NCBI GenBank assembly: GCA_001799565.1
Contig: MGTS01000021.1
Coordinates: 192,785-256,784, forward strand
Source of the DNA: Elusimicrobia bacterium GWA2_51_34
GTDB lineage: Bacteria; Elusimicrobiota; Elusimicrobia; Elusimicrobiales; UBA9959
Direction of reading: 5' to 3'
DNA length: 64,000 nucleotides
Part shown: positions 1 through 64,000 of the stretch, one piece after another
Numbering within the stretch: position 1 is the stretch's first letter
How the letters are laid out: each line of letters begins with the position of its first letter
Made by a program: the position numbers and the translations under genes
Notes under the pieces: generated by a model
What the model saw: the letters and a program-made list of their open reading frames with translations, nothing else
The model's database searches: none
What the model was told of the DNA's origin: nothing

Positions 1-505
1 TTATCAGTTCCATGATGACAACGGTCTTGCCCACTCCGGCGCCGCCGAACAGTCCTACCTTGCCGCCTTTCATGAACGGCGCCAGCAGATCTATCACCTT
101 TATGCCGGTTTCAAATATTTCCGGGGACGTTTTCAACTCGGTCATCAGCGGCGGCTCCCGGTGAATGGGCAGGAATTCTTTGGTGTTTATAGGGCCCCGG
201 TAATCTTTGGGTTCGCCCAGAACATCCATCAGGCGCCCGAGGCAGGCCTCCCCCACCGGCACTCTAAGCGGGAAGCCGGTATCTTCGGCTTCAAGCCCCT
301 TGCCGAGGCCCGTAGTGGGCCCAAGGGTTATGGCGCGCACGGTATTGTCACCCAGGTGCTGGGCCACTTCAGCCGTCAGCACCGCCCCGCGGCCGTCTTC
401 CTTATATTTTATTTTCAGCGCATTGTAAATGCCGGGCAGTTTGCCTGGGGCGAATTCAATGTCCAGCACCGGCCCTATTATCTGCACAATTTTTCCAATA
501 TTCAT
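1..505 (-). CDS. atpD: F1 ATP synthase beta subunit, N-terminal part (gene continues beyond window start)
   Basis: Reverse translation from ATG at 505 gives [18 protein letters not shown]... and reaches the Walker A GGAGVGKT at the window edge. It is the last visible gene of the atp cluster. Confidence 0.95.
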
Positions 506-531
506 ATAAGTAGACTCCAGTTGAGTGGTTA

Positions 532-623
532 TCTAGTGATTCAGCGATTTAGTAATTAAGTAATTGAGTTCGGGGCGATTGTTTTTAACCAAATCACTTA
601 ATCACTCTTTACTTAATTACTAT
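532..623. repeat. Intergenic imperfect palindrome, word family GTGATTAAGT/ACTTAATCAC
   Basis: Left arm is ctagtgattcagcgatttagtaattaagtaattgagtt and right arm is aaccaaatcacttaatcactctttacttaattactat. It fills the atpD/atpG spacer. The same words recur at 59136-59262. Confidence 0.8.
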
Positions 624-1520
624 TTATCCTCCAAGTGCTTCTGCTCCGCCTACTATTTCACTCAACTCGGTTGTGATCATGGCCTGGCGGGTTTTATTCA
701 TTTTAAGCGTAAGCCCTTCTATAAGTTCCTCGGCGTTTTTGGAGGCCGATTCCATGGCGTTCATGCGCGCGGCCAGTTCCGCCGCCTGCGATTCCAGCAG
801 CACCCTGTAAAGCTGGGCTTTAAGCTGGCGCGGTAAAAGCGCCTCAAGCAGCTTTGTCTTTGACGGCTCAAAATTAAAATCGCCGCATTTAACCGCCGTG
901 CCGCTTACAAGCGCGCGGCTTTTAAGCGGCAGCAGATCGCCTATAACTATGCGCTGGGTGAGCATTGACTTGAACTCGTTATAAATAAGCGTGACGCGCT
1001 CAATGTCCCTGCCCAGGAACAGCTCAAGCACTTTCTCCCCGATAATTTCCGCTTTGGCGTAATCCGCCTTGGGGAAGATATTCACCATTTCAAAATACAA
1101 TTCCAGATTAAGCCCCTTCAGCCGCTTTAAAAGATCTCGCCCCTTCCTGCCCACCGCAAGCGCGTAAATTTTTTTACCGCGGTATTCTTTCAGCCAGGCG
1201 AGCGCAGCCTTAAGCAGGTTGGTGTTGAAAGAGCCGCATAAGCCCTTGTCTGCCGTTACCAGCACCAGACAAACGGCGCCGGACACGGGTTTTTCCTCAA
1301 ACAGTTTATAGGCCGGGGACGCCATAAAATCTTCCTCTTCCATCTCCCGGTAGAGGTCGCCTATAAGGCTGTCCATTTCATCGGAGAAAGGCCTGGCGGA
1401 CATTATGCCCGACTGGGCGCGTTTTATACGCGCAGCAGCCACCATTTTCATGGCATGGGTTATCTGCTTTATGCTTTTAACCGAGCCTATGTGTTTTCTG
1501 ATGTCGCGTATAGAAGCCAT
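624..1520 (-). CDS. atpG: F1 ATP synthase gamma subunit
   Basis: 298 aa starting MASIRDIRKHIGSVKSIKQITHAMKMVAAARIKRAQ, a typical gamma N-terminus, located within the atp cluster. Confidence 0.93.
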   Translation of the reverse strand: MASIRDIRKHIGSVKSIKQITHAMKMVAAARIKRAQSGIMSARPFSDEMDSLIGDLYREMEEEDFMASPAYKLFEEKPVSGAVCLVLVTADKGLCGSFNTNLLKAALAWLKEYRGKKIYALAVGRKGRDLLKRLKGLNLELYFEMVNIFPKADYAKAEIIGEKVLELFLGRDIERVTLIYNEFKSMLTQRIVIGDLLPLKSRALVSGTAVKCGDFNFEPSKTKLLEALLPRQLKAQLYRVLLESQAAELAARMNAMESASKNAEELIEGLTLKMNKTRQAMITTELSEIVGGAEALGG

Positions 1521-1535
1521 GATATTTGACCGTTA

Positions 1536-1635
1536 GCAACTGAAAGCTACAGAAGGCTACGGAAAGTTTTCGGAAATGATGAATTCTTCTCTTACTTTCT
1601 TTGGCCTTCAGTGGCCTTCTCTATCTTTCTCTTGC
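1536..1635. repeat. Imperfect palindrome, purine/pyrimidine word family AGAAGGC/GCCTTCT
   Basis: Left arm is gcaactgaaagctacagaaggctacggaaag and right arm is cttactttctttggccttcagtggccttct. The right arm overlaps the last codons of hldD. A related element lies at 34091-34187. Confidence 0.6.
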
Positions 1636-2551
1636 TATCCAGTTTCTCCAACTCTTTCACATAATCCGCTATGCCGTCTTCCAGATTCCATTCGGGTCTG
1701 TAATTCAGGCGCGCTTTGGCCCGGCGCAGATCCGCATGGGTTTTATTCTGGTAAAAAGCGTAGGGGTTTTCTATATATTCCGGAGCCAGGTCCGAAACCA
1801 TGGCCTTGTTCAGGCAATCCACCACCTTGTTGAAATTTTCAGGATGGCCGGAAGCCACATTGCACACGCCGAATCCGGATGCGTCAAGAGCGTTCAGGTT
1901 GGCGCGCACCACGTCTTTTATGTAAACAAAATCCCGCGCCTGCTCGCCAAACTTGAAAATACGCGGGCGCCTGCCCGCTTTCATCTGCAGATAAAGCTGA
2001 TACATCATACTCGCCACTTTACCTTTATAAGCTTCACCCGGCCCGTATACGTTAAAATACCGAAGCCCCGTTAAGGCCATATCCGTGTGTACCGCGGCAA
2101 AATCACGCGCGGCTTTGTCCATTATGGCTTTGGAAAAGCCGTAAACGTTCTCCGGCTCGGGCGTCTGTTCCTCTTTCATAGGGCACTGGCCGTTGCCGTA
2201 CACCCCGGCGGAAGAAGCGTAAACCACAGTTTTAACCTCGTACTGAGCGGCGAAGGCGAGCACCGCTTTAAATCCCTCCACATTCACCTGCATCATTTTT
2301 TTCTGGTCCGTCACGGTGGTGTCCGTGATGGCGGCTTCGTGGAACACGGCGTCAACCTTTCCCACTTTGTCAAACCAGCCGGGGGCTAAAATATCTTCGC
2401 CTATAACATTCCCCTGAAAGCCCTGCAGGTTCTTAAAATTCCCTGAAGAAAAATCATCCAGAACCGTAACTTCCGCTTTGCGCTCGCGCTCAAGAGCAAG
2501 AGCAATATTCGATCCCACAAAGCCCGCCCCGCCGGTTACCAGGTATTTCAT
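1592..2551 (-). CDS. hldD: ADP-L-glycero-D-manno-heptose 6-epimerase-like NAD-dependent epimerase
   Basis: 319 aa with the VTGGAGFVGSN Rossmann motif and YASSAGVYG. RYFNVYGPGEAYKGKVASM and QNKTHADL match my memory of E. coli HldD (RYFNVYGPREGHKGSMAS, YQAFTQADL). GGAGG RBS lies upstream. Confidence 0.8.
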   Translation of the reverse strand: MKYLVTGGAGFVGSNIALALERERKAEVTVLDDFSSGNFKNLQGFQGNVIGEDILAPGWFDKVGKVDAVFHEAAITDTTVTDQKKMMQVNVEGFKAVLAFAAQYEVKTVVYASSAGVYGNGQCPMKEEQTPEPENVYGFSKAIMDKAARDFAAVHTDMALTGLRYFNVYGPGEAYKGKVASMMYQLYLQMKAGRRPRIFKFGEQARDFVYIKDVVRANLNALDASGFGVCNVASGHPENFNKVVDCLNKAMVSDLAPEYIENPYAFYQNKTHADLRRAKARLNYRPEWNLEDGIADYVKELEKLDSKRKIEKATEGQRK

Positions 2552-2563
2552 ATTAAGGACCTC

Positions 2564-2643
2564 CTAGCTGGTAGGCGGGTAAGCCAGTAAGCTGGTCTGC
2601 TTTTCAGAGCCTGCTAACTTACTAGCCTACAAGCCTACTAGCC
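2564..2643. repeat. Intergenic imperfect palindrome, word family GGTAGGC/GCCTAC
   Basis: Left arm is ctagctggtaggcgggtaagccagtaagctgg and right arm is gctaacttactagcctacaagcctactagcc, in the hldD/atpA spacer. Related elements lie at 29094-29180 and 41411-41553. Confidence 0.8.
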
Positions 2644-2645
2644 TG

Positions 2646-4160
2646 TCAGCTAAAACTCTTCTTATATCCCGCCACGGCGCCGGCAAGCCTTTCTTCCAGA
2701 TCTTTATTAATTTCCCTTTTTGCTGTAATGTCCGCCAGCAAATTCGGGTAGCTTCCTTTTATGAACCGCGCCAGGCCCTCTTCAAATTTCTTTACCTGGT
2801 CCATAGCGAGGTCGTCCAGATAGCCTCTTGAACCCGCGAAAAGAATTATTATCTGGTCCTGGAGCGGAAGGGGGAGGTACTGGTCCTGTTTAAGCAGTTC
2901 CACCATGCGCTCGCCCCGGCGCAGCTGGTCAAGGCTCGTTTTATCAAGGTCGGAACCGAACTGCGCGAAAGCGGCCAGCTCATTATATTGGGCCAGATCC
3001 AGCCGCAGTTTGCCGGCCACCTGGCGCATAGCCTTAACCTGGGCCGAACCGCCCACGCGCGAAACTGAAATACCCACATTCACCGCCGGGCGCTGGCCCG
3101 CGTGGAACAGCGCGGCTTCAAGATAGATCTGGCCGTCGGTAATTGAAATAACATTGGTGGGAATATAAGCCGACACGTCCCCCGCCTGTGTTTCAATTAT
3201 AGGCAACGCCGTCAAAGAGCCGCCGCCGTTCTTGTCGTTAAGCTTACAGGCGCGCTCTAAAAGCCTTGAATGCAGATAAAACACATCGCCCGGATAGGCT
3301 TCGCGGCCCGGCGGACGGCGCAAAAGAAGCGACATCTGCCTGTAAGCCTGGGCATGCTTTGAAAGGTCGTCATAGACTATCAGGACATGCCTGCCCTGCC
3401 ACAGAAATTCCTCGCCTATGGCGCAGCCGGAATACGGCGCCAGATACAAAAGAGAGGCCGGCTGTGAGGCGGAAGCGGAAACTATTATGGAATATTCCAT
3501 GGCGCCGTTATCTTCAAGGATTTTAGCCACGCGGGCCACTGTGGAGTCCTTCTGGCCTATGGCCACATAGATACAGATAGGGCGTTTTTCAGGCGGCTCG
3601 TTCTTCTGGTTTATAATGGTGTCTATAGCTATGGCTGTTTTGCCGGTCTGGCGGTCGCCTATTATAAGTTCGCGCTGTCCGCGGCCTATGGGGATCATGG
3701 CGTCTATTGCTTTAAGGCCGGTCTGCAGCGGCTCTTTAACCGGCTGCCGCTCCACCACGCCGGGAGCTATTATCTCAACCGGACGCCGCTTGTCCGCTTT
3801 TATGGCCCCCTTGCCGTCAAGGGGATTTCCCAGAGCGTCCACCACCCTGCCTATAAGCCCGGGCCCCACCGGCACGTCCATAACGCGCCCGGTGCGTTTT
3901 ACCCTGTTCCCTTCTTTTATGCGCGAGTCGGCGCCCATTACCACCACGCCCACATTTTCTCTTTCAATGTTTAAAACCATGCCGTGCACGCCGCCCTCAA
4001 ACTCCACTAATTCACCCACCACGCAGCTCTCCAGCCCGTAAACGCGGGCAATACCGTCGCCCACCTGCAGCACCTGGCCGGCCTCGGAAAGCTCCGCGTC
4101 GGGCACAAATTTTTCTATCCTGGTCTTAATAATTTCGGTTATCTCTTCCGGTCGTATCAT
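2646..4160 (-). CDS. atpA: F1 ATP synthase alpha subunit
   Basis: 504 aa with Walker A GDRQTGKT and alpha-subunit sequence throughout. Confidence 0.97.
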
Positions 4161-4180
4161 TTCAAATACCGCCTTTAATA

Positions 4181-4246
4181 GAGCTGAAGAACTGAAGTTC
4201 TGAAGTTAAAGAGAGAATAATCTTCAGCGCTTCAGAGCTTCAGCGC
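4181..4246. repeat. Intergenic imperfect palindrome, word CTGAAG/CTTCAG
   Basis: Left arm is gagctgaagaactgaagttctgaagtt and right arm is cttcagcgcttcagagcttcagcgc, in the atpA/atpH spacer. Confidence 0.8.
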
Positions 4247-4250
4247 TGGT

Positions 4251-4808
4251 CTAAATCGCGAATAATTCTTTTTTAAGACGCTCAAAGCGCCCCTTGACCG
4301 AGGCGTCTATAAGCAAGCCGCCCATTTTTATTTCAAACCCGCCTATCACCCGTTCCGTTATAACTTGCGCCAGATGCATTTTTTTGCCGGAAACTTTACC
4401 CAGCAGTTTTTCAAGCCGCTTGAGTTCCGCTTCGTTCAGGCCGTAGCGGGAATAAACCTCGGCCTTCATTACAGCGCGCCAGGCCTCAAAAAGCCTTAAA
4501 GCTTCCTGCACTATTTCCTCAAAAAGAAAAAACCTGTTTTCCTTTACAAGAAACTCCAAAAAAGCGCGGGCGGGACCGTAAGCCGCGGAAGCCCCCATGA
4601 TCTTTTCTAAAATTTCTTCTTTCACGGCTCCGTTAATAACCGGGTGAACCAGCACCTTCCTGTAAGGCTCAACGGCGGAAAAGACCTTCTTCAGCGCAGA
4701 TATCCTGGCTTTAGCGTCACTCTCAAGAGCGTGATCAAAACCCAGGCCGTCAAGGCCCATGTAAGCCCTGGCGTAGCGTTTGGCAAGCGTCTTGTCGGCC
4801 GCTTTCAT
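4251..4808 (-). CDS. atpH: F1 ATP synthase delta (OSCP) subunit
   Basis: 185 aa located between atpF and atpA, with OSCP-like sequence (LAKRYARAY..., C-terminal GGFEIKMGGLLIDASVKGRFERLK). Confidence 0.88.
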   Translation of the reverse strand: MKAADKTLAKRYARAYMGLDGLGFDHALESDAKARISALKKVFSAVEPYRKVLVHPVINGAVKEEILEKIMGASAAYGPARAFLEFLVKENRFFLFEEIVQEALRLFEAWRAVMKAEVYSRYGLNEAELKRLEKLLGKVSGKKMHLAQVITERVIGGFEIKMGGLLIDASVKGRFERLKKELFAI

Positions 4809-4810
4809 TT

Positions 4811-5332
4811 TCAGTTCTCCGAAAGATTTAAAAATTTATCCGCTTTTTCAAGGTCGTCAATTGCCCTGGCCACAAGCTGGGAATTTGCTTTAGGGTCAAG
4901 ATGTTTTTCAAGCAGCTTTTCAGAAACCGCCAGGGCAAGCCCCACTACCTTTTCCCTGAGCTCGCGCACAGCCTCATTTTTCTGTGAATCTATCTCTATC
5001 TTTGCCGCCGCCACTATAAGGGCCGCGCTTCTGCGCGCCTCTTCCACTATCACTTCCTTTTCTTTCTCGCCTTCCGCCCTTGCCGCATCAAGACGGCGGG
5101 AAAGCTCTGCTTTCAGCTCGGCGAATTTAATTTCCAGTTCGTTTTTTATTTTTTCAGCCTCAACCCTGGCGTTTTCGGCGGCCTCGCGGTCGCGTCTTAG
5201 CGCGTTTTCCCTGTCCTCCACCGCTTTTAAAAGCGGCTTCCAGGCGGTTTTTGAAAGCAAGAAGACCAGCAGGACAAAGCAGGTTATTGTCCAGAAGGCC
5301 AGGCCGAATTCCGGTTTAATCAAAGCTTCCAT
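4811..5332 (-). CDS. atpF: F0 ATP synthase b subunit
   Basis: 173 aa with one N-terminal TM helix followed by a long charged coiled coil. It sits 2 bp upstream of atpH. Confidence 0.88.
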   Translation of the reverse strand: MEALIKPEFGLAFWTITCFVLLVFLLSKTAWKPLLKAVEDRENALRRDREAAENARVEAEKIKNELEIKFAELKAELSRRLDAARAEGEKEKEVIVEEARRSAALIVAAAKIEIDSQKNEAVRELREKVVGLALAVSEKLLEKHLDPKANSQLVARAIDDLEKADKFLNLSEN

Positions 5333-5342
5333 GGGGAACTCC

Positions 5343-5468
5343 AGTCTGAGAGTCTAGAAGTCTGAGAGTCACAGAGTCTTAGCGTCAGAGAGTCCTAAGA
5401 TTTTGGAGTTTATTACTTTCAGACTCCCAGACTCTCAGACTCTTAGACTCTCATGACTCACGACTTCA
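5343..5468. repeat. Intergenic imperfect palindrome, word GAGTCT/AGACTC
   Basis: Left arm has gagtctgagagtc-type repeats and right arm has cagactcccagactctcagactcttagactc, in the atpF/atpE spacer. The same words occur at 31467-31556. Confidence 0.8.
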
Positions 5469-5470
5469 GT

Positions 5471-5764
5471 TTACTTATGCGCTTCGGTCTGCGCGGCTTC
5501 GGGCCCGGCCGGCGCCTTGGGCATGCCGAAATTCATAACCGCGAGCAGGCAGATAACCAGCGCGAAAAACGCGAGGCCTTCTACCAGAGCCGCCGCGATG
5601 ATCATGGTGGTGCGCAGCGCAGGGCCGGCTTCCGGCTGGCGGGCCGTGCCTTCAAGGGCGCTTGCGGCAAGCTTGCCTATACCAAGGCCGGCCCCCACAA
5701 GCGTGATCCCGGCGCCAAGCCCGGCGCCAATGTAACCGAGTCCCAAAAACATCATGTCGTTCAT
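5471..5764 (-). CDS. atpE: F0 ATP synthase c subunit
   Basis: Hairpin proteolipid with GLGIGKLAASALEGTARQPE loop and a carboxylate in ALVEGLAFFAL. I chose the ATG at 5764 (MNDMMFLG) because GGGAGGT lies 6 nt upstream. The ORF-track start at 5779 has no RBS. Confidence 0.9.
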   Translation of the reverse strand: MNDMMFLGLGYIGAGLGAGITLVGAGLGIGKLAASALEGTARQPEAGPALRTTMIIAAALVEGLAFFALVICLLAVMNFGMPKAPAGPEAAQTEAHK

Positions 5765-5801
5765 TATACTACCTCCCATATTTAACAGCGATCATTGACT
5801 A

Positions 5802-5896
5802 GTTGTCAGTGGACAGTGATCAGTAAAGAACAATCCGAAACTGACCACTGGTCACCTGCTTTCTCTGAATTGTGCTTCGCACCCACCACTACCCAC
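5802..5896. repeat. Intergenic imperfect palindrome, word CAGTGG/CCACTG
   Basis: Left arm is gttgtcagtggacagtgatcagt and right arm is ctgaccactggtcacctgc...cccaccactacccac, in the atpE/atpB spacer. Family members lie at 12347-12438 and 63289-63350. Confidence 0.75.
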
Positions 5897-5902
5897 TTTC
5901 CG

Positions 5903-6664
5903 CTAATGCGGATGCATTGCCGCGCCCGTGAAAATAGCCGTCAGGAATGTGAACACATAAGCCTGCAGGAACGCCACGAACAATTCCAGCAGCAGGATGA
6001 ACAGCACCAGCGCAACCGAAACAGGCGCCACGCCCAGCCCCAGGGCGGTGTTCAACGCCCCGAAGATGAAAATGAAACTTACGAAAGCCAATATAACTAT
6101 ATGCCCGGCTATCATGTTGGCGAAAAGACGGATGCAAAGGGCAAAGGTTTTTGTTAAAAGGCCTATAAGTTCTATGGGGAAAAGCAGCGGGTAAAGCCAG
6201 AACGGCACGCCCTTGGGGACGATATGCGCCAGGTAAGAAAAAAGCCCCTGCTCCCTTATGCCGGCGAAATTGACAAGCGCGAAAGTGGTAAGCGCCAGAG
6301 CCGCCGTGACGGCCAGGTTGCCGGTGGCGGTGGCCCCGAAAGGCACCATGCCCAGCAGGTTCATTATAAGTATGAAAAAAAACAGGGTGCAGAAATACCC
6401 CATATAAGCCGCGCCTTTGCGGCCAAGATTGGGCACAACCACCTCATCGCGCAGAAAAACAACCACTATCTCTATCATCGCCCGGAACGGCGCGAGCGCC
6501 AGGGAACGGCTGCGTATTATGAGAGGGAAAACCGCCAGCAGTATGAGGGCCGCTATGCCCATCATAAGCAGATGTTTTGACACCGGAAATTCTAACGGCC
6601 CCAGCGTTTGCCAGGCCCACACATGGTCAACGATATGATGCTCAAGGATCTCTTTTAATTCCAT
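5903..6664 (-). CDS. atpB: F0 ATP synthase a subunit
   Basis: 253 aa polytopic membrane protein with the conserved Arg motif LCIRLFANMIAGH. Confidence 0.93.
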   Translation of the reverse strand: MELKEILEHHIVDHVWAWQTLGPLEFPVSKHLLMMGIAALILLAVFPLIIRSRSLALAPFRAMIEIVVVFLRDEVVVPNLGRKGAAYMGYFCTLFFFILIMNLLGMVPFGATATGNLAVTAALALTTFALVNFAGIREQGLFSYLAHIVPKGVPFWLYPLLFPIELIGLLTKTFALCIRLFANMIAGHIVILAFVSFIFIFGALNTALGLGVAPVSVALVLFILLLELFVAFLQAYVFTFLTAIFTGAAMHPH

Positions 6665-6941
6665 TCTTTTTAATGGGGACGGCTTCGAAAATCAGCTGAA
6701 CCAGTATAAGAGAAACAGCGAACGGAACTATAATTATATATTTTTCACGCCGCAAAAACCAAACTGAGCCGGCAAGGAAAACCAGCCGGTACAAAAGCCC
6801 TCCTGCGAACACGGAATAAAAAACCGTATCCGGCGAGTTAAGCGTTTTTTTAAGCGACCAGCGTGCCAGCGCCCCGTTTAACACCCCCGCGGCAAGCCCC
6901 GAAAGAACAGCCATCCGGACTGAATCAATCATAAAAGACAC
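6642..6941 (-). CDS. Small membrane protein, ATP synthase protein I-like
   Basis: 99 aa with 3-4 hydrophobic segments. It overlaps the atpB start by 23 nt and sits where atpI normally lies. The call rests on position and topology only. Confidence 0.5.
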   Translation of the reverse strand: MSFMIDSVRMAVLSGLAAGVLNGALARWSLKKTLNSPDTVFYSVFAGGLLYRLVFLAGSVWFLRREKYIIIVPFAVSLILVQLIFEAVPIKKNGIKRDP

Positions 6942-7024
6942 CAGGTTGCAGGTGACAGGTAACAGGTGGCAGGCAGCAGGTGATAGGGCTCTCTGCCTGT
7001 GACCTGTAACCTGATACCTGCCGC
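6942..7024. repeat. Intergenic imperfect palindrome, word CAGGT/ACCTG
   Basis: Left arm is caggttgcaggtgacaggtaacaggtggcaggcagcaggtg and right arm is cctgtgacctgtaacctgatacctgcc. A 19-nt stretch cctgtaacctgatacctgc is identical to 45060-45078. Confidence 0.85.
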
Positions 7025-7042
7025 CTTTTGTTGACCGTCACA

Positions 7043-7252
7043 CTACTCTCCCTCTTTTCTGAAAAGTTCCTTCATAACCAGGTAAAAACCCGCCGCCATG
7101 CCGCCGGCCGCCCCGCCAAGCATTAGCCAGGGTGAAGTGCCCATTTTCCCATCCAGCCAGTAGCCGGCCCAAAAGCCAAGCAGCACGCTTACGGCCAATT
7201 CCAGGCCTATCTGCGCGTATTTCCAATAATTTTGGTCGGGCCGGCTATTCAT
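7043..7252 (-). CDS. atpZ: AtpZ/ATPase_gene1-like small membrane protein
   Basis: 69 aa with two TM helices. YWKYAQIGLELAVSVLLGFWAGYWLD is typical of the AtpZ family that heads atp operons. Confidence 0.7.
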   Translation of the reverse strand: MNSRPDQNYWKYAQIGLELAVSVLLGFWAGYWLDGKMGTSPWLMLGGAAGGMAAGFYLVMKELFRKEGE

Positions 7253-7361
7253 CAGCGATCCTCGCGCCGCAAAGCCTTATTTTACCTTTTTTACGCCCCT
7301 CTTAAGGTCGCGGAGGAAATGTAAAGCGCAGTTTTAATTTTGATTTCCAAGGCGGCGAAAA

Positions 7362-7370
7362 TGTTAAAAT
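7362..7370 (+). promoter_or_regulatory. Extended -10 element (TGtTAAAAT) 7 nt upstream of the ATG at 7378, a possible leaderless transcript
   Basis: The sequence atgttaaaatcaatctcATG has no Shine-Dalgarno between the -10-like hexamer and the start codon. Confidence 0.35.
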
Positions 7371-7377
7371 CAATCTC

Positions 7378-9102
7378 ATGGATCCCGAGTTCAGGAAAAG
7401 AATACTGATAGTGGACACAGAGGCCGAAGCGGCCGGAGAACTTAAAACTTTTCTTGAAGAAAATGAGTACAGCGTCCGGCACACCGCGGATTACCAGCAA
7501 TCGCTTGACACCATACAAAACTGGAAACCGGACCTGGTAATTTTAAACATACTGGTGCAAATCTTCAATCCGCTTAACCTGATAAGCGACATCAAGAAAA
7601 ACCCGTTCACAGAAAACCAGAAAATAATAATTTTCTCCAAAACCCCGAAGACCGATATAGTAACGGGGCCCGCCCCCAGGGTGACGGGCTACCTTACAAA
7701 ACCGATTGACTTTGAAGAACTTAAAGCTACCCTGGCCAAAGCACTCAGCGGGGTCAGCGGCCTGGAACAGCCGACGGTTATGATAGCCGATGACGACGAA
7801 GAATTTTCCGACCTGGTAAAAATGTTCCTTGAATCCAATAACTGCAGGCCGGTAACGGTAACCGATCCCTTCAAAGTGCTGGACATGATTAAAAAAACGC
7901 GTCCGCGGGTGCTGCTGCTTGACCTGATGATGCCCGGCAAAGACGGCTTCCGGATAATAGAAGAAATGCAGGATGAGGCCGAAACCGCAAAAATACCGAT
8001 TATAGTTTTAAGCGGCCTGCGCCTTGATAATATTCAGGAACGCGGCATACTTACCGGACTTCCGGAGATAGTGGCGAAGGAAATGCCGAAAGAATTGCTT
8101 TTAAAACTGATAAAAGAACAGACCGCGGGCGTAATCGCGCCAAACAACCAGAGCGAAACGCCGAAAGGCCCTCTAAAGCCGCGGGTGCTTATAGCCGACG
8201 ACCAGATGGAACTTCTGATGCTGATGAAAGAAACGGTGGAGACCGCCGGTTTTGAGGTGGTCACCGCCTCGGACGGCCAGGAAGCGCTTCAGGTTATCTT
8301 TGAAACCAATCCGGATATAGCGGTGCTTGATTACAACATGCCCATAAAAGACGGGCTAAGCGTAGCGAAAAACCTTAAGGACAACCCCCTGTTCGCCCAT
8401 ATTCCGGTAATAATCTGCACCGCTTACAGCGAGAAAAGCACCAAGCTCAAAGGCCTCAGCATGGGCATTGACGACTACCTTATAAAACCCGTAGATACCG
8501 ATGAGCTGGTTGCCCGCATCCGCATGATACTGAAGCGCAACAAACTGGTGCTGGACACAAATCCGCTCTCAAAACTCCCCGGGAACCCCTCCATACAGGC
8601 GCGGGTGGAGAGGAAAATACAGGAAAACCTGCCCTTTGCCGTGCTTTATCTGGACCTGAATAACTTTAAAGCGTACAACGACACTTACGGTTTTGAGTCC
8701 GGAGACCGCGTTATAAAGACCACGGCCAACCTTTTAGTTAAACTCACTATCCGCAACGAGAGCTCCGAAGAGTTTATCGGCCACATAGGCGGAGACGATT
8801 TTATAATTGTCACAAGTTTTGAAAAAGCGGAGGAACTGGCCAGGCACATTACCGCGGCTTTTGATGAAATAGCCCCTTCCTTTTATTCAAAGGAGGACCG
8901 CGAGCGCGGCGCCATAGTTTCTACCGACCGGCAGGGCAATATTAAAAAATTTCCCTTTCTCTCTATCGCTATAGGCATTGTGCACAACCGGCTGCAGCCG
9001 ATCCTCTCTTTCGCCCAGGTCAGCAACATAGGCGCGGAATTAAAAAAGGCGGCCAAGACCTCCGCAAAAAGCCATTATGTAATTGACAGAAGGAAGGACT
9101 AG
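7378..9102 (+). CDS. Response regulator with three receiver domains and a C-terminal GGDEF-family domain carrying a GGDDF motif
   Basis: REC1 (aa ~8-120) reads DLVILNI where the phospho-acceptor Asp is expected. REC2 (LLLDLMMPGKDG) and REC3 (AVLDYNMPIKDG) are canonical. The C-terminus has LPGN...LYLDLNNFKAYNDTYGFESGD...GHIGGDDFIIV. Confidence 0.85.
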   Translation: MDPEFRKRILIVDTEAEAAGELKTFLEENEYSVRHTADYQQSLDTIQNWKPDLVILNILVQIFNPLNLISDIKKNPFTENQKIIIFSKTPKTDIVTGPAPRVTGYLTKPIDFEELKATLAKALSGVSGLEQPTVMIADDDEEFSDLVKMFLESNNCRPVTVTDPFKVLDMIKKTRPRVLLLDLMMPGKDGFRIIEEMQDEAETAKIPIIVLSGLRLDNIQERGILTGLPEIVAKEMPKELLLKLIKEQTAGVIAPNNQSETPKGPLKPRVLIADDQMELLMLMKETVETAGFEVVTASDGQEALQVIFETNPDIAVLDYNMPIKDGLSVAKNLKDNPLFAHIPVIICTAYSEKSTKLKGLSMGIDDYLIKPVDTDELVARIRMILKRNKLVLDTNPLSKLPGNPSIQARVERKIQENLPFAVLYLDLNNFKAYNDTYGFESGDRVIKTTANLLVKLTIRNESSEEFIGHIGGDDFIIVTSFEKAEELARHITAAFDEIAPSFYSKEDRERGAIVSTDRQGNIKKFPFLSIAIGIVHNRLQPILSFAQVSNIGAELKKAAKTSAKSHYVIDRRKD

Positions 9103-9111
9103 CCGGCGCAT

Positions 9112-9151
9112 AAAAAAACGCCGTCCGCCTGAGGCGGACGGCGTTTTAATT
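9112..9151. terminator. Bidirectional intrinsic terminator
   Basis: 12-bp perfect stem acgccgtccgcc/ggcggacggcgt with loop tgag, an A7 run upstream and TTTT downstream. It lies between convergent genes. The stem core CCGCC-N4-GGCGG resembles the CCGCCTAAGGCGG hairpin family. Confidence 0.85.
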
Positions 9152-9162
9152 TACATCCCCGC

Positions 9163-9423
9163 TTATTTCGCGTGTTTGCCGATAAACTTGGCTATCTCAA
9201 ACATGCTGACCTGCTTTTTGCCGCCGAAAAACTTCCCAAGTTTCTCGTCAGCGTTGATCATCCTTCTGTTCTTCTTGTCCTGCAGGTCGTTCTTCTTTAT
9301 GTAGGCCCAGAGTTTCTTCACGATTTCGGTGCGGGCTACCGGCTTGTCGCCGATGATGTCCGAGAGAACCGTGTCGGGTGTAATGGGGGCCATGAACTTA
9401 GAGTTCGTTTTAGCTGATGCCAT
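9163..9423 (-). CDS. Stand-alone SWIB/MDM2-domain protein
   Basis: 86 aa with PITPDTVLSDIIGDKPVARTEIVKKLWAYIKKNDLQDKKNRRMINADEKLGKFFG, the SWIB signature. I chose the ATG at 9423 because AAGGAGGA lies upstream. Confidence 0.8.
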   Translation of the reverse strand: MASAKTNSKFMAPITPDTVLSDIIGDKPVARTEIVKKLWAYIKKNDLQDKKNRRMINADEKLGKFFGGKKQVSMFEIAKFIGKHAK

Positions 9424-9515
9424 GTGTGTACTTCCTCCTTGCGATTGCTGTCTTGCAAAGCATATTAACCTATTTTTCCCCTGTCTTGTCAATAGAAAAA
9501 ATTAATTAATATTTC

Positions 9516-11090
9516 CTATATTTTAGGCCCGGCTTTTACAATGGCTTCATTGGTAACGCCGAATTTGGCGAAATTTTTTGCGAACAGGCCCGCCAGTTCC
9601 AGACATTTCGCCTTGTAGGCGGCCTTATCGGGCCAGATATTTTCCGGGTTGAGTATATCGGAGGGCACTCCGGGACATTCAAGCGGCAGTTCAAAGCCGA
9701 AAACAGGATCTTTGCGGAATTTCGCGCCGACAAGAGCCCCCTCCAACGCCGCGTTCAGCAGCGCCCTGGTGTTTTTAATGCTTATGCGCCTGCCCACACC
9801 GTACGGCCCCCCCGCCAGGCCCGTGTTTATAAGCCAGCAGGAAGCTGATTTCGCGCGCATTTTTTTTTCAAGCAGCTCCGCGTAGACGGAAGGATGGTGG
9901 CTCATGAAAGGCGCGCCGAAGCAGGCGCTGAATGTGGCTTTCGGCTCTTTAATACCCATCTCGGTATTGGCCACCTTTGCCGTGTAGCCGGAAATAAAGT
10001 GATACATAGCCTGCTCATAAGAAAGCCTGGCGATCGGCGGCAAAACGCCGAAAGCGTCGTAGGTAAGCATAACTATGTTATTCGGCTGGGCGAATACCGC
10101 GCCCTTTATGGCGTTATTTATGAATTCAAGCGGATAAGCGGCGCGGGTGTTTTCGGTAAGCGAGCCGTCATTAAGGTCAAGCTCCCTGGTAGCGGGGTTA
10201 TAAACCACATTCTCAAGCACAGTGCCGAAACGCCGGGTGGTAGCGTAGATCTGGGGTTCGGCCTCGGCGGAAAGGTTTATAACCTTGGCGTAGCAGCCGC
10301 CCTCAAAGTTAAAAATTCCGTCATCCGACCAGGCATGTTCGTCATCGCCTATCAGCCGGCGCGCCGGGTCGGAGGAAAGCGTGGTTTTGCCGGTACCGGA
10401 AAGCCCGAAAAATATAGCCGTGTCGCCTTTGGGCCCCAGATTGGCGGAGCAGTGCATGGGCATAACGCCCTTCAAAGGAAGCAGGTAATTCATTATGGTA
10501 AACACGGCCTTCTTTATCTCTCCGGCGTATCCTGTTCCGCCTATAAGCACAAGCTTGCGCCTGAAGTTGACTAAAATGAAAGTGCCGGTGCGGGTGCCGT
10601 CCGATTTAGGCTCGGCCTTGAAACCCGGCGCGGCAATAATGGTAAATTCAGGTTTCACTGTTTCGCCGGCGGCGGGCTCTATCAGCAGGCTTTTAACAAA
10701 CAGGCTGTGCCAGGCGTACTCGGTTATTATCCGCACGCCAAGGCGGTTTTTGGGGTCGGAACCCGCGAAACAATCGCGGACATAGATATCCTTATCCGAA
10801 AGATAGCCCGCCATTTTTGCGGCCAGCGCGTCAAATTTGTCCTCTTCAAAGGGGACATTGTAATCCCCCCACCAGATATTTTTCCGGCTGGTTTCCTCTT
10901 TTACAACAAATTTGTCCTGCGCGGCCCGAGCCGTGTGAAGGCCGGTTTTTACCGCCAATACGCCGCCGGCGGCTATCTGCCCCTCTTTCTTAGCGACAGC
11001 GTGCTCGTAAAGCTCGGGCGCCGACAGATTGCTAAATGTTGTTTTTGAAGTTTTCAAGTCTGCCATCGCGGTTGATGCTTTTATTTCCAT
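9516..11090 (-). CDS. pckA: Phosphoenolpyruvate carboxykinase (ATP)
   Basis: 524 aa with kinase-1a GLSGTGKTTLS and ATP-type PckA similarity along the full length. Confidence 0.95.
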   Translation of the reverse strand: MEIKASTAMADLKTSKTTFSNLSAPELYEHAVAKKEGQIAAGGVLAVKTGLHTARAAQDKFVVKEETSRKNIWWGDYNVPFEEDKFDALAAKMAGYLSDKDIYVRDCFAGSDPKNRLGVRIITEYAWHSLFVKSLLIEPAAGETVKPEFTIIAAPGFKAEPKSDGTRTGTFILVNFRRKLVLIGGTGYAGEIKKAVFTIMNYLLPLKGVMPMHCSANLGPKGDTAIFFGLSGTGKTTLSSDPARRLIGDDEHAWSDDGIFNFEGGCYAKVINLSAEAEPQIYATTRRFGTVLENVVYNPATRELDLNDGSLTENTRAAYPLEFINNAIKGAVFAQPNNIVMLTYDAFGVLPPIARLSYEQAMYHFISGYTAKVANTEMGIKEPKATFSACFGAPFMSHHPSVYAELLEKKMRAKSASCWLINTGLAGGPYGVGRRISIKNTRALLNAALEGALVGAKFRKDPVFGFELPLECPGVPSDILNPENIWPDKAAYKAKCLELAGLFAKNFAKFGVTNEAIVKAGPKI

Positions 11091-11110
11091 AAAGTTCTCA
11101 TCAAGAAGTT

Positions 11111-11176
11111 AGAATACAGTATACAGAATACCGCCTTCCGACTACTGACTACTGACTACTGAATTCTGTCTTCTCT
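11111..11176. repeat. Intergenic repeat: (GACTACT)x3 tandem heptamer plus a short inverted repeat ACAGAAT/ATTCTGT
   Basis: The sequence is agaatacagtatacagaataccgccttccgactactgactactgactactgaattctgtcttct, in the pckA/aminotransferase spacer. Confidence 0.7.
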
Positions 11177-11181
11177 TTTAC

Positions 11182-12342
11182 TTATTCCAACGCCTTTCTG
11201 ATGCGCTCCACGCCTTCAATAATATCCGTCAGGGACCCGCAATAACTTAAACGCAAGTGCCCCTCAAGCCCGAACTCTTTGCCCGGCACGGCAACCACCA
11301 GGGCTTTCTCAAGCAGCATGGCCGCAAGCCGGGCCGAATCGGAATCGTAAGCGCTGAAATCGGGAAAACAGTAGAAGGTGCCCTGCGGCTTGCGCAGTTT
11401 AACCTTTTTTAATTTGGCCAGTTCGGTCAGCATGGTATCGCGCTTTTTTTCAAGGCCGGAGCGCAGAGTTTCCACAAAATCGTCGGTTCCGCGAAGCGCG
11501 CCAAGGGCGGCCTTCTGGCTTAAGGCGGAAGGGCAGGAGGTAACCTGCGCCTGCACCTTAGCCATGGCTTTGGAAACAGCCTCAGACCCCACGCTCCAGC
11601 CTATACGAAAGCCCGTCATGGAATAGGTTTTGGAAACACCGTTTATGGAAACAATAACTGAGTCTTCAAGGCCGCGCGTTGAAAAAGAGAACGCGGACGG
11701 CGCCTTGGCACCGTCAAACACCAGACGGTTGTAAATGTCATCCATAAGAAGGTAGATGTTGCGGTATTCGCAGATTTCCACCATCTCCCGTATAAACTCC
11801 GCGCTGTAAAGCTGGCCGGAGGGATTATTGGGGCTGTTTAAAAGCACCGCTCTGGTATTTGAGGTTATGCGGGCTTCCATGTCTTCCGCCGTTGGAACAA
11901 GTTCGCCGGGCCGCGGCGGCACCGCCACTGGCATGCCGTAAACCATTTTTACCATTTCAGGATAGCTTACCCAGTAGGGCGCCGGAAAAACCACATGGTC
12001 GCCGGGATTAATGACCGCCATTAAAAAATTGTAAATAGCCTGCTTGGCGCCGGAAGAAACCACAATATTCTTCGGTTCTGGTTCCAAACCGTAATGTTTT
12101 TTGGTGTAAAGGCAGAGTTCCTTTTTAAGTTCAGCCGTGCCGGTGGTAGGAGTGTAGCGCACAAAACCGGCGGAAAGGTTTTTTTCAGCCTCTTCACGGG
12201 CGCCCGAAGGGATCATCTCTTCCGGCTCCCCCCCGCCAAGGTGGATAACCGGTTTTCCCGCGGCTTTTAAGTTCCCGGCCAGTTCATTAAGCTTTAAGGT
12301 GGCCGATTGGCCGATAGACATGGCAAGTTGGCTCAAATGCAT
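11182..12342 (-). CDS. Pyridoxal-phosphate aminotransferase, class I (aspartate/aromatic type)
   Basis: 386 aa with NPSG and the PLP-lysine motif SKTYSMTGFRIGW. Substrate was not determined. Confidence 0.85.
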   Translation of the reverse strand: MHLSQLAMSIGQSATLKLNELAGNLKAAGKPVIHLGGGEPEEMIPSGAREEAEKNLSAGFVRYTPTTGTAELKKELCLYTKKHYGLEPEPKNIVVSSGAKQAIYNFLMAVINPGDHVVFPAPYWVSYPEMVKMVYGMPVAVPPRPGELVPTAEDMEARITSNTRAVLLNSPNNPSGQLYSAEFIREMVEICEYRNIYLLMDDIYNRLVFDGAKAPSAFSFSTRGLEDSVIVSINGVSKTYSMTGFRIGWSVGSEAVSKAMAKVQAQVTSCPSALSQKAALGALRGTDDFVETLRSGLEKKRDTMLTELAKLKKVKLRKPQGTFYCFPDFSAYDSDSARLAAMLLEKALVVAVPGKEFGLEGHLRLSYCGSLTDIIEGVERIRKALE

Positions 12343-12346
12343 AGGG

Positions 12347-12438
12347 GTAAGTGGTTAGTGGACAGTGATCAGTGGTTAGTGAACAGCAGTGAAAACTTCC
12401 GGCCATTGCCCACTGGCCACTGCTCACTGACCACTTAG
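12347..12438. repeat. Intergenic imperfect palindrome, word CAGTGG/CCACTG
   Basis: Left arm is gtaagtggttagtggacagtgatcagtggttagtgaacagcagtg and right arm is cattgcccactggccactgctcactgaccactta. Confidence 0.8.
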
Positions 12439-12448
12439 TAAATCTTTA

Positions 12449-12520
12449 AGGCGCGGGCGGGAATCGAACCCGCGAATAGCAGTTTTGCAGACTGCCGCCT
12501 TACCACTTGGCCACCGCGCC
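12449..12520 (-). tRNA. tRNA-Cys (GCA)
   Basis: The reverse complement ggcgcggtggccaagtggtaaggcggcagtctGCAaaactgctattcgcgggttcgattcccgcccgcgcct folds as a cloverleaf. It has a 7-bp acceptor stem, a GGTTCGATTCC T-arm and a U73 discriminator. No CCA is encoded. Confidence 0.93.
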
Positions 12521-12619
12521 GTTATTGATACATATTACAAAACTTGGCATAAAGAAAAAAACGACTTCGGATGCGTCATCATGTTGAATACAAGTGTTTT
12601 ATGGTTTCAATCAGCGCGC

Positions 12620-12647
12620 GGGGAATTAAGTATTATGTCACCGGATT
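12620..12647. repeat. Island module, element A copy 1 (GGGGAATTAAGTATTATGTCACCGGATT)
   Basis: Lies immediately 3' of the Fe-S gene stop. It matches copies at 14584-14611 and 16313-16344 over AAGTATTATGTCACCG. Confidence 0.8.
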
Positions 12648-12648
12648 A

Positions 12649-13536
12649 CTAAAGCCAGGCCGAACTTTTTATGTCCCCTTGCATACTTATTACCACATGC
12701 TTCACGGGGACTTTTCTTTTGGCGCTGCCAAGCGCCTCACGCACCATGGCCACCAGCCCCAGACAGCAGGGCACTTCCATGGTTACCACGGTCAACGTGT
12801 TAATTTGGGCGTCGTCAATAAGGCTTTTTATTTTTTCAATATATATTTCCCGGCCGGCGTCCAGCTTTGGGCAGGCTATGGCAAGGGCTTTGCCTTTGAG
12901 AAAATTATTATGGAAGTCACCATAAGCGTAAGCCGCGCAGTCTGCGGCCAGCACCACATCGGCTTTATTGAAATAAGGCGCCAGCGGTGAAACCAGGTGC
13001 AGCTGCACCGGCCACTGGCGCAGCTGTGATGCAACCGCGGCGGTTTCCACCAAACCGCTTTCTGCGCCGCTAGCCTTGGGGCCGAATGTCATTTCCCGCG
13101 CCCCCGGACACCCGCATGGAGTTCGCTCTGCCGCTTCCGGCTTATGACTTGCGCCCTGTGCCTTGCGGCTTTCCTCTTCCAAAGGGTTTGGAATGCACTT
13201 TTTTTTCAAAAAATCCAGCGCCTGCTTCAAAAAATCAGACTGACCATGGTCGTTAAGATGTTTTAAATGCGCTTTTACAGTGTTCCCGCCCATTTTCACC
13301 ATATTCTCCATCACTTTTTTTTCATCGTAGGGGACAGCCGCGCGCTCCTCTATGGTAATAGCTCCCTTCGGACATTCTCCAAGACAGGCCCCGAGTCCGT
13401 CACACAAAAGGTCGCTGATCAGCCGGGCTTTACCGTCTATAATCTGCAGCGCCCCTTCCGGGCAGTTAGGAATGCAAAGGCCGCAGCCGTCGCATTTGTC
13501 TTCGTCTATTTTTATTATTTTTCGTTTAGTTTTCAT
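12649..13536 (-). CDS. 4Fe-4S dicluster domain protein with a Cys-rich C-terminal domain
   Basis: 295 aa with an N-terminal CDGCGLCIPNCP...CDGLGACLGECP ferredoxin fold, then CGCPG and VPCCLG motifs. Function unknown. Confidence 0.75.
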   Translation of the reverse strand: MKTKRKIIKIDEDKCDGCGLCIPNCPEGALQIIDGKARLISDLLCDGLGACLGECPKGAITIEERAAVPYDEKKVMENMVKMGGNTVKAHLKHLNDHGQSDFLKQALDFLKKKCIPNPLEEESRKAQGASHKPEAAERTPCGCPGAREMTFGPKASGAESGLVETAAVASQLRQWPVQLHLVSPLAPYFNKADVVLAADCAAYAYGDFHNNFLKGKALAIACPKLDAGREIYIEKIKSLIDDAQINTLTVVTMEVPCCLGLVAMVREALGSAKRKVPVKHVVISMQGDIKSSAWL

Positions 13537-13569
13537 AAGCCCTTTAACTTACCGGCAAATTTCTTTCCA

Positions 13570-13604
13570 CCCCTCACTTTTTCCGAAGAGACCAAAGTGC
13601 GGGG
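13570..13604. repeat. H1 hairpin element, degenerate copy (cccctcactttttccgaagagaccaaagtgcgggg)
   Basis: The stem CCCC(T/G)CACTTT/AAAGTGCGGGG is shared with 30977-31013, 41471-41506 and 45900-45934. This copy lies in the 5' leader of the Fe-S gene. Confidence 0.7.
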
Positions 13605-13635
13605 CCAGCCCAGCTTCACAAATTCCTGATTTTCG

Positions 13636-13669
13636 ATCATCATTTTGTTGACCTCAACAAAATGATGAT
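13636..13669. promoter_or_regulatory. Perfect 16+2+16 palindrome ATCATCATTTTGTTGA-cc-TCAACAAAATGATGAT, a candidate operator
   Basis: The arms are exact reverse complements. It lies about 100 bp upstream of the Fe-S gene start, and no T-tract follows on either side, so it is not a classic terminator. Confidence 0.5.
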
Positions 13670-13939
13670 TTAGCCTGGAATAAAAACAGGAACACGGCTA
13701 TTTATTTTGCTTTTGGCCGGCCCCCGGGCAATCCATGAAGTTTTTGCCCTGTTTTAGACACTTTGTCTGAAAACACATTTTCCATCCTCTATAGCCTACC
13801 ACAATATTCACTTAAAAGTGAACATTAACAGAGAGGAGACCTGGTTTATGGGAACTTTCCTGATCTATGCCCGGTAACACAACCTATCGTGCAACCCATG
13901 AAATGAAAGGCCTGGTCCCGCGCCGTATAGCCTTCACCT

Positions 13940-14479
13940 TTACACCGGGCGGAACCCGATTTGCTTTTTAATACCAGATTGTTTGTCGTTTTCCGGCTGG
14001 TGCAGCCCGTTCATAAGCTGGCGTATTACATTAACGATAGCTTTTATTTCCGTGTCATGTCCGGCCAGTCTGCGTTCCAGTTTCATAAGCTTAACGGCAA
14101 GTTCTTTGTGGGCAGAGACCATTTCCCTCAATCGCACAAAGGCACGCACTACGGAGATACTGGCCTGTATTGCAGCTTCTGAGTTTACGGCGTTTGCCGC
14201 CTGTATGGCGCCGTATTCCGTAAAGGCGTATGGCAAATAGCGCCGGCCGCCCCGTCCTTTTGAGGTCGCAAAATGCGACCTCAAAGATTTGGCCTCAGCC
14301 AGCGTCAATTGAAATCTGAAATCCGCAGGGAATCGTTTGATATTGCGTTGTATCTGCTCATTCAACCGTTTCGTGGTTGTGCCGTATATCTCCGCCAATG
14401 AGAAGTCGAGTATTACTCTATGTCCCCGTACAAGAAATATTTTTGACTCAATCAATTCACGCGGAACAATTTCTTTTGA
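13940..14479 (-). CDS. ORF6N-domain (KilA-N-related) DNA-binding protein
   Basis: 179 aa from ATG at 14479 (MSKEIVPRELIESKIFLVRGHRVILDFSLAEIYGTTTKRLNEQIQRNIKRFPADFRFQLT...GGRRYLPYAFTEYGAIQAA) with a coiled-coil C-terminus. The longer ORF-track start lies inside the promoter module. Confidence 0.85.
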   Translation of the reverse strand, partial: SKEIVPRELIESKIFLVRGHRVILDFSLAEIYGTTTKRLNEQIQRNIKRFPADFRFQLTLAEAKSLRSHFATSKGRGGRRYLPYAFTEYGAIQAANAVNSEAAIQASISVVRAFVRLREMVSAHKELAVKLMKLERRLAGHDTEIKAIVNVIRQLMNGLHQPENDKQSGIKKQIGFRPV

Positions 14480-14542
14480 CATAATCCCCCCTTGTATTAC
14501 AAATAGCATAGCAGACCGACACGACACCCTCTTGTCGCGTTG
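14480..14542 (-). promoter_or_regulatory. Island module, element P copy 1: palindromic operator plus extended -10 plus RBS upstream of the ORF6N gene
   Basis: Gene-sense read is CAACGCGACAAGAGGGTGTCGTGTCGGTCTGCTATGCTATTTGTAATACAAGGGGGGATTATG. It contains inverted repeat CGACA/TGTCG and a TGcTATGCT -10. It aligns with 16541-16602 and 18372-18431. Confidence 0.6.
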
Positions 14543-14556
14543 ATTGAGAGAATTTT

Positions 14557-14611
14557 CGGGGGTTTTAAAACAACCCAAGGAGAGGAACTAAGTATTATGT
14601 CACCGGATTCC
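14557..14611. repeat. Island module, GTTTTAAAAC core plus element A copy 2
   Basis: The sequence cgggggttttaaaacaacccaaggagaggaactaagtattatgtcaccggattcc is 47/55 identical to 16288-16342. It starts 6 nt after the SDR stop. Confidence 0.85.
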
Positions 14612-14616
14612 GTATA

Positions 14617-16182
14617 CTACCAATCCGTCGGCTGATAATCCTTCAAAAATTTACCCCAGACATGTACGCCGGTATTGAAGCCGGAGATAATGGGGTCCAC
14701 AATGCGCGCCGCCCCGTCCACAATGTCCAGCGGCGGATGAAAGCGGTGCTCCTTTATTTTGCGCGCGGCTATCTGCGCCGGGTCCTCGTCCGTTACCCAG
14801 CCCGTATCCACGGAGTTCATGTGAATGCCGCCTGCCTGATAGTCCGCCGCTGAAGTGCGCGTCATCATATTAAGCGCGGCCTTGGCCATGTTCGTGTGCG
14901 GATGCCGCGTGGTTTTGAACTTCCTGTAAAATTGCCCCTCCACCGCCGATACGTTTACTATGTGCTTGTCGCGTTCCGGCGCGCGGAGCATAAGGGGTTT
15001 AAGCCGCGCGTTCAGGATGAACGGCGCTACGGCATTAACCAGCTGCACTTCAAGCAATTCCACCGCCGGCACTTCCGCCATAAGCAGCCGCCACGAATTG
15101 CGCTCGCGCAGGTCCACCTGCTGCAGATCCTGGTCAAGCCTGCCTTCGGGAAACAAATCCTTCTGCGCCGCAAGTTCGTCCGGCAGCAGCGGAACCTGCG
15201 ACAGCGCCGCCGCGTGCGTCAGCCCGGCCATCTGCGAAATGCCCGGCAGCGGCGCGGCGGAAAGCCTTTGCCCGCGGGCCGCCGCTCCTTCAGGTAAAAT
15301 GTGGTAGCCGCGCAAGCCCTCGTAAGCTCCCAGCAATTTGCGTGCGCTCTCCGGCATATCGCGCAGCGGCCCCTGCTCGCCTTCCATCATGTGCCCGTAA
15401 TATTCCGGCGGGCGCCGCACGGTCTGACACGCGTTGTTTATTATAAAATCCAGCCGCGTGCGCGTTGCAAGCAGGTGCCCGCAGAACGCTTCCACGCTCG
15501 GCGTATGGCGCAGGTCCAGCCCGAAAATTTCCAGCCTGTTCCCCCATTCCTTAAAATCAGGTTCGGCCGCGTAACGCCGGGCCGAGTCGCGCGGAAACCG
15601 CGTGCTGACAATAAGCTGCGCTCCCGCGCGCAGCAGCTTGATGCCCGCCTGATAACCTATCTTTACGCGCCCGCCGGTGAGCAGCGCCACGCGCCCGCGC
15701 AAATCCGCCGTCTCCGTGCGTTTGCGGAAATTCAGCTCCGCGCACGGCAGGCAAAGCTGGTCGTAGAAATGATGCAGTTGCGTGTAATTCTGTTTGCAGA
15801 TGTAGCAGTTCTGCTCCTCGTGCGCCGAACCAGGTTCCGGCTTGTCCGCTAATTCCAGCTGCTTGAAGCCGGAAGGCGGCTGCGCGTTGGGCGTGGTAAA
15901 AACGGACTGCCGGCGCAATTTGCGGATGCCGGTCCGGTTCAGCACGCTCTCGGCGCGTTCGGATTTGTCGGCCTTACGCTGGCGCACATACGCCTTAACC
16001 AACTGCCGCCGGGCACGGGCGTCGGGGCGGGAAATCTGGCCGGCGGCCGACAGCAACCGGGTGCATTCATCCTTGGAAACGCCGATGAGCAACCCGCGGT
16101 TGCCGGCGATAGCTTCCAGTAATTCAGCGGCGGCCTGCACCCGCTCCGCCAAAGTGGACTGTTTCAATTTATCGGTAGTCAT
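14617..16182 (-). CDS. Short-chain dehydrogenase/reductase-like protein with a long N-terminal extension and a CxxC...CxxC zinc-ribbon-like motif
   Basis: 521 aa. The N-terminal ~170 aa has no fold I recognise and includes [27 protein letters not shown]. Then come the Rossmann motif [18 protein letters not shown], and MAKAALN in the position of the SDR YxxxK motif. The gene is visibly GC-richer than its neighbours. Confidence 0.7.
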
Positions 16183-16219
16183 CTAAATAATTTGCGAAAA
16201 GCGCGCTTCACTGTCATCT

Positions 16220-16272
16220 ATTATAACTATAAACCACCCCTATCAGGCCATGGCCCCCAGGGCCGTGCCATG
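16220..16272 (-). promoter_or_regulatory. Possible SDR promoter: TATAAT (16225-16220, gene sense) preceded by palindrome CATGGC-N13-GCCATG
   Basis: Gene-sense read is gcATGGCacggccctgggggCCATggcctgataggggtggtttatagtTATAATagatgac. It occupies the position taken by element P in the other modules. Confidence 0.3.
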
Positions 16273-16287
16273 CGAATTTACACAATT

Positions 16288-16344
16288 GCGGGGTTTTAAA
16301 ACAGCCCAAAGCGGGGAATTAAGTATTATGTCACCGAATTCCCC
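16288..16344. repeat. Island module, GTTTTAAAAC core plus element A copy 3
   Basis: The sequence is gcggggttttaaaacagcccaaagcGGGGAATTaagtattatgtcaccgAATTCCCC. Element A here forms a perfect 8-bp stem with a 16-nt loop and overlaps the 3' end of the 69-aa ORF. Confidence 0.85.
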
Positions 16345-16540
16345 GTTTCCTTTTGTGTCGATATATTATTTGGGCGGCCAACTCCGGGCTGCAGAGTATG
16401 CCGGTAAATGCGGACTCTCTTCGCGGACCGTTGGGAAACATTTTTGTCCTGACAGATGCCAGCCTTCCGCTGTCATTTCCGCCAGTCACTTCCGCCTTAT
16501 AGTTACGGGTTGAGTACCTGGAAATACTTATTTCACACAT
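16331..16540 (-). CDS. Hypothetical 69-aa protein (coding status uncertain)
   Basis: Starts with ATG at 16540, 4 nt after AGGAGG and directly downstream of element P copy 2. I recognise no similarity, and it could instead be a transcribed leader. Confidence 0.3.
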   Translation of the reverse strand: MCEISISRYSTRNYKAEVTGGNDSGRLASVRTKMFPNGPRRESAFTGILCSPELAAQIIYRHKRKRGIR

Positions 16541-16602
16541 AGCGCCTCCTTTTGATAGCAAAATAGTATAGCAGGCCACCACGACAACGTATTGTCGCGT
16601 TG
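16541..16602 (-). promoter_or_regulatory. Island module, element P copy 2
   Basis: Gene-sense read is CAACGCGACAATACGTTGTCGTGGTGGCCTGCTATACTATTTTGCTATCAAAAGGAGGCGCTATG. The 40-nt core at 16563-16602 is 35/40 identical to 18392-18431. Confidence 0.6.
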
Positions 16603-16751
16603 TTTTTGTGAATGATCCCAATGGTCCCTGTGGTTTCAATCCGCTTTGACGGGGAAAGCATAAAGGAATTAGTTCCGGCCTTATACATAAAGGAGTCGAA
16701 TTCGACCCCTTTAAAACTCGGGGATGATAATATTTTAGCTCCAGCCAATTT

Positions 16752-16776
16752 CTCGCACCAACGGTGCGAGTTTTTC
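16752..16776 (+). terminator. Orphan intrinsic terminator on the + strand
   Basis: ctcgcacc-aac-ggtgcgag followed by TTTTT. It sits in a 350-bp gene-free gap where all annotated genes are on the - strand. Confidence 0.5.
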
Positions 16777-16992
16777 ATTCTGCGAGTAAATCTCATAAAA
16801 AATCCGCATCCGCCACAGGGGAAAAGGCTCCTGCTGCCTTTTGCAAACTTGAGGTAACAAATTGTGACCTCAAGTTACGCGCAGGGTGCCGATATAAAAT
16901 CAGGGTTGAAGATCCGTGGGCTGGCGTGCAATAGCCGTCCCGTCCCGGCGGCGGGTTCTGCCACCGCCGGACCCGTGTTTAATTAAGACTGG

Positions 16993-17301
16993 TCACTCTT
17001 CGTCCGGCTCCACCCAGTCTATGACCGTGCCGCCGCTGTTCGGATAATACGGGCTTACAAGCCAGTCCATATCGTCGCCTCGCAGAACACGGAAATCCCC
17101 CGCCTTGAACTGCTTATCCTCGTGGATATCCAGCAGCACGGCGTCAAGGGAAGGGACCGGCACAAAAGGATAAAGTTTTTTCAGCACTTCCTCCTTTTTA
17201 TCCGCCGGTATAATATACTCGTCCACATAGCCGCCTTCCACCTTAAGAAGCCGGGTGGGAAACGGCAGCGGCAGGTCCCCAGGCTTATCCATAGTTTTCA
17301 T
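16993..17301 (-). CDS. Hypothetical 102-aa acidic protein, translationally coupled to the DUF1016 nuclease gene
   Basis: Its start ATG overlaps the upstream TGA (ATGA at 17298-17301). I recognise no domain. Confidence 0.6.
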   Translation of the reverse strand: MKTMDKPGDLPLPFPTRLLKVEGGYVDEYIIPADKKEEVLKKLYPFVPVPSLDAVLLDIHEDKQFKAGDFRVLRGDDMDWLVSPYYPNSGGTVIDWVEPDEE

Positions 17302-18371
17302 TTTTCCTCCTTATTTTCCATCTGCTCACCAACAAACAGCCGCTCACGGGCATGCGCTATGGCCCGGCGCAGGCGGGTCTCAAGCGCGGCACGCGGCGGA
17401 AGCTCCGTTAAATACTCCGCGACCCTGATTCCGCTCTTGTCCAGCTCCAACAGTTCCACCTGCTCTTCGGATTTGCCGGCACATAATATAAGCCCGATAG
17501 GAGCCTCCTCGTGCGGCTGGCGCTCGTGCTTATTCAGCCAGCGCAGGTAAAGCTCCATCTGCCCCTTAAATTCCGGCTTAAACTTCTCAAGCTTTAGTTC
17601 TATGGCCACCAGCCGCCGCAGTTTCCGGTGGAAGAACAGCAAATCCAGGTAAAAATCGTCCGGGCCGACCTGCATCCTTTTCTGCCGCGCGACAAAAGTA
17701 AAGCCGGCGCCAAGTTCAAGGATAAAAGCCTCCATCTCCCTTAATATGGCGGATTCAAGGTCTTTTTCCTGATAAGCGCCCTTCAAACCCAAAAAATCAA
17801 GAAAATATGGGTCACGGAAAACCAGGTCAGGGCTGAGCGTATCTTCTTCTTTCAATTTCCGCAACTCAAGTTCGGCTAGTTTGGCCGGCTTCCTGGACAA
17901 AGCCGTACGCTCAAAAAGCATACCGCCGATCTTTCGCTCCATGGTGCGGGTATTCCAATTTTCTATGCGGCACATCTCAGCGTAAAAAGCCCGCTTTAAA
18001 GGGTCTTTAATATAAATCAGGATTTTAAAATGGGTCCAGCTCAATTGTCTCCGCAGCGCGGAGACAATCTTTTCATCACGGAACACTTCAAAAAACCGTA
18101 TCATGTGCCGCAGATTCTTTTCAGACACACCTTCGCCGTACTCCGGCGTGAGAGTTGCAGACAATGTCCTGACGATAGCTTCGCCATACCCCGCCCTGCG
18201 GCTACCTAAAATCTCCAGGCTGATCCTGCGTCCTATTGCCCAATACATTGCCGCTATGCCGGAAGTAACCGCACTCGCAACCCCGACACGCGCCTGTGTA
18301 ATAAGCAAGCGAACATCGGCCAGCAGCCGTGGCGGACACTCCCCGGCATGCTCAATTTCTTTTTTTGACAT
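17298..18371 (-). CDS. YhcG/DUF1016-family PD-(D/E)XK nuclease-domain protein
   Basis: 357 aa. The N-terminal DUF1016 helical region has LSWTHFKILIYIKDPLKRAFY. The C-terminal nuclease core is FYLDLLFFHRKLRRLVAIELKLEKFKPEFKGQMELYLRWL. AAGGAGGGG RBS lies upstream. Confidence 0.85.
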   Translation of the reverse strand: MSKKEIEHAGECPPRLLADVRLLITQARVGVASAVTSGIAAMYWAIGRRISLEILGSRRAGYGEAIVRTLSATLTPEYGEGVSEKNLRHMIRFFEVFRDEKIVSALRRQLSWTHFKILIYIKDPLKRAFYAEMCRIENWNTRTMERKIGGMLFERTALSRKPAKLAELELRKLKEEDTLSPDLVFRDPYFLDFLGLKGAYQEKDLESAILREMEAFILELGAGFTFVARQKRMQVGPDDFYLDLLFFHRKLRRLVAIELKLEKFKPEFKGQMELYLRWLNKHERQPHEEAPIGLILCAGKSEEQVELLELDKSGIRVAEYLTELPPRAALETRLRRAIAHARERLFVGEQMENKEEK

Positions 18372-18431
18372 AACCCCTCCTTACCGCGTACATAGCATAG
18401 CAGGCTAACGCGACAACGTATTGTCGCGGTG
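18372..18431 (-). promoter_or_regulatory. Island module, element P copy 3 with perfect palindrome CGCGACAA-tacg-TTGTCGCG
   Basis: Gene-sense read is CACCGCGACAATACGTTGTCGCGTTAGCCTGCTATGCTATGTACGCGGTAAGGAGGGGTTATG. Confidence 0.65.
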
Positions 18432-18537
18432 TTTTTAAAATATTTTTCACAGCTGTCCGGGGAAAGTTTTAAACTGGGGTGGGGTGTAAACCGAGTCGGA
18501 CCTTAGAATAGGCCAAATCTCCTAAGATGGAGGTTAA

Positions 18538-18582
18538 GGTGACACACAACTTAATTCCCGTTCAATTAAGTTGTGTGTCACC
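18538..18582. repeat. Perfect 19-bp-stem hairpin whose right arm is element A copy 4
   Basis: GGTGACACACAACTTAATT-cccgttc-AATTAAGTTGTGTGTCACC. It lies 14 nt 3' of the ABC-F stop with no U-tract. The right arm matches the other A copies (AATTAAGT...TGTCACCG). Confidence 0.8.
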
Positions 18583-18595
18583 GTAATTATGCGCT

Positions 18596-20395
18596 TTATT
18601 TTTGCAGTTCTGACCAGCTTGCGATCAGGGTTTCTACTTTGCGCAGGGCGGCGTCCAGTTTTTTGTGACGCCTGGCCAGTTCTTCAGCGTCGGTGGCTAT
18701 GGAGGCGTCTTCAAGGGCCAAGCGGGCTTTTTGCGCCTGGTTCTCTGCGGTTTGAATCTCTGCTTCCAGTTTCCGGAAAGCATTTTTGTGCTCCCTTGTT
18801 TCTTTGGCGGAAGGGCCGGAGCGGGCGTCACTGTAGGCGGGTGCGGTCGCTGGCGGCGCGCTTTGCGCCTGCTCCGCCATCCAGTTCTCCCACTGCGGGA
18901 GATCGGCGAAAAAACGGGCATTGCCCCGCCCGTCCAGCGCCAGCAGCCGAAGGCTTACCCGTTCAAGCAGGTAGCGGTCGTGTGTGACCAGCACTAACGC
19001 ACCCGGAAATTCCTGCATGCTGGACTCAAGCACCTCAAGGGACTGCAGGTCCAGGTCGTTGGTGGGTTCGTCCAAAAACAGCACGTCGGCGGGCTGAAGC
19101 ATGAAGCCGGCTATAAGCACACGAGCCTGTTCTCCGCCAGAGAGCTGCCTGAGCGGCATGTCCAGCTGTTCCTGGCGGAATAAAAACCGCGAGGCCCAGC
19201 CGCGCACGTGTATGGCGCTGCCTTTGTAGTGCACATGCTCGCCGTTTCCGCAGAGCGCCCGTTTAAGAGTGTGGTCCAGGTTCAGCTGGGCGCGGTGCTG
19301 GTCGAAGGTTACAACCCGCAGGCCTTCAGCCTGCTTGCTGGTTCCAGAGTCGGGCGCCAACTGCCCCGCCAGCATTTTAATCAGGGTGCTCTTGCCAGAA
19401 CCGTTGCCGCCCACAAGGCCCAGCTTATCTCCGGGGCGAAGCGTGAGGTCCAGCGGGCCGAACAGTTTACGCCCGCCCATGCTTTTTACCGCCTTTACCG
19501 CGTATATCAGACGGTTGCCCTGGCGGTCTCCGGCGGTAAAGTCTATATCCGCAGCACGGCCCTGGGCGTTGTGATATTCCAGGTCGGAAAGTTCGTTTAT
19601 AAGTTCGCCGGCCCGGTCTATGCGGGCCTTTTGCTTGGTGGCGCGGGCCCTTGGGCCTTTGCGCAGCCAGGCTATTTCCCCCCGCACAATATTGCGCACA
19701 GAATCTTCTCGCGCGGCCTGCGCGTCAAAGAAGGCTTCACGGTTTTCAAGAAATTGACTGTAGTTGCCCGCGCTGCTGAAGTGTCCTTCCGGGTAGCGCT
19801 TGTTCAGCTCTATCACGCGGTTGGTCACGCGCTCAAGGAAGCGGCGGTCATGCGTGACCACGAGGAATGAAAACTTTAAATCAGAGATGAACCTCTCAAG
19901 CCAGAGAACACCCTCTATATCCAGGTGATTGGTAGGCTCGTCCAGCAAAAGCAGGTCCGGCTCGCGCGCCGCCTGGGCCAGTATAGCCAGGCGCTTGCGC
20001 CAGCCGCCGGAGAGCTCTGACACCTGCCGGGCCGGATCGGTTAAACCCGCCGCGGCAAGGCCTGAGTCCGCGCGGATGTCTATTTCATAATCCTGCAGGC
20101 CGAGGCCCTGCAGGGCCCGCACCACTTCCTCGCGCACGCTCCAGCCGGCGGGAGCCGGCTCAAAGAGGTCCTGTTGGGGCAGATAACCCAGGCGCAGGCC
20201 GCGCCGCGCGGTAACCGCACCGGAGTCCGGGGCCTCGCGGCCGGCCAGTATTTTAAGCAGGGTGGATTTGCCCGCGCCGTTTGGCCCGATCAGGCCGGTG
20301 CGTTCGCCTTCGGAGAGGCCGAAGGAAAGATTTTCAAACAGCGGCCGTGCGCCGAAGGTTTTGGAAAGATTCTGACAACTAAGCAGTATGGCCAT
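18596..20395 (-). CDS. ABC-F family ATPase (Uup/EttA-like, two ABC domains, C-terminal coiled coil)
   Basis: 599 aa with two Walker A motifs (GPNGAGKST, GGNGSGKST), two signature motifs (LSGGWRKR, LSGGEQAR) and no TM domain. Confidence 0.9.
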   Translation of the reverse strand: MAILLSCQNLSKTFGARPLFENLSFGLSEGERTGLIGPNGAGKSTLLKILAGREAPDSGAVTARRGLRLGYLPQQDLFEPAPAGWSVREEVVRALQGLGLQDYEIDIRADSGLAAAGLTDPARQVSELSGGWRKRLAILAQAAREPDLLLLDEPTNHLDIEGVLWLERFISDLKFSFLVVTHDRRFLERVTNRVIELNKRYPEGHFSSAGNYSQFLENREAFFDAQAAREDSVRNIVRGEIAWLRKGPRARATKQKARIDRAGELINELSDLEYHNAQGRAADIDFTAGDRQGNRLIYAVKAVKSMGGRKLFGPLDLTLRPGDKLGLVGGNGSGKSTLIKMLAGQLAPDSGTSKQAEGLRVVTFDQHRAQLNLDHTLKRALCGNGEHVHYKGSAIHVRGWASRFLFRQEQLDMPLRQLSGGEQARVLIAGFMLQPADVLFLDEPTNDLDLQSLEVLESSMQEFPGALVLVTHDRYLLERVSLRLLALDGRGNARFFADLPQWENWMAEQAQSAPPATAPAYSDARSGPSAKETREHKNAFRKLEAEIQTAENQAQKARLALEDASIATDAEELARRHKKLDAALRKVETLIASWSELQK

Positions 20396-20504
20396 AGTAG
20401 GGACCGCGCGGTTCTGGAATTCTGCGGGCTTACGGCCTTCCTGCTGAAAACCGGTCCGCCCTCAAGTTTAGCACTTTTCACAAACCGGCTTCGGGAGAAC
20501 CTTT

Positions 20505-21584
20505 TTATTGGATGGGGATTGCGGAGCGGATAGCCCAGCGGAGTTTCGCGCAGGAAGAACGCGAATTATTTCTTTGCTCTTCCGGCGAGGGGCGCAGGCA
20601 GGTTGGCGCTATGCCGGAATAAATACCCGATTTTTCGCCATTCGCGAAGGCTTTTTTTACCCTGCGGTCCTCGCCCGAATGGAAAGATAAAACAGCCGCC
20701 CGTCCGCCCGGTTTCAGGCACCAGGGAAGCGCGTCCAGAAACCGGTCCAATACGCTTAACTCTTCGTTCACGCCAATGCGCAGCGCCATAAAAACACGCT
20801 GCAGAGATCTCTTTATCGCGTTATCAGTTTCTTTTAAAGGGAGTTTTTCAAGCGCGGCGCGCACGGTGTCCGCCAGCTGCACCGTGGTGTTTATGGGCGT
20901 CAGGCTGCCTTTGATCGCACGCGCTATAACTTCGGCGTGGGGCTCGTCGGAGTTCCCGGACAGCAGCTTTGTAAGCGCGTTGAAACTTATAGATTTCAGC
21001 AGTTCCGAAGCCGGAACTCCGCGCGCCGGGTTAAAACGCAGGTCAAGCGGCCCTTCGAACTTATAGGTAAATCCGCGCCGCGGATCGTCCAACTGCATGG
21101 AAGAAACGCCGAGGTCGGCAAGTATGAGATCAAATCCGCCGCCAGCCTCGGGCAGCAGGCCTATGATACCGGCAAAATTCATTTTGCGGGCAATAAGCGC
21201 TTTTTCTGAAAAACCAAGGCCGCGCAGCCGGGCTTCAGTACGGGGCAGTTCCAACGGGTCCACGTCAAGGCCGAAAAGCCTGCCGCCGGGCTGGAGACGC
21301 GGCAGTATTTCCTGCGCGTGGCCGCCAAAACCAAGCGTGGCGTCCAGGCCGGTTTCGCCGGGCTTTGGCTTCAGTATAGAAAGGATCTCTTTGACGCAAA
21401 TAGGCAGGTGCATTCCGGCAGGGGTGCGGCCGCGTGCGATTACATGCGCCACATCCCGCGCGTATCTGGCGGGATCGTGTTCTTTGTATTTGTCTTCAAA
21501 CCGGCGCGGATTCCTGCCCCTGTAACGGACACGGCGTTTATGGGGTACCTGCGGTTCCGGTGATTGCGGCGGTTCCTGGGTCAT
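20505..21584 (-). CDS. RsmH/MraW-family SAM-dependent rRNA (cytosine-N4) methyltransferase-like protein with an Arg-rich N-terminal extension
   Basis: 359 aa with HLPICVKEILSIL, DATLGFGGHA, GLDVDP, and DLGVSSMQLDDPRRGF. It is not in a dcw/mraZ context. Confidence 0.75.
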   Translation of the reverse strand: MTQEPPQSPEPQVPHKRRVRYRGRNPRRFEDKYKEHDPARYARDVAHVIARGRTPAGMHLPICVKEILSILKPKPGETGLDATLGFGGHAQEILPRLQPGGRLFGLDVDPLELPRTEARLRGLGFSEKALIARKMNFAGIIGLLPEAGGGFDLILADLGVSSMQLDDPRRGFTYKFEGPLDLRFNPARGVPASELLKSISFNALTKLLSGNSDEPHAEVIARAIKGSLTPINTTVQLADTVRAALEKLPLKETDNAIKRSLQRVFMALRIGVNEELSVLDRFLDALPWCLKPGGRAAVLSFHSGEDRRVKKAFANGEKSGIYSGIAPTCLRPSPEEQRNNSRSSCAKLRWAIRSAIPIQ

Positions 21585-21644
21585 GGCGGTAAACTAGCGG
21601 CGCATGGTTTGTTTATAAAGATTTCCCGGCCGCGCGCGCCGGGA

Positions 21645-21977
21645 TCATATCCCCATACGTGCCAGCATCATGCAGATTTCATTGGTTATTTCCACCATCT
21701 TCGGGTGGGAAACTTCAAATCCTTTTACGGAAGCCGCTATTCCGGAGATGGAAAGATCTTTAAGTTCTGCGCTCATCTTGGCCCTGGTGACTTCGTGGGC
21801 GGCAATTTCGGTAAAATGGGCCACGCTGCGCGCGTCGTCCATCCTGGACTCGGGCAGCACCGCGAGTTCTGCCTTCAGCTGATTAAGAAGGGAAACCAGC
21901 CTGGCTTTCTCCTTACCGTCAGCCTCCTGGATCCTGGCTATAGCTGATTCTATCTTTGACAATGTTTCTTTTATCAT
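21645..21977 (-). CDS. DUF4404-like small helical protein
   Basis: 110 aa from the ATG at 21977 (GGAGG 3 nt upstream). The family assignment is from memory of similar small proteins and is weak. Confidence 0.45.
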   Translation of the reverse strand: MIKETLSKIESAIARIQEADGKEKARLVSLLNQLKAELAVLPESRMDDARSVAHFTEIAAHEVTRAKMSAELKDLSISGIAASVKGFEVSHPKMVEITNEICMMLARMGI

Positions 21978-22147
21978 AAGCCTCCAAATCCGCAATTCAG
22001 ACTATTCTATATCTTTTAACGTTGTAAATCTTCTTTTGCATCCTCCGGGGGAGAGCCTGAACCGCCCCATAAACTTCGCTTCTTTTTGGGAAAATGCGGG
22101 AGGAGAGCGGTGTTCAGCGCTTGGTTAAATATATTTTGAAAATGCGG

Positions 22148-22153
22148 TATAAT
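22148..22153 (+). promoter_or_regulatory. Consensus -10 (TATAAT) 7 nt upstream of the ATG at 22161, a possible leaderless transcript
   Basis: In the sequence gcggTATAATcaaagagATG there is no SD sequence between the hexamer and the start codon. Confidence 0.35.
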
Positions 22154-22160
22154 CAAAGAG

Positions 22161-23528
22161 ATGAAAAAAATAATCGTTTTGTTTTTATTTACTGTTCCGG
22201 CTTTCGTGAACGCGCAGAAGATAAAAGCGGCGGAAACAGCAGATAAAACCGTTATTTACAGAACAATCGCCGCCGGACTGCTGCGAAACTGCGCGGGCGC
22301 GGGTAAAAAAATAGCCTTGTACGGCTTTTCCTATTCCGACGGGCGGGATTCCAGGGACGGGGGAGTGGTAGCCGGAAAAATAACCGCAGAACTGGTAAAA
22401 TTAAAAAAAACCAGGGTGATAGAACGGGAAGAAATAGAAAAAGCGCTTGAAGAATTAAAACTTCCGCGCTCCGGCGCCCTAGATCCCGATTACGCCGGAA
22501 CGATAGGCAAAATGCTTGGCGCCGGCTGTGTGGTGACGGGAACTTTAACTGAACTGTCTGATAAACAGTCGGAACTGAACACCCGCCTGGTCAGTGTGGA
22601 ATCCGGTGAAACAATAAGAGCCGCCAACAACCCGATAACAAAAGACTGGCTGGATCAATACAGGGAACTCCTCAAAGAACAAAATAAAGCGGTTGAGAAA
22701 AACTCAAATGACGCAAAGGCATTTTACGAAAGGGGAGTAATATATGCCGATTTGGGCGAATATGACAGCGCTGAAGACAGCTTTGACACAGCGATCAGTA
22801 TTGATCCGGCCTATTTGGCGGCTTATTTAGGAAGGGGAAATGCCTGCGATAAAATGGGAGCATATGATAAGGCAATTGAAGATTATTCCAAAGCGATAGC
22901 CCTCAACCCAAAGTCAGCTCAGGCATATTCCGGCCGCGGGAAGGCCCGCTATGCCGGGGGCGGGCATGGCAAGGCGATTGAAGATTATTCCAAAGCGATA
23001 ACCCTCGCCCCGCGTTGGGGCCAGGCATATTGCGACCGCGGAAACGCCTACTATGCCGGGGGCGGGTATGACAAGGCGGTTGAAGATTATTCCAGGGCGA
23101 TAGTAATAGACCCAAAGCTTGCCAACGCGTATTTATTGCGCGCATCTGTTTATTCCGGGAGAAATGAGCATGAGAAGGCGGTTGAAGATTATTCCAGGGT
23201 GATAGCAATTGACCCCCAATTTGCCGGCGCATATTTATTACGCGGGGATGCCTATTGCAAAAAAGGCTGGTATGACAACGCAGTTGAAGATTATTCCAGG
23301 GTAATAGCAATTGACCCCCAATTTGCCGGCACGTATTTGTTGCGCGGAAATATCTATTACCAGGCAGGCGAATACAACAAAGCAATTAAGGATTTTTCCA
23401 AAGTGATAGAGCTCTCTCCGGAATTTATCGGTTCATATTTATTGCGCGGGGATGTTTATTCTAAGAAAGGCGAGCACGGCAAGGCGGCGGCTGACAGGGA
23501 AAAATTCAAAAGCCTGTCTCAAAAATAA
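22161..23528 (+). CDS. Secreted protein with an N-terminal CsgG/LpoB-like domain and about 7 TPR repeats
   Basis: It has a signal peptide MKKIIVLFLFTVPAFVNA. The repeats have a 34-aa period with motif A(I/V)EDYS(K/R)(A/V)I..(D/N)P..A.AY..RG. Confidence 0.8.
   Translation: MKKIIVLFLFTVPAFVNAQKIKAAETADKTVIYRTIAAGLLRNCAGAGKKIALYGFSYSDGRDSRDGGVVAGKITAELVKLKKTRVIEREEIEKALEELKLPRSGALDPDYAGTIGKMLGAGCVVTGTLTELSDKQSELNTRLVSVESGETIRAANNPITKDWLDQYRELLKEQNKAVEKNSNDAKAFYERGVIYADLGEYDSAEDSFDTAISIDPAYLAAYLGRGNACDKMGAYDKAIEDYSKAIALNPKSAQAYSGRGKARYAGGGHGKAIEDYSKAITLAPRWGQAYCDRGNAYYAGGGYDKAVEDYSRAIVIDPKLANAYLLRASVYSGRNEHEKAVEDYSRVIAIDPQFAGAYLLRGDAYCKKGWYDNAVEDYSRVIAIDPQFAGTYLLRGNIYYQAGEYNKAIKDFSKVIELSPEFIGSYLLRGDVYSKKGEHGKAAADREKFKSLSQK
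22860..23470 (+). repeat. Six 102-bp tandem coding repeats (TPR units)
   Basis: ttgaagattattcca recurs at a 102-bp period. Units starting at 23181 and 23283 are near-identical over about 49 nt (gttgaagattattccagggtRatagcaattgacccccaatttgccggc). Confidence 0.85.
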
Positions 23529-23560
23529 AGGCTTTCCCGCGTTGACAGCCCGCTGAAAAG

Positions 23561-23592
23561 CAGCCGTTACAGAAACGGCTGTTTTTATTTTA
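23561..23592 (+). terminator. Intrinsic terminator of the TPR gene
   Basis: CAGCCGTT-acaga-AACGGCTG followed by TTTTTATTTT. Confidence 0.8.
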
Positions 23593-23599
23593 CCGCGGG

Positions 23600-23968
23600 T
23601 TAAAAAATCATTATCTGGTATCCGCTTTCCACAAAACGCCCTATGCCGGCGTGGCCGTCCAGATCTGAAATAAGCCTGAGACCTTCTTTCCCGGCAATTT
23701 TTGCCACATCTCTGTCTTTTTCATTCGTTGAGCAGCCGCCCGAAGCGGTTTTGCAGGCGCCTTCCAGCAGGCCGCTGTCTTTAGCTCTTTTAAAGAGCTG
23801 GCTGAAGTTCCCTCCTTCCGCAAGCCGGTTAAGGCATGCGGTCGCGGGCCCTTCCAGGATCAAGCGGACCTTATGCCCAAGCGCATGGCATTCCAGGGCG
23901 TACATGAACGCATGATTCTGCCTGCAGGCGTCGTCCGTAAATACCAGGAATAAAAGTTTCTGTTTCAT
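23600..23968 (-). CDS. DsrE/DsrF-like family protein
   Basis: 122 aa with an MKQKLLFLVFTDD... beta-alpha fold pattern and conserved Cys residues. The family call is from memory. Confidence 0.5.
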   Translation of the reverse strand: MKQKLLFLVFTDDACRQNHAFMYALECHALGHKVRLILEGPATACLNRLAEGGNFSQLFKRAKDSGLLEGACKTASGGCSTNEKDRDVAKIAGKEGLRLISDLDGHAGIGRFVESGYQIMIF

Positions 23969-24184
23969 CGTTTCTCCCCAGGCTCCTGTTTTAAAACCTG
24001 TTCAATTATTTGGCCGCGCGCGGCGCTGAACTTCCGCGTTTTTTCGCCTGCCCCGATACGGCCGCTACCGCTATAATACAATCCTCTGAATGTGCCGTCA
24101 AAGGGCTGCCGGTCTGTTATACGGCAAACCGGACCGCCCGCCTCATTTGCTAAAATAACGTAATACGCCATACGGAGGTTTTTT

Positions 24185-25195
24185 ATGAAAAAATTTATTC
24201 TGGCTGCGCTGCTGATCGGGCTTGGCGCGGCGGCGCGCGGCGAAATTATACTCCTTAAAGACGGCACAAAAATAGACGGTGAAATTACCGGGGAAATGGA
24301 CGGCGCGGCGCTGGTAAAAACAAAATACGGCTCGCTTACCATAAACAAGAACGATATATTTCAGCCCGGCATCCCGGAAATAATTGATTCCACGTCCGCC
24401 GGCACAAAGCCGGGGCCCGCGTTAACTTTTAAAACCATAACGCCCGACACTTCCACCACGCAGGGGATCTATTACGCGGACTCGGTTATTATAGCCACTG
24501 AAACTTTCTCGGCCTCCGGCGCCCTGCTTGGCCTTGAAGGAACTATTAAGGACGGAACCTACACGGAATATTACGGCAGCGATACTTTAAAAACCGTAAA
24601 AACCATGTTAAACGGAAAATCCAACGGAACGTTTAAAGCCTTTTTTGAAAACGGAACGGTTCAAACCGAGGCGCAATACGGCAACGGAGTTCTTGACGGC
24701 CCGGTTACAATACGCGGCGCGACAGGAATATTGCAATTTGAACAGAGTTTCAAGAACGGCGTGCCGGACGGCTGGTTCCGGCAGTACGACGCCCTGGGCG
24801 CGGTAAAAACCGAAACGCTGTATGTTAACGGCCTTGTCGCTGAAAACCCGAAATGGAGTGATCAACAACCGGAAAAACAAAAGGAATCCGTCAAAGAACC
24901 CGAAAACGACTCAATGGTAACCGCAAAAACGCAGAGCCTGGCCCGCGGCGAGCGCGTTTCTTTTTATCTCAACAATAAGTATGTGGCCAAGGTGCACTTG
25001 GATAAGTATTTTAATATAGTGGGCAAAGGGGGCAAAGCGCCGGATGGGGCCGTTAAGGCATACTCCAAAGACGGAAAGCTGGAAAAAGAATTTGTTTTTG
25101 AAAAAAATGAAATCAAAATTCTGCGCGTCTACGAACCCGGCGGCGCGCTGAAAGCCGAATACAGCTATAAGGAAGACAAAGCTGTAAAGAAATAA
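24185..25195 (+). CDS. Secreted MORN/YwqK-type repeat protein
   Basis: It has a signal peptide, and repeated G...Y..G.L..E..Y.NG..dG motifs (TEYYGSDTLK, KAFFENGTVQTEAQYGNGVLDGP, FRQYDALGAVKTETLYVNG). Confidence 0.7.
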   Translation: MKKFILAALLIGLGAAARGEIILLKDGTKIDGEITGEMDGAALVKTKYGSLTINKNDIFQPGIPEIIDSTSAGTKPGPALTFKTITPDTSTTQGIYYADSVIIATETFSASGALLGLEGTIKDGTYTEYYGSDTLKTVKTMLNGKSNGTFKAFFENGTVQTEAQYGNGVLDGPVTIRGATGILQFEQSFKNGVPDGWFRQYDALGAVKTETLYVNGLVAENPKWSDQQPEKQKESVKEPENDSMVTAKTQSLARGERVSFYLNNKYVAKVHLDKYFNIVGKGGKAPDGAVKAYSKDGKLEKEFVFEKNEIKILRVYEPGGALKAEYSYKEDKAVKK

Positions 25196-25236
25196 CACTA
25201 CCGGCGGATCTTTCACGCTATTGCCCGGCGCCATAT

Positions 25237-25274
25237 AAAAAGGCTGCCCCGAACATAAGGCAGCCTTTTATATT
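25237..25274 (+). terminator. Intrinsic terminator
   Basis: AAAAGGCTGCC-ccgaacataa-GGCAGCCTTTT followed by ATATT. Confidence 0.75.
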
Positions 25275-25278
25275 GTAC

Positions 25279-25352
25279 TGGGCCCGGTAGGACTTGAACC
25301 TACGACCCAGCGATTATGAGTCGCTTGCTCTAACCAACTGAGCTACGGGCCC
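25279..25352 (-). tRNA. tRNA with CAT anticodon (Met, or lysidine-modified Ile2)
   Basis: The reverse complement gggcccgtagctcagttggttagagcaagcgactCATaatcgctgggtcgtaggttcaagtcctaccgggccca folds as a cloverleaf. The anticodon arm GCGACTCATAATCGC matches E. coli ileX as I remember it, which favours Ile2. Confidence 0.85.
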
Positions 25353-25483
25353 GAAATCCGGCAGACCAAACCCGACGCCCTATTTTATCACTTTTCCCTG
25401 TTCTTTTACCAAAATACCGCTAATCTGCAGGCAGTATAAGCAGTTTCCCCCCTTACCGCTGCCCTTTGCCCGCCTGGAAAAAA

Positions 25484-25512
25484 TTGCAAAAGCATTCCCC
25501 TAACGCTATAAT
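25484..25512 (+). promoter_or_regulatory. Near-consensus sigma70-type promoter (TTGCAA-17 nt-TATAAT)
   Basis: ttgcaaaagcattcccctaacgctataat. It lies about 95 nt upstream of the aminotransferase start at 25607. Confidence 0.6.
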
Positions 25513-25606
25513 ACAAAAGCGGGAGTGCTTTATATAATTTTGTAAAGGTCCCCGCACCGGACAGTTTTGCGCCGCTCAATTTATTTCGCATGATCATGGA
25601 GGTAAT

Positions 25607-27166
25607 ATGACATCTAAGCGCTGCATGGAGCAATTGAAGTATATCCGGAATTCCGCCGGACCGGCCTGCACCCGCGGCCTGGGCCCGGAGGTTATCCGGC
25701 ATTTCCTGACCGGAGACAAGGATCTTGCCAGGGCGATAGAGACCGCCGCGGTGAACCGCCGCAAGCTCTCAACCGACCATGAGGGATTATTCAAAATGGA
25801 AGAAAAAGCCCTCTGCCGGCTGCTGCAGCGGCAGGTGCTGAATTTCTATCCCGCTTCCGGCATCAACCCCTATGTACCCCTGGCGGCTGCAGGCTCCTGG
25901 ATCATCACCTCGCATGGCGCCGTGATCCACGATTCCGGCGGTTACGGTATGCTCGGCATGGGGCATGCTCCCCTGGGTGTTCTGGCGGCCATGAGCGAAC
26001 CCTTCGTAATGGCTAACGTTATGACGCCATCCTTCAGTCATCATCGCCTGACGGAGCGGCTCAGCAGGGAGATAGGCCGCGGACGCGGCAACTGCCCCTT
26101 TGAGAAATTCGTTTTCCTGAACAGCGGTTCCGAGGCCGTTACCTTCACTTGCCGGGTCGCGGACATCAACGCCCGCACGATTACCGATCCGGGGGGCTGG
26201 CACGCGGGAAAGAAGGTAATGCGCCTGGCGGTAGTGGAAGGCTTCCACGGACGCACCGAGGGGCCCGCGCGCCTCTCCCATTCCTGCCGTCCGCTCTATG
26301 CCAGACATCTGGCCTCCTTCCGGGATCCCGACAACCTTCTGTTCGTGCCCATTAATGACCTTGCAACCCTGCGCAGGACGTTCGCGGAGGCCAAAAAAAC
26401 AGGCGTCTTTTTCGAGGCGTTCTTTGTGGAACCGGTGATGGGAGAAGGCATTCCCGGGCTTGCCCTCACCCGCGAATACTATGACGAAGCACGGTCCCTG
26501 ACCCGGAAGATGGGGAGCCTGCTGATAGTGGATTCCATCCAGGCCGCTCTGCGCGCGCAGGGTTGTCTCAGTATCGTGGACTATCCGGGCTTTGAGACCT
26601 GCGTTCCTCCGGACATGGAAACGTTCTCCAAGGCCCTGAACGCGGGGCAGTTCCCCCTTTCCGTGATCGCTTTGAACGGCAAGGTGGCTGCACGTTATGT
26701 CACCGGTCTCTATGGAAACACCATGACCGGCAATCCCCGGGCCATGGAAGTGGGCTGCGCCGTCCTTGATGCCATTACCGACGAAGTCCGCAATAATATA
26801 CGCGAGCGGGGCCTGGAATTTATCTCCCGGCTCCGGGCGCTGACCGGGGAATTCCCGGGGGCTATAGAGCGGGTGGTGGGCACGGGCCTGATGGTGAGCG
26901 CGATGCTCAACCCCAAACGTTACCGCGTGCAGGGCGAGGGCGGATTTGAGGAATTCATGCGCGTCAACGGCATTGAGATGATCCACGGCGGAGAATGCGG
27001 GCTTCGCTTCACGCCTTCCTTCAGTATCACCAGCGCCGAGATCGGCCTCATCGTCTCCGTAGTCCGCAGAGGGTTGAAGGAACTGGCCTCCCCCTCAAAG
27101 AAGGCCCCCGCGGAGAAGGGAACGCGGTCCGCACGGGCGCGGGGCAGTAAACCCCGGCGGAGATAA
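25607..27166 (+). CDS. Class-III (acetylornithine/GABA-type) PLP aminotransferase with a basic C-terminal tail
   Basis: 519 aa with FLNSGSEA, DSIQ, and FSKALNAG (PLP Lys). GGAGGT RBS lies upstream. It is GC-rich, which creates a 399-aa antisense ORF. Confidence 0.8.
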   Translation: MTSKRCMEQLKYIRNSAGPACTRGLGPEVIRHFLTGDKDLARAIETAAVNRRKLSTDHEGLFKMEEKALCRLLQRQVLNFYPASGINPYVPLAAAGSWIITSHGAVIHDSGGYGMLGMGHAPLGVLAAMSEPFVMANVMTPSFSHHRLTERLSREIGRGRGNCPFEKFVFLNSGSEAVTFTCRVADINARTITDPGGWHAGKKVMRLAVVEGFHGRTEGPARLSHSCRPLYARHLASFRDPDNLLFVPINDLATLRRTFAEAKKTGVFFEAFFVEPVMGEGIPGLALTREYYDEARSLTRKMGSLLIVDSIQAALRAQGCLSIVDYPGFETCVPPDMETFSKALNAGQFPLSVIALNGKVAARYVTGLYGNTMTGNPRAMEVGCAVLDAITDEVRNNIRERGLEFISRLRALTGEFPGAIERVVGTGLMVSAMLNPKRYRVQGEGGFEEFMRVNGIEMIHGGECGLRFTPSFSITSAEIGLIVSVVRRGLKELASPSKKAPAEKGTRSARARGSKPRRR

Positions 27167-27269
27167 GGGAGCGGATGTAAACCGGAGATGGAACCTTAAA
27201 GTTCCGCGCTTAAAAGCTGCCCGGATATTATTGCCCGCTTGATCGGCACTGACTGCGTGACTGTTTTTA

Positions 27270-27575
27270 TTATTGCAGTCTCCTGTACCCCTGAATATTT
27301 ATCGGCAGTTTCTCATATGGTGACGTGCCTACAACCGGCTTTTCTTTAAGTAAATACAGTATTTCTTTAGCCTCCTCCGGCGTTAAAGGGTTAGGGACCA
27401 ACTTATCTTTTTTGGCACGACATTGCGCGAATCCGGCACTTTGGCAGGCGTAGCAGGATTCGTCAAGGTCCGTGGTATGAATAATTTTAAAACCGCAGCC
27501 GGACAGGAATGACAGCGCAATAAACAAAGGCATCAGGCAGCTACCGCCATATCTCCGCAATTTTAACGGTTGCAC
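27270..27575 (-). CDS. Small lipoprotein
   Basis: The signal peptide has a basic n-region and a lipobox (LSFLSGC). An alternative start is at 27533. Confidence 0.55.
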   Translation of the reverse strand: MQPLKLRRYGGSCLMPLFIALSFLSGCGFKIIHTTDLDESCYACQSAGFAQCRAKKDKLVPNPLTPEEAKEILYLLKEKPVVGTSPYEKLPINIQGYRRLQ

Positions 27576-27876
27576 TATTCCCCGTGAAAGATCCCGGCAG
27601 TCTTCCTTTACAAATACAGGCGCCGGGGAAGACGGCGCGCTGAAAAGAACCGCCGAGATTTTTAATCTTATGTTTTTTATAACTCCGCCTCGCCTATATT
27701 ATACGGGGCGCAGTTCTGGTCAGCCTCAAGAAGAACTCAAGTCTTGCTCAAGTGTATTTGGAAGAACGAAGCAGATGATTATCAGGTATCTGGCAGATGG
27801 CTGGCTTTTGGAAAAAGTGAGGTGCTGGTCCGGCTGAGAGCCATAGTCAGCCGGGTGACTAAAGGCTTGCGGCTAT

Positions 27877-29079
27877 TCAGTGGTTATGCGTTTGGCAGGC
27901 GTCTATGCCGAACAGCGGTTTGCCGTCGGCAAAAGGCGAGATGGCTCGCAGGCGTTCTATTATCGCCGGCATTTCTTTCAGTACGAAATCCACTTCTTCT
28001 CCGGTATTGTAGACGCTGAGCGAGAATCTTATGGAGCCCTGTGCGAAAGTATGCGGCACGCTCATGGACCTTATTACATGCGACGGCTCAAGCGAGCCGG
28101 AGGTGCAGGCCGAGCCTGAAGAGGCGCAAATTCCCTTTTCGCTCAGCATGATCAGGATAGATTCTCCTTCCACATATTCAAAGCTGATATTTACCGTATT
28201 AGGCAGACGTTCAGCCCCGCTGCCGTTTATCCTGATATTCTTTATGGCGGCGGCTAAGCCGGTTTCAAGGCGGTCGCGCAAGCCCTTAACATAGGTGTTT
28301 TCTTTCTTAAGGTTCGCGGCGGCAAGCTCGGCCGCCTTACCGAGGCCCACTATGTAGGGGACATTCTCGGTGCCGGCCCGGCGCCCGCTCTCCTGATGGC
28401 CGCCCATCATGAAGGGCATAAAACGGGAGCCTTTTTTAAGATAGAACGCGCCTATGCCCTTTGGCGCGTGTAATTTGTGCCCGGAAATGGAAAGCATATC
28501 TATTTTAGCGTCTTTGAGGTTGATGGGCACTTTCCCGGCCGCCTGAACGGCGTCGGTATGAAATAAAACGCCTTTGGCCCGGGTTATGCGGGCCGCTTCC
28601 TCCACCGGAAATATTACGCCTGTTTCATTGTTTGCCCACATCATTGAAACCAAAGCGGTATCGGGGGTAAGCGCGGTTTTTAAATCGTTTAAATCCAGCC
28701 TGCCGTGTTCATCCACGGGAAGCTGTGTTACGCGCCAGCCCTGGCTCTCAAGGAATTTTGCCACATTCATCACCGCCGGGTGCTCAACTTTTGTGGTTAT
28801 GATGTGTTTTTTATCGGGGAAAGCGCGGGCGGCCGACCAAAGCGCGGTGGAATCCGACTCTGTGCCGCAGCTGGTAAAAATTATTTCCTCAGGCGAAGCG
28901 CCAAGAAGGGCAGCCACACGCTCGCGGGCCAGGTCAAGGTGCCCCTGCACCCCGCCGCCGAAAAAGTGCATACTTGAGGGGTTGCCGTATAACTCGCCGA
29001 AGAAGGGCCTCATTTCTTCCGTCACTTCCGGCGCCACGCGGCTGGTAGCGTTGTTGTCAAAATAATAAATCTTATCCAT
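27877..29079 (-). CDS. nifS: Cysteine desulfurase, NifS type
   Basis: It has PLP-Lys SGHKLHAPKG and catalytic Cys SSGSACTSG. I chose the start at 29079 (MDKIYYFDNN) because it has a GAGAGGA RBS. The longer ORF-track start lies inside the intergenic palindrome. Confidence 0.92.
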   Translation of the reverse strand: MDKIYYFDNNATSRVAPEVTEEMRPFFGELYGNPSSMHFFGGGVQGHLDLARERVAALLGASPEEIIFTSCGTESDSTALWSAARAFPDKKHIITTKVEHPAVMNVAKFLESQGWRVTQLPVDEHGRLDLNDLKTALTPDTALVSMMWANNETGVIFPVEEAARITRAKGVLFHTDAVQAAGKVPINLKDAKIDMLSISGHKLHAPKGIGAFYLKKGSRFMPFMMGGHQESGRRAGTENVPYIVGLGKAAELAAANLKKENTYVKGLRDRLETGLAAAIKNIRINGSGAERLPNTVNISFEYVEGESILIMLSEKGICASSGSACTSGSLEPSHVIRSMSVPHTFAQGSIRFSLSVYNTGEEVDFVLKEMPAIIERLRAISPFADGKPLFGIDACQTHNH

Positions 29080-29093
29080 AAAACATCCTCTCG

Positions 29094-29180
29094 CTTGCTG
29101 GTAGGCTAGTATGCTGGTATGCTTTCTGTGGAGTTCCTGAATTAGGCCTACAGGCATACACGCCTACTAGCCTACTCGCC
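29094..29180. repeat. Intergenic imperfect palindrome, word GGTAGGC/GCCTAC
   Basis: Left arm is gcttgctggtaggctagtatgctggtatgc and right arm is gcctacaggcatacacgcctactagcctactcgcc, in the nifU/nifS spacer. Confidence 0.8.
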
Positions 29181-29182
29181 GG

Positions 29183-30016
29183 CTATTGCGCTTCCACTTC
29201 CAGCGTCGGATCTATTTTTTCCCTGAATTCTTTTTCAACCACATTTTTCAGGGTGAGCGCGGAAGACGGGCAGCCCGCGCACATGCCCAGGAAACGCAAC
29301 ACAACCGTTTTGCCGCGCACATCCACCAGTTCTATCCAGCCTCCGTCGGCTTTCAGCCTGGGGTTTATGTCTTCGGACAATACTTTTTCAAGCATTTTTA
29401 TCTTTTCCACCACGGTCATTTTTTCAAAGCTCTTATGCTCAACCTGTGCCCAGTAATCCTTTATTATCTTTTCTATCTCACCCACGCACTGACGGCAGCC
29501 GCCGCCGGCTTTGGTGAAATTGGCAACCTCTTCAACGGTATGCAGCTTGTTTTCTTTTATCGCCTTTAGAATTTTGGCCTCGGTAACGCTGAAACACTTG
29601 CACACAATGCGTTCACCCGCGCCGACAATCACTTTTTCCTGCTTGCCGCCTTTATAGCTTTTTATGGCGGCCTCAAGAGCCTCCATCCCCATTACGGAAC
29701 AATGCATTTTTTGGCTTGGAAGCCCGCCAAGGAATTCGACTATATGCTGGTTGGTTATTTTTGAGGCGGCTTCAAGGGTTATGCCCTTTAGCATTTCGGT
29801 AAGGGCCGAGGAAGAGGCGATGGCGCTGGCGCAGCCGAATGTTTTAAACTTCGCGTCCAGTATCTTTTCAGTGCCTTTTTCCACTTTAAGGGTAAGCTTA
29901 AGGGCATCGCCGCAGATTATGCTGCCCACCTCGCCCACAGCGTCGGGTTTTTCCACCTCGCCCACATTGCGGGGGTTTTTAAAGTATTCATAAACTTTTT
30001 CAGTATAATTCCACAT
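29183..30016 (-). CDS. nifU: Three-domain NifU Fe-S cluster scaffold
   Basis: 277 aa with an IscU-like N-terminus (CGDALKL, FGCASAIASS), a central BFD-like CKCF...CRQC domain, and a C-terminal Nfu domain GMCAGCPSS. Confidence 0.92.
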   Translation of the reverse strand: MWNYTEKVYEYFKNPRNVGEVEKPDAVGEVGSIICGDALKLTLKVEKGTEKILDAKFKTFGCASAIASSSALTEMLKGITLEAASKITNQHIVEFLGGLPSQKMHCSVMGMEALEAAIKSYKGGKQEKVIVGAGERIVCKCFSVTEAKILKAIKENKLHTVEEVANFTKAGGGCRQCVGEIEKIIKDYWAQVEHKSFEKMTVVEKIKMLEKVLSEDINPRLKADGGWIELVDVRGKTVVLRFLGMCAGCPSSALTLKNVVEKEFREKIDPTLEVEAQ

Positions 30017-30026
30017 ATTTTACCTC

Positions 30027-30083
30027 TGGCCTATGGTTGCGCCGTATCTGGCCTATGGGCGATGCCCATCAGACGGCCTAGCC
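30027..30083. repeat. Dispersed copy of the GCCTATGGCTGTGCCGTA... 46-bp unit
   Basis: tggcctatggttgcgccgtatctggcctatgggcgatgcccatcagacggcctagcc resembles the units at 30876-31033 and 37055-37100. Confidence 0.7.
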
Positions 30084-30132
30084 TTCCAACCCTTGTAACT
30101 GATTTTATTAAATACCGGGACCCCGTTCAACA

Positions 30133-30214
30133 AATAGAATATGAATGTAGAACGCAGAAAATACCGGGATTTTATATTATCCCATGTTCTATCTTCTGCA
30201 TTCTATATTCTATT
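30133..30214. repeat. Intergenic imperfect palindrome, AT-rich word AATAGAATAT
   Basis: The left arm aatagaatatgaatgtagaacgcagaaaataccggga pairs with the reverse complement of tcccatgttctatcttctgcattctatattctatt. Confidence 0.75.
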
Positions 30215-30222
30215 CTCGTTCA

Positions 30223-30852
30223 CTAGCCAAATTCTTTCTTTATCTCTTCACTTTCAAATTTTCTGGCAAGCCAGAAAAAAAGCGCCGTCCCAAAACCGCA
30301 AAAAATCTGAAGCACTAATCTGGCCGCTGTAACCGCCGCGTTAAACTCAGGCGCAAGCGATACCCCCTGATAAAACAAAGGTTTAGGCACGAACAGTTCA
30401 GGAAACAGGAAAATAAGAAATAAAGTCGCCGCGCCGATGTAAAGCAATGGAACAAAACCGCCGCGCCCCCATTTAGCGCGCCTCAAAACTCCAAACCCGA
30501 TCGCCGTAACGGAAAGCCACATTATCAGGGAAAAAAAGAAAAATCCCCGGGTGTGCAGCGCTAGAAAAACGACGGCCGGGGGCGTTCCCGCCGGCACAAC
30601 AGCATTCTCCATGGAAAGCTGGAAAACGGGCGAGGAAAACATTGACATAAATATCAAATTAGACATGGCGAAAAAAAAGCTCAGAAAACCGCCTATCACA
30701 AGAGTCAAAACGGCGATTAGAGTTACAAAACGGCTTCTTTTGTTCCCACCCGCGTTGGGACAGGCTGGCGTTATCCCACCACCTGTCCGCCTAAGGCGGA
30801 CAGGTGGTGGGATTGTTTTTTCAGTTTCACCCGGATCTTCCATCAATTCCAT
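30223..30852 (-). CDS. Polytopic membrane protein of unknown function
   Basis: About 5 TM segments. The N-terminal cytoplasmic tail (..IPPPVRLRRTGGGI..) is encoded by the 37-nt palindrome at 30775-30811. The start is either 30852 or 30843. Confidence 0.6.
   Translation of the reverse strand: MELMEDPGETEKTIPPPVRLRRTGGGITPACPNAGGNKRSRFVTLIAVLTLVIGGFLSFFFAMSNLIFMSMFSSPVFQLSMENAVVPAGTPPAVVFLALHTRGFFFFSLIMWLSVTAIGFGVLRRAKWGRGGFVPLLYIGAATLFLIFLFPELFVPKPLFYQGVSLAPEFNAAVTAARLVLQIFCGFGTALFFWLARKFESEEIKKEFG
30775..30811. repeat. H2 hairpin element, long perfect form: CCCACCACCTGTCCGCC-taa-GGCGGACAGGTGGTGGG
   Basis: 17-bp perfect arms. The core CCGCCTAAGGCGG recurs at 45154-45176 and 45880-45894. This copy lies inside the CDS. 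Confidence 0.85.
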
Positions 30853-30875
30853 TGCCTCCCCCGATAAAAATTTAC

Positions 30876-31033
30876 TAGCCTATGGCTGTGCCGTAACAGG
30901 AGCTATGCTCATCAGACGGCCTAGCCTATGGCTGTGCCGTAACAGGGGCTATGCCTATCAGACGGCCTGGCCTATGCCCCGCACTTTTTCCTCAAACGGG
31001 CCAAAGTGCGGGGCTATGGCTGTGCCGTAACCA
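30876..31033. repeat. Tandem array of a 46-bp unit (2 full units plus a third interrupted by an H1 hairpin)
   Basis: Units start at 30876, 30922 and 30968 (TAGCCTATGGCTGTGCCGTAACAGGRGCTATGCYYATCAGACGGCC). The third resumes after the insertion as ctatggctgtgccgtaaccag. Confidence 0.85.
30977..31013. mobile_element. H1 hairpin element (MITE-like) inserted in the third 46-bp unit with a 5-bp duplication CTATG
   Basis: gcCTATG[ccccgcactttttcctcaaacgggccaaagtgcgggg]CTATGgctgtgcc compares with the uninterrupted gcctatggctgtgcc in the two preceding units. Confidence 0.7.
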
Positions 31034-31054
31034 GTATTCAGGAGAAATTAATTT

Positions 31055-31465
31055 ATGCCGGTAAAACTTATAAGACAATACACCGTTTTTATACCCAACA
31101 TCCCAGGCGCGCTCAGCAAGTTTGTAGAGCTATTCGCCAAGGAAGGCGTAAATATTATAGGAATAGCCTCCGAAATACGCGATGATTCCGGAGTGGTACG
31201 CATAGCGATAGACGCGGACCGCAAGTTAAGCCATGTTCTTACCGGCGCCGGCTTTACCACCATAGAAACCTCACTGATTTCCCTGGAACTGCCTGATAAA
31301 CCCGGCCAATTGCTGCGCCTTACAATGATCCTGGGCGCGAACAATATAAACATCACCACCGTTTATGGCACTTCGGTCGGCGGGGCGGCCGGACGCCTGC
31401 TTCTGAATGTTTCTGACGGGGAAAAAGCGCTGGATGTGCTTAAAGCTGAACTGGAGCTGAAATAG
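31055..31465 (+). CDS. Tandem ACT-domain protein
   Basis: 136 aa with two repeats of the pattern ...GALSKFVELFAKEGVNIIGIAS... / ...PGQLLRLTMILGANNINITTVYG... Confidence 0.7.
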   Translation: MPVKLIRQYTVFIPNIPGALSKFVELFAKEGVNIIGIASEIRDDSGVVRIAIDADRKLSHVLTGAGFTTIETSLISLELPDKPGQLLRLTMILGANNINITTVYGTSVGGAAGRLLLNVSDGEKALDVLKAELELK

Positions 31466-31466
31466 T

Positions 31467-31556
31467 GTAGAGTTAAAGAGTTTTAGAGTCAGGCGTTTGG
31501 GAGTTAAGAGTTTAAAATCTTATAACTCACAACTCCCTGACTCCCGACTCTAAACT
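31467..31556. repeat. Intergenic imperfect palindrome, word GAGTY/RACTC
   Basis: Left arm is gtagagttaaagagttttagagtcaggcgtttgggagttaagag and right arm is ctcacaactccctgactcccgactctaaacttc. It lies between convergent ACT and gyrA genes. Confidence 0.8.
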
Positions 31557-31561
31557 TCTTC

Positions 31562-34066
31562 TTACTTTTTACCTTCCGCTGGCGCTTCCGGTGCGCCATC
31601 GTCTATCACCGGTTCAACGGAGGCTATTTTGTCGCCCTCTTCAAGCCGGACCAGGCGGACGCCCTGGGTGTTCCTGGAAATAGCGCGGATATCCTTGCAG
31701 GACATGCGGATAATCTTGCCTTTTTCCGTCATCAACATCAGGTGGTCATCGTCTTCCACAAGATAAATTCCAATGCCCGCGCCATTGCGGTCGTTGGCTT
31801 TAATGGTGATAACTCCGGAGCCGCCGCGGTGCTGGTTGCGATACTCGTCAAGCTTGGTGCGCTTGCCGTAGCCGTTCGCGCATACCGTTAGAAGGGTTTT
31901 TTTGGTTTTCGGTTCCGCCACTTCCATGCCTACCACAATATCTTCCTTGTCAAGGCGTATACCGCGGACCCCCATGGCGTTACGCCCCATGGAGCGCACA
32001 TCCGATTCGTTGAAACGGATAGACATACCTTCCCTGGTGCCGATGATAATTTCATATTTACCGTCGGTGTGGCCGACGCTGGTAAGAATGTCTCCGTCTT
32101 CAAGGCCTATGGCGATAATGCCAGAGTTGCGGATATTAGCGAAGTCTTCAATAGGGGTTTTCTTTATGTTCCCCTGGCGGGTGCACATAACGATATAGCT
32201 TTCTTTTCCCCTGGCCTCTTCAAAAGATTCCACCGCAAGCACAGAGGTAACCTTTTCGTCTTTTATCTGCAGAAGATTTACTATGGCTTTGCCGCGCGAG
32301 GTACGGTTTCCCTCCGGTATTTCATAGCCTTTAAGGGCGTATACTTTGCCGCGCGTGGTGAACATCAGAATGGTGGCGTGGCTTGAGGTGACAAAGAGTT
32401 TTTCAATAAAATCCTCCTCCCTGACCTCGGAGCCTATAATGCCTTTACCGCCGCGGCCCTGCACCTTGTAGGTATCGGCGGGGATGCGCTTTATGTAGCC
32501 GCCGTGCGAGAGCGTTATAACCACCTTTTCTTCCGGGATGAGGTCCTCAATATCAAGTTCCGCGGCCTCGCCTGTTATATCTGTTTTTCGCTTGTCTCCG
32601 TATTTTTCTTTAAGCTCTTTAAGCTCGGCAATTATTATCTGCAGCACTTTCTGGGGGTCGGCAAGTATCGCGCGCAATTCCCCGATAAGTTTCATAAGGG
32701 CTTTATGCTCTTCCTCAATGGCGCCAACTTCAAGGCGGGTAAGCTGGTGCAGGCGCATGTCAAGAATGGCCTGCGCCTGGATGTCAGAGAGGGAGAACTG
32801 GCTCATCAATTTCTGCTTGGCGTCAAGCGCGTCTTTCGCCTTTTTGATTATGGCCACCACGGCGTCAATATTGCGCATGGCTATCAGATAGCCTTCAAGG
32901 ATATGGGCGCGCCGAAGAGCTTTGTTCAAATCGAACTTGGTGCGGTTAACGACCATAAGCTGGCGGTGCCTGATATAATGCCGTATAACTTCTTTAAGCG
33001 GCAGCACACGGGGCCTGCCGTCTACGATGGCAAGCATGATGACCCCGAAAGAGGTATGCATCTGAGTATGCTTGTAAAGCTGGTTAAGCACCACCTGGGC
33101 GTTGCCGTCGCGCTTTATTTCTATATATATGCGCATGCCACGACGGTCCGACTCATCGCGTATATCCGAGATATCGGGTATCTTTTTTTCTTTTACCAGC
33201 TCGGCTATGGACTCAATGAGATTCGCCTTGTTCACCTGATAGGGGATTTCAGTTACTATGATGGCTTCCCTGTTGCCTTTCAATTCCTCTATTTCAGCCC
33301 GGGCCTGGGTTTGAATGGAGCCGCGGCCTGTTTCAAAATAATCCCTTATCCCCGCTCTGCCGCGTATAATACCGCCTGTCGGAAAATCGGGTCCCTTGAT
33401 TATTTTCATCAGGTCTTTAGTCCCGATATCTGGGTTCTCTATCACGGCCATGGTGGCGTCGCAGACCTCGGAAAGGTTATGGGTGGGAATATTGGTGGCC
33501 ATGCCTACCGCTATGCCGGAAGAGCCGTTTACAAGAAGGTTAGGGAGTTTGGCGGGTAAAACGCTGGGTTCGGTAAGCGAACCGTCGTAGTTGGGGGTAA
33601 ATTTTACCGTTCCTTTTTCGATATCAGCCAGAAGCTCGCCGGCTATACCCGAAAGCCTGGCCTCTGTGTAACGCATGGCGGCCGCGGGGTCGCCGTCCAC
33701 CGAACCGAAGTTCCCCTGCCCGTCCACCAATATATAACGAAGTGAAAAATCCTGCGCCATACGGACAAGTGTGTCGTAAATTGCGGAATCGCCGTGCGGG
33801 TGATATTTTCCCATCACATCGCCCACTATGCGGGCGGACTTTTTAAATGGCTTGTTGTGCTGGAGACCCATGTCTTCCATGGTGTAAAGCACGCGTCGAT
33901 GCACCGGCTTTAACCCGTCGCGTACATCGGGGAGCGCACGGCCCACTATAACGCTCATGGAGTATTCAATATACGAGGACTTCATTTCCTCGCTTATATC
34001 GCGATCCACAATATTCACAAAAAGATTTTCAGGATTTTTCGGCGTAGTGTCTTTGGGTTCTGTCAT
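31562..34066 (-). CDS. gyrA: DNA gyrase subunit A
   Basis: 834 aa with [10 protein letters not shown] (catalytic Tyr region), HPHGD, and C-terminal beta-pinwheel repeats. Confidence 0.97.
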
Positions 34067-34090
34067 TTAAATTACTCCTTAAAAATTATA

Positions 34091-34187
34091 GCCACAGAAA
34101 GCAACGGAAGGCGATAAAAGGCAACAGAAGGGAAGAAGCTTCTTACTTTTCTTTGCGTTCCGTATCTTTCACTGGCTTTCCTTTGCA
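34091..34187. repeat. Intergenic imperfect palindrome, purine/pyrimidine arms
   Basis: Left arm is cacagaaagcaacggaaggcgataaaaggcaacagaagggaagaagc and right arm is gcttcttacttttctttgcgttccgtatctttcactggctttcctttg, in the gyrB/gyrA spacer. Confidence 0.8.
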
Positions 34188-36689
<2,502 letters not shown>

Positions 36690-36989
36690 TTAACCGATCG
36701 TTCTTATGCCCTTTATCCAGGGCCTCCTGAAATATCTGTTAAGGCTTCTTACCAGCTGCCTGCCACGCAGCAGTAATTCGTTTGACATAGCGGAAGAATC
36801 GGATTTTACAATTATCCAGCCTTTATTAACGCCGGAAAGCGGGCAATGCGGAGCGAGACGCCCAAGTTCTTTTTTCCATACGGCGTCAAGAATAACCAGC
36901 CGGTCAGGATCAATTCCGCCAAGAAATTTCCAGGAGGATTTTATGTCAAAAGTGCTGGTCCAATTATAACTTCTTCTGGTTAAAAACAT
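36690..36989 (-). CDS. dciA: DUF721/DciA-like protein (putative replicative-helicase loader)
   Basis: 99 aa in the classic position between dnaN and gyrB. The pattern W..lvG..la.h..p..v..g.l.v...ssa...eL matches the DUF721 consensus from memory. Confidence 0.6.
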   Translation of the reverse strand: MFLTRRSYNWTSTFDIKSSWKFLGGIDPDRLVILDAVWKKELGRLAPHCPLSGVNKGWIIVKSDSSAMSNELLLRGRQLVRSLNRYFRRPWIKGIRTIG

Positions 36990-37000
36990 ATAAAAATTTA

Positions 37001-37137
37001 AGCGGTTCCGGGTTCACATTTCCGGGTTCAAGGTTATCTTTTCACTATATTTTTTCGAGGCTATGCCAGTGCCGTATCAGAGACTATGCCTATCATATGG
37101 CCAACCGTTGAACCATTAAACCGCTGAACCTTAAACC
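37001..37137. repeat. Intergenic imperfect palindrome, word GGTTCA/TGAACC, with a nested copy of the GCTATGCC... unit
   Basis: Left arm is gcggttccgggttcacatttccgggttcaaggtt and right arm is aaccgttgaaccattaaaccgctgaaccttaaacc. The centre (37055-37100) is gaggctatgccagtgccgtatcagagactatgcctatcatatggcc. Confidence 0.8.
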
Positions 37138-37149
37138 TTTTTTTATTTA

Positions 37150-38265
37150 TTACTGCGTTCTGAGCGGCATAACTATATAAACAAACGCATCGCTGCCCTC
37201 TATCCGCATTAAAGCTGGTGTGGCCGGAGTGGAAAACTCCATTATAATGTTCTTTTCACCTGAAGTTTTAAAAATATCCATTACAAAACGGGGATTAAAA
37301 TTTATTTGAAAATCTTTTCCTGTATAGTCTATATCAAATTCATCCTCAAAATTCATATTCTGCGATTCAGAACTCACGCATAAAACGCCTTTTTTAAAAA
37401 GATATTTAACAGAACCATTACGTTCATTCGCGCAGATAGACGCCCTTTTTGTGACCGCTAAAAGTTTTTCGGCATTTATTTCAACCGTCATTTCTTTGGT
37501 TTTGGGAATAATCTGTTCATAAGCCGGGAAATTCCCCTCAATAAGCCTTGAAATAAAAACTGTTTTTTCTATTTTAAAACCTATCTGGTTTGAGGATAAA
37601 CCTACTGTAATCTCGGCTTTTACGTTTATTCCAGCGCTTTTTATAAATTTAACAAGTTCTCCAAGTATTTTAGAGGGTACTATAACCTTAAAATCTTTTT
37701 TAATTTTAACTTTATCACTTGACGCTATAGCCAGGCGTCTGCCGTCCGTAGCTACCAGAGAAAAAATATTTTTTTCATATTTCCATAAAAGTCCGTTAAG
37801 AAAATGCCTGTCATCCTCTGTGGAAGCTGAAAAAATGGTGCCGTTTACCATTTCGGACAGGAGTCCGGCGGGAATTTTAAAAGAGTTTGTTTCATCCAGA
37901 TCCGGTATAACCGGATAATCATTTTTTGGCGTACCGCTTATTTTAAATTTTGATTTACCGCTGTTTATAGCTATTTTATTTGATTCATCAACTGAAACAT
38001 TAACATCCGCTTCCTCAGCCAGATTCTGGACTATTTCCATGAATTTTTTAATGGGTATAGTTATACTTCCTTCATTTTTAATATCAACATTAATATGGTG
38101 TTTTATAGCCATTTCAAGATCAGTGAACACTACTTTAAGGCCTTGGTCCTCTGTTTCCATTAAAAAATTCTGCAATATTGGGATGGTGCCTGTTTTTGAA
38201 GAAACGCCGGCTTGTATAGTTTGAATTCCCTTTATTAAGGTTTCTCTGGTAGTATTTATTTTCAT
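37150..38265 (-). CDS. dnaN: DNA polymerase III beta sliding clamp
   Basis: 371 aa with three-domain clamp similarity, located downstream of dnaA. It is markedly AT-rich. Confidence 0.93.
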   Translation of the reverse strand: MKINTTRETLIKGIQTIQAGVSSKTGTIPILQNFLMETEDQGLKVVFTDLEMAIKHHINVDIKNEGSITIPIKKFMEIVQNLAEEADVNVSVDESNKIAINSGKSKFKISGTPKNDYPVIPDLDETNSFKIPAGLLSEMVNGTIFSASTEDDRHFLNGLLWKYEKNIFSLVATDGRRLAIASSDKVKIKKDFKVIVPSKILGELVKFIKSAGINVKAEITVGLSSNQIGFKIEKTVFISRLIEGNFPAYEQIIPKTKEMTVEINAEKLLAVTKRASICANERNGSVKYLFKKGVLCVSSESQNMNFEDEFDIDYTGKDFQINFNPRFVMDIFKTSGEKNIIMEFSTPATPALMRIEGSDAFVYIVMPLRTQ

Positions 38266-38379
38266 CTTAGTATCCTTCTATAAGAGTATGACTTTAATAG
38301 TGTTAGCGGTGTTAGTTATATTAAAGGAAACAGTTAACAATTTATTAAATTTTATTAACACCATCAACAAAAAACAGCT

Positions 38380-39747
38380 TTATTTTGTCTTTTCAGAGTT
38401 ACTAACAACTTTTACCCTGGCAATTATTGAATTAACATTCTCATTAAAATAAGCATCAGTGTGTAAAAGTTGTCGTATTTTATCCCGCGCATACATTACG
38501 GTGGTATGGTCCCGGCTGAAAGCCTCCCCTATATCCGGAAGCGACATATCTGTAAGTTCACAGGCCAGATACATAGCTATCTGGCGTGGGAAAGCTATAG
38601 CATCTGTTTTTTTCTTTGAGTTAAAATCCTTTACATCAACGTTAAATTTTTCACCTACCACTTTTTTTATTAGTTCTATATTAACCTTATTTTCGGTCTG
38701 GTCGGAATCTGTTATATGGTCTTTTATTATTTCTTTTACCGCGTCTATTGTGGGCTGAATCTTCATACTTACAAAAAAATTACCTACTGTTATAAGGCAG
38801 CCTTCAAGCTCTCTTATGTTTTTGCGTACATTTTCAGCTATAAAGGTTATTATGTCGTCCGGAACATCGTATTTATAGAAATCCCTTTTCTGGCGCAGTA
38901 TGGCCACCCGGGTTTCAAAGTCGGGGTTTTTGATGTCGGCCAGTCCCCCTGAAAGGAAGCGTGAAACCAGGCGCTGGTTGAACGCTAGTTCGCGCGGAGG
39001 GCGGTCGGAGGTAACAATTATCTGTTTTTTTGAGTCAGCCAAGGTGTTGAAGGTGTTAAAAAATTCTTCTTCGCTTTTTTCCTTATCCACAAGGAACTGG
39101 ATGTCGTCTAAAAGCAGACAATCCAGGTTCCTGTACTTTTTCCTGAAGTTCTCGGTGGACTTTGATCCGATGGCGTCTATATATTCATTTACAAAATTTT
39201 CGCTCGCGGTATAAAGGATCTTGGCTGAAGGATTATTTTTAAAGATTCCGTGGGCTATGGCGTGCAACAGATGCGTTTTACCAAGGCCTGGTGTGCTGTA
39301 GATAAAAAATGGGTTCGTCTGTCCCGGGGTTTTGGCCACGCTTTCAGCGAGCGCGTAAGCGAACCGGTTTGAACCTCCCACTATGAAAGTTTCAAAGGTA
39401 TAATTCGGATTAAAACTGAACTGGCTCATTAAGGCCGGCCGTTTTCCCTGAGCCGGTTCCGGCGCGGGGAGGGGTTTAGGATCGGCCGGAGCGATTGACA
39501 TTGAATAGTTGATAGAAAGGCTTTTCCCCGTTAATTCTGCGGCGATCTGTAAAATTTTTTCTTCGTAGCGCTGTTTAACCGTGTTGTAAATTACTGAATT
39601 AGGCACTTCAAGTTTTAATCTGTCGGTCTCTATGAGTAAAGGTCTTATAGGCCTTATCCAAAGGTCCACGGCCTCAAGACCGACCTCAGCTTCGAGCTTT
39701 TTAATAAGCTCCTGCCAGAATTCCTTGATATCGGTTAAGTTATCCAC
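38380..39747 (-). CDS. dnaA: Chromosomal replication initiator DnaA
   Basis: 455 aa with AAA+ Walker A GLGKTHLL and a domain IV HTH (DHTTVMYA). The GTG start at 39747 lies within a DnaA box. Confidence 0.96.
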
Positions 39748-39759
39748 AAGTTATCCACA
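39740..39759 (+). promoter_or_regulatory. Two perfect DnaA boxes TTATCCACA (39740-39748 and 39751-39759)
   Basis: The sequence is gTTATCCACAagTTATCCACAac. The first box overlaps the dnaA GTG start codon. Confidence 0.85.
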
Positions 39760-39935
39760 ACTGTTAGTAAGTTTGCCGTATATAGTAAAAAGTGTTGTTT
39801 TTTAAGCCTTTTTTTTGTTGATAACTTTTTTAAAAGTTACTGAACGATTAAGTCCGATAAAAAAGGTTGAATATTTACTAAAACCCTGCCGCCGCCAGTA
39901 ACCTCTAATGATGTTACCCATTTTTTGGTTGCAAG
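39740..39935. other. Putative oriC / dnaA control region
   Basis: It has two perfect DnaA boxes, one 8/9 box (tgttgataa, 39816-39824, opposite orientation) and AT-rich tracts (ttttttaagccttttttttgttgataacttttttaaaag). Confidence 0.6.
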
Positions 39936-41384
39936 TCAATGGTTTTTTACGCCTATTTTTACTTTCTTAAAACGCGCGGGGCTGCTGCCGTGGCACATCA
40001 TCGCGGTTTGTGACGGCTGGCCTTTGCCGCAATTTACAACTCCGTAAAGCCGCCAGTGGTTTTCATCCGCTATGGCGTCGCAGGAATTCCAGAATTCAGG
40101 GGTTATCCCCTGGTAAGTAGGGTTTTTAACTAAAATTGTTTTTTTGCCGTTTTTTACCAGCCAGCCCGACTCACAGCCGAATTGGAAATTCAGGCGCTTC
40201 TGGTCTATACTCCAGGATTTATTATTCTCCATTATAATACCATCTTTGGTTGAAGCGATTATTTCTTCGTAGGGGGTATTACCGGGCATAAGGCTTAAAT
40301 TGCATATTCTTGTTATAGGTATATTGGAAAAACCATCGGCGCGGCAGCTGCCGCGGCTGCGTGCGGCGCCTATGGCGTGCGCGAATTCCCGGTTAGTCAT
40401 GTAGCCGCTTAAAATTCCGTTTCTTACTATGTGCCAGCGCTGGGCCTGTACGGCGTCATCGTCGTACCCCGCGGTGGCGAGCCCGCCCGGTAAAGTAGCG
40501 TCAGCGACAAGATTTACAATGGGCGAAGCGTAACGGAATTTACCCAATTTTTCCGTGGTGGCAAAACTTGAACCCGCGTAAGACTCCTCGTAACCGAGCA
40601 CCCGGTCAAGTTCGGTCGCGTGGCCCACGGATTCGTGGATCTGCAGAGCGAGCTGGTTTTGGCCTATTATAAGGTCTTTTCGGCCCGAGGGGCATTGTGG
40701 CGCCGTTAAAAGCGCCAAAGCCTCTTCCCGCGTCCGTTCGGCGTTACCGGCAAGGTCCAGCGTCTCTATAAGCTCGTAGCCTCCGGAAAGCGCCTGGCCT
40801 CCGTGGGTGGAAGGGTATGAGCGGATCTGTACTTCTCCGCCGGAGATGGCGGTAGCGGAAGCGCCCGCGCCGCTGGAAAGCAGCATCTGCTCTATTCTTG
40901 AGCCCTCCGTGGTCAGGTGCCATTGGTGCTCGCGGATGAAGCTTATATTCCCTGTGGCGGACTTTATTCTCGGGTTTTTCCGCAAAATGGCGTCTGTTTT
41001 AAAAAGCAAATCCAGTTTTTTTTCAATAGGAACGGCAAAAGGGTCTTTTATAAACGGCGTTTGCCAGAAATCCTGCCAGGGCGGTTCAGCGGCCATGCGC
41101 GCCGGTTTTCCCGTTATCATCGCTCCGGCTCTCGCTATTTCAATGGCTTTCAGCGTGCAAAGTTCAATAGAGTGCCTGTTCAGGTTGTTGCTTGAGGCAA
41201 AGCCCCAGGACCCGCGCAGGAGCACGCGCACCCCGAAGCCAAGCGTTACCGTGTCATTTAAACCGGCTATTTCGCCGTTTTTTACGCTCAGGTTCTGACG
41301 CCGGGCCTCTATTATACGTATGTCCGCAAAATCCGCTTTTCTTTTATCGGCTATTTCAATAGCTTTTACCGCTAGTTTGAACAT
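39936..41384 (-). CDS. tldD: TldD-family metalloprotease
   Basis: It has HESVGHATELD metal-binding region and TldD similarity throughout. I chose the ATG at 41384 (AAGGGA RBS) over the TTG at 41402. Confidence 0.88.
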   Translation of the reverse strand: MFKLAVKAIEIADKRKADFADIRIIEARRQNLSVKNGEIAGLNDTVTLGFGVRVLLRGSWGFASSNNLNRHSIELCTLKAIEIARAGAMITGKPARMAAEPPWQDFWQTPFIKDPFAVPIEKKLDLLFKTDAILRKNPRIKSATGNISFIREHQWHLTTEGSRIEQMLLSSGAGASATAISGGEVQIRSYPSTHGGQALSGGYELIETLDLAGNAERTREEALALLTAPQCPSGRKDLIIGQNQLALQIHESVGHATELDRVLGYEESYAGSSFATTEKLGKFRYASPIVNLVADATLPGGLATAGYDDDAVQAQRWHIVRNGILSGYMTNREFAHAIGAARSRGSCRADGFSNIPITRICNLSLMPGNTPYEEIIASTKDGIIMENNKSWSIDQKRLNFQFGCESGWLVKNGKKTILVKNPTYQGITPEFWNSCDAIADENHWRLYGVVNCGKGQPSQTAMMCHGSSPARFKKVKIGVKNH

Positions 41385-41410
41385 GTCGATTTCCCTTTTC
41401 AAATTCGCAA

Positions 41411-41553
41411 CTGTTCAGGTGAATAGGCTGTAGGCAGTTAGACTATTAGGTAAGAATCCGATTTGGCTAACCCCGCACTTTGGCCCTTTTCAGAAAAAGT
41501 GCGGGACTAACAGCCTAATAGCCTACAGCCTTCAGCCTAAACAACCGGTACTG
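41411..41553. repeat. Intergenic imperfect palindrome, word TAGGC/GCCTA, with an H1 hairpin nested at its centre
   Basis: Left arm is ctgttcaggtgaataggctgtaggcagttagactattaggtaag and right arm is ctaacagcctaatagcctacagccttcagcctaaacaaccggtactg. Confidence 0.8.
41471..41506. mobile_element. H1 hairpin element with flanking CTAA duplication
   Basis: ggCTAA[ccccgcactttggcccttttcagaaaaagtgcggga]CTAAcagcc. Confidence 0.6.
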
Positions 41554-41556
41554 TTA

Positions 41557-42885
41557 CTAAAATTCAGTGGCGGAAGAAAAATTAAAAGCTTTCAGTTTGA
41601 AAGCGGGGCAGTTGATCTTGCCCCAAACCTGGCAGAGTACGGCATCACGGCCAACCGCTTCCGTTTCATTGAAGGCTTTTGTCATGCTCTGCGTGAAACG
41701 CATATTTTTAAGAGGCTTTGAAATTTTTCCATTTTCAATAAGAAAGGTGCCGTTCCTGGTCATCCCGGTTATTTCCATGTTAAGCGGTTTAAGCAGATTG
41801 GTGTAGTGGAACTGGGTGACTAAAATGGCCTTTTCCGAATTTTTTATCATTTCCTCAACTGAATTTCCCCCGGGCCGCACGGAAAGGTTAAGCGGGAAAG
41901 GCGTAAAATTGTCCGGCTGCGGCAGGGCATGGCCGGTGGAGGCTGTGCCCGCCGCTGCGGCTGTTTTACGGTCGTGCACCACGGCTTTCAACACCCCTTT
42001 TTCCACCAGAACTACCCTGCGCCTGGGTTGGCCCTCAAAATCGAAAGGCATGCCGGCCGCGGGACCGTACAGCGCGTTATCCTCAATTGAAAGCCCGGCG
42101 CTAAGCAGTTTTTTGCCCAGGTTGCCGCTCGTGAAACTGGAACCTTCGTTGTAAAACCGGCCGCCGAAGCTGTAAGCGCACAGGTAAGATAGAAGGTCGG
42201 CCGCGGCCGCCGGCTCTAATATAACAGGATAAAGGCCCGGTTTTATGTCGCGCGGATTTTTGCTCATGGCAGCTTTCAGGCGGGCGGTTCTGTTTACGGC
42301 TTCAAAATCAATTTTTTCCACGTCCGCCGCCTGCGTCTGGGCCCAGCCGAAACCGGAGCCCGCTTTCACCGTGATATCATAAATTACGTAACTTTCAAGG
42401 TGACTGGCGAACACGCCGCGGGTGTTGGCGACGGTGTATGAGGTGAGGCCGTTTTCAAGCGTTCCATAGGCCGTCTGCCCGGCTTTTTTGCAGATCCGCA
42501 CAAGGTTCTTTATTTTTTGAGCCCTGTAAAGCGGGGACAGTTCCGCGGTTTCCCGTGAGAAAATATTGCTGCCGCGTTCAAGCGGACGCGGCCCGGCCAG
42601 AGGCGGAAGGTTTTTGTCTTTTTTTTGTCTTTTAAGGGTTTCCAGCCCGGTCTTCACGGCGCGTTCAAGAGCTGCCTGATCGAACTGATTAAGCGTTACC
42701 CTGGATGTCCTGCCGTTGTCCACAAAGCGTATGGAAACGGTAGAGGAGCCGTTGTGAACATTTTGGGAAATTTCGTTGTCCGCGAACCGCGTCAGAGCTC
42801 CGGAGGCGCGCTCTATAAGTGTTTCCGTTTGCACGCCTTTTGCCAAAGCAAAGATCCGCTCGCAGATTTTTTCAGGTCTGGTCAT
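41557..42885 (-). CDS. pmbA: PmbA/TldE-family protein (TldD partner)
   Basis: 442 aa from the PmbA_TldD family that lacks the HExxxH-like motif. It is adjacent to tldD. Confidence 0.85.
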   Translation of the reverse strand: MTRPEKICERIFALAKGVQTETLIERASGALTRFADNEISQNVHNGSSTVSIRFVDNGRTSRVTLNQFDQAALERAVKTGLETLKRQKKDKNLPPLAGPRPLERGSNIFSRETAELSPLYRAQKIKNLVRICKKAGQTAYGTLENGLTSYTVANTRGVFASHLESYVIYDITVKAGSGFGWAQTQAADVEKIDFEAVNRTARLKAAMSKNPRDIKPGLYPVILEPAAAADLLSYLCAYSFGGRFYNEGSSFTSGNLGKKLLSAGLSIEDNALYGPAAGMPFDFEGQPRRRVVLVEKGVLKAVVHDRKTAAAAGTASTGHALPQPDNFTPFPLNLSVRPGGNSVEEMIKNSEKAILVTQFHYTNLLKPLNMEITGMTRNGTFLIENGKISKPLKNMRFTQSMTKAFNETEAVGRDAVLCQVWGKINCPAFKLKAFNFSSATEF

Positions 42886-42900
42886 TTGTATTTCCGGTAG

Positions 42901-43677
42901 TTATTGCGGGGCCGGCCCCGCGTGAGGCGGAGGGTTTTCTTTCGGATGCTCGAACTTCGCAGCGGAGTGGACCCTGCGGTTTTTCCTTACGTGATTTTCC
43001 TTGCTGGCGTCAGCGAAAAGCACGTCCGCCGGTGGTGAAGCCGGGAAAACGGCCGTTTCCTGCGTTTTAGAGTCCAGCCACTGGCGCAGTGTTTCTTCGC
43101 TTTTTACCGCGAAGGTTTCAGGCGTTGTAAAAACGGTCAGTTTATTTTTTTTAGCCTTTTCAGCCACTTCAGCCGCGGCATTTGGAGTTTCGTAAGACAC
43201 TCCCTCAAGTATTTTAAGGTTATCATGCGTTATGGCCAGCAGGTAAAAAGATCCGTCCTGATTGAGACCCAGGGAAATTGTTTTTTCTCCGGCGGCGTCA
43301 AAAGCCTGGTAAAGCCAATCAGGCCTGACGGCCGGAGACAAGTGGCTTAAAAACAGGGCTTTTTGCGCGCCGGTATTGAAAGCCAGCGCGAAAGCGCCGG
43401 CAAGTCTTTCGGCCGGTTTTTTCCCCGCTACATCAAGGAACCCCGGATCCTCCGGGTCAAGCCAGGTAAGGTTGGGGTGGGAGGGGACGCTTTCATAGGA
43501 AAGGAGCGATATCGCGTTCTTGAATTTTTTGGATATGGCATAGGAGTTTTTCATCAAATCCGCGGAAATATGCAGCGCTCGTTCTTCGCCAAGGGCTGTC
43601 CGCAGTTCGTAGTTGGCTTTTCCTGATTCGGGCGGATCCACAAGCAGAATGATGCAGTTTTTTCTTTTATCGTCCAT
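42901..43677 (-). CDS. DUF2064-like (glycosyltransferase-fold) protein
   Basis: 258 aa with N-terminal ILLVDPPESGK... and FYLLAIT motifs, reminiscent of the TIGR04282 family. The assignment is weak. Confidence 0.4.
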   Translation of the reverse strand: MDDKRKNCIILLVDPPESGKANYELRTALGEERALHISADLMKNSYAISKKFKNAISLLSYESVPSHPNLTWLDPEDPGFLDVAGKKPAERLAGAFALAFNTGAQKALFLSHLSPAVRPDWLYQAFDAAGEKTISLGLNQDGSFYLLAITHDNLKILEGVSYETPNAAAEVAEKAKKNKLTVFTTPETFAVKSEETLRQWLDSKTQETAVFPASPPADVLFADASKENHVRKNRRVHSAAKFEHPKENPPPHAGPAPQ

Positions 43678-43723
43678 AAAGCTGTTTTGTAAAGCCTCAA
43701 AAGTATATTATACTAAAATAAGT

Positions 43724-43845
43724 TGCGGCTAAGGTTCAAGGTTCAGCGGTTTCAATGGTTCAACGGTTGGGAATCAGGAAACACAAGAATATTCTAAAAA
43801 CAACCTTAAACCGTGAACCTTTGAAACCGCTGAACCGTGAACCCG
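43724..43845. repeat. Intergenic imperfect palindrome, word GGTTCA/TGAACC
   Basis: Left arm is gcggctaaggttcaaggttcagcggtttcaatggttcaacggtt and right arm is aaccttaaaccgtgaacctttgaaaccgctgaaccgtgaaccc. Confidence 0.85.
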
Positions 43846-43856
43846 ACAATTTTTTC

Positions 43857-45029
43857 ATGGAACAGGCCAAAGACGACATTATAATTTACGGTGGCAGTTT
43901 TGACCCTCCGCACAAAGGGCACACTGCGCTGCTTTGCGCGGCCCTGAGGGAAATCAAGCCGCGTCGCATCTACGTGGTTCCTGCGTTCCAATCACCGTTT
44001 AAAGACGCGGCTCCGGTTTCTTTTTTAAACCGTTTCAACATGCTGAAGCTCTCTTTGGGCGCCGTCCGCCCGATACGGACAACAAGGGCAAGCCGTTTTG
44101 AGGGCCAAAAAAAGCGCGTTACTTACACTTTTGAAACCATAAAGCATTTCAGGCGTTTGCACCCTGGGGCAAAAATTTATTTTCTGCTGGGTTCCGACTG
44201 CCTGGCCGGCTTTTGGCGCTGGAAAAACCGCCGGGGGATACTTAAAAACGCCGTTTTACTTGTGGGAGCGCGGCGCGGATTTCCGTTTAAAAATTACTCC
44301 AACTTGCCCGGCAGCGCCGTGCGGCGGGTTCCTTTCAGGCGGCTTAAAGGTTTTTTTCCTGAAATTTCCTCCACGTCTTTGCGCGTCGGATTATTGACAG
44401 GGGTCGATAGCCGGTTTATAGCGGCCCCGGTAAAACGCTATATCAGGCAAAAAAAGCTTTATTTTTCAAAGGAAAGGCGGTTTTTAAAACAGCTGCTTAC
44501 GCCCGCGCGCTACGTTCACAGCCTTTCAGTCGCCCGCCTAGCCGCGGAACTCGCCGCCCTGCACGGCGAAAGCCCGCAGAGAGCGGCATTGGCCGGACTT
44601 TTGCATGACGCCGCCAGAGACTTCGGGGAAGTCCGCCTTATGCGCTACGCCGTTTCAAAAAAACTGAAAATTCCCTGTTTTGCGCGGACAGCCGCGCCGA
44701 TTCTTTTGCATTCTTACGCGTCCGCGGAGGTTGCCCGCGGGCGTTTCGGTGTGAGGGATAAAACTGTTTTACGCGCCATCGCTCTGCATACTTCGGGAGC
44801 CGCCCGCATGGACACGTTGTCTAAAATCATATATGTGGCGGATCTGGCGTCGGAAGACAGGAAGTTTTCGCAGGCAAAAAAAATAGCGCGCCTTGCGCGG
44901 CGGGACCTTGACGAGGCTTTCCTCGCGGCCAATTATGTTAAACTCAAATACGCGGCTAAACGGCAGGCCGTAGTTGGAGGAAAGTCATCAGGTCGCAGGT
45001 TACAGGCAACAGGCAGCGATAGTATGTGA
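43857..45029 (+). CDS. nadD: Fusion of nicotinate-nucleotide adenylyltransferase (NadD) and YqeK-type HD phosphohydrolase
   Basis: The N-terminus has GGSFDPPHKGH and the C-terminus has an HD domain (RYVHSLSVARLAAELA...LLHDAARD). I chose the start at 43857 because the ORF-track start at 43755 lies in the palindrome. The last ~15 codons run into the next palindrome. Confidence 0.85.
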   Translation: MEQAKDDIIIYGGSFDPPHKGHTALLCAALREIKPRRIYVVPAFQSPFKDAAPVSFLNRFNMLKLSLGAVRPIRTTRASRFEGQKKRVTYTFETIKHFRRLHPGAKIYFLLGSDCLAGFWRWKNRRGILKNAVLLVGARRGFPFKNYSNLPGSAVRRVPFRRLKGFFPEISSTSLRVGLLTGVDSRFIAAPVKRYIRQKKLYFSKERRFLKQLLTPARYVHSLSVARLAAELAALHGESPQRAALAGLLHDAARDFGEVRLMRYAVSKKLKIPCFARTAAPILLHSYASAEVARGRFGVRDKTVLRAIALHTSGAARMDTLSKIIYVADLASEDRKFSQAKKIARLARRDLDEAFLAANYVKLKYAAKRQAVVGGKSSGRRLQATGSDSM

Positions 45030-45114
45030 CAGGTGGCAGGTATCAGGTAACAGGAAAATCCTGTAACCTGATACCTGCAACCTGTGACCTGTGACCTGTT
45101 GCCTGATACCTGCC
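44989..45114. repeat. Imperfect palindrome, word CAGGT/ACCTG
   Basis: The inner stem gcaggtatcaggtaacagg-aaaat-cctgtaacctgatacctgc matches 18/19 positions. The outer arms are made of looser caggt/acctg repeats. Confidence 0.9.
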
Positions 45115-45153
45115 CGCCAAACAACCGGCGGGTCCGCCCCAGGCGGATAAACT

Positions 45154-45176
45154 CCCGGCCGCCTAAGGCGGACGGG
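45154..45176. repeat. H2 hairpin element (CCCGGCCGCC-taa-GGCGGACGGG)
   Basis: It has the core CCGCCTAAGGCGG. A related small hairpin TCCGCC-cca-GGCGGA lies at 45133-45147. Confidence 0.7.
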
Positions 45177-45184
45177 TTAACACC

Positions 45185-46270
45185 ATGGAAACTGTGCCAA
45201 AAAAAGAAAGACTGCTGCTGATCTTTGGCTTTACCCTGTGCGCGGCCCTGCTTACGGGGCATTATCTTTCCGGCTTGTCTCGAAACCTTGCCGCCGGCCG
45301 AGACCTTTCAGTAGCGCTGATCGGCGGCAATGCGCCGATGGTGTTTGTTTATCATTCCTTTTCAAAAACTGTGACTGCCGTGCACCTGCCCCGCGAGCGG
45401 TGGAGAAGCGGCGGCTCAAACTATCAAAAAGCCTGCGCGGCGCTGGCCCTGGTTTCCGGCGGACCGCAGGTTCAACGGGAAGATGTTTTTTACCTGGCGC
45501 CGGACGCGCCGGGGGTTGATTTAAGCGCCTTTTATGAAACTTTAAATTCGTGGCGTTCACGGCCCAGGCTGGTTTTAAAAGCCGCGCGCTGGCTGTGGCG
45601 GCTGAAAAAAGAGGAACGAACCAATATCTCTTTCCATGATCTGCTGCTCACGGTTCTTGAATTGTCGCGCCTTAACTCCTCCGACTTTGTTGTTACCGAT
45701 TTTGAACGCGGGGCCGGCCCAAAACCGCAGGCGGACGGTTCAGTCGCGGACAGCGCCAGAGGCCCGCGACAGGCCAGTGTCACAGTCGCGGACAGCGCCA
45801 GGCCGGATGATAGCGCCAGAGGCCACCGGCACGCCGGAGGCAGAAGCCCGCGACAGGCCAGTGTCACAGTCGCGGACAGTCCGCCTAAGGCGGAACAGGC
45901 CCCGCACTTTGGCCCTTTCGGAAAAAGTGCGGGGCAGGCCGGTGTCTTCCCCACACCAGCGGCACGTGTGGGGGCGGTCATACGGGTAGAGGTGTTAAAC
46001 GCCTCCGGCAAAAAAGACCTGGCCATGCAGGTTACCAAATATCTCCGTAAAAAAGGTTTTGACGTAATTGATTTCGGCACTTACACGGGTACCGGGAAGC
46101 TTACAAAAATAGTAAACTGTTCTGGCAATGTGGCCGCCGCCAAAGCCGTTCGTTCGGCTTTGGGGCTTACCGCGCTTGAAATATATTCCAAGTTTGAAGC
46201 GGGCAATGTCGCTGAAGTTTCGGTGATCCTTGGCGAGGATTTTAATGAAGAGATAATAAAAAGTAGATAA
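45185..46270 (+). CDS. Membrane-anchored LytR_C-domain protein with a repeat-derived linker
   Basis: It has an N-terminal TM helix and a C-terminal LytR_C-like domain (IRVEVLNASGKKDLAMQVTKYLRKKGFDVIDFG...VILGEDF). The linker (aa ~185-255) is encoded by palindromic repeats. Confidence 0.7.
   Translation: METVPKKERLLLIFGFTLCAALLTGHYLSGLSRNLAAGRDLSVALIGGNAPMVFVYHSFSKTVTAVHLPRERWRSGGSNYQKACAALALVSGGPQVQREDVFYLAPDAPGVDLSAFYETLNSWRSRPRLVLKAARWLWRLKKEERTNISFHDLLLTVLELSRLNSSDFVVTDFERGAGPKPQADGSVADSARGPRQASVTVADSARPDDSARGHRHAGGRSPRQASVTVADSPPKAEQAPHFGPFGKSAGQAGVFPTPAARVGAVIRVEVLNASGKKDLAMQVTKYLRKKGFDVIDFGTYTGTGKLTKIVNCSGNVAAAKAVRSALGLTALEIYSKFEAGNVAEVSVILGEDFNEEIIKSR
45742..45899. repeat. In-CDS repeat block: 33-nt unit CCCGCGACAGGCCAGTGTCACAGTCGCGGACAG twice (45763-45795 and 45847-45879, 84-nt period), plus H2 hairpin 45880-45894
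   Basis: The units contain inverted repeats GTCGCGG/CCGCGAC and CGCGAC/GTCGCG. The H2 core tccgcctaaggcgga is flanked by ACAG on both sides. Confidence 0.8.
45900..45934. mobile_element. H1 hairpin element inside the LytR_C-protein CDS, flanked by CAGG(C) direct repeats
   Basis: aaCAGG[ccccgcactttggccctttcggaaaaagtgcgggg]CAGGcc. Element plus duplication is 39 nt, or 13 codons, translated as ..APHFGPFGKSAGQ.. Confidence 0.65.
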
Positions 46271-46290
46271 ATGCTCAGGGGGTTTTTATT

Positions 46291-47364
46291 ATGGATCTGG
46301 TAACTATACTCGGCGCTGCGGTGCAACAGGGTGCGTCTGACATTCATATCTGCGCCGGCAAGCCGCCAATGATGCGCCTTAACGGGCAGATAATGCCGGT
46401 AAACGCGAGTTTGGCTCCGCTTAAAGCGGAGGAAACAAAGTTGCTGGTGTATTCCGCGCTGTACGACGAACAGCGGGCTAAGTTTGAAGAGAATTGGGAA
46501 CTGGACTCTTCTTTCGCCGTGAAAGGCGTGTCCCGGTTCCGCCTGAATGTTCTTATCACAAGAGGCGGAGTGGACGCGGTAATGCGCGTTATTCCCTCCA
46601 TTATTCCGACTCCCGAGCAACTGGGCCTTCAGCCGACCATAGTAAATCTTTCCACCCTTCCAAAAGGGCTGGTGCTGGTTACCGGTCCCACCGGCTCCGG
46701 CAAATCCACAACGCTTGCTGCCATTCTGGACCTTATAAACCAGAAGAAAAAAGGCCATATCCTTACCATAGAGGATCCGATAGAATTCACCTACGAAAGC
46801 AAGGAATGCATAGTCCGTCAGCGCGAAATAGGCCAGCATACGAAGTCTTTTAACAACGCGCTCAGGGCCGCCCTGCGCGAGGATCCTAATGTTATTTTAG
46901 TCGGCGAAATGCGCGACCTTGAAACTATTCAGCTGACTATCACCGCGGCGGAAACCGGCCACCTGACGTTCGCCACCCTGCACACGCAGGACGCCCCTTC
47001 AACTATAGACCGCATAATAGACGTTTTTCCCCCTCATCAGCAGACGCAGGTGCGCGTGCAGCTGGCGGCTTCGCTGCAGGCGGTGGTGTCGCAGCTGCTG
47101 CTGCCGCGTATGGACGGAAAAGGCCGCGTAGCCGTGCGCGAGATAATGGTTATGACGCCGGCTATAGCGAATCTTATACGCGAAGGCAAGACGCACATGA
47201 TTTACAGCGCCATAGAAACCGGCGCCAAGTTCGGCATGATTCCCATGGATAAGGCGCTCTCAAACCTGGTAGCGCAGAAACTGATATCTTTTGAAAGTGC
47301 GGTGGCCAAAGCGCATGACCAGGAAATGTTTAAAAAACTCTGCGGTATGGCGGGCGGTTTATGA
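46291..47364 (+). CDS. pilT: Type IV pilus retraction ATPase PilT
   Basis: 357 aa with Walker A GPTGSGKSTT, an Asp box, and the PilT signature GHLTFATLHT. Confidence 0.92.
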   Translation: MDLVTILGAAVQQGASDIHICAGKPPMMRLNGQIMPVNASLAPLKAEETKLLVYSALYDEQRAKFEENWELDSSFAVKGVSRFRLNVLITRGGVDAVMRVIPSIIPTPEQLGLQPTIVNLSTLPKGLVLVTGPTGSGKSTTLAAILDLINQKKKGHILTIEDPIEFTYESKECIVRQREIGQHTKSFNNALRAALREDPNVILVGEMRDLETIQLTITAAETGHLTFATLHTQDAPSTIDRIIDVFPPHQQTQVRVQLAASLQAVVSQLLLPRMDGKGRVAVREIMVMTPAIANLIREGKTHMIYSAIETGAKFGMIPMDKALSNLVAQKLISFESAVAKAHDQEMFKKLCGMAGGL

Positions 47365-48245
47365 CCGAGATCAGCGGGTTTAAAGACATAGCTATCTTTA
47401 AAAATTTCTCCGCAGAAATGCTGGAAGAATTTTCCAGGTATTTTAAGCTGATTTCCTACGCCCCCGACACTGTGGTTTTCAGGGAGAAAAGCGAAGGCGA
47501 CACTATTTTTATTATTATTTCCGGAGAAATTGTAATAGAAAAGCGGCTGGATGAGGAAGGCAAAGAATTCAAGCCGCTCGCCGTGCTGGCCAGGGGCGAA
47601 TTTTTCGGCGAGATGGCGGTTCTTGAGGACCAGAGCCGCACGGCGCAGGCAAGGGCTTCCAGGGAGACCTCGCTTTACGAGATAAAGCGCTCGGAGTTCC
47701 TTAGCTTTATTAAGGAACATCCTGAGACCGGCATAAGCGTTTTTATAGAGATAATGAAAGTGGTTTTACGGCGTCTGCGTCATACCTCAAATGAACTTAC
47801 CATGCTGTTTGATATGAGCCGGGTTATAATGGAAGAGCACACGTCCGCGGCGGCCTTTATGGCAAGGACGGTGGATGAAATAAGCATTTTTTTTGAGGGC
47901 TCCTGGAATATAAACGCCTATTCCTACAACAAGTTCAACGAGGAATACGAGCCGGCCGGGTCAAAAACAAGTTTTAACGAGCCCGCGGTTGTGGCGGCGC
48001 AAAGTTCGCCAAAAGACGGCTGGATTGACGCCCGGACCTACATAATGGCCTGTTCGCGCCGCGGAAAACCGCTAGGGTATGTCCGTTTTTCCAGGTCTTT
48101 GGATGTTTCAAGTTATGAAAAAAACAATCTCGGTACGATATTTAACACACTGTCATCCATTATCAGTTCCGCCACGGAAAATATTGAGCACCGCGTGGAA
48201 GCTGAAATGTTGCTTAAACTTAAAAATCAGAAACACCTTATATGA
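47361..48245 (+). CDS. Cyclic-nucleotide-binding domain protein with an uncharacterised (GAF-like?) C-terminal domain
   Basis: The N-terminal cNMP fold has GDTIFIIISGEIVI...RGEFFGEMAVLEDQSRTAQARA. Its ATGA start overlaps the pilT stop, and its own stop overlaps the rsfS start. Confidence 0.75.
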   Translation: MTEISGFKDIAIFKNFSAEMLEEFSRYFKLISYAPDTVVFREKSEGDTIFIIISGEIVIEKRLDEEGKEFKPLAVLARGEFFGEMAVLEDQSRTAQARASRETSLYEIKRSEFLSFIKEHPETGISVFIEIMKVVLRRLRHTSNELTMLFDMSRVIMEEHTSAAAFMARTVDEISIFFEGSWNINAYSYNKFNEEYEPAGSKTSFNEPAVVAAQSSPKDGWIDARTYIMACSRRGKPLGYVRFSRSLDVSSYEKNNLGTIFNTLSSIISSATENIEHRVEAEMLLKLKNQKHLI

Positions 48246-48805
48246 AAAACACAGAATTCAATCCTCTGGAGGTGCCGTCTCAAAGGCCTCTGGCCCTCAC
48301 AACGGCCAAAAAAATAGCTATTGAAGCCGCAAGGCTTGGCGACTCAAAAAAAGCGGAGAACATAGTAATTTATGAGCTGGGAAAAAACTCATCGCTCGCG
48401 GATTACGCGGTGCTGATGAGCGCCGATTCCGCCCCCCAGCTTGAAGCTGTGGAAGAAGCCGTGAACAAAGCGTTTAAGGATCGGGGCCTTTTTGTGCTTT
48501 ACAAGGAAGGCGGCTCCAGCCATGCCTGGAAAGTGCTGGATTACGGCGGGGTGCTTGTACATATTTTTGAAACCGGGGCCAGGGAATTTTACACTATGGA
48601 CCTGCTTTACGCCTCTTGCCCCCGGATACCCTGGCGTGAGGCCGCCGCCCGGCAAAAAATTGACGCAAAAAAAACCGTATCCACGGCCAAGCCCAAATCA
48701 AAACCGGCGACCGGAAAAAAAGCCAAACCTGCCGCGAAAAAGAAGACCGGTGCTGCCGCGCGCAAAAAAATTAAACCGGCAAAAAAGGCTTCCCGGAAAA
48801 AATGA
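48242..48805 (+). CDS. rsfS: Ribosome silencing factor RsfS (iojap) with a Lys/Ala/Pro-rich C-terminal tail
   Basis: The core has DYAVLMSADSAPQLEAVEEAV...WKVLDYGGVLVHIF. It is followed by a ~55-aa tail KKTVSTAKPKSKPATGKKAKPAAKKKTGAAARKKIKPAKKASRKK. Confidence 0.85.
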   Translation: MKNTEFNPLEVPSQRPLALTTAKKIAIEAARLGDSKKAENIVIYELGKNSSLADYAVLMSADSAPQLEAVEEAVNKAFKDRGLFVLYKEGGSSHAWKVLDYGGVLVHIFETGAREFYTMDLLYASCPRIPWREAAARQKIDAKKTVSTAKPKSKPATGKKAKPAAKKKTGAAARKKIKPAKKASRKK

Positions 48806-48820
48806 CCCCACTATTGTGCA

Positions 48821-48912
48821 AGGGTATAGGGTATAGGGTTTGGGGTATAGGGTTTGGGACAAGAAGTTTTTTATTTCTACCCTCTACCCTCTACCCTCTA
48901 CCCTCTGCCCTA
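48821..48912. repeat. Intergenic imperfect palindrome, word GGGTATAGG/CCTCTACCC
   Basis: Left arm is agggtatagggtatagggtttggggtatagggtttggg and right arm is ctaccctctaccctctaccctctaccctctgccc. Confidence 0.85.
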
Positions 48913-48926
48913 AAGAAGGTGGTGGG

Positions 48927-50537
48927 ATGAAACTGTCTGCGCTTGAAGCGGAACTGAAAAAGCGCGCCTTGCGCGCTTTCGCGCTTGACCAGAACCAGGC
49001 AGCCGCTTTCAGCCTTTGCGCCTCTCCGCCGCATATCCATTCCGACATCTCTGTAGCCTGGCCCATAGCGGCCGCGAAACTGCTGAAAAAGCCGCCTTTA
49101 AAAATAGCCGAAGAACTGAAAACGGCTTTGGAACCTGATTTTGAGGCGGGGATAGCCGCGCCAGGGTTTGTAAATATAAATCTAAAAAATGAATTACTTT
49201 TTGAGGCGCTAAGGGGCATCGTTTCGGGGCCCGCTTATTTTAAAAACCCGGAGCGCGCGGGTCAGAAAATAAACATAGAGTTTGTTTCCGCCAATCCCAC
49301 CGGGCCGATGCACCTGGGCAGCGGCTGTGGAGCGACTCTTGGCGACAGCCTGGCCCGTATATTCCGGACTCTTGGCGCGGATGTCTCCACTGAGTATTAC
49401 GTTAACAACGTGGGCAGGCAGGTTGAGCTGCTGGGCCTCTCGCTGAGGGCCCGTTTAGAAGGCAAGGAGCCGCCTGAAGACGGTTACCAGGGCGAATACC
49501 TTAAGGAACTGGTTGCGGTGATGCCGGGGGAAGCCGCCAGTTGGACAGACGCGCAATTCTCGGAATATGCTGTGACGGAGATGCTGAGTCTTCATAAGGC
49601 CGACATGAAGGCTTTCGGTGTGAATTTCAACCGCTGGTTCCTGGAGTCGGAACTGCATGCGGCGGGCGGGCCTGCCAAGGCACTGGCCGCTTTAAAAGAG
49701 CGCGGTATGGTTTACGAGAAAGAAGGCGCGGTGTGGTTCGGCGCGGCCTCGGAGCTGAAGTCCGACGACAAGGACCGGGTGTTGGTGAAAGCCGACGGGC
49801 GCAATACTTATTTTCTCAACGATATCGCCTACCACCTGAACAAATTTTCCCGCGGTTTCACGCGCCTGATAGATATCTGGGGGGCCGACCATCACGGTTA
49901 CGTCTCGCGCATGGAGGCGGCGGTGGGCGCGTTGGGAGGAGGCAAGGGGGGCTTCAAGGTAATAATACACCAGCAGGTGGCGCTGAAGCGCGGCCAGGAA
50001 CTGATCAAGATGTCCAAGCGCGCCGGCAATTTCATCCCGCTGAAAGAGTTGGTGGAAGAAGTAGGCGCCGACGCCTGCCGGTTCTTTTTTGCCATGCGCG
50101 GCCCCAACACGCACTTGATTTTTGATATAGACCTGGCGAAAAAACGTTCAAACGAGAACCCGGTTTACTATGTGCAGTATGTGCACGCGCGTATTTGCTC
50201 AATTTTCGCTAACGCCGCAGAAAAAGGCGTGGATGTTAAGGCCGGTTTTGAGGAAGCTGAAATAACTTTTAATCCGGAAGAGCGCGCCCTGATTTTAAAA
50301 CTCCTGTGGTTTGAAAAAACGCTTGAAACCTGCGCCGAAGACTTTTCCCCCCACTATCTTACAACCTACCTCACCGAGCTTTCGGCGTTGTTTCATTCCT
50401 TCTACACAAAGCACAAGGTGCTTGTCCCCGAGCAACCGCAAACCACGGCCATGCGGCTGTTCCTGCTTAAAGCCGTAAAAACCGTGATCTCGGACGGCCT
50501 GACCCTGCTTGGTGTTTCCTCCCCCGAAAAAATGTGA
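48927..50537 (+). CDS. argS: Arginyl-tRNA synthetase
   Basis: It has the HIGH-type ANPTGPMHLGS and KMSK-type KMSKRAGN motifs. I chose the start at 48927 (GAAGGTGG RBS) because the ORF-track start lies in the palindrome. Confidence 0.93.
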   Translation: MKLSALEAELKKRALRAFALDQNQAAAFSLCASPPHIHSDISVAWPIAAAKLLKKPPLKIAEELKTALEPDFEAGIAAPGFVNINLKNELLFEALRGIVSGPAYFKNPERAGQKINIEFVSANPTGPMHLGSGCGATLGDSLARIFRTLGADVSTEYYVNNVGRQVELLGLSLRARLEGKEPPEDGYQGEYLKELVAVMPGEAASWTDAQFSEYAVTEMLSLHKADMKAFGVNFNRWFLESELHAAGGPAKALAALKERGMVYEKEGAVWFGAASELKSDDKDRVLVKADGRNTYFLNDIAYHLNKFSRGFTRLIDIWGADHHGYVSRMEAAVGALGGGKGGFKVIIHQQVALKRGQELIKMSKRAGNFIPLKELVEEVGADACRFFFAMRGPNTHLIFDIDLAKKRSNENPVYYVQYVHARICSIFANAAEKGVDVKAGFEEAEITFNPEERALILKLLWFEKTLETCAEDFSPHYLTTYLTELSALFHSFYTKHKVLVPEQPQTTAMRLFLLKAVKTVISDGLTLLGVSSPEKM

Positions 50538-50583
50538 GTTGTTAACCAGGAGCGATGTGTTTTGGTCTGTGAGCGGGCGCTTT

Positions 50584-51120
50584 TTACTTGTGACCTGTGA
50601 CATGTGTCTTGTGACTTGTATTGTGCGCCTTGCAGCTTGCCTGGGCCAGCAGGAACAGGTAATCGGACAGGCGGTTAAGGTAAACGGCGCAGGGTCTGGC
50701 TTTTTTTACATGCCAGGTGAGTATTTCGGCTGAGCGGCATCTCGCGCGGGCTAAATGCAGCACGGCTTCGGCTTCGTTTCTACCCGGGGTCATAAAAGAT
50801 TTAATTTCAGGCAGGTTTTCGGACAGGCAGGCTATTTCTTTTTCAAGCCTGCGGGTTCCGGATTCAATTATTTTTAAATTATCAGCCCCGGCTATATGGG
50901 CGGAAAGCAAAAACAAGGTTTTTTGCTCGCCTTGAAGCCCTGCCCGCTCCCTGGCGGCCGGACCTTTCAATGTTCTGGCAAGACCAAGCCAGGCGCTCAG
51001 CTCATCTATAAGGGCGTTTGCCTTAACGCGCACATCGGTTTTTAAAACCCGTCTGCCCAGAAGCAGGCCGGTTGTGCCGTCATCGCCTCTGCCCATGGCC
51101 GGTTTAAATTTTTTTGGCAT
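50584..51120 (-). CDS. PduO-type ATP:cob(I)alamin adenosyltransferase
   Basis: 178 aa with GRGDDGTTGLL and helical-bundle sequence. The C-terminal tail ..HNTSHKTHVTGHK is encoded by TGTGAC/GTCACA repeat words. Confidence 0.8.
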   Translation of the reverse strand: MPKKFKPAMGRGDDGTTGLLLGRRVLKTDVRVKANALIDELSAWLGLARTLKGPAARERAGLQGEQKTLFLLSAHIAGADNLKIIESGTRRLEKEIACLSENLPEIKSFMTPGRNEAEAVLHLARARCRSAEILTWHVKKARPCAVYLNRLSDYLFLLAQASCKAHNTSHKTHVTGHK

Positions 51121-51196
51121 ATCCTTTTATTTTACAAATATTTTACGGCTTCATATCCCGAACCGGCGGCATTTTTAGCGGCTTTTGCGGCAGACT

Positions 51197-51205
51197 TGCT
51201 ATAAT
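51197..51205 (+). promoter_or_regulatory. Extended -10 promoter element TGcTATAAT
   Basis: The element lies in cagacttgctataatctac, about 20 nt upstream of the nfu start and inside the longer ORF-track reading frame. Confidence 0.5.
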
Positions 51206-51226
51206 CTACTTAAAACAGGAGGGCCC

Positions 51227-51451
51227 GTGAAAAAAGACATTGAAAAGGTGATAGAGCAGATAAAGCCCATGCTGGAGGCCGATGGCGGCTCGGTGGAGCT
51301 TGTAAGTGTGGATGAAACGAAAGGCGTGGTGACAGTGAAGCTTACCGGCGCCTGCGGTTGCTGTCCGCATGCCGCCATGACCCTGAAACACATGGTGGAA
51401 AAGAAGATAAAAGAGGAAGTGCCGGGAGTAAAAGAAGTTCTGGCAGGCTGA
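51227..51451 (+). CDS. nfu: Nfu/NifU C-terminal-domain Fe-S carrier protein
   Basis: 74 aa with ML.ADGGSVELVSV....VTVKLTGACGCCPHA. It has a GTG start after AGGAGG. Confidence 0.85.
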   Translation: MKKDIEKVIEQIKPMLEADGGSVELVSVDETKGVVTVKLTGACGCCPHAAMTLKHMVEKKIKEEVPGVKEVLAG

Positions 51452-51460
51452 GCAATTGCT

Positions 51461-51612
51461 CAGGTTGTCAGGTTCACGGTTCAACGGTTCACAGTTTCCG
51501 CCGGGGGAGGACCCGCCGGCTGTTTTGCGGGCACGGTTATTTTTTCACGATCTTTTTATGTTCCCTGGTTCCCAACCGTTGAACTATTGAACCGTTGAAC
51601 CGTGAACCTTGG
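51461..51612. repeat. Intergenic imperfect palindrome, word GGTTCA/TGAACC
   Basis: Left arm is caggttgtcaggttcacggttcaacggttcacag and right arm is ccaaccgttgaactattgaaccgttgaaccgtgaacc. Confidence 0.8.
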
Positions 51613-51628
51613 TCGTTACATCTTCCTT

Positions 51629-52441
51629 ATGTTCCCGCTTATAAATCTTCACAACCATTCCACTCACTCCGACGGCACGCTTGAGCCCGGCGCCCTGGCC
51701 CGCGAGGCTGCCAGGGCCGGCATAAAGTATTTTTCGCTCACGGACCACGACACGGTTGGCGGCTGGGCGGAAATAGAGCCGGCTTTAAAAGATGCCGGCA
51801 TAAACTACTGCCGCGGAGTGGAGCTTACCACAAATTTCCACGACAACCTCCATATTTTGGGCTATGGAGTGGATATTTTAAACCCGGAATTTCTTTCAGG
51901 GATGGCGGGCTACAGGCAAAAAAGGCTGGAGCGCCTGAAAAAGATCGTGGGCCTGCTGCGCGCTCAAGGACTGGATGTCAATTTTGAAGAGTTGCCCGCA
52001 GACGCCGGCCGCACCGTGGGGCGCCCGCACATAGCGGAGCTGCTTAAAAAGAAAGGTATAGTTAAAAGCCGTAAGCAGGGTTTTCAGCAGTATATCGCCT
52101 CCGGCCGGCCCGCCTACGTGCCGCCGTCCGGGCCGGAGGTTGAAGACGCCATACGCGCAGTGAAAAAGGCCGGTGGGCTGGCCGTGCTGGCGCATCCGGG
52201 TGTTGTAAAAGATGTGCTGGACCTGCCCCGCTGGAAGGACGCGGGTCTTGACGGCATTGAGGCCTTTTATCCGGCGCATACCAACGTTTTTACGCGCGAA
52301 CTTGTCACGCTTGCCGCGCGCTACGGCCTTTTAGTTACCGCCGGCGTGGATTTTCACGGCCCCGGTACGGACCGCGACAAAATGTTCGGGTTTGAATACA
52401 GCGAAGAAATGTTTAAGGGGATCAAAAAGGCGTTTGTGTGA
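51629..52441 (+). CDS. PHP-domain phosphoesterase (TrpH/YciV-like)
   Basis: It has INLHNHSTHSDG, LTDHDT, and AHPG motifs. I prefer the ATG at 51629 over the GTG at 51602, which lies in the palindrome. Confidence 0.8.
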   Translation: MFPLINLHNHSTHSDGTLEPGALAREAARAGIKYFSLTDHDTVGGWAEIEPALKDAGINYCRGVELTTNFHDNLHILGYGVDILNPEFLSGMAGYRQKRLERLKKIVGLLRAQGLDVNFEELPADAGRTVGRPHIAELLKKKGIVKSRKQGFQQYIASGRPAYVPPSGPEVEDAIRAVKKAGGLAVLAHPGVVKDVLDLPRWKDAGLDGIEAFYPAHTNVFTRELVTLAARYGLLVTAGVDFHGPGTDRDKMFGFEYSEEMFKGIKKAFV

Positions 52442-53172
52442 AAATAATAGCTCATCGCGGGGCTTCAGGCTATGCTCCGGAAAATACGCTTAAAGCTTTT
52501 GAACTGGCCGTTAAAATGGGCGCCCGTGATTTTGAGTTTGACATACACCGTACTAAAGACGGCATTCTGGTGGTGCACCACGATTATGACCTGAAGCGGA
52601 CGGCCGCGAAAGAGGCCAAAATAGCGGAGCTCGCATACGAGGAACTTAAAAAAATAAATGTGGCCGCGCATTTCGCCAAAAACCCGTCTTTCCAGCGGAC
52701 GCCACGGCTTGAGGAGGTGCTGGATATTATAGAGCCGGCCGCGCGCTGGCTGAATTTTGAGATAAAAAATGACGGCAATGTCTACCCCGGAGTAGAGGAA
52801 CAGCTGCTGGCTTTTCTGAGAAGCAAGCCCGGACTTTTTGAAAAAGCGGTGGTTTCCAGTTTTGATCAGGGTACTGTCAGGCGTTTTCGCGAGCTTTCGC
52901 CGGAACTGCGGCTGGCCTATTTGAGCCATGGTTTAAGCGCTATGCTGCTTACGCCGGCTCTTAAAAAAGCCAAAGCTATCGGTGCGGTGAACTTCCACAT
53001 CAATTTGCGCCTGGCTTTCAAGCTTAATGTGGCTAAAATAAAAAAAGCCGGTTTCCGCGTCTGCGTTTATACGGTAAATAACAGTAAAGACGCCCTGCGT
53101 ATGAAAGAAATAGGAGCGGACGGTATTTTCAGCAATTATCCGGATATAATGACTAGATGCGTAGATGCGTAG
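52438..53172 (+). CDS. glpQ: Glycerophosphodiester phosphodiesterase
   Basis: IAHRGASGYAPENT, and FEFDIHRTKDGILVVHHD. The GTG start overlaps the preceding stop (GTGA). Confidence 0.85.
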   Translation: MKIIAHRGASGYAPENTLKAFELAVKMGARDFEFDIHRTKDGILVVHHDYDLKRTAAKEAKIAELAYEELKKINVAAHFAKNPSFQRTPRLEEVLDIIEPAARWLNFEIKNDGNVYPGVEEQLLAFLRSKPGLFEKAVVSSFDQGTVRRFRELSPELRLAYLSHGLSAMLLTPALKKAKAIGAVNFHINLRLAFKLNVAKIKKAGFRVCVYTVNNSKDALRMKEIGADGIFSNYPDIMTRCVDA

Positions 53173-53270
53173 AGGCAAAGATGCAAAGAGGAAGGAAAAT
53201 AGAAATTCAGGGGATTCCCATTTCCAAACTGCTACGCATCTAAGTTGCTACGCCTCTGGACTGCTGCGCA
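53153..53270. repeat. Imperfect palindrome, word GATGCGTAG/CTACGCATC
   Basis: Left arm is tagatgcgtagatgcgtagaggcaaagatgcaaagagg and right arm is ctgctacgcatctaagttgctacgcctctggactgctgcgcat. The left arm overlaps the last codons of glpQ. Confidence 0.8.
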
Positions 53271-53290
53271 TTCAACTAACTACCAATTTT

Positions 53291-54316
53291 ATGACTACTT
53301 CCGTTACTGAAAGCGAAATTAACCAGGAATCCGCGCGACTGATGGCGCTTGGGCTTCACAGTAAGTGCGTGGAAGGCCGCCGGGACCATATAGCGGCGCT
53401 TACGCTTAAAATAAACAGGCTTAAAAAAGAAAAAAACGCCGTGATCTGCGCGCATGTCTACCAGGTGCCGGAAATAATACTGGGAATAGGGGATTTTGTC
53501 GGCGACTCCTACAAGCTGGCTGACGATTCGCGCGGGACCGCGGCCGATATTATTGTTTTCTGCGGCGTGCGTTTTATGGCCGAGACGGCGGCCATTTTAA
53601 ACCCCTCAAAGAAAGTTTATATCCCGTCGCTTGACGCCGGTTGCTCGCTAAGTGAAAGCGTTAAAGCCGAAGATGTGCGCGCGCTTAAGGCCGCCCATCC
53701 CGGCGCGCCGGTGGTTACTTACATAAACACCTCCGCCGAAGTTAAGGCGGAGTCCGATTGCATTGTAACAAGCGCCAACGCCGAAAAGATACTGCGCCGC
53801 ATCTACGAAAAGAATAAAGAGGTTATTTTTATACCGGATAAGTTTATGGGCGCAAACCTGGCTAAAGTTCTGGCTAAAAAGCCGGGTGAAGATATGATCT
53901 TATGGAACGGCACCTGTGTGGTGCACGAACATTTTGACGCGCGCGTGATAGCGCTGTACCGTAAAAATTACCCCGGTTTGGCGGTGCTAGCGCACGCGGA
54001 GTGCCCCTCCGACATAATAAACGCCGTAGATTACATGGGTGGAACCGGAGACATGATGCGCTATGTGGAAAATACCAACGCCCCGGCTTATCTGCTGGTC
54101 ACCGAGTGCGGTTTCGGGGAGCTGGCGCGCATAAAATTCCCGGATAAAAATTTTATAGCCATGTGCCGGCTGTGCCCGTACATGAAGGCGGTCACGCTTG
54201 AGAATGTTCTTCAAACGCTTGAAAACCCCTCAAAGGAAAAGCTTGTAACAGTCCCCCCCGATACGGCTGACAAAGCCCGCGTAGCCATAGAAAAAATGTT
54301 CAAACTCGCCGCTTAA
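53291..54316 (+). CDS. nadA: Quinolinate synthase
   Basis: NadA similarity (ICAHVYQVPEI, FCGVRFMAETAA, YINTSAEVKA, HAECP). I chose the start at 53291, downstream of the palindrome. Confidence 0.9.
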   Translation: MTTSVTESEINQESARLMALGLHSKCVEGRRDHIAALTLKINRLKKEKNAVICAHVYQVPEIILGIGDFVGDSYKLADDSRGTAADIIVFCGVRFMAETAAILNPSKKVYIPSLDAGCSLSESVKAEDVRALKAAHPGAPVVTYINTSAEVKAESDCIVTSANAEKILRRIYEKNKEVIFIPDKFMGANLAKVLAKKPGEDMILWNGTCVVHEHFDARVIALYRKNYPGLAVLAHAECPSDIINAVDYMGGTGDMMRYVENTNAPAYLLVTECGFGELARIKFPDKNFIAMCRLCPYMKAVTLENVLQTLENPSKEKLVTVPPDTADKARVAIEKMFKLAA

Positions 54317-54325
54317 GAATAATAA

Positions 54326-55366
54326 ATGGTAAAACCGGATCTTAGGGATTATACCCGCTCTGAGCTTGCGGAAATAATAGGTTCGCTGGGCGGAAAAAAA
54401 ACCTGCGCGGCGCGGGTGTTTGACTGTTTGTACAGGAAAAACGCCGAAAGTTTTGACGCGATGTCCGGCATTTCTGAAAGTGTTAAAGGCAAACTTGCGG
54501 CAGGGTATTCGTTTGCCCAGTTTCCGGTAATTGGCAGGCAGGTTTCAAAGATTGACGGCACGATTAAACTACTTTTCGCCTTCCATGACGGCGCGACGGT
54601 TGAAAGCGTTGTGGTGCCGGGTAAAGGCAGAGTTTCCGCCTGCTTGTCTTCACAGGCGGGGTGCGCCTGCGGCTGCGTTTTTTGTGCCACAGGCGGGCTT
54701 GGGTTTAAGCGGGACCTCAAACCCTCCGAAATACTGGGCCAGTTCGCCGCCTGCCTGCGCGAAGCGGGCGGTGTTTTAAACAGCGTGGTGTTTATGGGAA
54801 TGGGTGAGCCTTTTTTAAACTGGGACAACGTTAAAAAAAGCATTATTATGCTTTCTGATAATAAAGGATATAATTTCCCCCAGTCAAAAATGACGGTGTC
54901 AACGGTAGGTATCGTGCCGGTGATAAAGGAGTTGGCGCAGTCCGACCTTAAGATCAAGCTGGCGGTATCCATAATAACCGCCGATGAGAAGCAGAGGGCC
55001 GAATTAGTGCCGATGGAAGCAAAATATCCCCTGGCGGAAGTTGTTGAAGCCGCGCGGTATTACTGTCTGGCCCGGAAGGCGCAGGTATTCTTTGAATATA
55101 TTATTTTTGACGGGGAAAACGATTCTCCCGCGGATGCGGAGAAGTTCATTCGGCTTATAAAGGGTATTGATTGCCGGGTAAACCTGATACCGCATAATCC
55201 GGTGTATGGCGCGATAAGCACCTTGCCCCAGTCCGTGCGAGTCAAACAATTCCAGAAACTGATGATAGCGGCCGGGGTAAGGACTTACCTGCGCCTGGAA
55301 AAAGGCGCGGATATAATGGCCGCCTGCGGGCAGCTTGCCGGTCAGGGCGCGGTTTCGGGCGCGTGA
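54326..55366 (+). CDS. rlmN: Radical-SAM 23S rRNA/tRNA adenine-C2 methyltransferase RlmN
   Basis: It has the radical-SAM motif in SQAGCACGCVFCATG, MGMGEP, and a C-terminal ACGQL. Confidence 0.9.
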   Translation: MVKPDLRDYTRSELAEIIGSLGGKKTCAARVFDCLYRKNAESFDAMSGISESVKGKLAAGYSFAQFPVIGRQVSKIDGTIKLLFAFHDGATVESVVVPGKGRVSACLSSQAGCACGCVFCATGGLGFKRDLKPSEILGQFAACLREAGGVLNSVVFMGMGEPFLNWDNVKKSIIMLSDNKGYNFPQSKMTVSTVGIVPVIKELAQSDLKIKLAVSIITADEKQRAELVPMEAKYPLAEVVEAARYYCLARKAQVFFEYIIFDGENDSPADAEKFIRLIKGIDCRVNLIPHNPVYGAISTLPQSVRVKQFQKLMIAAGVRTYLRLEKGADIMAACGQLAGQGAVSGA

Positions 55367-55382
55367 ACGCCGCAATAGCGGT

Positions 55383-56180
55383 TTAAGCTTTTGGTTTTGG
55401 AATGGCTAAATCTCCCACCAGCAACACAAGCCTTTCCGGAAGAAGTTTTGTTAATATCTGAAGAAATTTTATTTCCGGATTAATAATAATCAAATGTCTT
55501 TTCCCGCGGGCTTTCTTTAATATCCGTTGTGCCGCGGTATCCGCAGACAAGAGACTCTTTCTGCCGGACGCGGATTTTAACCACGCCGGGGAAGTTGATC
55601 GCTCATAAGCATACTGGGGAGTATCTATATCCGCCGGGCATGCGACATAAACGGAAATATTCTTGCATAAAAGTTCCCTGCGAAGCGATCCTGCGAAATT
55701 AACCACGCCCGCTTTTGCCGCGCAATATGTTGAATATGCCGCCCCGCCTATTATTCCGAACGCGGATGAAATCATAAGAATACGGGAGCCGGAAGCGAGA
55801 AGGGGCAAAAACATACGGGTTGAAATTACCGTCCCGATAAGATCTGTCTTTATGTCCTCCGTCAAAGCATTCATGTCGGTATAATCCGCAAGAAGCCCAA
55901 CATGTACGACTCCCGCGTTAAGTATCAAAAAATCAATATTTCCGCATAAATCCCTGACTTTTTGGGAAACGGTCTGCATATCAGCAGCAGAACTTACATC
56001 TCCCGGCAATCCTATAGCTTCAAACCCCTGCGCTTTAAGGTTCTCAACCGCTTTATTAACTCTGTCTCCGCTGCGCGAAATAATTACCGGGACATATCCC
56101 TGCGAGGCCAGTTCTTTTGATAAACTTAAACCCAGGCCCGATGAACCGCCCGTAATAACCGCATATTTTTTATTTTCCAT
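55383..56180 (-). CDS. Short-chain dehydrogenase/reductase
   Basis: TGGSSGLGLS glycine motif, NAG, and YCAAKAGV active site. Confidence 0.85.
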   Translation of the reverse strand: MENKKYAVITGGSSGLGLSLSKELASQGYVPVIISRSGDRVNKAVENLKAQGFEAIGLPGDVSSAADMQTVSQKVRDLCGNIDFLILNAGVVHVGLLADYTDMNALTEDIKTDLIGTVISTRMFLPLLASGSRILMISSAFGIIGGAAYSTYCAAKAGVVNFAGSLRRELLCKNISVYVACPADIDTPQYAYERSTSPAWLKSASGRKSLLSADTAAQRILKKARGKRHLIIINPEIKFLQILTKLLPERLVLLVGDLAIPKPKA

Positions 56181-56192
56181 GAGCGCAATGTT

Positions 56193-57317
56193 TCACTTTA
56201 AAAGTTTTGTATAACATCGTCTTCTTTTGTGCTGTTCATTTTCGTAATATTTCCATTGCCCCCTTACATTCATATTTGTTTCAAGCTCAGGACATGCGTA
56301 TACGGTTTTAACGCCATATTTTATACAAGCTGTTTGAGCTTCGCGCATTAAAATGGCATTGACCCCTTTGCCCTGAAGGTCCTGGCGGACTGTTATAAGG
56401 TATAAATCCACAAGGTCATTATGTTTAATTGCTCTTAAAAGACGGATAAAACCAAAAGGGAACAATTTACCTTTTGACTTCTGTAAGGCTTTTGATAACG
56501 ACGGCATGGTAATACCTATTGCGGCTAACTCATTATTACTATCCACCACTACCTGTATAAAATCAGGATTTACGAAAGAAAAATATTGCCTGATATAAGC
56601 TTGTATCTGTATATCAGTTAAAGGAACAAATCCGAACAAATTCTTATACCCGTCATTAAGCAGTTTAAATATTTTTTTTGCGTAAGGAAGCAGATCTTTT
56701 GATCTTTTAAGATGTACTACTTTAAGTTTCAAACGGCGTTCGGCAATATTCGCTATGCGGAGAATATCCGGCTGTACTTCGCCCGGGATTTTTATCCTGT
56801 ATTCAACCCAGTCAGTTTCTTTTACATAGCCGATACGTTCCAGATATCCCGGATAATATGGATAATTATATATGGTCGGTAAAGTTCCTGTTTCATTAAA
56901 ACCTTCCACCAGCATGCCTTCTTTATCAAAATCAGTAAAACCTAAAGGGCCCTGAATCCCTGTCATGCCCCGCTCTTTTGCCCAGGTCTCAACAGTATTA
57001 AACAATGCTTCCGCCACGCTGAAATCTTCTATAAAATCAACCCAGCCGAAACGCGCGTATTTATTTTTCCATAACTCTATATAACGGTCATTTATAATGC
57101 CCGCTATTCTCCCCACAATTTCTTTTCCCCTGAATGCAAGAAAATACCTGGCTTTGCAAAATTCAAAAGCGGGATTTTTTTTGGGGTCCAATGTGTTAAT
57201 TTCATCAAAATATAGGGACGGGACCCAATAAGGATTGTTTCTATAAAGAGTATCCGGGAATACTATAAATTGTTTTAACTGTTTTTTTGTTTTTACTTCT
57301 TCTATGTGAATATCCAC
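56193..57317 (-). CDS. GNAT-like N-acetyltransferase-fold protein
   Basis: About 374 aa with the acetyl-CoA motif VRQDLQGKGVNAILM. The GTG start at 57317 follows an AAGGTGA RBS. It is visibly AT-rich relative to its neighbours. Confidence 0.55.
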   Translation of the reverse strand: MDIHIEEVKTKKQLKQFIVFPDTLYRNNPYWVPSLYFDEINTLDPKKNPAFEFCKARYFLAFRGKEIVGRIAGIINDRYIELWKNKYARFGWVDFIEDFSVAEALFNTVETWAKERGMTGIQGPLGFTDFDKEGMLVEGFNETGTLPTIYNYPYYPGYLERIGYVKETDWVEYRIKIPGEVQPDILRIANIAERRLKLKVVHLKRSKDLLPYAKKIFKLLNDGYKNLFGFVPLTDIQIQAYIRQYFSFVNPDFIQVVVDSNNELAAIGITMPSLSKALQKSKGKLFPFGFIRLLRAIKHNDLVDLYLITVRQDLQGKGVNAILMREAQTACIKYGVKTVYACPELETNMNVRGQWKYYENEQHKRRRCYTKLLK

Positions 57318-57433
57318 AAATGTTTCACCTTGTATTCCAGCTCTGCGGGAAATATATGTCCTGCAGCGGGCTGCGCTCTCTATGATACAAAAACGGGGCA
57401 TTTTAATGAAATTTGCGGGGTGTGAAGCGCAAT

Positions 57434-58198
57434 TCAACGCGGTTTTTCACGGCGGAATTTTTTTTCAAATTTTGTTCCGGTTTCTACGCGTAAAACGGCG
57501 GCCGTGTCCCCGGTTACCGCGAAATGCACGTCGTGGTTCCACAGGAAAAATCCCAGGTCCATGCCGTCTTTCATCTGCGCCAGGTCCCGGGCGTTCCGCG
57601 GGTCATGCCGGAGCGTATCGGCCACCAGCTTTCCGAAATTTTTTCCGCCCGCCATTTCAATTACCGCGATGTCCTTGCGCGCCTGCGTTGAAAACACCAC
57701 TTTTAATTCAGGGAAAGCGTTGCGCGTCGTCCAGCCGGCGAGCGCGTGCGCCGCGCTGTCACCCGCGGGAAGGTATGGTTTAATGTCAAGAACCGGCGTG
57801 CCGTTTACAAGGTCCAACCCCGACAAATAAAGCGTATCATTCTCCATACGCTCAAGTTTCGCGAGCGATAGCCCGATGGGACTTGGGCGGTGGGGCGAGC
57901 GCGAGGCAAAAACCCCTATCTTGCCGCCTTTCAGGCGCGGGGGATGAATTTTCGGGTGAAAGGTTTTATTTGTGTTTAAATGGAACCAGGAGAGCAACCA
58001 CACATGGCTGAATTCGGCGAGTCCCGCAAGTGAGTGCGCGGGTGAGTATTGCGGATAAATGCGCAGCTTCGCCGAAGCTCCGGGCACCAGTTGCGGCTGG
58101 CGCGGAGTCCCGAATTTTTCCTGAAAACATGATTCCAGCACGCCGATTATTTTAAATCCCGTAATTTCAGGATGGGCTGCTTTTTGTTTTGAAAGCAT
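57434..58198 (-). CDS. trmO: tRNA (m6t6A37) methyltransferase TrmO/TsaA (YaeB family)
   Basis: GTPRQP, SHVWLLSWFH, RSPHRPSPIGLS, and GTPVLDIKPYLP motifs. Confidence 0.85.
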   Translation of the reverse strand: MLSKQKAAHPEITGFKIIGVLESCFQEKFGTPRQPQLVPGASAKLRIYPQYSPAHSLAGLAEFSHVWLLSWFHLNTNKTFHPKIHPPRLKGGKIGVFASRSPHRPSPIGLSLAKLERMENDTLYLSGLDLVNGTPVLDIKPYLPAGDSAAHALAGWTTRNAFPELKVVFSTQARKDIAVIEMAGGKNFGKLVADTLRHDPRNARDLAQMKDGMDLGFFLWNHDVHFAVTGDTAAVLRVETGTKFEKKFRREKPR

Positions 58199-58236
58199 TC
58201 TGACTTTTTCCTTTCTTTTTGATGCCCAAAAAGTTC

Positions 58237-58366
58237 CAAAAAGGTAGCAGGTACCTTCTTACGCCGTAACGCCGTCTTTTACGCCAAAACCCTTATTTCA
58301 CAAGCACTTTTTTCCGATTATTGCAGAGCTTTTATAAAAAGGTACCTGGTACCTTTTTATAAATAA
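58237..58366. repeat. Two copies of AAAAGGTASCWGGTACCTT, the second a perfect 11+1+11 palindrome AAAAAGGTACC-t-GGTACCTTTTT (58344-58366)
   Basis: The copies are aaaaaggtagcaggtacctt (58241-58260) and aaaaaggtacctggtaccttttt. They lie in the trmO / methyltransferase spacer. Confidence 0.7.
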
Positions 58367-58375
58367 GACGTTTAA

Positions 58376-59134
58376 TTACTTGCCTACTTTTGCCGCCAGC
58401 ACTATCAGGCGGTTCTTTTGCGCGGTGAGCGGGCGGCCTTTGAAATCTCCCCAGAATTTAAGGGGCTTAAAACCGGCTTTTTTAAGCGCCGCGCTCATGT
58501 TTTTTTTGTCGTAGAGGCGGGTATAAAAACTGCGGCTGGCCGGTTTCCTGCCGGGCTTTAGCACAGTCCAGGTGTTGAAAACCCCTTGCCGGTTTTTTTG
58601 TAAAGAGGCATGTTCAAGGTGAAATCCCCCTCCCGGCAGTTCTGTCCAGTTGCGGGGGTGGAAGTGTGTGCGCACAAAATCGCCGTGGATAACGTCTATC
58701 ATCAGCCTGCCTCCGGGTTTCAGCGCGCGGGCCAGGCCTTTCAAAACTTTTACATCGTCCGATAATTTCCGGAAATAGCCGAAACTGGTAAAAAGGTTAA
58801 CGGCGGCGTCGAATTCGCTTTTATATTTAAGAGCGCGCATATCGCCGCGCGTCAGACGGAGCGGTATTTTGTGTTTTTTGGCGCGGGCAGCGGCTTCTTT
58901 CAGATATTCTTTTGAAAAATCATAGCCGGTGACTTTCAGGCCTTTTTTCGCGAACTCCACTGCGTGCCGGCCCGGTCCGCAGCAGAGGTCAAGCAGCGCG
59001 GACCCTTTTTTTAGTTTCAACTGCCTTAAAACAAAACGCGCCTCATGTGGGGCGCGCTCCACTGCCGCCGGTGAGGCAGGGTTATAAAAAGAGTTTTTGA
59101 AAAATTTTTTATGCCAGTCGTTCTTCAATTTCAT
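58376..59134 (-). CDS. Class I SAM-dependent methyltransferase
   Basis: It has motif I LLDLCCGPGRH and a post-I acidic residue. Substrate unknown. Confidence 0.8.
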   Translation of the reverse strand: MKLKNDWHKKFFKNSFYNPASPAAVERAPHEARFVLRQLKLKKGSALLDLCCGPGRHAVEFAKKGLKVTGYDFSKEYLKEAAARAKKHKIPLRLTRGDMRALKYKSEFDAAVNLFTSFGYFRKLSDDVKVLKGLARALKPGGRLMIDVIHGDFVRTHFHPRNWTELPGGGFHLEHASLQKNRQGVFNTWTVLKPGRKPASRSFYTRLYDKKNMSAALKKAGFKPLKFWGDFKGRPLTAQKNRLIVLAAKVGK

Positions 59135-59135
59135 T

Positions 59136-59262
59136 AGTCAGTAATTGAGTGATTAAGTGATTCGTGATTTAGTTGCAAGAGATTCTGATTCTCTTTCCTG
59201 TTTTAATGAATTTTTCAATTGCTTAATCACTGAATTAATCGTCACTTAACTGATCTCTTACC
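59136..59262. repeat. Imperfect palindrome, word GTGATTAAGT/ACTTAATCAC
   Basis: Left arm is agtcagtaattgagtgattaagtgattcgtgatttagtt and right arm is caattgcttaatcactgaattaatcgtcacttaactga. The right arm encodes the last 9 codons of the next gene. Confidence 0.85.
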
Positions 59263-59723
59263 ATATTCTTATAAACACCAGGTTCCGAGTCTTCAATAAC
59301 CGACGCTCCCACGGTTTTTTTGAAGAAATCCACGGGCCCCGCCCAGCCTACTATGGCGTAGCCGTAACCCGCTTCGCGCATGGCTTCAAGTGTTCTTAAA
59401 AGCAGCCCCTTGCCAAGCCCCCCCGCGCGTTCCCCCTCCGCCACGCCTATTGGTCCGAAAAAGCCCCTGGCTGTGGAATCGTAGCAGGCAAAACCAAGCA
59501 TGCGGCCGTTCTTAACAGCGATAAAAATGCCGGGAGGGTTTTGCGAAAATGCCACTTCCGCCTCGCTTGCCCATGCCTTTGAGAAATTCGCCTGCACCCA
59601 GCCGGCCACCGCTATTTTTTCGGGGCCGATGGCCCGTTTTATCTCAACGCCTTTTTCTTTAAGCGCGGAGTAAAGCCCGCCGCTTTCCGGCAGGGTGTAA
59701 AGCTTTACCAGCAGGTCAGCCAT
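59235..59723 (-). CDS. GNAT family acetyltransferase
   Basis: 162 aa with the RAGGLGKGLLL acetyl-CoA motif. Confidence 0.75.
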   Translation of the reverse strand: MADLLVKLYTLPESGGLYSALKEKGVEIKRAIGPEKIAVAGWVQANFSKAWASEAEVAFSQNPPGIFIAVKNGRMLGFACYDSTARGFFGPIGVAEGERAGGLGKGLLLRTLEAMREAGYGYAIVGWAGPVDFFKKTVGASVIEDSEPGVYKNMVRDQLSDD

Positions 59724-60190
59724 TACTGGTCCTCCTCAACGGTATCTGTGGAGTTATTCTCCTGGAAATATGCGGGGTTATCTGCCGGCGGCTCCTGACT
59801 TAAGTCGGAGGCTGTTTGCGGGTTTTGAGAGGGCTGTCCGGCCTTTTTTTTAATATTCCCGGCCGCGGACTTTTTTCTTTTTTTTATTTTTTTTGAGGCG
59901 GCTTTGGTTTTTGGTTTGCCCTTTATTATGGGGTCTGCCTTCTTGTCAAATTTGTATGACGGCGGCGTACCCACGGACTTGAATTTATATTCGGAGGCCG
60001 GCTCCGGCGCCTTTTTTTTCTTTTTGGCCTTTTTTTTCTTCGCCGCCGCTTTTTTGGGCGCGGGCTTGGCTGGCGCGGACATTTTAAATCCTTCATCAGG
60101 CGGCGCCGCGGTTTCATCCTGCGCCAAAACGGGCCCGCAGACCGCCGTGAGGGCGAACGCAGTTAAAAAAAATTTTAATAGATTCTTCAT
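59723..60190 (-). CDS. Secreted lysine-rich low-complexity protein
   Basis: It has a signal peptide MKNLLKFFLTAFALTAVCGPVLA, then KPAPKKAAAKKKKAKKKKKAPEP and similar tracts. Confidence 0.6.
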   Translation of the reverse strand: MKNLLKFFLTAFALTAVCGPVLAQDETAAPPDEGFKMSAPAKPAPKKAAAKKKKAKKKKKAPEPASEYKFKSVGTPPSYKFDKKADPIIKGKPKTKAASKKIKKRKKSAAGNIKKKAGQPSQNPQTASDLSQEPPADNPAYFQENNSTDTVEEDQ

Positions 60191-61086
60191 GTGAGTATTA
60201 TACCCTCTTTCCCGGTTTTAGGAGCAAATTCCGCGGCTTTTACAACCGCCTCAAGCAGGCAGGCCAGCGTTACCGGGCCCACCCCGCCCGGAACGGGCGT
60301 GGCGGCGGCAACGGAGCCTTTTATATCCTCAAAATCCGTGTCTCCGCACATTTTCCCGTTCTCGTCAAAATTTGTGCCCACATCTATTATAACCGCGCCC
60401 TTTGAAAGCATTTCTTTTTTTATCCAGCGCGGTTTGCCCGCCGCGCTTATCACTATATCGCTTCTTTTAAAAACCCCGGGCAAGTCCGGCGTTTTTGTAT
60501 GGCAAAGCGTAACGGTGGCGTCAATCATTGTGAGCATCAGCGCGAGCGGCTTGCCCACCACCGCTGAGCGGCCCGCCAGCGCCACATTTTTCCCGCGCGG
60601 GTCTATGGCGTAATGCTTCAGCAGCCGTGTAACGGCTAAAGCCGTGCAGGGCGTGAAAAATCCGCCGGTTTCAATTTCGCTGTATTTTTTCGCGATTAAA
60701 AGCCGTCCGAGATTCAGGGAGGACATGCCGTCCACATCTTTTGACGCCGGCAGGCAGTCCCAGGTTTCCGGTATTTCAAAACCGTCCGGCAGGGGACGCT
60801 CTATCATTATGGCGTCGCAGCCCGCGTCGGAGCCAAGGGCGGCAAGCAGCCGCTTAAACCCGGCGTAACCCTCTTTTTCTTCCGGTTTGAGCAGTTTAAC
60901 CTTTATTCCCAGTTTCTCGCAGGCGGCTATTTTCATTTTCACGTAAACGGCCGAGGGGGAATTTTCAAAATAGTTTATTACCGCAAGCGCGGGAGAGCGC
61001 CCAAGCCTGGCGGTTACGGCGGCTATTCTGGGCGGCAGTGAGTTTAAAATGGAGTTTGAAAGGGTTTTTCCCTCAAGCAGCTGCAT
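60187..61086 (-). CDS. folD: Bifunctional methylenetetrahydrofolate dehydrogenase/cyclohydrolase
   Basis: 299 aa with YVKMKIAACEKLGI, GRSAVVGKP, and PGGVGPVT motifs. Confidence 0.93.
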   Translation of the reverse strand: MQLLEGKTLSNSILNSLPPRIAAVTARLGRSPALAVINYFENSPSAVYVKMKIAACEKLGIKVKLLKPEEKEGYAGFKRLLAALGSDAGCDAIMIERPLPDGFEIPETWDCLPASKDVDGMSSLNLGRLLIAKKYSEIETGGFFTPCTALAVTRLLKHYAIDPRGKNVALAGRSAVVGKPLALMLTMIDATVTLCHTKTPDLPGVFKRSDIVISAAGKPRWIKKEMLSKGAVIIDVGTNFDENGKMCGDTDFEDIKGSVAAATPVPGGVGPVTLACLLEAVVKAAEFAPKTGKEGIILT

Positions 61087-61214
61087 TGACTATATGTTAT
61101 AAAATTAAAGGCCGCATTCAAAAACATGCCGGTTTTTTTATTATACTATTGTTGAAATAAGCCGGATTTTGTCGTTTAAAGAGGCGATTTACGGAAAGAA
61201 TAATCGAACACCCC

Positions 61215-63287
61215 GTGCTTGAGCCGGAAGAAAAAAAGAAACTCCGTTTTACTTTTGAAGGAAGGGAACTGGAGGCCTTTGAAGATGAGGTTATTTCTTC
61301 CGCTTTGATCGCCGCGGGAATTAAGATTTTCAGCCATCATAAAAAAGACGGCAGCCCGCAGGGCATCTTTTGCGCGAACGGCCAATGCGCCCAATGCACC
61401 GTGGTCGCCGATGGTCTGCCGGTTAAGGCCTGCGTCACCAAAGTAAAGGAAGGTATGAAGGTTGCCGCGCTTAACGGCCTGCCGAAAATGCCGCGGACCG
61501 TATGCGTGCAGGAATTAGGGCGCGTTGAGGAAATTGAAACGGACGCGCTTATAGTGGGGGGAGGGCCCTCGGGGCTTGCCGCCGCGGCGGAGCTTGGAAA
61601 GCTTAACATCCCTACGCTTATAATAGACGACAAACACAAGCTTGGCGGCAAGCTTGTGCTGCAGACGCATAAATTTTTCGGGTCGGTGGAGGATTGTTTC
61701 GCCGGCACGAGAGGCATAGATATCGCCGACAAGCTTGAAGACCGGCTTAAGGCGTATCCTTCCGTTAAAGTGTGGACGAACGCCGTCTGCGCTGCCGTTT
61801 TTTCCGACAAGCGCGCGGGGGTGGTTTACAACGGGGTCTATTACCTTATAAAGCCCAGGGCTTTTATAAGCGCCACCGGCGCGAGGGAAAAAACTCTGGC
61901 TTTCGCCGGCAACACCCTGCCCGGAGTTTACGGCGCGGGGGCTTTTCAGACTTTAGTCAACCGCGACCTGGTGCGGCCCTCAAAAAATCTGTTTATAGCC
62001 GGCGGCGGCAATGTGGGGCTTATCGCCGCGTACCACGCGTTACAGGCCGGAATAAAAGTGGCCGGCCTTATAGAAGCCCTGGACCATTGCGGCGGCTACA
62101 AGGTGCATCTGGATAAAATAAAGCGCCTGGGCGTGCCGGTTTATACCCGTCACACCGTAGTCAGTGCCAATGGGAAAAACGGGGTGGAGTCCGTTACCAT
62201 GGCGCAGGTGGACGCTGATTTCAAGCCGGTTAAAGGCACAGAAAAAACCTTCGCGGCCGACACCCTGCTGGTGGCGGTGGGCTTAAATTCTGTGAGCGAA
62301 TTTCACGACCAGGCAACAGCTTTCGGTATGAACGCGTTCGTGTGCGGAGACGCCGAGGAAATAGCTGAGGCGTCGGCCGCGATGTTCAGCGGCAGGATAA
62401 CCGCGCACAAGGTGCTTAAAAGCCTTGGTGTGATGACGGGTCCCGTGCCGCAGTTCTGGTTTGAGCGCCTGCAAACCCTGAAATCGCGCCCGGGTATTAC
62501 TCAGGAACGCGCCGTAACGGACAAGGATAAGGCGGTTTATCCCGTGCTTCACTGCCGCCAGGAAATCCCCTGCGACCCGTGCGCTACGGTCTGCCCTAAA
62601 AAATCCATAAAAATACCGAAGAACGACATGATGGCCGTCCCAAAATTTGAGGGGGAGTGCATAGGGTGCTTTAAATGCCTGCTTATCTGCCCGGGGCTTG
62701 CCGTTACCATTGTTGACAAGCGTAAAGACCGGCAATTACCCACGGTAGCGCTTCCGTTTGAAATAGGCCGCGGCCTAGTAAAAAAAGGCGACTCTGTAAA
62801 ACTTACTGACTGCGAAGGCGCGGAGCTTGGGGACGCGCAGGTGGTGGACGTGAAGGATTTTAAGGCTGAGAATACTCTGATAGTAATAGCCAAAACAACG
62901 GCCGCCGCAGCCGATAAGGCTGCCGGGCTTAAGCTTTATAAGGCGCAGAATCCGCAAACAGCGGGCGGTGATTTTTCCAGCATGTCCGACGAGGTGATTA
63001 TCTGCCGCTGTGAACGGGTGAGCCTGGGCGAGATCCGCAAGGCTATCCGTTCCGGCATACGGGATTTAAACCAGCTTAAAGCCGTTACACGCGCCGGCAT
63101 GGGCGCCTGCGGGGCTAAAACCTGCGCTTCACTTATTGCTGGAATTTATAAAAGCGAGGGCGTGGACCTTAAAGAAGTTACGGCATTAAGCCAAAGGCCG
63201 CTTTTCGCGGAAGTGCCGCTCGGAACGTTCTCAAATATCAAGTGCCGTACAGAGGAAGAAGAAAAGGCCTCCTGGAGCGGGTTTTAG
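61215..63287 (+). CDS. Multi-cofactor flavoprotein oxidoreductase alpha-type subunit (N-terminal 2Fe-2S, FAD/NAD(P) fold, 2x4Fe-4S, BFD-like 2Fe-2S)
   Basis: It has CANGQCAQC, GGGPSGLAAA and GGGNVGL dinucleotide folds, CDPCATVCP...CIGCFKCLLICP, and CRCERV...CGAKTC. It resembles opine oxidase A, HcnA/B, and the alpha subunit of archaeal-type proline dehydrogenase. GTG start. Confidence 0.7.
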   Translation: MLEPEEKKKLRFTFEGRELEAFEDEVISSALIAAGIKIFSHHKKDGSPQGIFCANGQCAQCTVVADGLPVKACVTKVKEGMKVAALNGLPKMPRTVCVQELGRVEEIETDALIVGGGPSGLAAAAELGKLNIPTLIIDDKHKLGGKLVLQTHKFFGSVEDCFAGTRGIDIADKLEDRLKAYPSVKVWTNAVCAAVFSDKRAGVVYNGVYYLIKPRAFISATGAREKTLAFAGNTLPGVYGAGAFQTLVNRDLVRPSKNLFIAGGGNVGLIAAYHALQAGIKVAGLIEALDHCGGYKVHLDKIKRLGVPVYTRHTVVSANGKNGVESVTMAQVDADFKPVKGTEKTFAADTLLVAVGLNSVSEFHDQATAFGMNAFVCGDAEEIAEASAAMFSGRITAHKVLKSLGVMTGPVPQFWFERLQTLKSRPGITQERAVTDKDKAVYPVLHCRQEIPCDPCATVCPKKSIKIPKNDMMAVPKFEGECIGCFKCLLICPGLAVTIVDKRKDRQLPTVALPFEIGRGLVKKGDSVKLTDCEGAELGDAQVVDVKDFKAENTLIVIAKTTAAAADKAAGLKLYKAQNPQTAGGDFSSMSDEVIICRCERVSLGEIRKAIRSGIRDLNQLKAVTRAGMGACGAKTCASLIAGIYKSEGVDLKEVTALSQRPLFAEVPLGTFSNIKCRTEEEEKASWSGF

Positions 63288-63288
63288 G

Positions 63289-63350
63289 AAAGTAGGCAGT
63301 GCTCAGTGGACAGTATTATGCTGACCACCGATCACTAACCACTAACCACT
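63289..63350. repeat. Intergenic imperfect palindrome, word CAGTGG/CCACTG
   Basis: Left arm is gtaggcagtgctcagtggacagt and right arm is gctgaccaccgatcactaaccactaaccactg. Confidence 0.75.
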
Positions 63351-63366
63351 GAAAAATGGAGATTTT

Positions 63367-64000
63367 ATGAGTGGAAACGATTACGATGTAATAATTATTG
63401 GCGCTGGTTCCGTGGGTGTGCCGCTTGCCATGTCCTTGGCCGAACGCAAGTTGAAAACGCTGGTCCTTGAGGGAGGGCCCTCGGTGGGACAGGGGCAGAA
63501 TAAATGCGCCATAGGGGGCGTGCGCGCCACCCATTCCGACGGCGCCAAAATAAAGGCCTGCCTGCGCAGCCTTGAAATTTTTTCCACCTGGAAGGAAAAG
63601 CGCGGCGACGATATAGGCTGGATCAGGGGCGGTTACGCCTTCCCGGTTTATGAGGAGGCTGACGAGGCTGTGCTGAAAGAGCTGCTTAAGATACAGCTCA
63701 GCTTCGGCCTGAATATCGGCTGGCTGGCGCCGGATAAAATGCGCGTTCTGCTGCCCGGCATCACCGAAAAGGAGCTGCGCGGCGGCACCTACGCGCCCGA
63801 CGACGGCTCGGCCTCGCCGCTGCTGGCTATAAACGCGTTTTACAGGAGGGCGCTGGTTTTGGGAGCTGAGTTCCGCTTTAAGGAGCCGGTGACGGAGATA
63901 ATTTCCGGAAACGGCATGGTAACAGGGGTTGTTACCGCGCTGGGCCGTTACCGCGCCAGGTGGGTGGTAAACGCCGCCGGGGCTGACGCCGCGGAGGTGT
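63367..64000 (+). CDS. FAD-dependent (DAO-family) oxidoreductase beta-type subunit, N-terminal part (runs off the window end)
   Basis: It starts MSGNDYDVIIIGAGSVGVPLAMSLA..., has a GGAG RBS and stays open to the window end. This ORF is absent from the supplied track because it has no stop codon. Confidence 0.8.
   Translation, partial: MSGNDYDVIIIGAGSVGVPLAMSLAERKLKTLVLEGGPSVGQGQNKCAIGGVRATHSDGAKIKACLRSLEIFSTWKEKRGDDIGWIRGGYAFPVYEEADEAVLKELLKIQLSFGLNIGWLAPDKMRVLLPGITEKELRGGTYAPDDGSASPLLAINAFYRRALVLGAEFRFKEPVTEIISGNGMVTGVVTALGRYRARWVVNAAGADAAEV

Follow-up and report, generated by a model that had tools for sequence, protein, structure and literature searches.

MITEs are non-coding elements with terminal inverted repeats and a target duplication of fixed length. 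They fold into stem-loops, are dispersed in many copies and show polymorphism between filled and empty sites. The known bacterial examples measure ∼100 bp or more. Bacterial MITEs are generally shorter than 200 bp and reach up to ∼400 bp (PMC3184786). The hairpin element described here, termed H1, has all of these features except the size in common with them. Compared to Correia/NEMIS, RUP, ERIC or Nezha, however, H1 is several times smaller, consists of almost nothing but two inverted repeats, has no known parent IS and lies inside genes in ∼40% of its copies. Apart from the missing parent, H1 meets every structural criterion of a MITE, at a size far below the usual range.

REP and REPIN sequences resemble H1 in being GC-rich imperfect palindromes of ∼35 nt with a conserved asymmetry, which occur singly, in pairs or in clusters. 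Some REPs are intragenic as well. REPs are marked by GTAG or CGTC tags, are associated with a RAYT and leave no duplication (PMC2817692, PMC3733652, PMC3184786). H1, in contrast, is flanked by a 4-bp target duplication and carries neither tag, and no RAYT was detected in the window or the fetched loci. PATEs derive from IS200/IS605 and insert 3′ of a fixed tetra- or pentanucleotide without duplication. This criterion is not met by H1, whose target 4-mers vary and are duplicated.

The Rickettsia palindromic elements (RPEs) are palindromic like H1, sit in frame in unrelated housekeeping genes and are tolerated there as extra peptide segments (PMC10969869). They are, however, ∼100–150 bp long and belong to an obligate intracellular alphaproteobacterium, whereas H1 measures ∼35 bp and inhabits presumably free-living groundwater Elusimicrobia; the likeness was drawn without sequence comparison. 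Clear duplications and empty sites set H1 apart, and to our knowledge no target duplication has been reported for RPEs. The GC clusters of yeast mitochondria, for example GC42, are GC-rich hairpins of 32–42 nt with very short direct repeats and a constant end followed by variable adjoining sequence, and they merge into arrays, all as seen for H1; the mechanism of their mobility is still unknown (PMC4478555). Double-hairpin elements of other fungal and of sponge mitochondria are grouped with them as H1-like. GC clusters are organellar, mostly intergenic and flanked by 2–3-nt repeats, whereas H1 resides in bacteria, often within genes, and its duplication measures 4 bp. Judged by this comparison, GC clusters are the closest match to H1 in size and behaviour. 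Among the insertion sequences in the ISfinder table, CC ends and repeats of 4–5 bp characterise the IS1380 family, a relation of piggyBac, which has CCC...GGG ends and a TTAA target. H1 is similar to both in its ends (CC(C)...(G)GG), its duplication of 4–5 bp and its preference for a short palindromic target. The H1 target, YNNR, is much looser than TTAA, and no such transposase was found in the window or the fetched loci.

H1 copies in the window and their empty sites

The window, by which we mean the whole 64-kb stretch of DNA that was analysed, stems from groundwater at Rifle (PRJNA268031), and its sequence is also present in the Elusimicrobia MAG GCA_001799745.1. Four H1 copies are located in it (Table 1). 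The strict pattern matched twice (0.00 expected in shuffled sequence), and the 11-mer with at most one mismatch matched ten times (2.7 expected). An earlier note on this DNA had proposed these copies in both orientations. All of them, including the degenerate one, are present at the coordinates in Table 1, and both orientations indeed occur, judged by the asymmetric inner part (GGCC..GGAA versus TTCC..GGCC).

Table 1. H1 copies, target-site duplications and intact array units in the window.
Feature	Coordinates	Strand	Description
Degenerate H1 copy	13570..13604	-	35 nt; left arm CCCCTCACTTT; decayed flanks TCCA / CCAG; intergenic
Two intact 46-bp units (paralogous empty sites)	30875..30966	+	CTATG at 30880-30884 and 30926-30930, followed directly by GCTGTGCC
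Left target-site duplication CTATG	30972..30976	.	intact units carry a single CTATG
H1 copy	30977..31013	-	37 nt; CCCCGCACTTTTTCCTCAAACGGGCCAAAGTGCGGGG; canonical 'a' orientation (GGCC..GGAA) reads on the minus strand; intergenic
Right target-site duplication CTATG	31014..31018	.	array unit 3 resumes behind it (GCTGTGCCGTAACC, to ~31033)
Left target-site duplication CTAA	41467..41470	.	flank of the 41471 copy
H1 copy	41471..41506	+	36 nt; orientation 'a'; terminal G -> A; intergenic, between two TldD/PmbA genes
Right target-site duplication CTAA	41507..41510	.	flank of the 41471 copy
Left target-site duplication CAGG	45896..45899	.	flank of the 45900 copy
H1 copy	45900..45934	+	35 nt; orientation 'a'; in frame within LytR_C gene 45185-46270; encodes APHFGPFGKSAG in a linker
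Right target-site duplication CAGG	45935..45938	.	flank of the 45900 copy; 35 + 4 = 39 nt = 13 codons

The copy at 30977 interrupts a tandem array. Tandem Repeats Finder reported a 46-bp array at 30875–30976 (2.2 copies, 92% matches), in which CTATG recurs at 30880, 30926 and 30972, an exact spacing of 46 nt. In units 1 and 2, CTATG runs directly into GCTGTGCCGTAAC, while unit 3 has the 37-nt hairpin, followed by another CTATG, at this junction. The sequence and the repeat prediction both bear out that the hairpin breaks the third unit and leaves the first two intact, as had been suggested. The duplication postulated at this site is likewise real, but its length of 5 bp does not stand as that of the element, since the family norm is 4 bp; either 5 bp were duplicated here, or CTATG consists of a 4-bp duplication and one base that is ambiguous. 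The element lies 42 nt upstream of an ACT-domain gene (31055–31465) and is predicted to fold as a DNA hairpin with −15.9 to −16.1 kcal/mol (z ∼ −5). The degenerate copy at 13570 has one arm mismatch, flanks that agree only in CCA/CCA and a weak hairpin (−7.2 kcal/mol).

The copy at 41471 sits within a ∼80-nt repeat family and is identical in strain DMBC01 (locus L088). It had been placed at the exact centre of a larger palindrome, which proved incorrect. The arms of the palindrome are at 41425–41449 and 41507–41531, and the element is off-centre because 21 nt separate it from the left arm and 0 nt from the right arm.

The insertion at 30977 was present in 21 of 21 independently assembled contigs encoding an identical ACT protein (nine places listed). 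Since every such contig carries it, the insertion is fixed in that population. Strain-level polymorphism at 30977 was rejected, as no contig with the identical ACT protein lacks the insertion. The window hairpins are not an assembly artefact, because the same insertions were recovered in 16–21 contigs from independent samples and assemblers.

The strongest evidence for insertion is provided by empty sites. Each of the four copies in the window has one, although that of the degenerate 13570 copy is only approximate. Units 1 and 2 of the array are the empty versions of the 30977 site. For the copy at 45900, an orthologous empty site is found in a related species (locus L086, 3550–3567), in which the ortholog of the LytR_C gene has 69% protein identity and the gene order TldD / DUF2064 / NadD-HD / LytR_C is shared. 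This locus reads ...GTCCGCCTAAGGCGGAACAGGCCGGTGTC..., which is exactly the window sequence minus the element and minus one CAGG (stretch compared, ...GCGGAACAGGCCGGTGTC...). For the copy at 41471, empty paralogues of the flanking ∼80-nt repeat are found at L129 (3096–3178), L140, L127 and L210 (2728–2752), the last of which lies on the same contig as the window, ∼0.7 kb past the window end. In the empty members of this repeat family, the element is missing and CTAA or CTAG occurs only once. An element-free homologue also exists for the 13570 copy (L120, 2682–2737), and the homologous site at L120 445–480 is filled and has the duplication CGGG.

Beyond the window, empty sites were found for at least six events at other loci. 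One filled/empty pair, L176 and L170 (duplication CTGG), concerns a relative of the 46-bp unit of the window in another Elusimicrobia metagenome; the insertion point in L176 is 4–5 nt from that in the window. Further pairs are L026 and L187 (CAGG) as well as L120 445 and L120 2686 (CGGG), and further comparisons were obtained with L115 and L188 (CCCG). The event at L038, with the duplication YAAA, took place inside the loop of another hairpin. When left and right flanks were aligned separately to the empty sequence, they overlapped by 4 bp in every well-defined event of 34–41 nt. A lack of insertion polymorphism in relatives would have refuted the earlier note. Such polymorphism was observed at orthologous as well as paralogous sites.

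Architecture, targets and genic copies of the H1 family

H1 copies have a length of 34–41 nt, which is too short for a transposase gene. Two terminal inverted repeats of 11–15 bp (CCCCGCACTTT[GG/TT]CC) lie back to back around a short inner stem. The outer 11-bp arms, CCCCGCACTTT and AAAGTGCGGGG, are perfect, and extend to ∼15 bp with two fixed mismatches (GG opposite AA). In oriented form the element reads CCCCGCACTTT-GGCC..loop..GGAA-AAAGTGCGGGG, that is, an 11-bp outer stem, the GG/AA mismatch and a variable inner stem. The stem is conserved as described before, but the loop is not free to vary as had been thought: the GG/AA mismatch is conserved and the inner stem covaries. In 76 different inner sequences, a mean of 2.6 consecutive Watson-Crick pairs follow the mismatch, compared to 0.46 after shuffling. 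Either strand of H1 is predicted to fold at ∼ −16 kcal/mol as DNA.

A scan of one genome per species with the strict pattern yielded matches in 73 stretches, while ∼0.4 would be expected by chance (our own estimate from 22 fixed bases and 596 Gb). The matches were mostly from Elusimicrobia MAGs (JAUSCK01, JAHJSU01, MGTT01, MGUK01, DMES01 and CAZPMW01). Strict matches were contained in 52 fetched stretches from six Elusimicrobia MAGs, mainly JAUSCK01 and JAHJSU01. The same pattern was found in at least 119 stretches of metagenomes. A first set of 68 copies was used, and an enlarged set comprised 111 non-redundant copies from Elusimicrobia MAGs and metagenomes among the matches listed. Viral contigs contained no match to the strict pattern and the plasmid collection no H1 match. 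Rfam scans with gathering and E-value thresholds gave only noise, e.g. microRNA models at E ∼0.1. A literature search with the arm sequence returned only unrelated primer matches; neither a paper containing the H1 sequence nor a report of such elements in Elusimicrobia was found. H1 is found as single copies, as inverted pairs and in clusters (L014, L025, L033 and L073), and many copies, at the same four loci, follow one another head to tail with 4-nt spacers. Comparison between metagenomes showed that several copies are conserved at orthologous positions. Some strict-pattern matches in other phyla (L019, L058, L070, L165 and L206) resemble ordinary terminators, with flanking A-runs and T-runs.

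Identical 4-nt flanks were observed for 22 of 68 copies in the first set, whereas permutation of the right flanks among copies gave a mean of 2.7 and a maximum of 11 in 20,000 permutations. In the enlarged set 34 of 111 copies had identical flanks (permutation mean 4.1, maximum 12). Shifted-flank controls gave 0–2 identities. Flanking direct repeats are far above chance, and an absence of them beyond chance would also have counted as a refutation of mobility. The modal target-site duplication of H1 is 4 bp. The duplicated 4-mers are of the form YNNR (CGGG, CAGG, CCAG, CCCG, CTGG, TTTA, TAAA, CTAA and others), with C (79%) or T (21%) at position 1 and G (76%) or A (24%) at position 4. Because the duplication is preceded by an excess of G (−6 and −5) and followed by an excess of C (+5 to +7), the target is roughly palindromic, GG|YNNR|CC. 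The boundary GGGG-YNNR-CC of an existing copy mimics this target, which would explain the head-to-tail arrays with 4-nt spacers.

Perfect flanking repeats are missing in 77 of 111 copies (∼two thirds). Old, decayed copies account for part of these, single events propagated inside larger repeats for another part, and the many copies in head-to-tail arrays for a further one. A subgroup with CTTG flanks is not well explained by simple decay of a duplication. Here, (G)GGCTTG is constant on one side, whatever the target; the empty site is CGGG, and filled sites read CTTG..CGGG, CTTG..TGGG or CTGG..CGAG. CTTG can pair with CRRG via G-T or G-U wobbles. One idea, which is not a result, is that the CTTG flanks were selected because they lengthen the stem on one strand, possibly at the RNA level. 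For true duplications an extension of the stem by the flanks was rejected, since the repeats are direct and not inverted, and complementarity is confined to the outermost pair (position 4 with position 1).

Many copies reside within genes. Using a simple longest-ORF gene model, 46 of the 68 copies of the first set were located within ORFs. The length plus 4 was divisible by three in 40 of these 46, and in 7 of the remaining 22 copies. In the enlarged set, 48 of 111 copies (∼40%) lay within ORFs of at least 200 aa, with divisibility by three in 44 of the 48. With these numbers, the predominantly extragenic location that serves as a REP criterion is not met. There is some circularity in the divisibility result, because coding copies are defined by an ORF that a frameshifting insertion would have destroyed. 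The whole family is skewed to its common lengths of 35, 38 and 41 nt. Pfam matches showed ten of the host ORFs to be real genes. Hosts include PolA (DNA polymerase I), a GH94 phosphorylase, methylmalonyl-CoA mutase, TsaD, Memo-AMMECR1, a dCache sensor kinase and NlpC/P60; in the window it is the LytR_C gene that hosts the in-frame copy at 45900, a location that the earlier note had missed. A stop codon is absent from all six frames in 50 of 82 distinct variants, compared to 12.5% of shuffled sequences and 40% of shuffled palindromes. The encoded segments are of the types APHFGPFGKSAG, PRTFS..AKVRG and PALWP..KKCG, and the sense-strand bias of coding copies is mild (31 to 17). At lengths of 35, 38 or 41 nt, an insertion together with its 4-bp duplication adds a multiple of three, and most variants are stop-free in every frame. 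Intragenic insertions can persist for this reason, as only a 13–15-residue loop rich in Gly, Pro, Ala and Lys is added.

Longer elements with matching ends were identified as well. The element at L157 4653–4735 has a length of 83 nt, 14-bp inverted repeats (CCCCGCACTTCTGG), a non-palindromic core and the duplication CCAG. Two others, at L096 1562–1644 and L188 3596–3678, are also 83 nt long and have a related inverted repeat (CCCAGCTCTTTTGGCT) and the duplication CCTG. The terminal repeats of the 83-nt relatives measure 14–16 bp. These relatives show the canonical MITE layout, in that their ends match or closely resemble those of H1, their core is not palindromic and their duplication is 4 bp long. 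A 54-nt type with constant CTTG/CGAG flanks was found within a ∼125-nt repeat family. These flanks were considered as a REP-like tag and rejected, because a single insertion inside the repeat family was propagated with it. In a Spirochaetota MAG, a 40-nt relative is flanked by a TGA/TCA duplication of 3 bp, and a paralogue provides its exact empty site. Given the longer relatives of 54 and 83 nt with the same or related ends, the termini define a size series that has the 35-nt hairpin at its extreme.

The inferred mobilising enzyme and alternative explanations

The window had been reported to lack a transposase. Indeed, no transposase, RAYT or Y1 family was recorded among the Pfam families of its called genes, and the only nuclease-like gene encodes DUF1016/YhcG (17298–18371). 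A six-frame screen of 1.56 Mb of fetched loci from incomplete genomes for RAYT/HUH motifs (HUH...Y or Y..NP[LV][RK].G), based on crude regular expressions, gave nothing convincing. A search of all loci for a parent IS, in the form of solo H1 ends 70–3,500 bp apart with or without a duplication, detected only mini-elements, 83-nt MITEs and chance pairs. In an all-against-all blastn of the loci, IS-like long repeats corresponded only to orthologous or paralogous genes. The 1,273 ORFs near copies contained no recurrent gene family apart from response regulators, ABC ATPases, transketolase, kinases and similar, and the neighbourhood of copies showed neither a reverse transcriptase nor a homing endonuclease. 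The window and 1.56 Mb of loci, which are not whole genomes, yielded no autonomous IS whose inverted repeats match those of H1. ISs are often lost from short-read MAGs.

Most probably, H1 is a family of ultrashort (34–41 bp) non-autonomous DNA transposons in Elusimicrobia, moved by a transposase in trans. Such a transposase, encoded outside the window, would recognise both H1 ends. The ends would then be joined to target DNA cut with a 4-bp stagger, preferably at 5'-GG|YNNR|CC-3', and repair of the stagger would create the 4-bp direct repeats. A DDE enzyme is inferred from the fixed 4-bp stagger, the palindromic target preference, the defined inverted repeats and the MITE-like relatives. It was demonstrated directly that H1 inserts, how long its duplication is, that its targets are biased, that empty sites exist and that copies persist in frame within real genes; the enzyme class is only inferred, because neither the window nor the surroundings of the copies contained a transposase or an autonomous element whose ends match. 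Our leading guess, based on the CC... ends and the 4–5-bp duplication, is an IS1380/piggyBac-like enzyme, with which the H1 ends (CCCC...GGGG) agree. This is a lead and not a test, and IS5 and IS701-type enzymes are alternatives. IS701, ISH3 and IS1634 also produce repeats of ∼5 bp (PMC2266710). The covarying, self-complementary inner stem would not be required by a transposase that reads only the ends. This could indicate that H1 passes through a single-stranded or RNA hairpin, or that the arms of the palindrome correct each other.

The hairpin form and the size of ∼35 nt match those of REPs, which measure 21–65 bp (PMC3184786), and a single-copy RAYT, i.e. an IS200/IS605-like HUH tyrosine transposase, might recognise the folded single-stranded hairpin and move or copy it. 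The single, inverted-paired and clustered copies are in line with this, the covariation of the inner stem fits recognition of a fold, and the GG/AA mismatch makes the strands distinguishable, like the bulges in IS200/IS605 ends. Intragenic REPs are known as well (PMC3733652). We consider this mechanism unlikely, however, since transposition of the IS200/IS605 type involves neither target duplication nor terminal inverted repeats (PMC2817692), whereas H1 has a 4-bp duplication of variable sequence and exact empty sites. Neither GTAG nor CGTC was among the 15 commonest oriented flanks per side of the enlarged set or in the full flank tally of the 68-copy set. Instead, flanks are CNNG or TNNA of many kinds, for example CTTG, CGGG, TTTA, CCAG and CAGG. 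A RAYT-like motif was not found in the 1.56 Mb covered by the crude screen, and the 83-nt relatives with their non-palindromic cores cannot be recognised as simple hairpins. The earlier note had called H1 a very small non-autonomous mobile element that is MITE- or REP-like. The likeness to MITEs holds, with terminal inverted repeats and a target duplication; the likeness to REPs does not, given the lack of a GTAG or CGTC tag and the ∼40% of copies inside genes.

Similar doubts apply to a scenario without a dedicated transposase, in which hairpin DNA or reverse-transcribed hairpin RNA is captured at staggered breaks made by some other endonuclease. Capture has been discussed in similar terms for GC clusters of yeast mitochondria. 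These are comparable, being 32–42-nt hairpins with 2–3-nt flanking repeats and an unknown mechanism (PMC4478555). No transposase was found near H1 copies, and the covarying inner stem and the CTTG flanks opposite CRRG, with their wobble pairs, hint at a single-stranded or RNA stage; the mild sense-strand bias of coding copies also speaks for capture. However, this bias is weak, neither a reverse transcriptase nor a homing endonuclease turned up around the copies, and relatives with a classic MITE layout exist. Fixed duplication length, palindromic target preference and sharp ends are hallmarks of transposase-mediated integration, so that capture appears quite improbable. Least of all can H1 be a functional hairpin that is not mobile, such as a terminator or an RNA-stabilising or coding motif, conserved or locally duplicated and flanked by repeats only by coincidence. 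The terminator-like matches in other phyla and the conservation of several copies at orthologous positions could be read in this way, but the sole difference between empty and filled sites, paralogous and orthologous, is the element with 4 additional bp, identical flanks exceed the chance level by a very large margin, copies lie inside unrelated housekeeping genes, and family copies lack a T-run and have no matching Rfam family. This possibility is already contradicted by the present data and is scarcely tenable.

A broader proposal remains tentative, and we regard it as possible but doubtful. H1 could be the commonest member of a family of 31–85-bp hairpin transposons that share the terminus CCCCGCACTTT in several phyla (Elusimicrobia, a Spirochaetota MAG, possibly Omnitrophica and others), are adapted to life inside genes, through a length that with the duplication is a multiple of three, a general lack of stop codons and the flexible loops that they encode, and are moved by an enzyme unlinked to any described IS family, possibly via a single-stranded hairpin stage. 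If true, this family would be a bacterial counterpart of the mitochondrial GC clusters.

Significance of H1 for genomes and proteins

H1 is a genuine ultrashort MITE-like element. It would be among the smallest bacterial elements shown to be insertions by target duplications and exact empty sites. As it consists essentially of two ends, whose binding by a transposase is inferred, and of nothing else, H1 would set a lower limit on what a transposase needs. The in-frame colonisation of housekeeping genes known from the RPEs of Rickettsia is extended to groundwater Elusimicrobia, where H1 adds 13–15 residues to proteins such as PolA, TsaD and GH94 and creates tandem peptide repeats in them. Elements of this kind are invisible to IS and MITE annotators and inflate the apparent divergence of proteins. 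They may also break assemblies or confuse the alignment of orthologs in MAGs. Once found, the H1 enzyme would offer a bacterial model for the unsolved mobility of the mitochondrial GC-cluster hairpins.

Repeats around H1 and its longer relatives

The 46-bp unit interrupted by H1, an ultrashort MITE-like hairpin element of 34-41 nt, is itself a dispersed repeat family, members of which are carried by other Elusimicrobia metagenome contigs. Two independent H1 insertions were found in this family, at positions 4-5 nt apart. The H1 copy at 41471 is surrounded by another repeat family of ~80 nt (..TTAGGTAAGAATCCGATTTGRCTAR CAGCCTAATAGCCTACAGCC..), part of which is made up of 8-nt tandem units of the CCTANNAG type. 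In other Elusimicrobia-like contigs we noticed a GC-rich repeat family of ~125 nt (GGCCTGCGGCCGGCCCGGCGACTTCGCGCCGGTTCCTCCTCGGCCCGATCC...). This family is a repeated landing site: a 54-nt element, a 35-nt element and an 83-nt MITE were each inserted in it, and the same TCCTG site was used by two of the three element types.

Coordinates of the repeat features (L-numbers denote fetched sequence stretches; L210 lies on the same contig as the window)
Feature	Window	Fetched stretches	Context
46-bp unit family	30875-30966, 37056-37101, 30057-30084	L176 about 1270-1340; L170 4735-4912	
~80-nt family	41417-41540	L129 3096-3178; L140 3308-3384; L127 2957-3033; L210 2712-2781	
~125-nt family		L139 7872-8004; L096 10123-10309, 13364-13531; L188 2629-2764; L155 2138-2272; L141 164-366	
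tatccgTA/TAcggata family		L114, L122, L134, L142, L164, L168, L194 and others	JAABU* contigs
Rothia MAG strict-pattern matches		L011 1738-1777; L017 16-55	
7-8-nt tandem-unit arrays	2604-2652, 6931-7027, 29149-29181, 45026-45114, 12350-12387		
102-nt unit, 4-5 tandem copies, 60-75% identity	22959-23468		inside 455-aa ORF 22161-23528
Second hairpin family	9120-9143, 30782-30805, 45154-45177, 45876-45899		
Tandem peptide repeats, SVTVADSARGPRQA...	45690-45880		LytR_C linker

Other matches to the H1 arms

The 11-nt arms of H1 also occur in a family with a longer stem, tatccgTA-[38-59 nt]-TAcggata. Its outer flanks are inverted and the direct repeat consists of TA only. This arrangement resembles the outcome of an insertion into the middle of a 14-bp palindrome. 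In four loci an ORF of 452 aa, without a Pfam match, lies ~400 nt from the element; this recurrence is probably just synteny. Matches to the strict pattern, in which the H1 arms enclose a short variable interior, were also obtained in a Rothia MAG, where GTTTCAAAACCCCGCACTTTGTTTC and its reverse complement overlap each other. These matches represent a different, larger palindromic repeat that is unrelated to H1.

Tandem arrays and a gene set next to tRNA-Cys

Short arrays of 7-8-nt tandem units, e.g. CAGGTNA / CCTGNNA and TAGCCTAC, are present in many intergenic regions of the window. Often they face each other, inverted, across a gene boundary (repeat families D2, D5, D7-D9). The ORF that carries the 102-nt repeats had no match in Pfam. 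Between 12600 and 18600, one gene after another is preceded by repeated sequences of 30-53 nt (families D3, D6, D17). A DUF1016/YhcG PD-(D/E)XK nuclease (17298-18371) and an ORF6N protein are encoded in this region, together with several proteins without an assigned family, and a tRNA-Cys adjoins it. The region looks like a variable island.

A second hairpin family and the LytR_C linker

The window contains a second family of small hairpins that is distinct from H1, (G)TCCGCCTAAGGCGGA(C). Its copy at 45876 is located in frame in the linker of the LytR_C gene, directly upstream of an H1 copy, and is flanked by ACAG/ACAG. It is shared with the ortholog of a related species (L086), and the whole segment is absent from more distant orthologs. 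This family may be another mobile hairpin. The linker also contains tandem peptide repeats, and one 14-residue unit is missing in a 96%-identical strain (P0001, DMBC01). Thus, the LytR_C linker varies in repeat copy number, too.

Follow-up and report, generated by a model that had tools for sequence, protein, structure and literature searches.

A repeat-built linker in a LytR_C-domain gene

The window analyzed here is a stretch of 64,000 nucleotides from a 2.63-Mb Elusimicrobia MAG, whose host is described as free-living in groundwater and whose closest named relative is the Elusimicrobia MAG UBA9634. Within it, the ORF list and Pfam delimit an intact CDS of 361 amino acids (45185..46270, + strand). 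The encoded cell-envelope protein comprises an N-terminal transmembrane (TM) helix and a conserved domain (amino acids 1 to ~180), a repeat-built linker (~186-255) and a LytR_C domain (Pfam PF13399) at residues 266-353, which is matched with E = 3e-14 and 54.1 bits against a gathering cut-off of 22.2. All homologues of this protein that bear names come from Elusimicrobia. The 5' gap of the gene holds two hairpins resembling the H2 element described below.

The linker is encoded by a block of repeats at 45740-45948, slightly larger than the first-pass annotation had delimited it, and built from families that are dispersed through the genome. Where that annotation had described two stacked element families, the stacking is real and involves four module types, A, B, A' and H1. 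All are multiples of three in length (42 + 84 + 42 + 39 = 207 nt) and together add ~69 codons to the linker in frame. The A unit TCAGTCGCGGACAGCGCCAGAGGCCCGCGACAGGCCAGTGTCAC (45740..45783, +; 44 nt in length, repeating in tandem every 42 nt) reads as SVADSARGPRQASVT. It is followed by the 84-nt B unit (45784..45867, +), delimited by its genome copies and its fold, which is an A unit with 42 additional nt in the loop (about 45802-45843) carrying their own small hairpin, GCC.CCGG....CCGG.GGC; five B copies occur in the genome, at 87-92% identity over 52-78 nt. A 33-nt unit previously noted in two copies (45763-45795 and 45847-45879) is indeed repeated here, inside a direct repeat of 39 nt with 97% identity and 84-nt spacing (45757-45795 / 45841-45879), but it is also part of the dispersed 44-nt A family.

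A' is a 42-nt hybrid of A and H2: 15 nt of H2 take the place of 15 nt in the A loop. Its 5' part, AGTCGCGGACAG + H2 + ACAGG, lies at 45868..45899 (+), with the H2 core palindrome TCCGCCTAAGGCGGA at 45880..45894 (+), read as (S)PPKAE, and the ACAG flanks already recognized in the first pass at 45876-45879 and 45895-45898. For this locus, the idea of a simple H2 insertion with ACAG duplication had to be rejected: the core belongs to the recurring A/H2 hybrid and arrived within it, and a relative has a lone A' at the corresponding site. The 42-nt A' unit recurs at C35:28588-28646, C16:186-228 and C17:32788-32830 (contig:positions).

The 35-nt H1 hairpin (45900..45934, +) is nested in the A' tail, as judged from its genome copies and from the empty site in the relative L089. 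Its arms, CCCCGCACTTT...AAAGTGCGGGG, form a perfect 12-bp stem (45899-45910 / 45924-45935) with a 13-nt spacer, and its CAGG flanks represent a target-site duplication (first copy 45896-45899, second copy 45935-45938, +), supported by the sequence and by the L089 tail. As had been proposed, H1 and the duplication amount to 35 + 4 = 39 nt, i.e., 13 codons, which encode APHFGPFGKSAGQ and leave the ORF uninterrupted. The 3' end of the A' tail, CCGGTGTCTT, was displaced by the H1 insertion to 45939..45948 (+) and shares the CCGGTGTC variant with the A' unit of L089. Further downstream, a unique hairpin, CCCCACAC-cagcggcac-GTGTGGGG, lies in frame at 45949..45973 (+) and occupies the place of the relatives' ancestral linker (VESGDKADIEAVS...). 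It was considered as a further repeat family and dismissed, as the genome has one copy only. The arms of this hairpin correspond to the core of a CRISPR repeat on contig C7.

A pseudogene was rejected: the ORF is unbroken, neither split nor frameshifted, and both domains flanking the linker show dN/dS values below 1 (0.17-0.55) and are under purifying selection. In the AlphaFold2 model, pLDDT stays <50 across residues 175-263 and secondary structure is absent, so that the linker is predicted to be disordered. Translation would presumably proceed through the linker; the predicted junction peptides encoded by the block are ...PQADGSVADSAR, ...SPPKAEQAPHFGPFGK and SAGQAGVFPTPAAR.

Orthologues were aligned from 14 whole genomes, two of them of the same genus and 12 of relatives further away. 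The block is missing in all 14, as well as in the closer metagenomic homologues P0003-P0005 of 299 amino acids. The relatives' orthologues measure 297-337 amino acids, with one exception of 388 amino acids that has a long linker of its own. Orthologues without the palindromes also lack the peptide, and this supports the block as a lineage-specific insertion, as the first-pass annotation had suspected. A closer metagenomic relative, L089, carries A' alone at this site; set against the empty L091, the insertion measures exactly 42 nt. The intact A' tail of L089, ACAGGCCGGTGTC, equals the empty site for H1.

Over 4 kb, a second assembly, L088, matches at 100% identity apart from the absence of exactly one 42-nt A unit (45740..45783), which is bounded by a 19-nt direct repeat, CAGTCGCGGACAGCGCCAG. 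This one-unit difference makes at least the copy number uncertain, and it could be taken to mean that short repeats in a MAG were mis-joined or miscounted in all or part of the block. We give such an assembly artefact almost no credence, as B, A', H1 and every junction are the same in the two assemblies, the independent metagenomes L089 and L090 (from ENA and JGI) have an A' unit at the identical codon of an orthologue that has diverged, every module is shorter than one sequencing read, and the frame is open through all modules.

Dispersed hairpin families

Genome-wide copies of A, B, H1 and H2 were counted by BLAST, and reversed sequences served as controls for the A-core and H2 counts. The repeats exceed by far what chance would produce. 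A is present in 51 copies, eight of them at 100% identity, and its 22-nt core occurs 50 times versus 0 for the control. The three genomes of the genus contain 50, 19 and 45 copies of the core, and 0-3 are found elsewhere. The hairpin stem, GTCGCGG/CCGCGAC, shows compensatory changes at 4 pairs with 99.3% of cells paired, a level reached by 0/500 shuffles. Some of these changes are synonymous and some are not, thus they track base pairing and not the peptide. Predicted CDS contain 30/51 copies (59%) and 41% are intergenic, with the caveat that CDS outside the window came from our own codon-usage caller and some of these copies may be miscalled; per Mb, this corresponds to 61 intergenic versus 13 coding copies.

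One reading frame is used in 15/24 A host genes (binomial p = 1e-4), and A is also found in other frames and on the opposite strand within genes; four of the six frames of the unit are open. Intergenic copies are unbiased in orientation relative to the flanking genes (9:7), thus the frame bias in CDS arises after insertion. Replication or transcription as a source of orientation bias was rejected on the basis of the same ratio and of a GC skew that is unlinked to orientation. The 42-nt period is kept even in intergenic tandem arrays. At exact 42-nt insertions (ThrC, RmlD and the L089 linker) the junctions have <=1-2 ambiguous bases and hence reveal no clear A target duplication. The empty sites in ThrC and RmlD resemble the 5' end of the A element, which could point to homology-driven copying.

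H1 occurs in 18 copies genome-wide, and its arm alone 12-14 times. It ends in inverted repeats and encodes no transposase, and 4-5-bp direct duplications adjoin most copies: CAGG (here and at C20:32055), CTAA (C18:75652), CTATG (C21:223763), CATAG (C24:62605) and CCTG (C42:148329). At one copy, C17:37313, the flanks are inverted, not direct. Within the arm lists of this genome, no IS-like spacing of H1 arm pairs was seen, and no parent IS with ends matching H1 came to light there. Intergenic copies make up 72%, and H1 is 17x denser between genes than within. One in-frame H1 site is common to all three genus genomes; such insertions therefore outlast speciation.

For H2, the genome contains 41 occurrences of the 13-mer core CCGCCTAAGGCGG, 39 of them with the full 15-mer, and TCCGCCTWAGGCGGA marks 75 sites versus 0 for the reversed control. 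Its spread is burst-like: the present genome contains 75 sites, the sister genomes contain 2 and 16, and 144 were counted in another genus. Allowing <=1 mismatch, 109 copies were counted, 45/109 in predicted CDS and 59% intergenic, i.e., 9.5x denser between genes than within. In other CDS, H2 takes the form of 21-33-nt insertions with an outer stem, of a 6-nt gain or of a same-length replacement. Several CDS copies swap an equal-length stretch of the orthologue with no bases added, so that simple insertion is insufficient as an explanation, and H2 might instead spread by short-patch conversion. Some H2 copies cap terminator-like hairpins that are followed by T runs.

If the hairpins were exapted mRNA or DNA signals, i.e., sites where translation pauses between domains, determinants of mRNA stability or binding sites for proteins, kept for regulation, this would agree with the conserved, covarying A stem, with the strong fold of the block region (better than 200/200 shuffles, z = -4.3), with the H2 copies at terminator-like hairpins and T runs and with the two H2-like hairpins in the 5' gap of the gene. 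However, we regard this as very unlikely. The elements are unconserved across orthologues and their presence varies among sister genomes, even between otherwise identical assemblies; intergenic copies lack an orientation bias; and the patchy phylogenetic spread in bursts is typical of selfish elements. An Rfam scan of 44900-46400 gave no match in the linker and only sub-threshold hits to miRNA models, located on an upstream inverted repeat.

Host genes and the search for a mobilizer

The survey of other coding sequences recovered in-frame copies of H1 and H2. In comparison to the sister genomes, clean in-frame gains were found in ThrC (+42 nt), RmlD (+42 nt), a GlpK-like gene (+60 nt) and RecN (+108 nt), those in YidC and QueA being composite; a PrsA-like gene is among the in-frame hosts as well. 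The identities of these host genes are backed by NCBIfam. In RecN and QueA, the insertions split the profile matches in two. Insertions often lie directly after signal peptides or TM helices, as in the PrsA-like isomerase, YidC and an OmpH-like protein. A further envelope host, named by eye only, is what we take to be an M14-type carboxypeptidase-like protein.

These host genes bear on the proposal that selection acts on the peptide. According to it, selection would favor a 14-residue spacer (SVADSA[R/I]GPRQASVT, ..PPKAE..) for what the peptide itself does, be it as an envelope spacer, as a protease or modification site or in tuning linker length, and recombination would carry it from gene to gene, the DNA hairpin being incidental. 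The single frame shared by 15/24 A host genes, the many insertions immediately downstream of the signal peptide or TM helix in envelope proteins, the lengths in multiples of three and the 42-nt period even of intergenic arrays would all fit. Nonetheless, we consider it improbable. A substantial share of copies is intergenic (41% of A, 72% of H1 and 59% of H2), several at 100% identity; further frames and the opposite strand are used; compensatory stem changes follow base pairing; the same proteins in sister species do without the peptide; and the cytoplasmic enzymes ThrC, RmlD, QueA and RecN are hosts, too. All three families are 5-17x denser in intergenic than in genic DNA.

No transposase or autonomous partner for the elements was found in the genome. 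Six Y1_Tnp genes are present, two of which are flanked by other repeats. Neither A, H1 nor H2 flanks any of the six, the nearest element being an H2 copy ~1.4 kb off with another gene in between. Mobilization in the manner of RAYT/REP was rejected on this ground.

Proposed history and relation to known repeats

We hold it to be probable that the interdomain linker of the LytR_C-domain protein is a landing pad for tiny non-autonomous hairpin repeats that multiplied in the genus. First, the 42-nt A' would have entered after the codons for ..ADGS. The 44-nt A and the 84-nt B would then have been added 5' of A', by insertion or by unequal recombination of 42-nt-periodic units, before the 35-nt H1 inserted itself into the A' tail, with duplication of CAGG; we infer the steps to have taken place in this order. 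Selection would act as a filter, such that genic survivors are multiples of three, stop-free, encode a harmless hydrophilic peptide and lie in disordered segments. The outcome would be a linker that is longer yet still working, and the insertions are presumably neutral passengers. For the copying of H1, a trans-acting transposase would be favored because H1 makes a target duplication, and for A, hairpin-dependent copying or template switching would be favored.

More tentatively, and with considerable doubt, A may represent a mobile cassette of 14 codons that has adapted to a life within genes, its hairpin kept for copying and its favored frame encoding a benign disordered spacer. If this were true, the genus would possess a linker-length generator, with 14-residue steps gained or lost across the proteome, as suggested by the one-unit difference between otherwise identical assemblies.

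Regarding known systems, the parallel already drawn in the first pass and supported here is with the Rickettsia palindromic elements (RPE), repeats of ~100-150 bp found in frame in Rickettsia genes (Ogata et al. 2000, 2002, summarized in PMC10969869). RPE likewise comprise in-frame palindromes in many unrelated housekeeping genes, where they contribute a conserved peptide and do not destroy the protein, have intergenic copies and form several families per genome. We find in-frame peptide insertions in unrelated genes with empty sites in sister genomes. However, compared with the ~100-150 bp of RPE, the units here are short (H2 15 nt, H1 35, A/A' 42-44 and B 84), and they are modular, tandem with a 42-nt period and mutually nested. 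The host is a free-living Elusimicrobia MAG in contrast to an obligate intracellular alphaproteobacterium, and no sequence likeness to RPE is implied.

Small dispersed repeats (SDR) reportedly occur in Nostoc and other cyanobacteria and are said to be mobile, far below 100 nt and hairpin-forming with compensatory changes, to nest family in family and to have had their mobility recognized via related genomes, all of which resembles the present case. They belong to another phylum and have other sequences, whereas here many copies lie in frame, with translation predicted and a marked frame bias.

MITEs such as Correia/NEMIS, Nezha and intragenic ERIC share with H1 the terminal inverted repeats, the 4-5-bp target-site duplication, the lack of transposase coding and occasional in-frame fusion to host ORFs (PMC10969869). 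In contrast, H1 is only 35 nt long, no parent IS with its ends came to light in the arm lists of this genome, and A has no clear target duplication. We know of no MITE of the small size of H1 among the groups just named. REP/BIME and the REPIN mobilized by RAYT are also short conserved hairpins with covarying stems, as observed for A, in mosaic or tandem clusters and in genomes with Y1-transposase-like genes (PMC3116915). REP are extragenic by definition (PMC3116915), whereas A and H2 often lie in predicted CDS (30/51 and 45/109), and a repeat-flanked single-copy RAYT has no counterpart among the six Y1_Tnp genes.

So far, in-frame colonization of genes by palindromic repeats has mostly been seen as a peculiarity of Rickettsia, and a review only suggests that it might occur elsewhere (PMC10969869). 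Our literature search turned up no account of elements of this kind from Elusimicrobia. The present case documents the phenomenon for a free-living bacterium from a candidate phylum and comes with exact empty sites, a proposed stepwise history in one linker and units down to 14 codons. Since profile matches of RecN and QueA are split in two, gene calling in MAGs and orthologue alignment are affected, and since near-identical assemblies differ in their number of units, the elements are usable as strain-level markers. The finding bears on the growth of disordered linkers and on the minimum size of a mobile DNA unit.

Modular structure of the LytR_C linker

The LytR_C-domain gene (45185-46270, forward strand) is an uninterrupted reading frame of 361 amino acids, with the LytR_C domain at residues 266-353 (Pfam, E = 3e-14). 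All linker features listed in the first-pass annotation were located at their stated positions, i.e., on the forward strand, a 39-nt direct repeat that includes the 33-nt unit of that annotation (45757-45795 and 45841-45879, 97% identical, spacing 84 nt), the H2 palindrome TCCGCCTAAGGCGGA (45880-45894), with ACAG on either side, and the H1 hairpin (45899-45935), with 12-bp perfect arms and CAGG on either side. This 33-nt unit belongs to a third dispersed family, A.

The linker comprises, on the forward strand, an A unit (45740-45783), a B unit (45784-45867) and an A' unit (45868-45899 plus 45939-45948), whose tail is interrupted by the nested H1 element (45900-45934), with CAGG duplicated at 45896-45899 and 45935-45938. 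In A' (42 nt) the 15-nt H2 core takes the place of 15 nt of the A loop, and this hybrid recurs at C35:28588-28646, C16:186-228 and C17:32788-32830. The modules sum to 42 + 84 + 42 + 39 = 207 nt, or 69 codons, each being divisible by three on its own. The folding energy of 45735-45965 as single-stranded DNA was -59.5 kcal/mol in comparison to -46.1 ± 3.1 for shuffles (z = -4.3).

Next to the repeats, at the position of the relatives' ancestral linker, lies a single-copy in-frame hairpin (45949-45973; CCCCACAC-cagcggcac-GTGTGGGG). The two arms (TTCCCCACAC / GTGTGGGG) are identical to the palindromic core of the CRISPR repeat of this genome, GTTCCCCACACGTGTGGGGATGAACCG, which occurs 61 times on contig C7, starting at 14806, at a period of 61 nt.

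In comparison to four orthologues, dN/dS was 0.28-0.55 for the N-terminal and 0.17-0.27 for the LytR_C domain. AlphaFold2, run with a 12-sequence alignment, modeled both domains with moderate confidence, and residues 175-263 with pLDDT 26-32 and zero secondary structure, suggesting that the repeats are located in a disordered tether. By these measures, the gene looks still functional.

Upstream lies a 424-aa fusion of a cytidylyltransferase-like (NadD-type) and an HD domain (43755-45029). The neighborhood of this fusion, the LytR_C gene, a PilT-like T2SSE ATPase and a cNMP-binding protein is retained in L088, an otherwise identical second assembly, and partly in L089, a closer metagenomic relative. 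The 155-nt gap 5' of the LytR_C gene shows a long imperfect inverted repeat (45003-45114) of ~7-nt CAGGTNA-like units with 30-nt arms, 90% complementary, and Rfam matches in this gap were sub-threshold miRNA models only. Two H2-like hairpins, GTCCGCCCCAGGCGGA and GGCCGCCTAAGGCGGAC, stand directly ahead of the start codon (45132-45173).

Repeat families in the genome and its relatives

The genome surveyed comprises 2.63 Mb in 43 contigs at 51% G+C, the window being C21:192785-256784. Family A, TCAGTCGCGGACAGCGCCAGAGGCCCGCGACAGGCCAGTGTCAC, a 44-nt unit with a tandem period of 42 nt, occurs 51 times, on both strands, and eight copies are 100% identical. B, an A unit with 42 additional nt in the loop (84 nt in total), has five copies, H1 has 18, and family D, the yidC/queA element TGGAGGTGCCGTCCCAAAGGCCTCTGGCCCACAAAACGGCC, has 21. 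The H2 13-mer core CCGCCTAAGGCGG occurs at 41 sites, 39 of which hold the full 15-mer; at ≤1 mismatch H2 reaches 109 copies, and it is the commonest 14-mer of the genome after the CRISPR repeat.

Genes were called with our own simple codon-usage caller (2,123 genes, 87% coding). Predicted coding sequences hold 30 of 51 A copies (intergenic 61 vs coding 13 per Mb, 4.7 times) and 3 of 5 B copies (5.8 vs 1.3 per Mb). For H1 and H2, the copies in predicted coding sequences number 5 of 18 and 45 of 109, respectively, at intergenic densities 17 and 9.5 times the coding ones. Many intergenic H2 copies top hairpins with copy-specific outer stems, some followed by terminator-like T runs. A further family, with ends CCCACCACC...GGTGGTGGG, forms an outer hairpin whose loop holds A, D and H2 modules, as at C15:21600-21800 (queA) and at about 30787 in the window (C21:223571). 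Two large proteins, of 890 aa (C20:46650-49322) and 939 aa (C17:41272-44091), contain extended low-complexity stretches as well as in-frame B units and several in-frame family D peptides (..GGAVPEAAGPQNGQ..), and possibly represent extreme examples of sequence built from repeats.

The A core has 50, 19 and 45 copies in the three genomes of the genus and 0-3 in 38 others; a reversed-core control gave 0 matches. In the cross-genome count, H2 has 75 copies here vs 2 and 16 in the sister genomes, 0 in 14 small genomes of a sister family, and, in another genus (relatives G015, G004 and G024), 144 exact copies in one genome and 12-17 in two others. The distribution of A and H2 points to selfish bursts. 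The 144-copy genome represents an independent burst of the identical 15-mer.

Probable stepwise insertion into the linker, and insertions in other genes

Among named genomes, the Elusimicrobia MAG UBA9634 is the closest. Whole-genome searches found the LytR_C-domain gene in 37 of 41 genomes, the source genome included. The proposed lineage-specific insertion is borne out by protein and DNA alignments with these relatives. Both conserved domains are alignable, and a block of ~60-70 residues is limited to this genome, being missing in two same-genus genomes (318- and 325-aa open frames) and twelve further relatives with linkers of 10-25 residues. In an orthologue from the same order (G028, locus L004 on G028:C153), the linker is also long (~70 residues), but its sequence is unrelated to the block. 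DNA identity with relatives ends at GGCGGACGG(T/C)TC, about 45742, and restarts at GCGGTCATACGGGT.

A search of 5.8 billion proteins returned 41 homologues of 259-347 aa. In three of these (P0003-P0005; 299 aa, 71-77% identity) the linker is short, GS|VESGDKAD.., and P0002 (319 aa), from two independent metagenomes, has a single A' unit at the same codon as the window. In the DNA, the empty site GGCTC|TGTTGAA of the relative L091 differs by 42 nt from the filled site of L089, GGCTC + AGTCGCGGACAGTCCGCCTAAGGCGGAACAGGCCGGTGTCAC + CGTTGAA. The CCGGTGTC variant is common to the L089 unit and the third unit of the window, and the intact A' tail of L089, ACAGGCCGGTGTC, is the empty site of the window's H1 (35 nt + CAGG). 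Farther along its linker L089 has gained an inverted copy of family D; the LytR_C linker was therefore colonized independently. P0001 (L088, GCA_003446275.1) matches the window at 100% identity across 4 kb, minus exactly the first 42-nt A unit, reflecting either a live copy-number polymorphism or a tandem repeat collapsed by the assembler.

Other host genes, by NCBIfam, include RecN, YidC, QueA, ThrC, an RmlD-like reductase, a GlpK-like kinase, a tRNA nucleotidyltransferase and a PrsA-like isomerase; in RecN and QueA the insert breaks the profile match into two. Sister genomes show clean empty sites for ThrC and RmlD (+42 nt each), for the GlpK-like gene (+60 nt, H1-like plus H2), for RecN (+108 nt) and for composite insertions in YidC and QueA, that of QueA with ends CCCACCACCCGC...GCGGGTGGTGGG and further modules nested within. 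One H1 in an O-antigen-ligase-like gene is in frame and common to all three genus genomes; thus, in-frame insertions can outlast speciation.

Selection on the repeats and their propagation

In 29 distinct full copies, 99% of the cells of the 7-bp A stem (G4-C31 to G10-C25) are paired, with compensatory double changes at four pairs (U-A to C-G, G-C to A-U, C-G to U-A and G-C to U-A), a level matched by 0 of 500 shuffles and by no slid register. These changes are partly silent and partly amino acid-altering, and the constraint therefore acts at the level of the nucleic acid rather than of the peptide. A is a hairpin maintained by selection for base pairing.

Although four of six A frames are open, one frame (SVADSARGPRQASVT) is used in 15 of 24 host genes (binomial p = 1e-4). 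Co-orientation with the gene was seen for 24 of 30 coding copies, in comparison to 9:7 for intergenic copies between co-directional genes, and these intergenic copies showed no association with GC skew. Coding copies are shaped by selection, not insertion bias. Coding H2 copies read almost exclusively PPKA(D/E) (17 cases) or SALGG/SASGG (17 cases), RLRR being rare.

H1 behaves as a minimal MITE: its ends are inverted, most copies show a target duplication of 4-5 bp, and for one copy the empty site has been demonstrated. A insertions are exact 42-nt pieces without clear duplication, and the ThrC and RmlD empty sites resemble the 5' end of A, so that both hairpin-dependent single-strand transposition and template switching are possible. 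Compared with orthologues, H2 takes three forms, a 21-33-nt insertion with outer stem, a 6-nt gain or a same-length replacement.

No mobilizing gene for A, H1 or H2 was found in the genome, and its six Y1_Tnp genes all lack flanking copies of these families. One Y1_Tnp gene (C39:34061-34895, L024) has inverted copies of TTAAGGTGACACACAACTTAA (14-15 in the genome) on both sides; gene and repeat may form a REP/RAYT-type pair, and this family has no relation to A, H1 or H2. Behind a further Y1_Tnp gene (C1:34011-34652) lie AAAAGGTACCTG(C/G)TACCTTTT repeats (6-7 copies).

Cyanobacterial small dispersed repeats, which PMC3116915 cites, are small, nested and marked by compensatory changes, and the linker repeats resemble them in all three respects. 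They also behave like Rickettsia palindromic elements as summarized in PMC10969869, yet belong to neither group, and they depart from REP/REPIN sequences on both the extragenic and the RAYT criterion. A literature search for such elements in Elusimicrobia gave no paper. The initial comparison with the Rickettsia elements is supported, refined by placing the 33-nt unit in family A and the H2 core within A'. The linker probably represents selfish hairpin repeats, filtered by selection, that reside in a disordered part of the protein.
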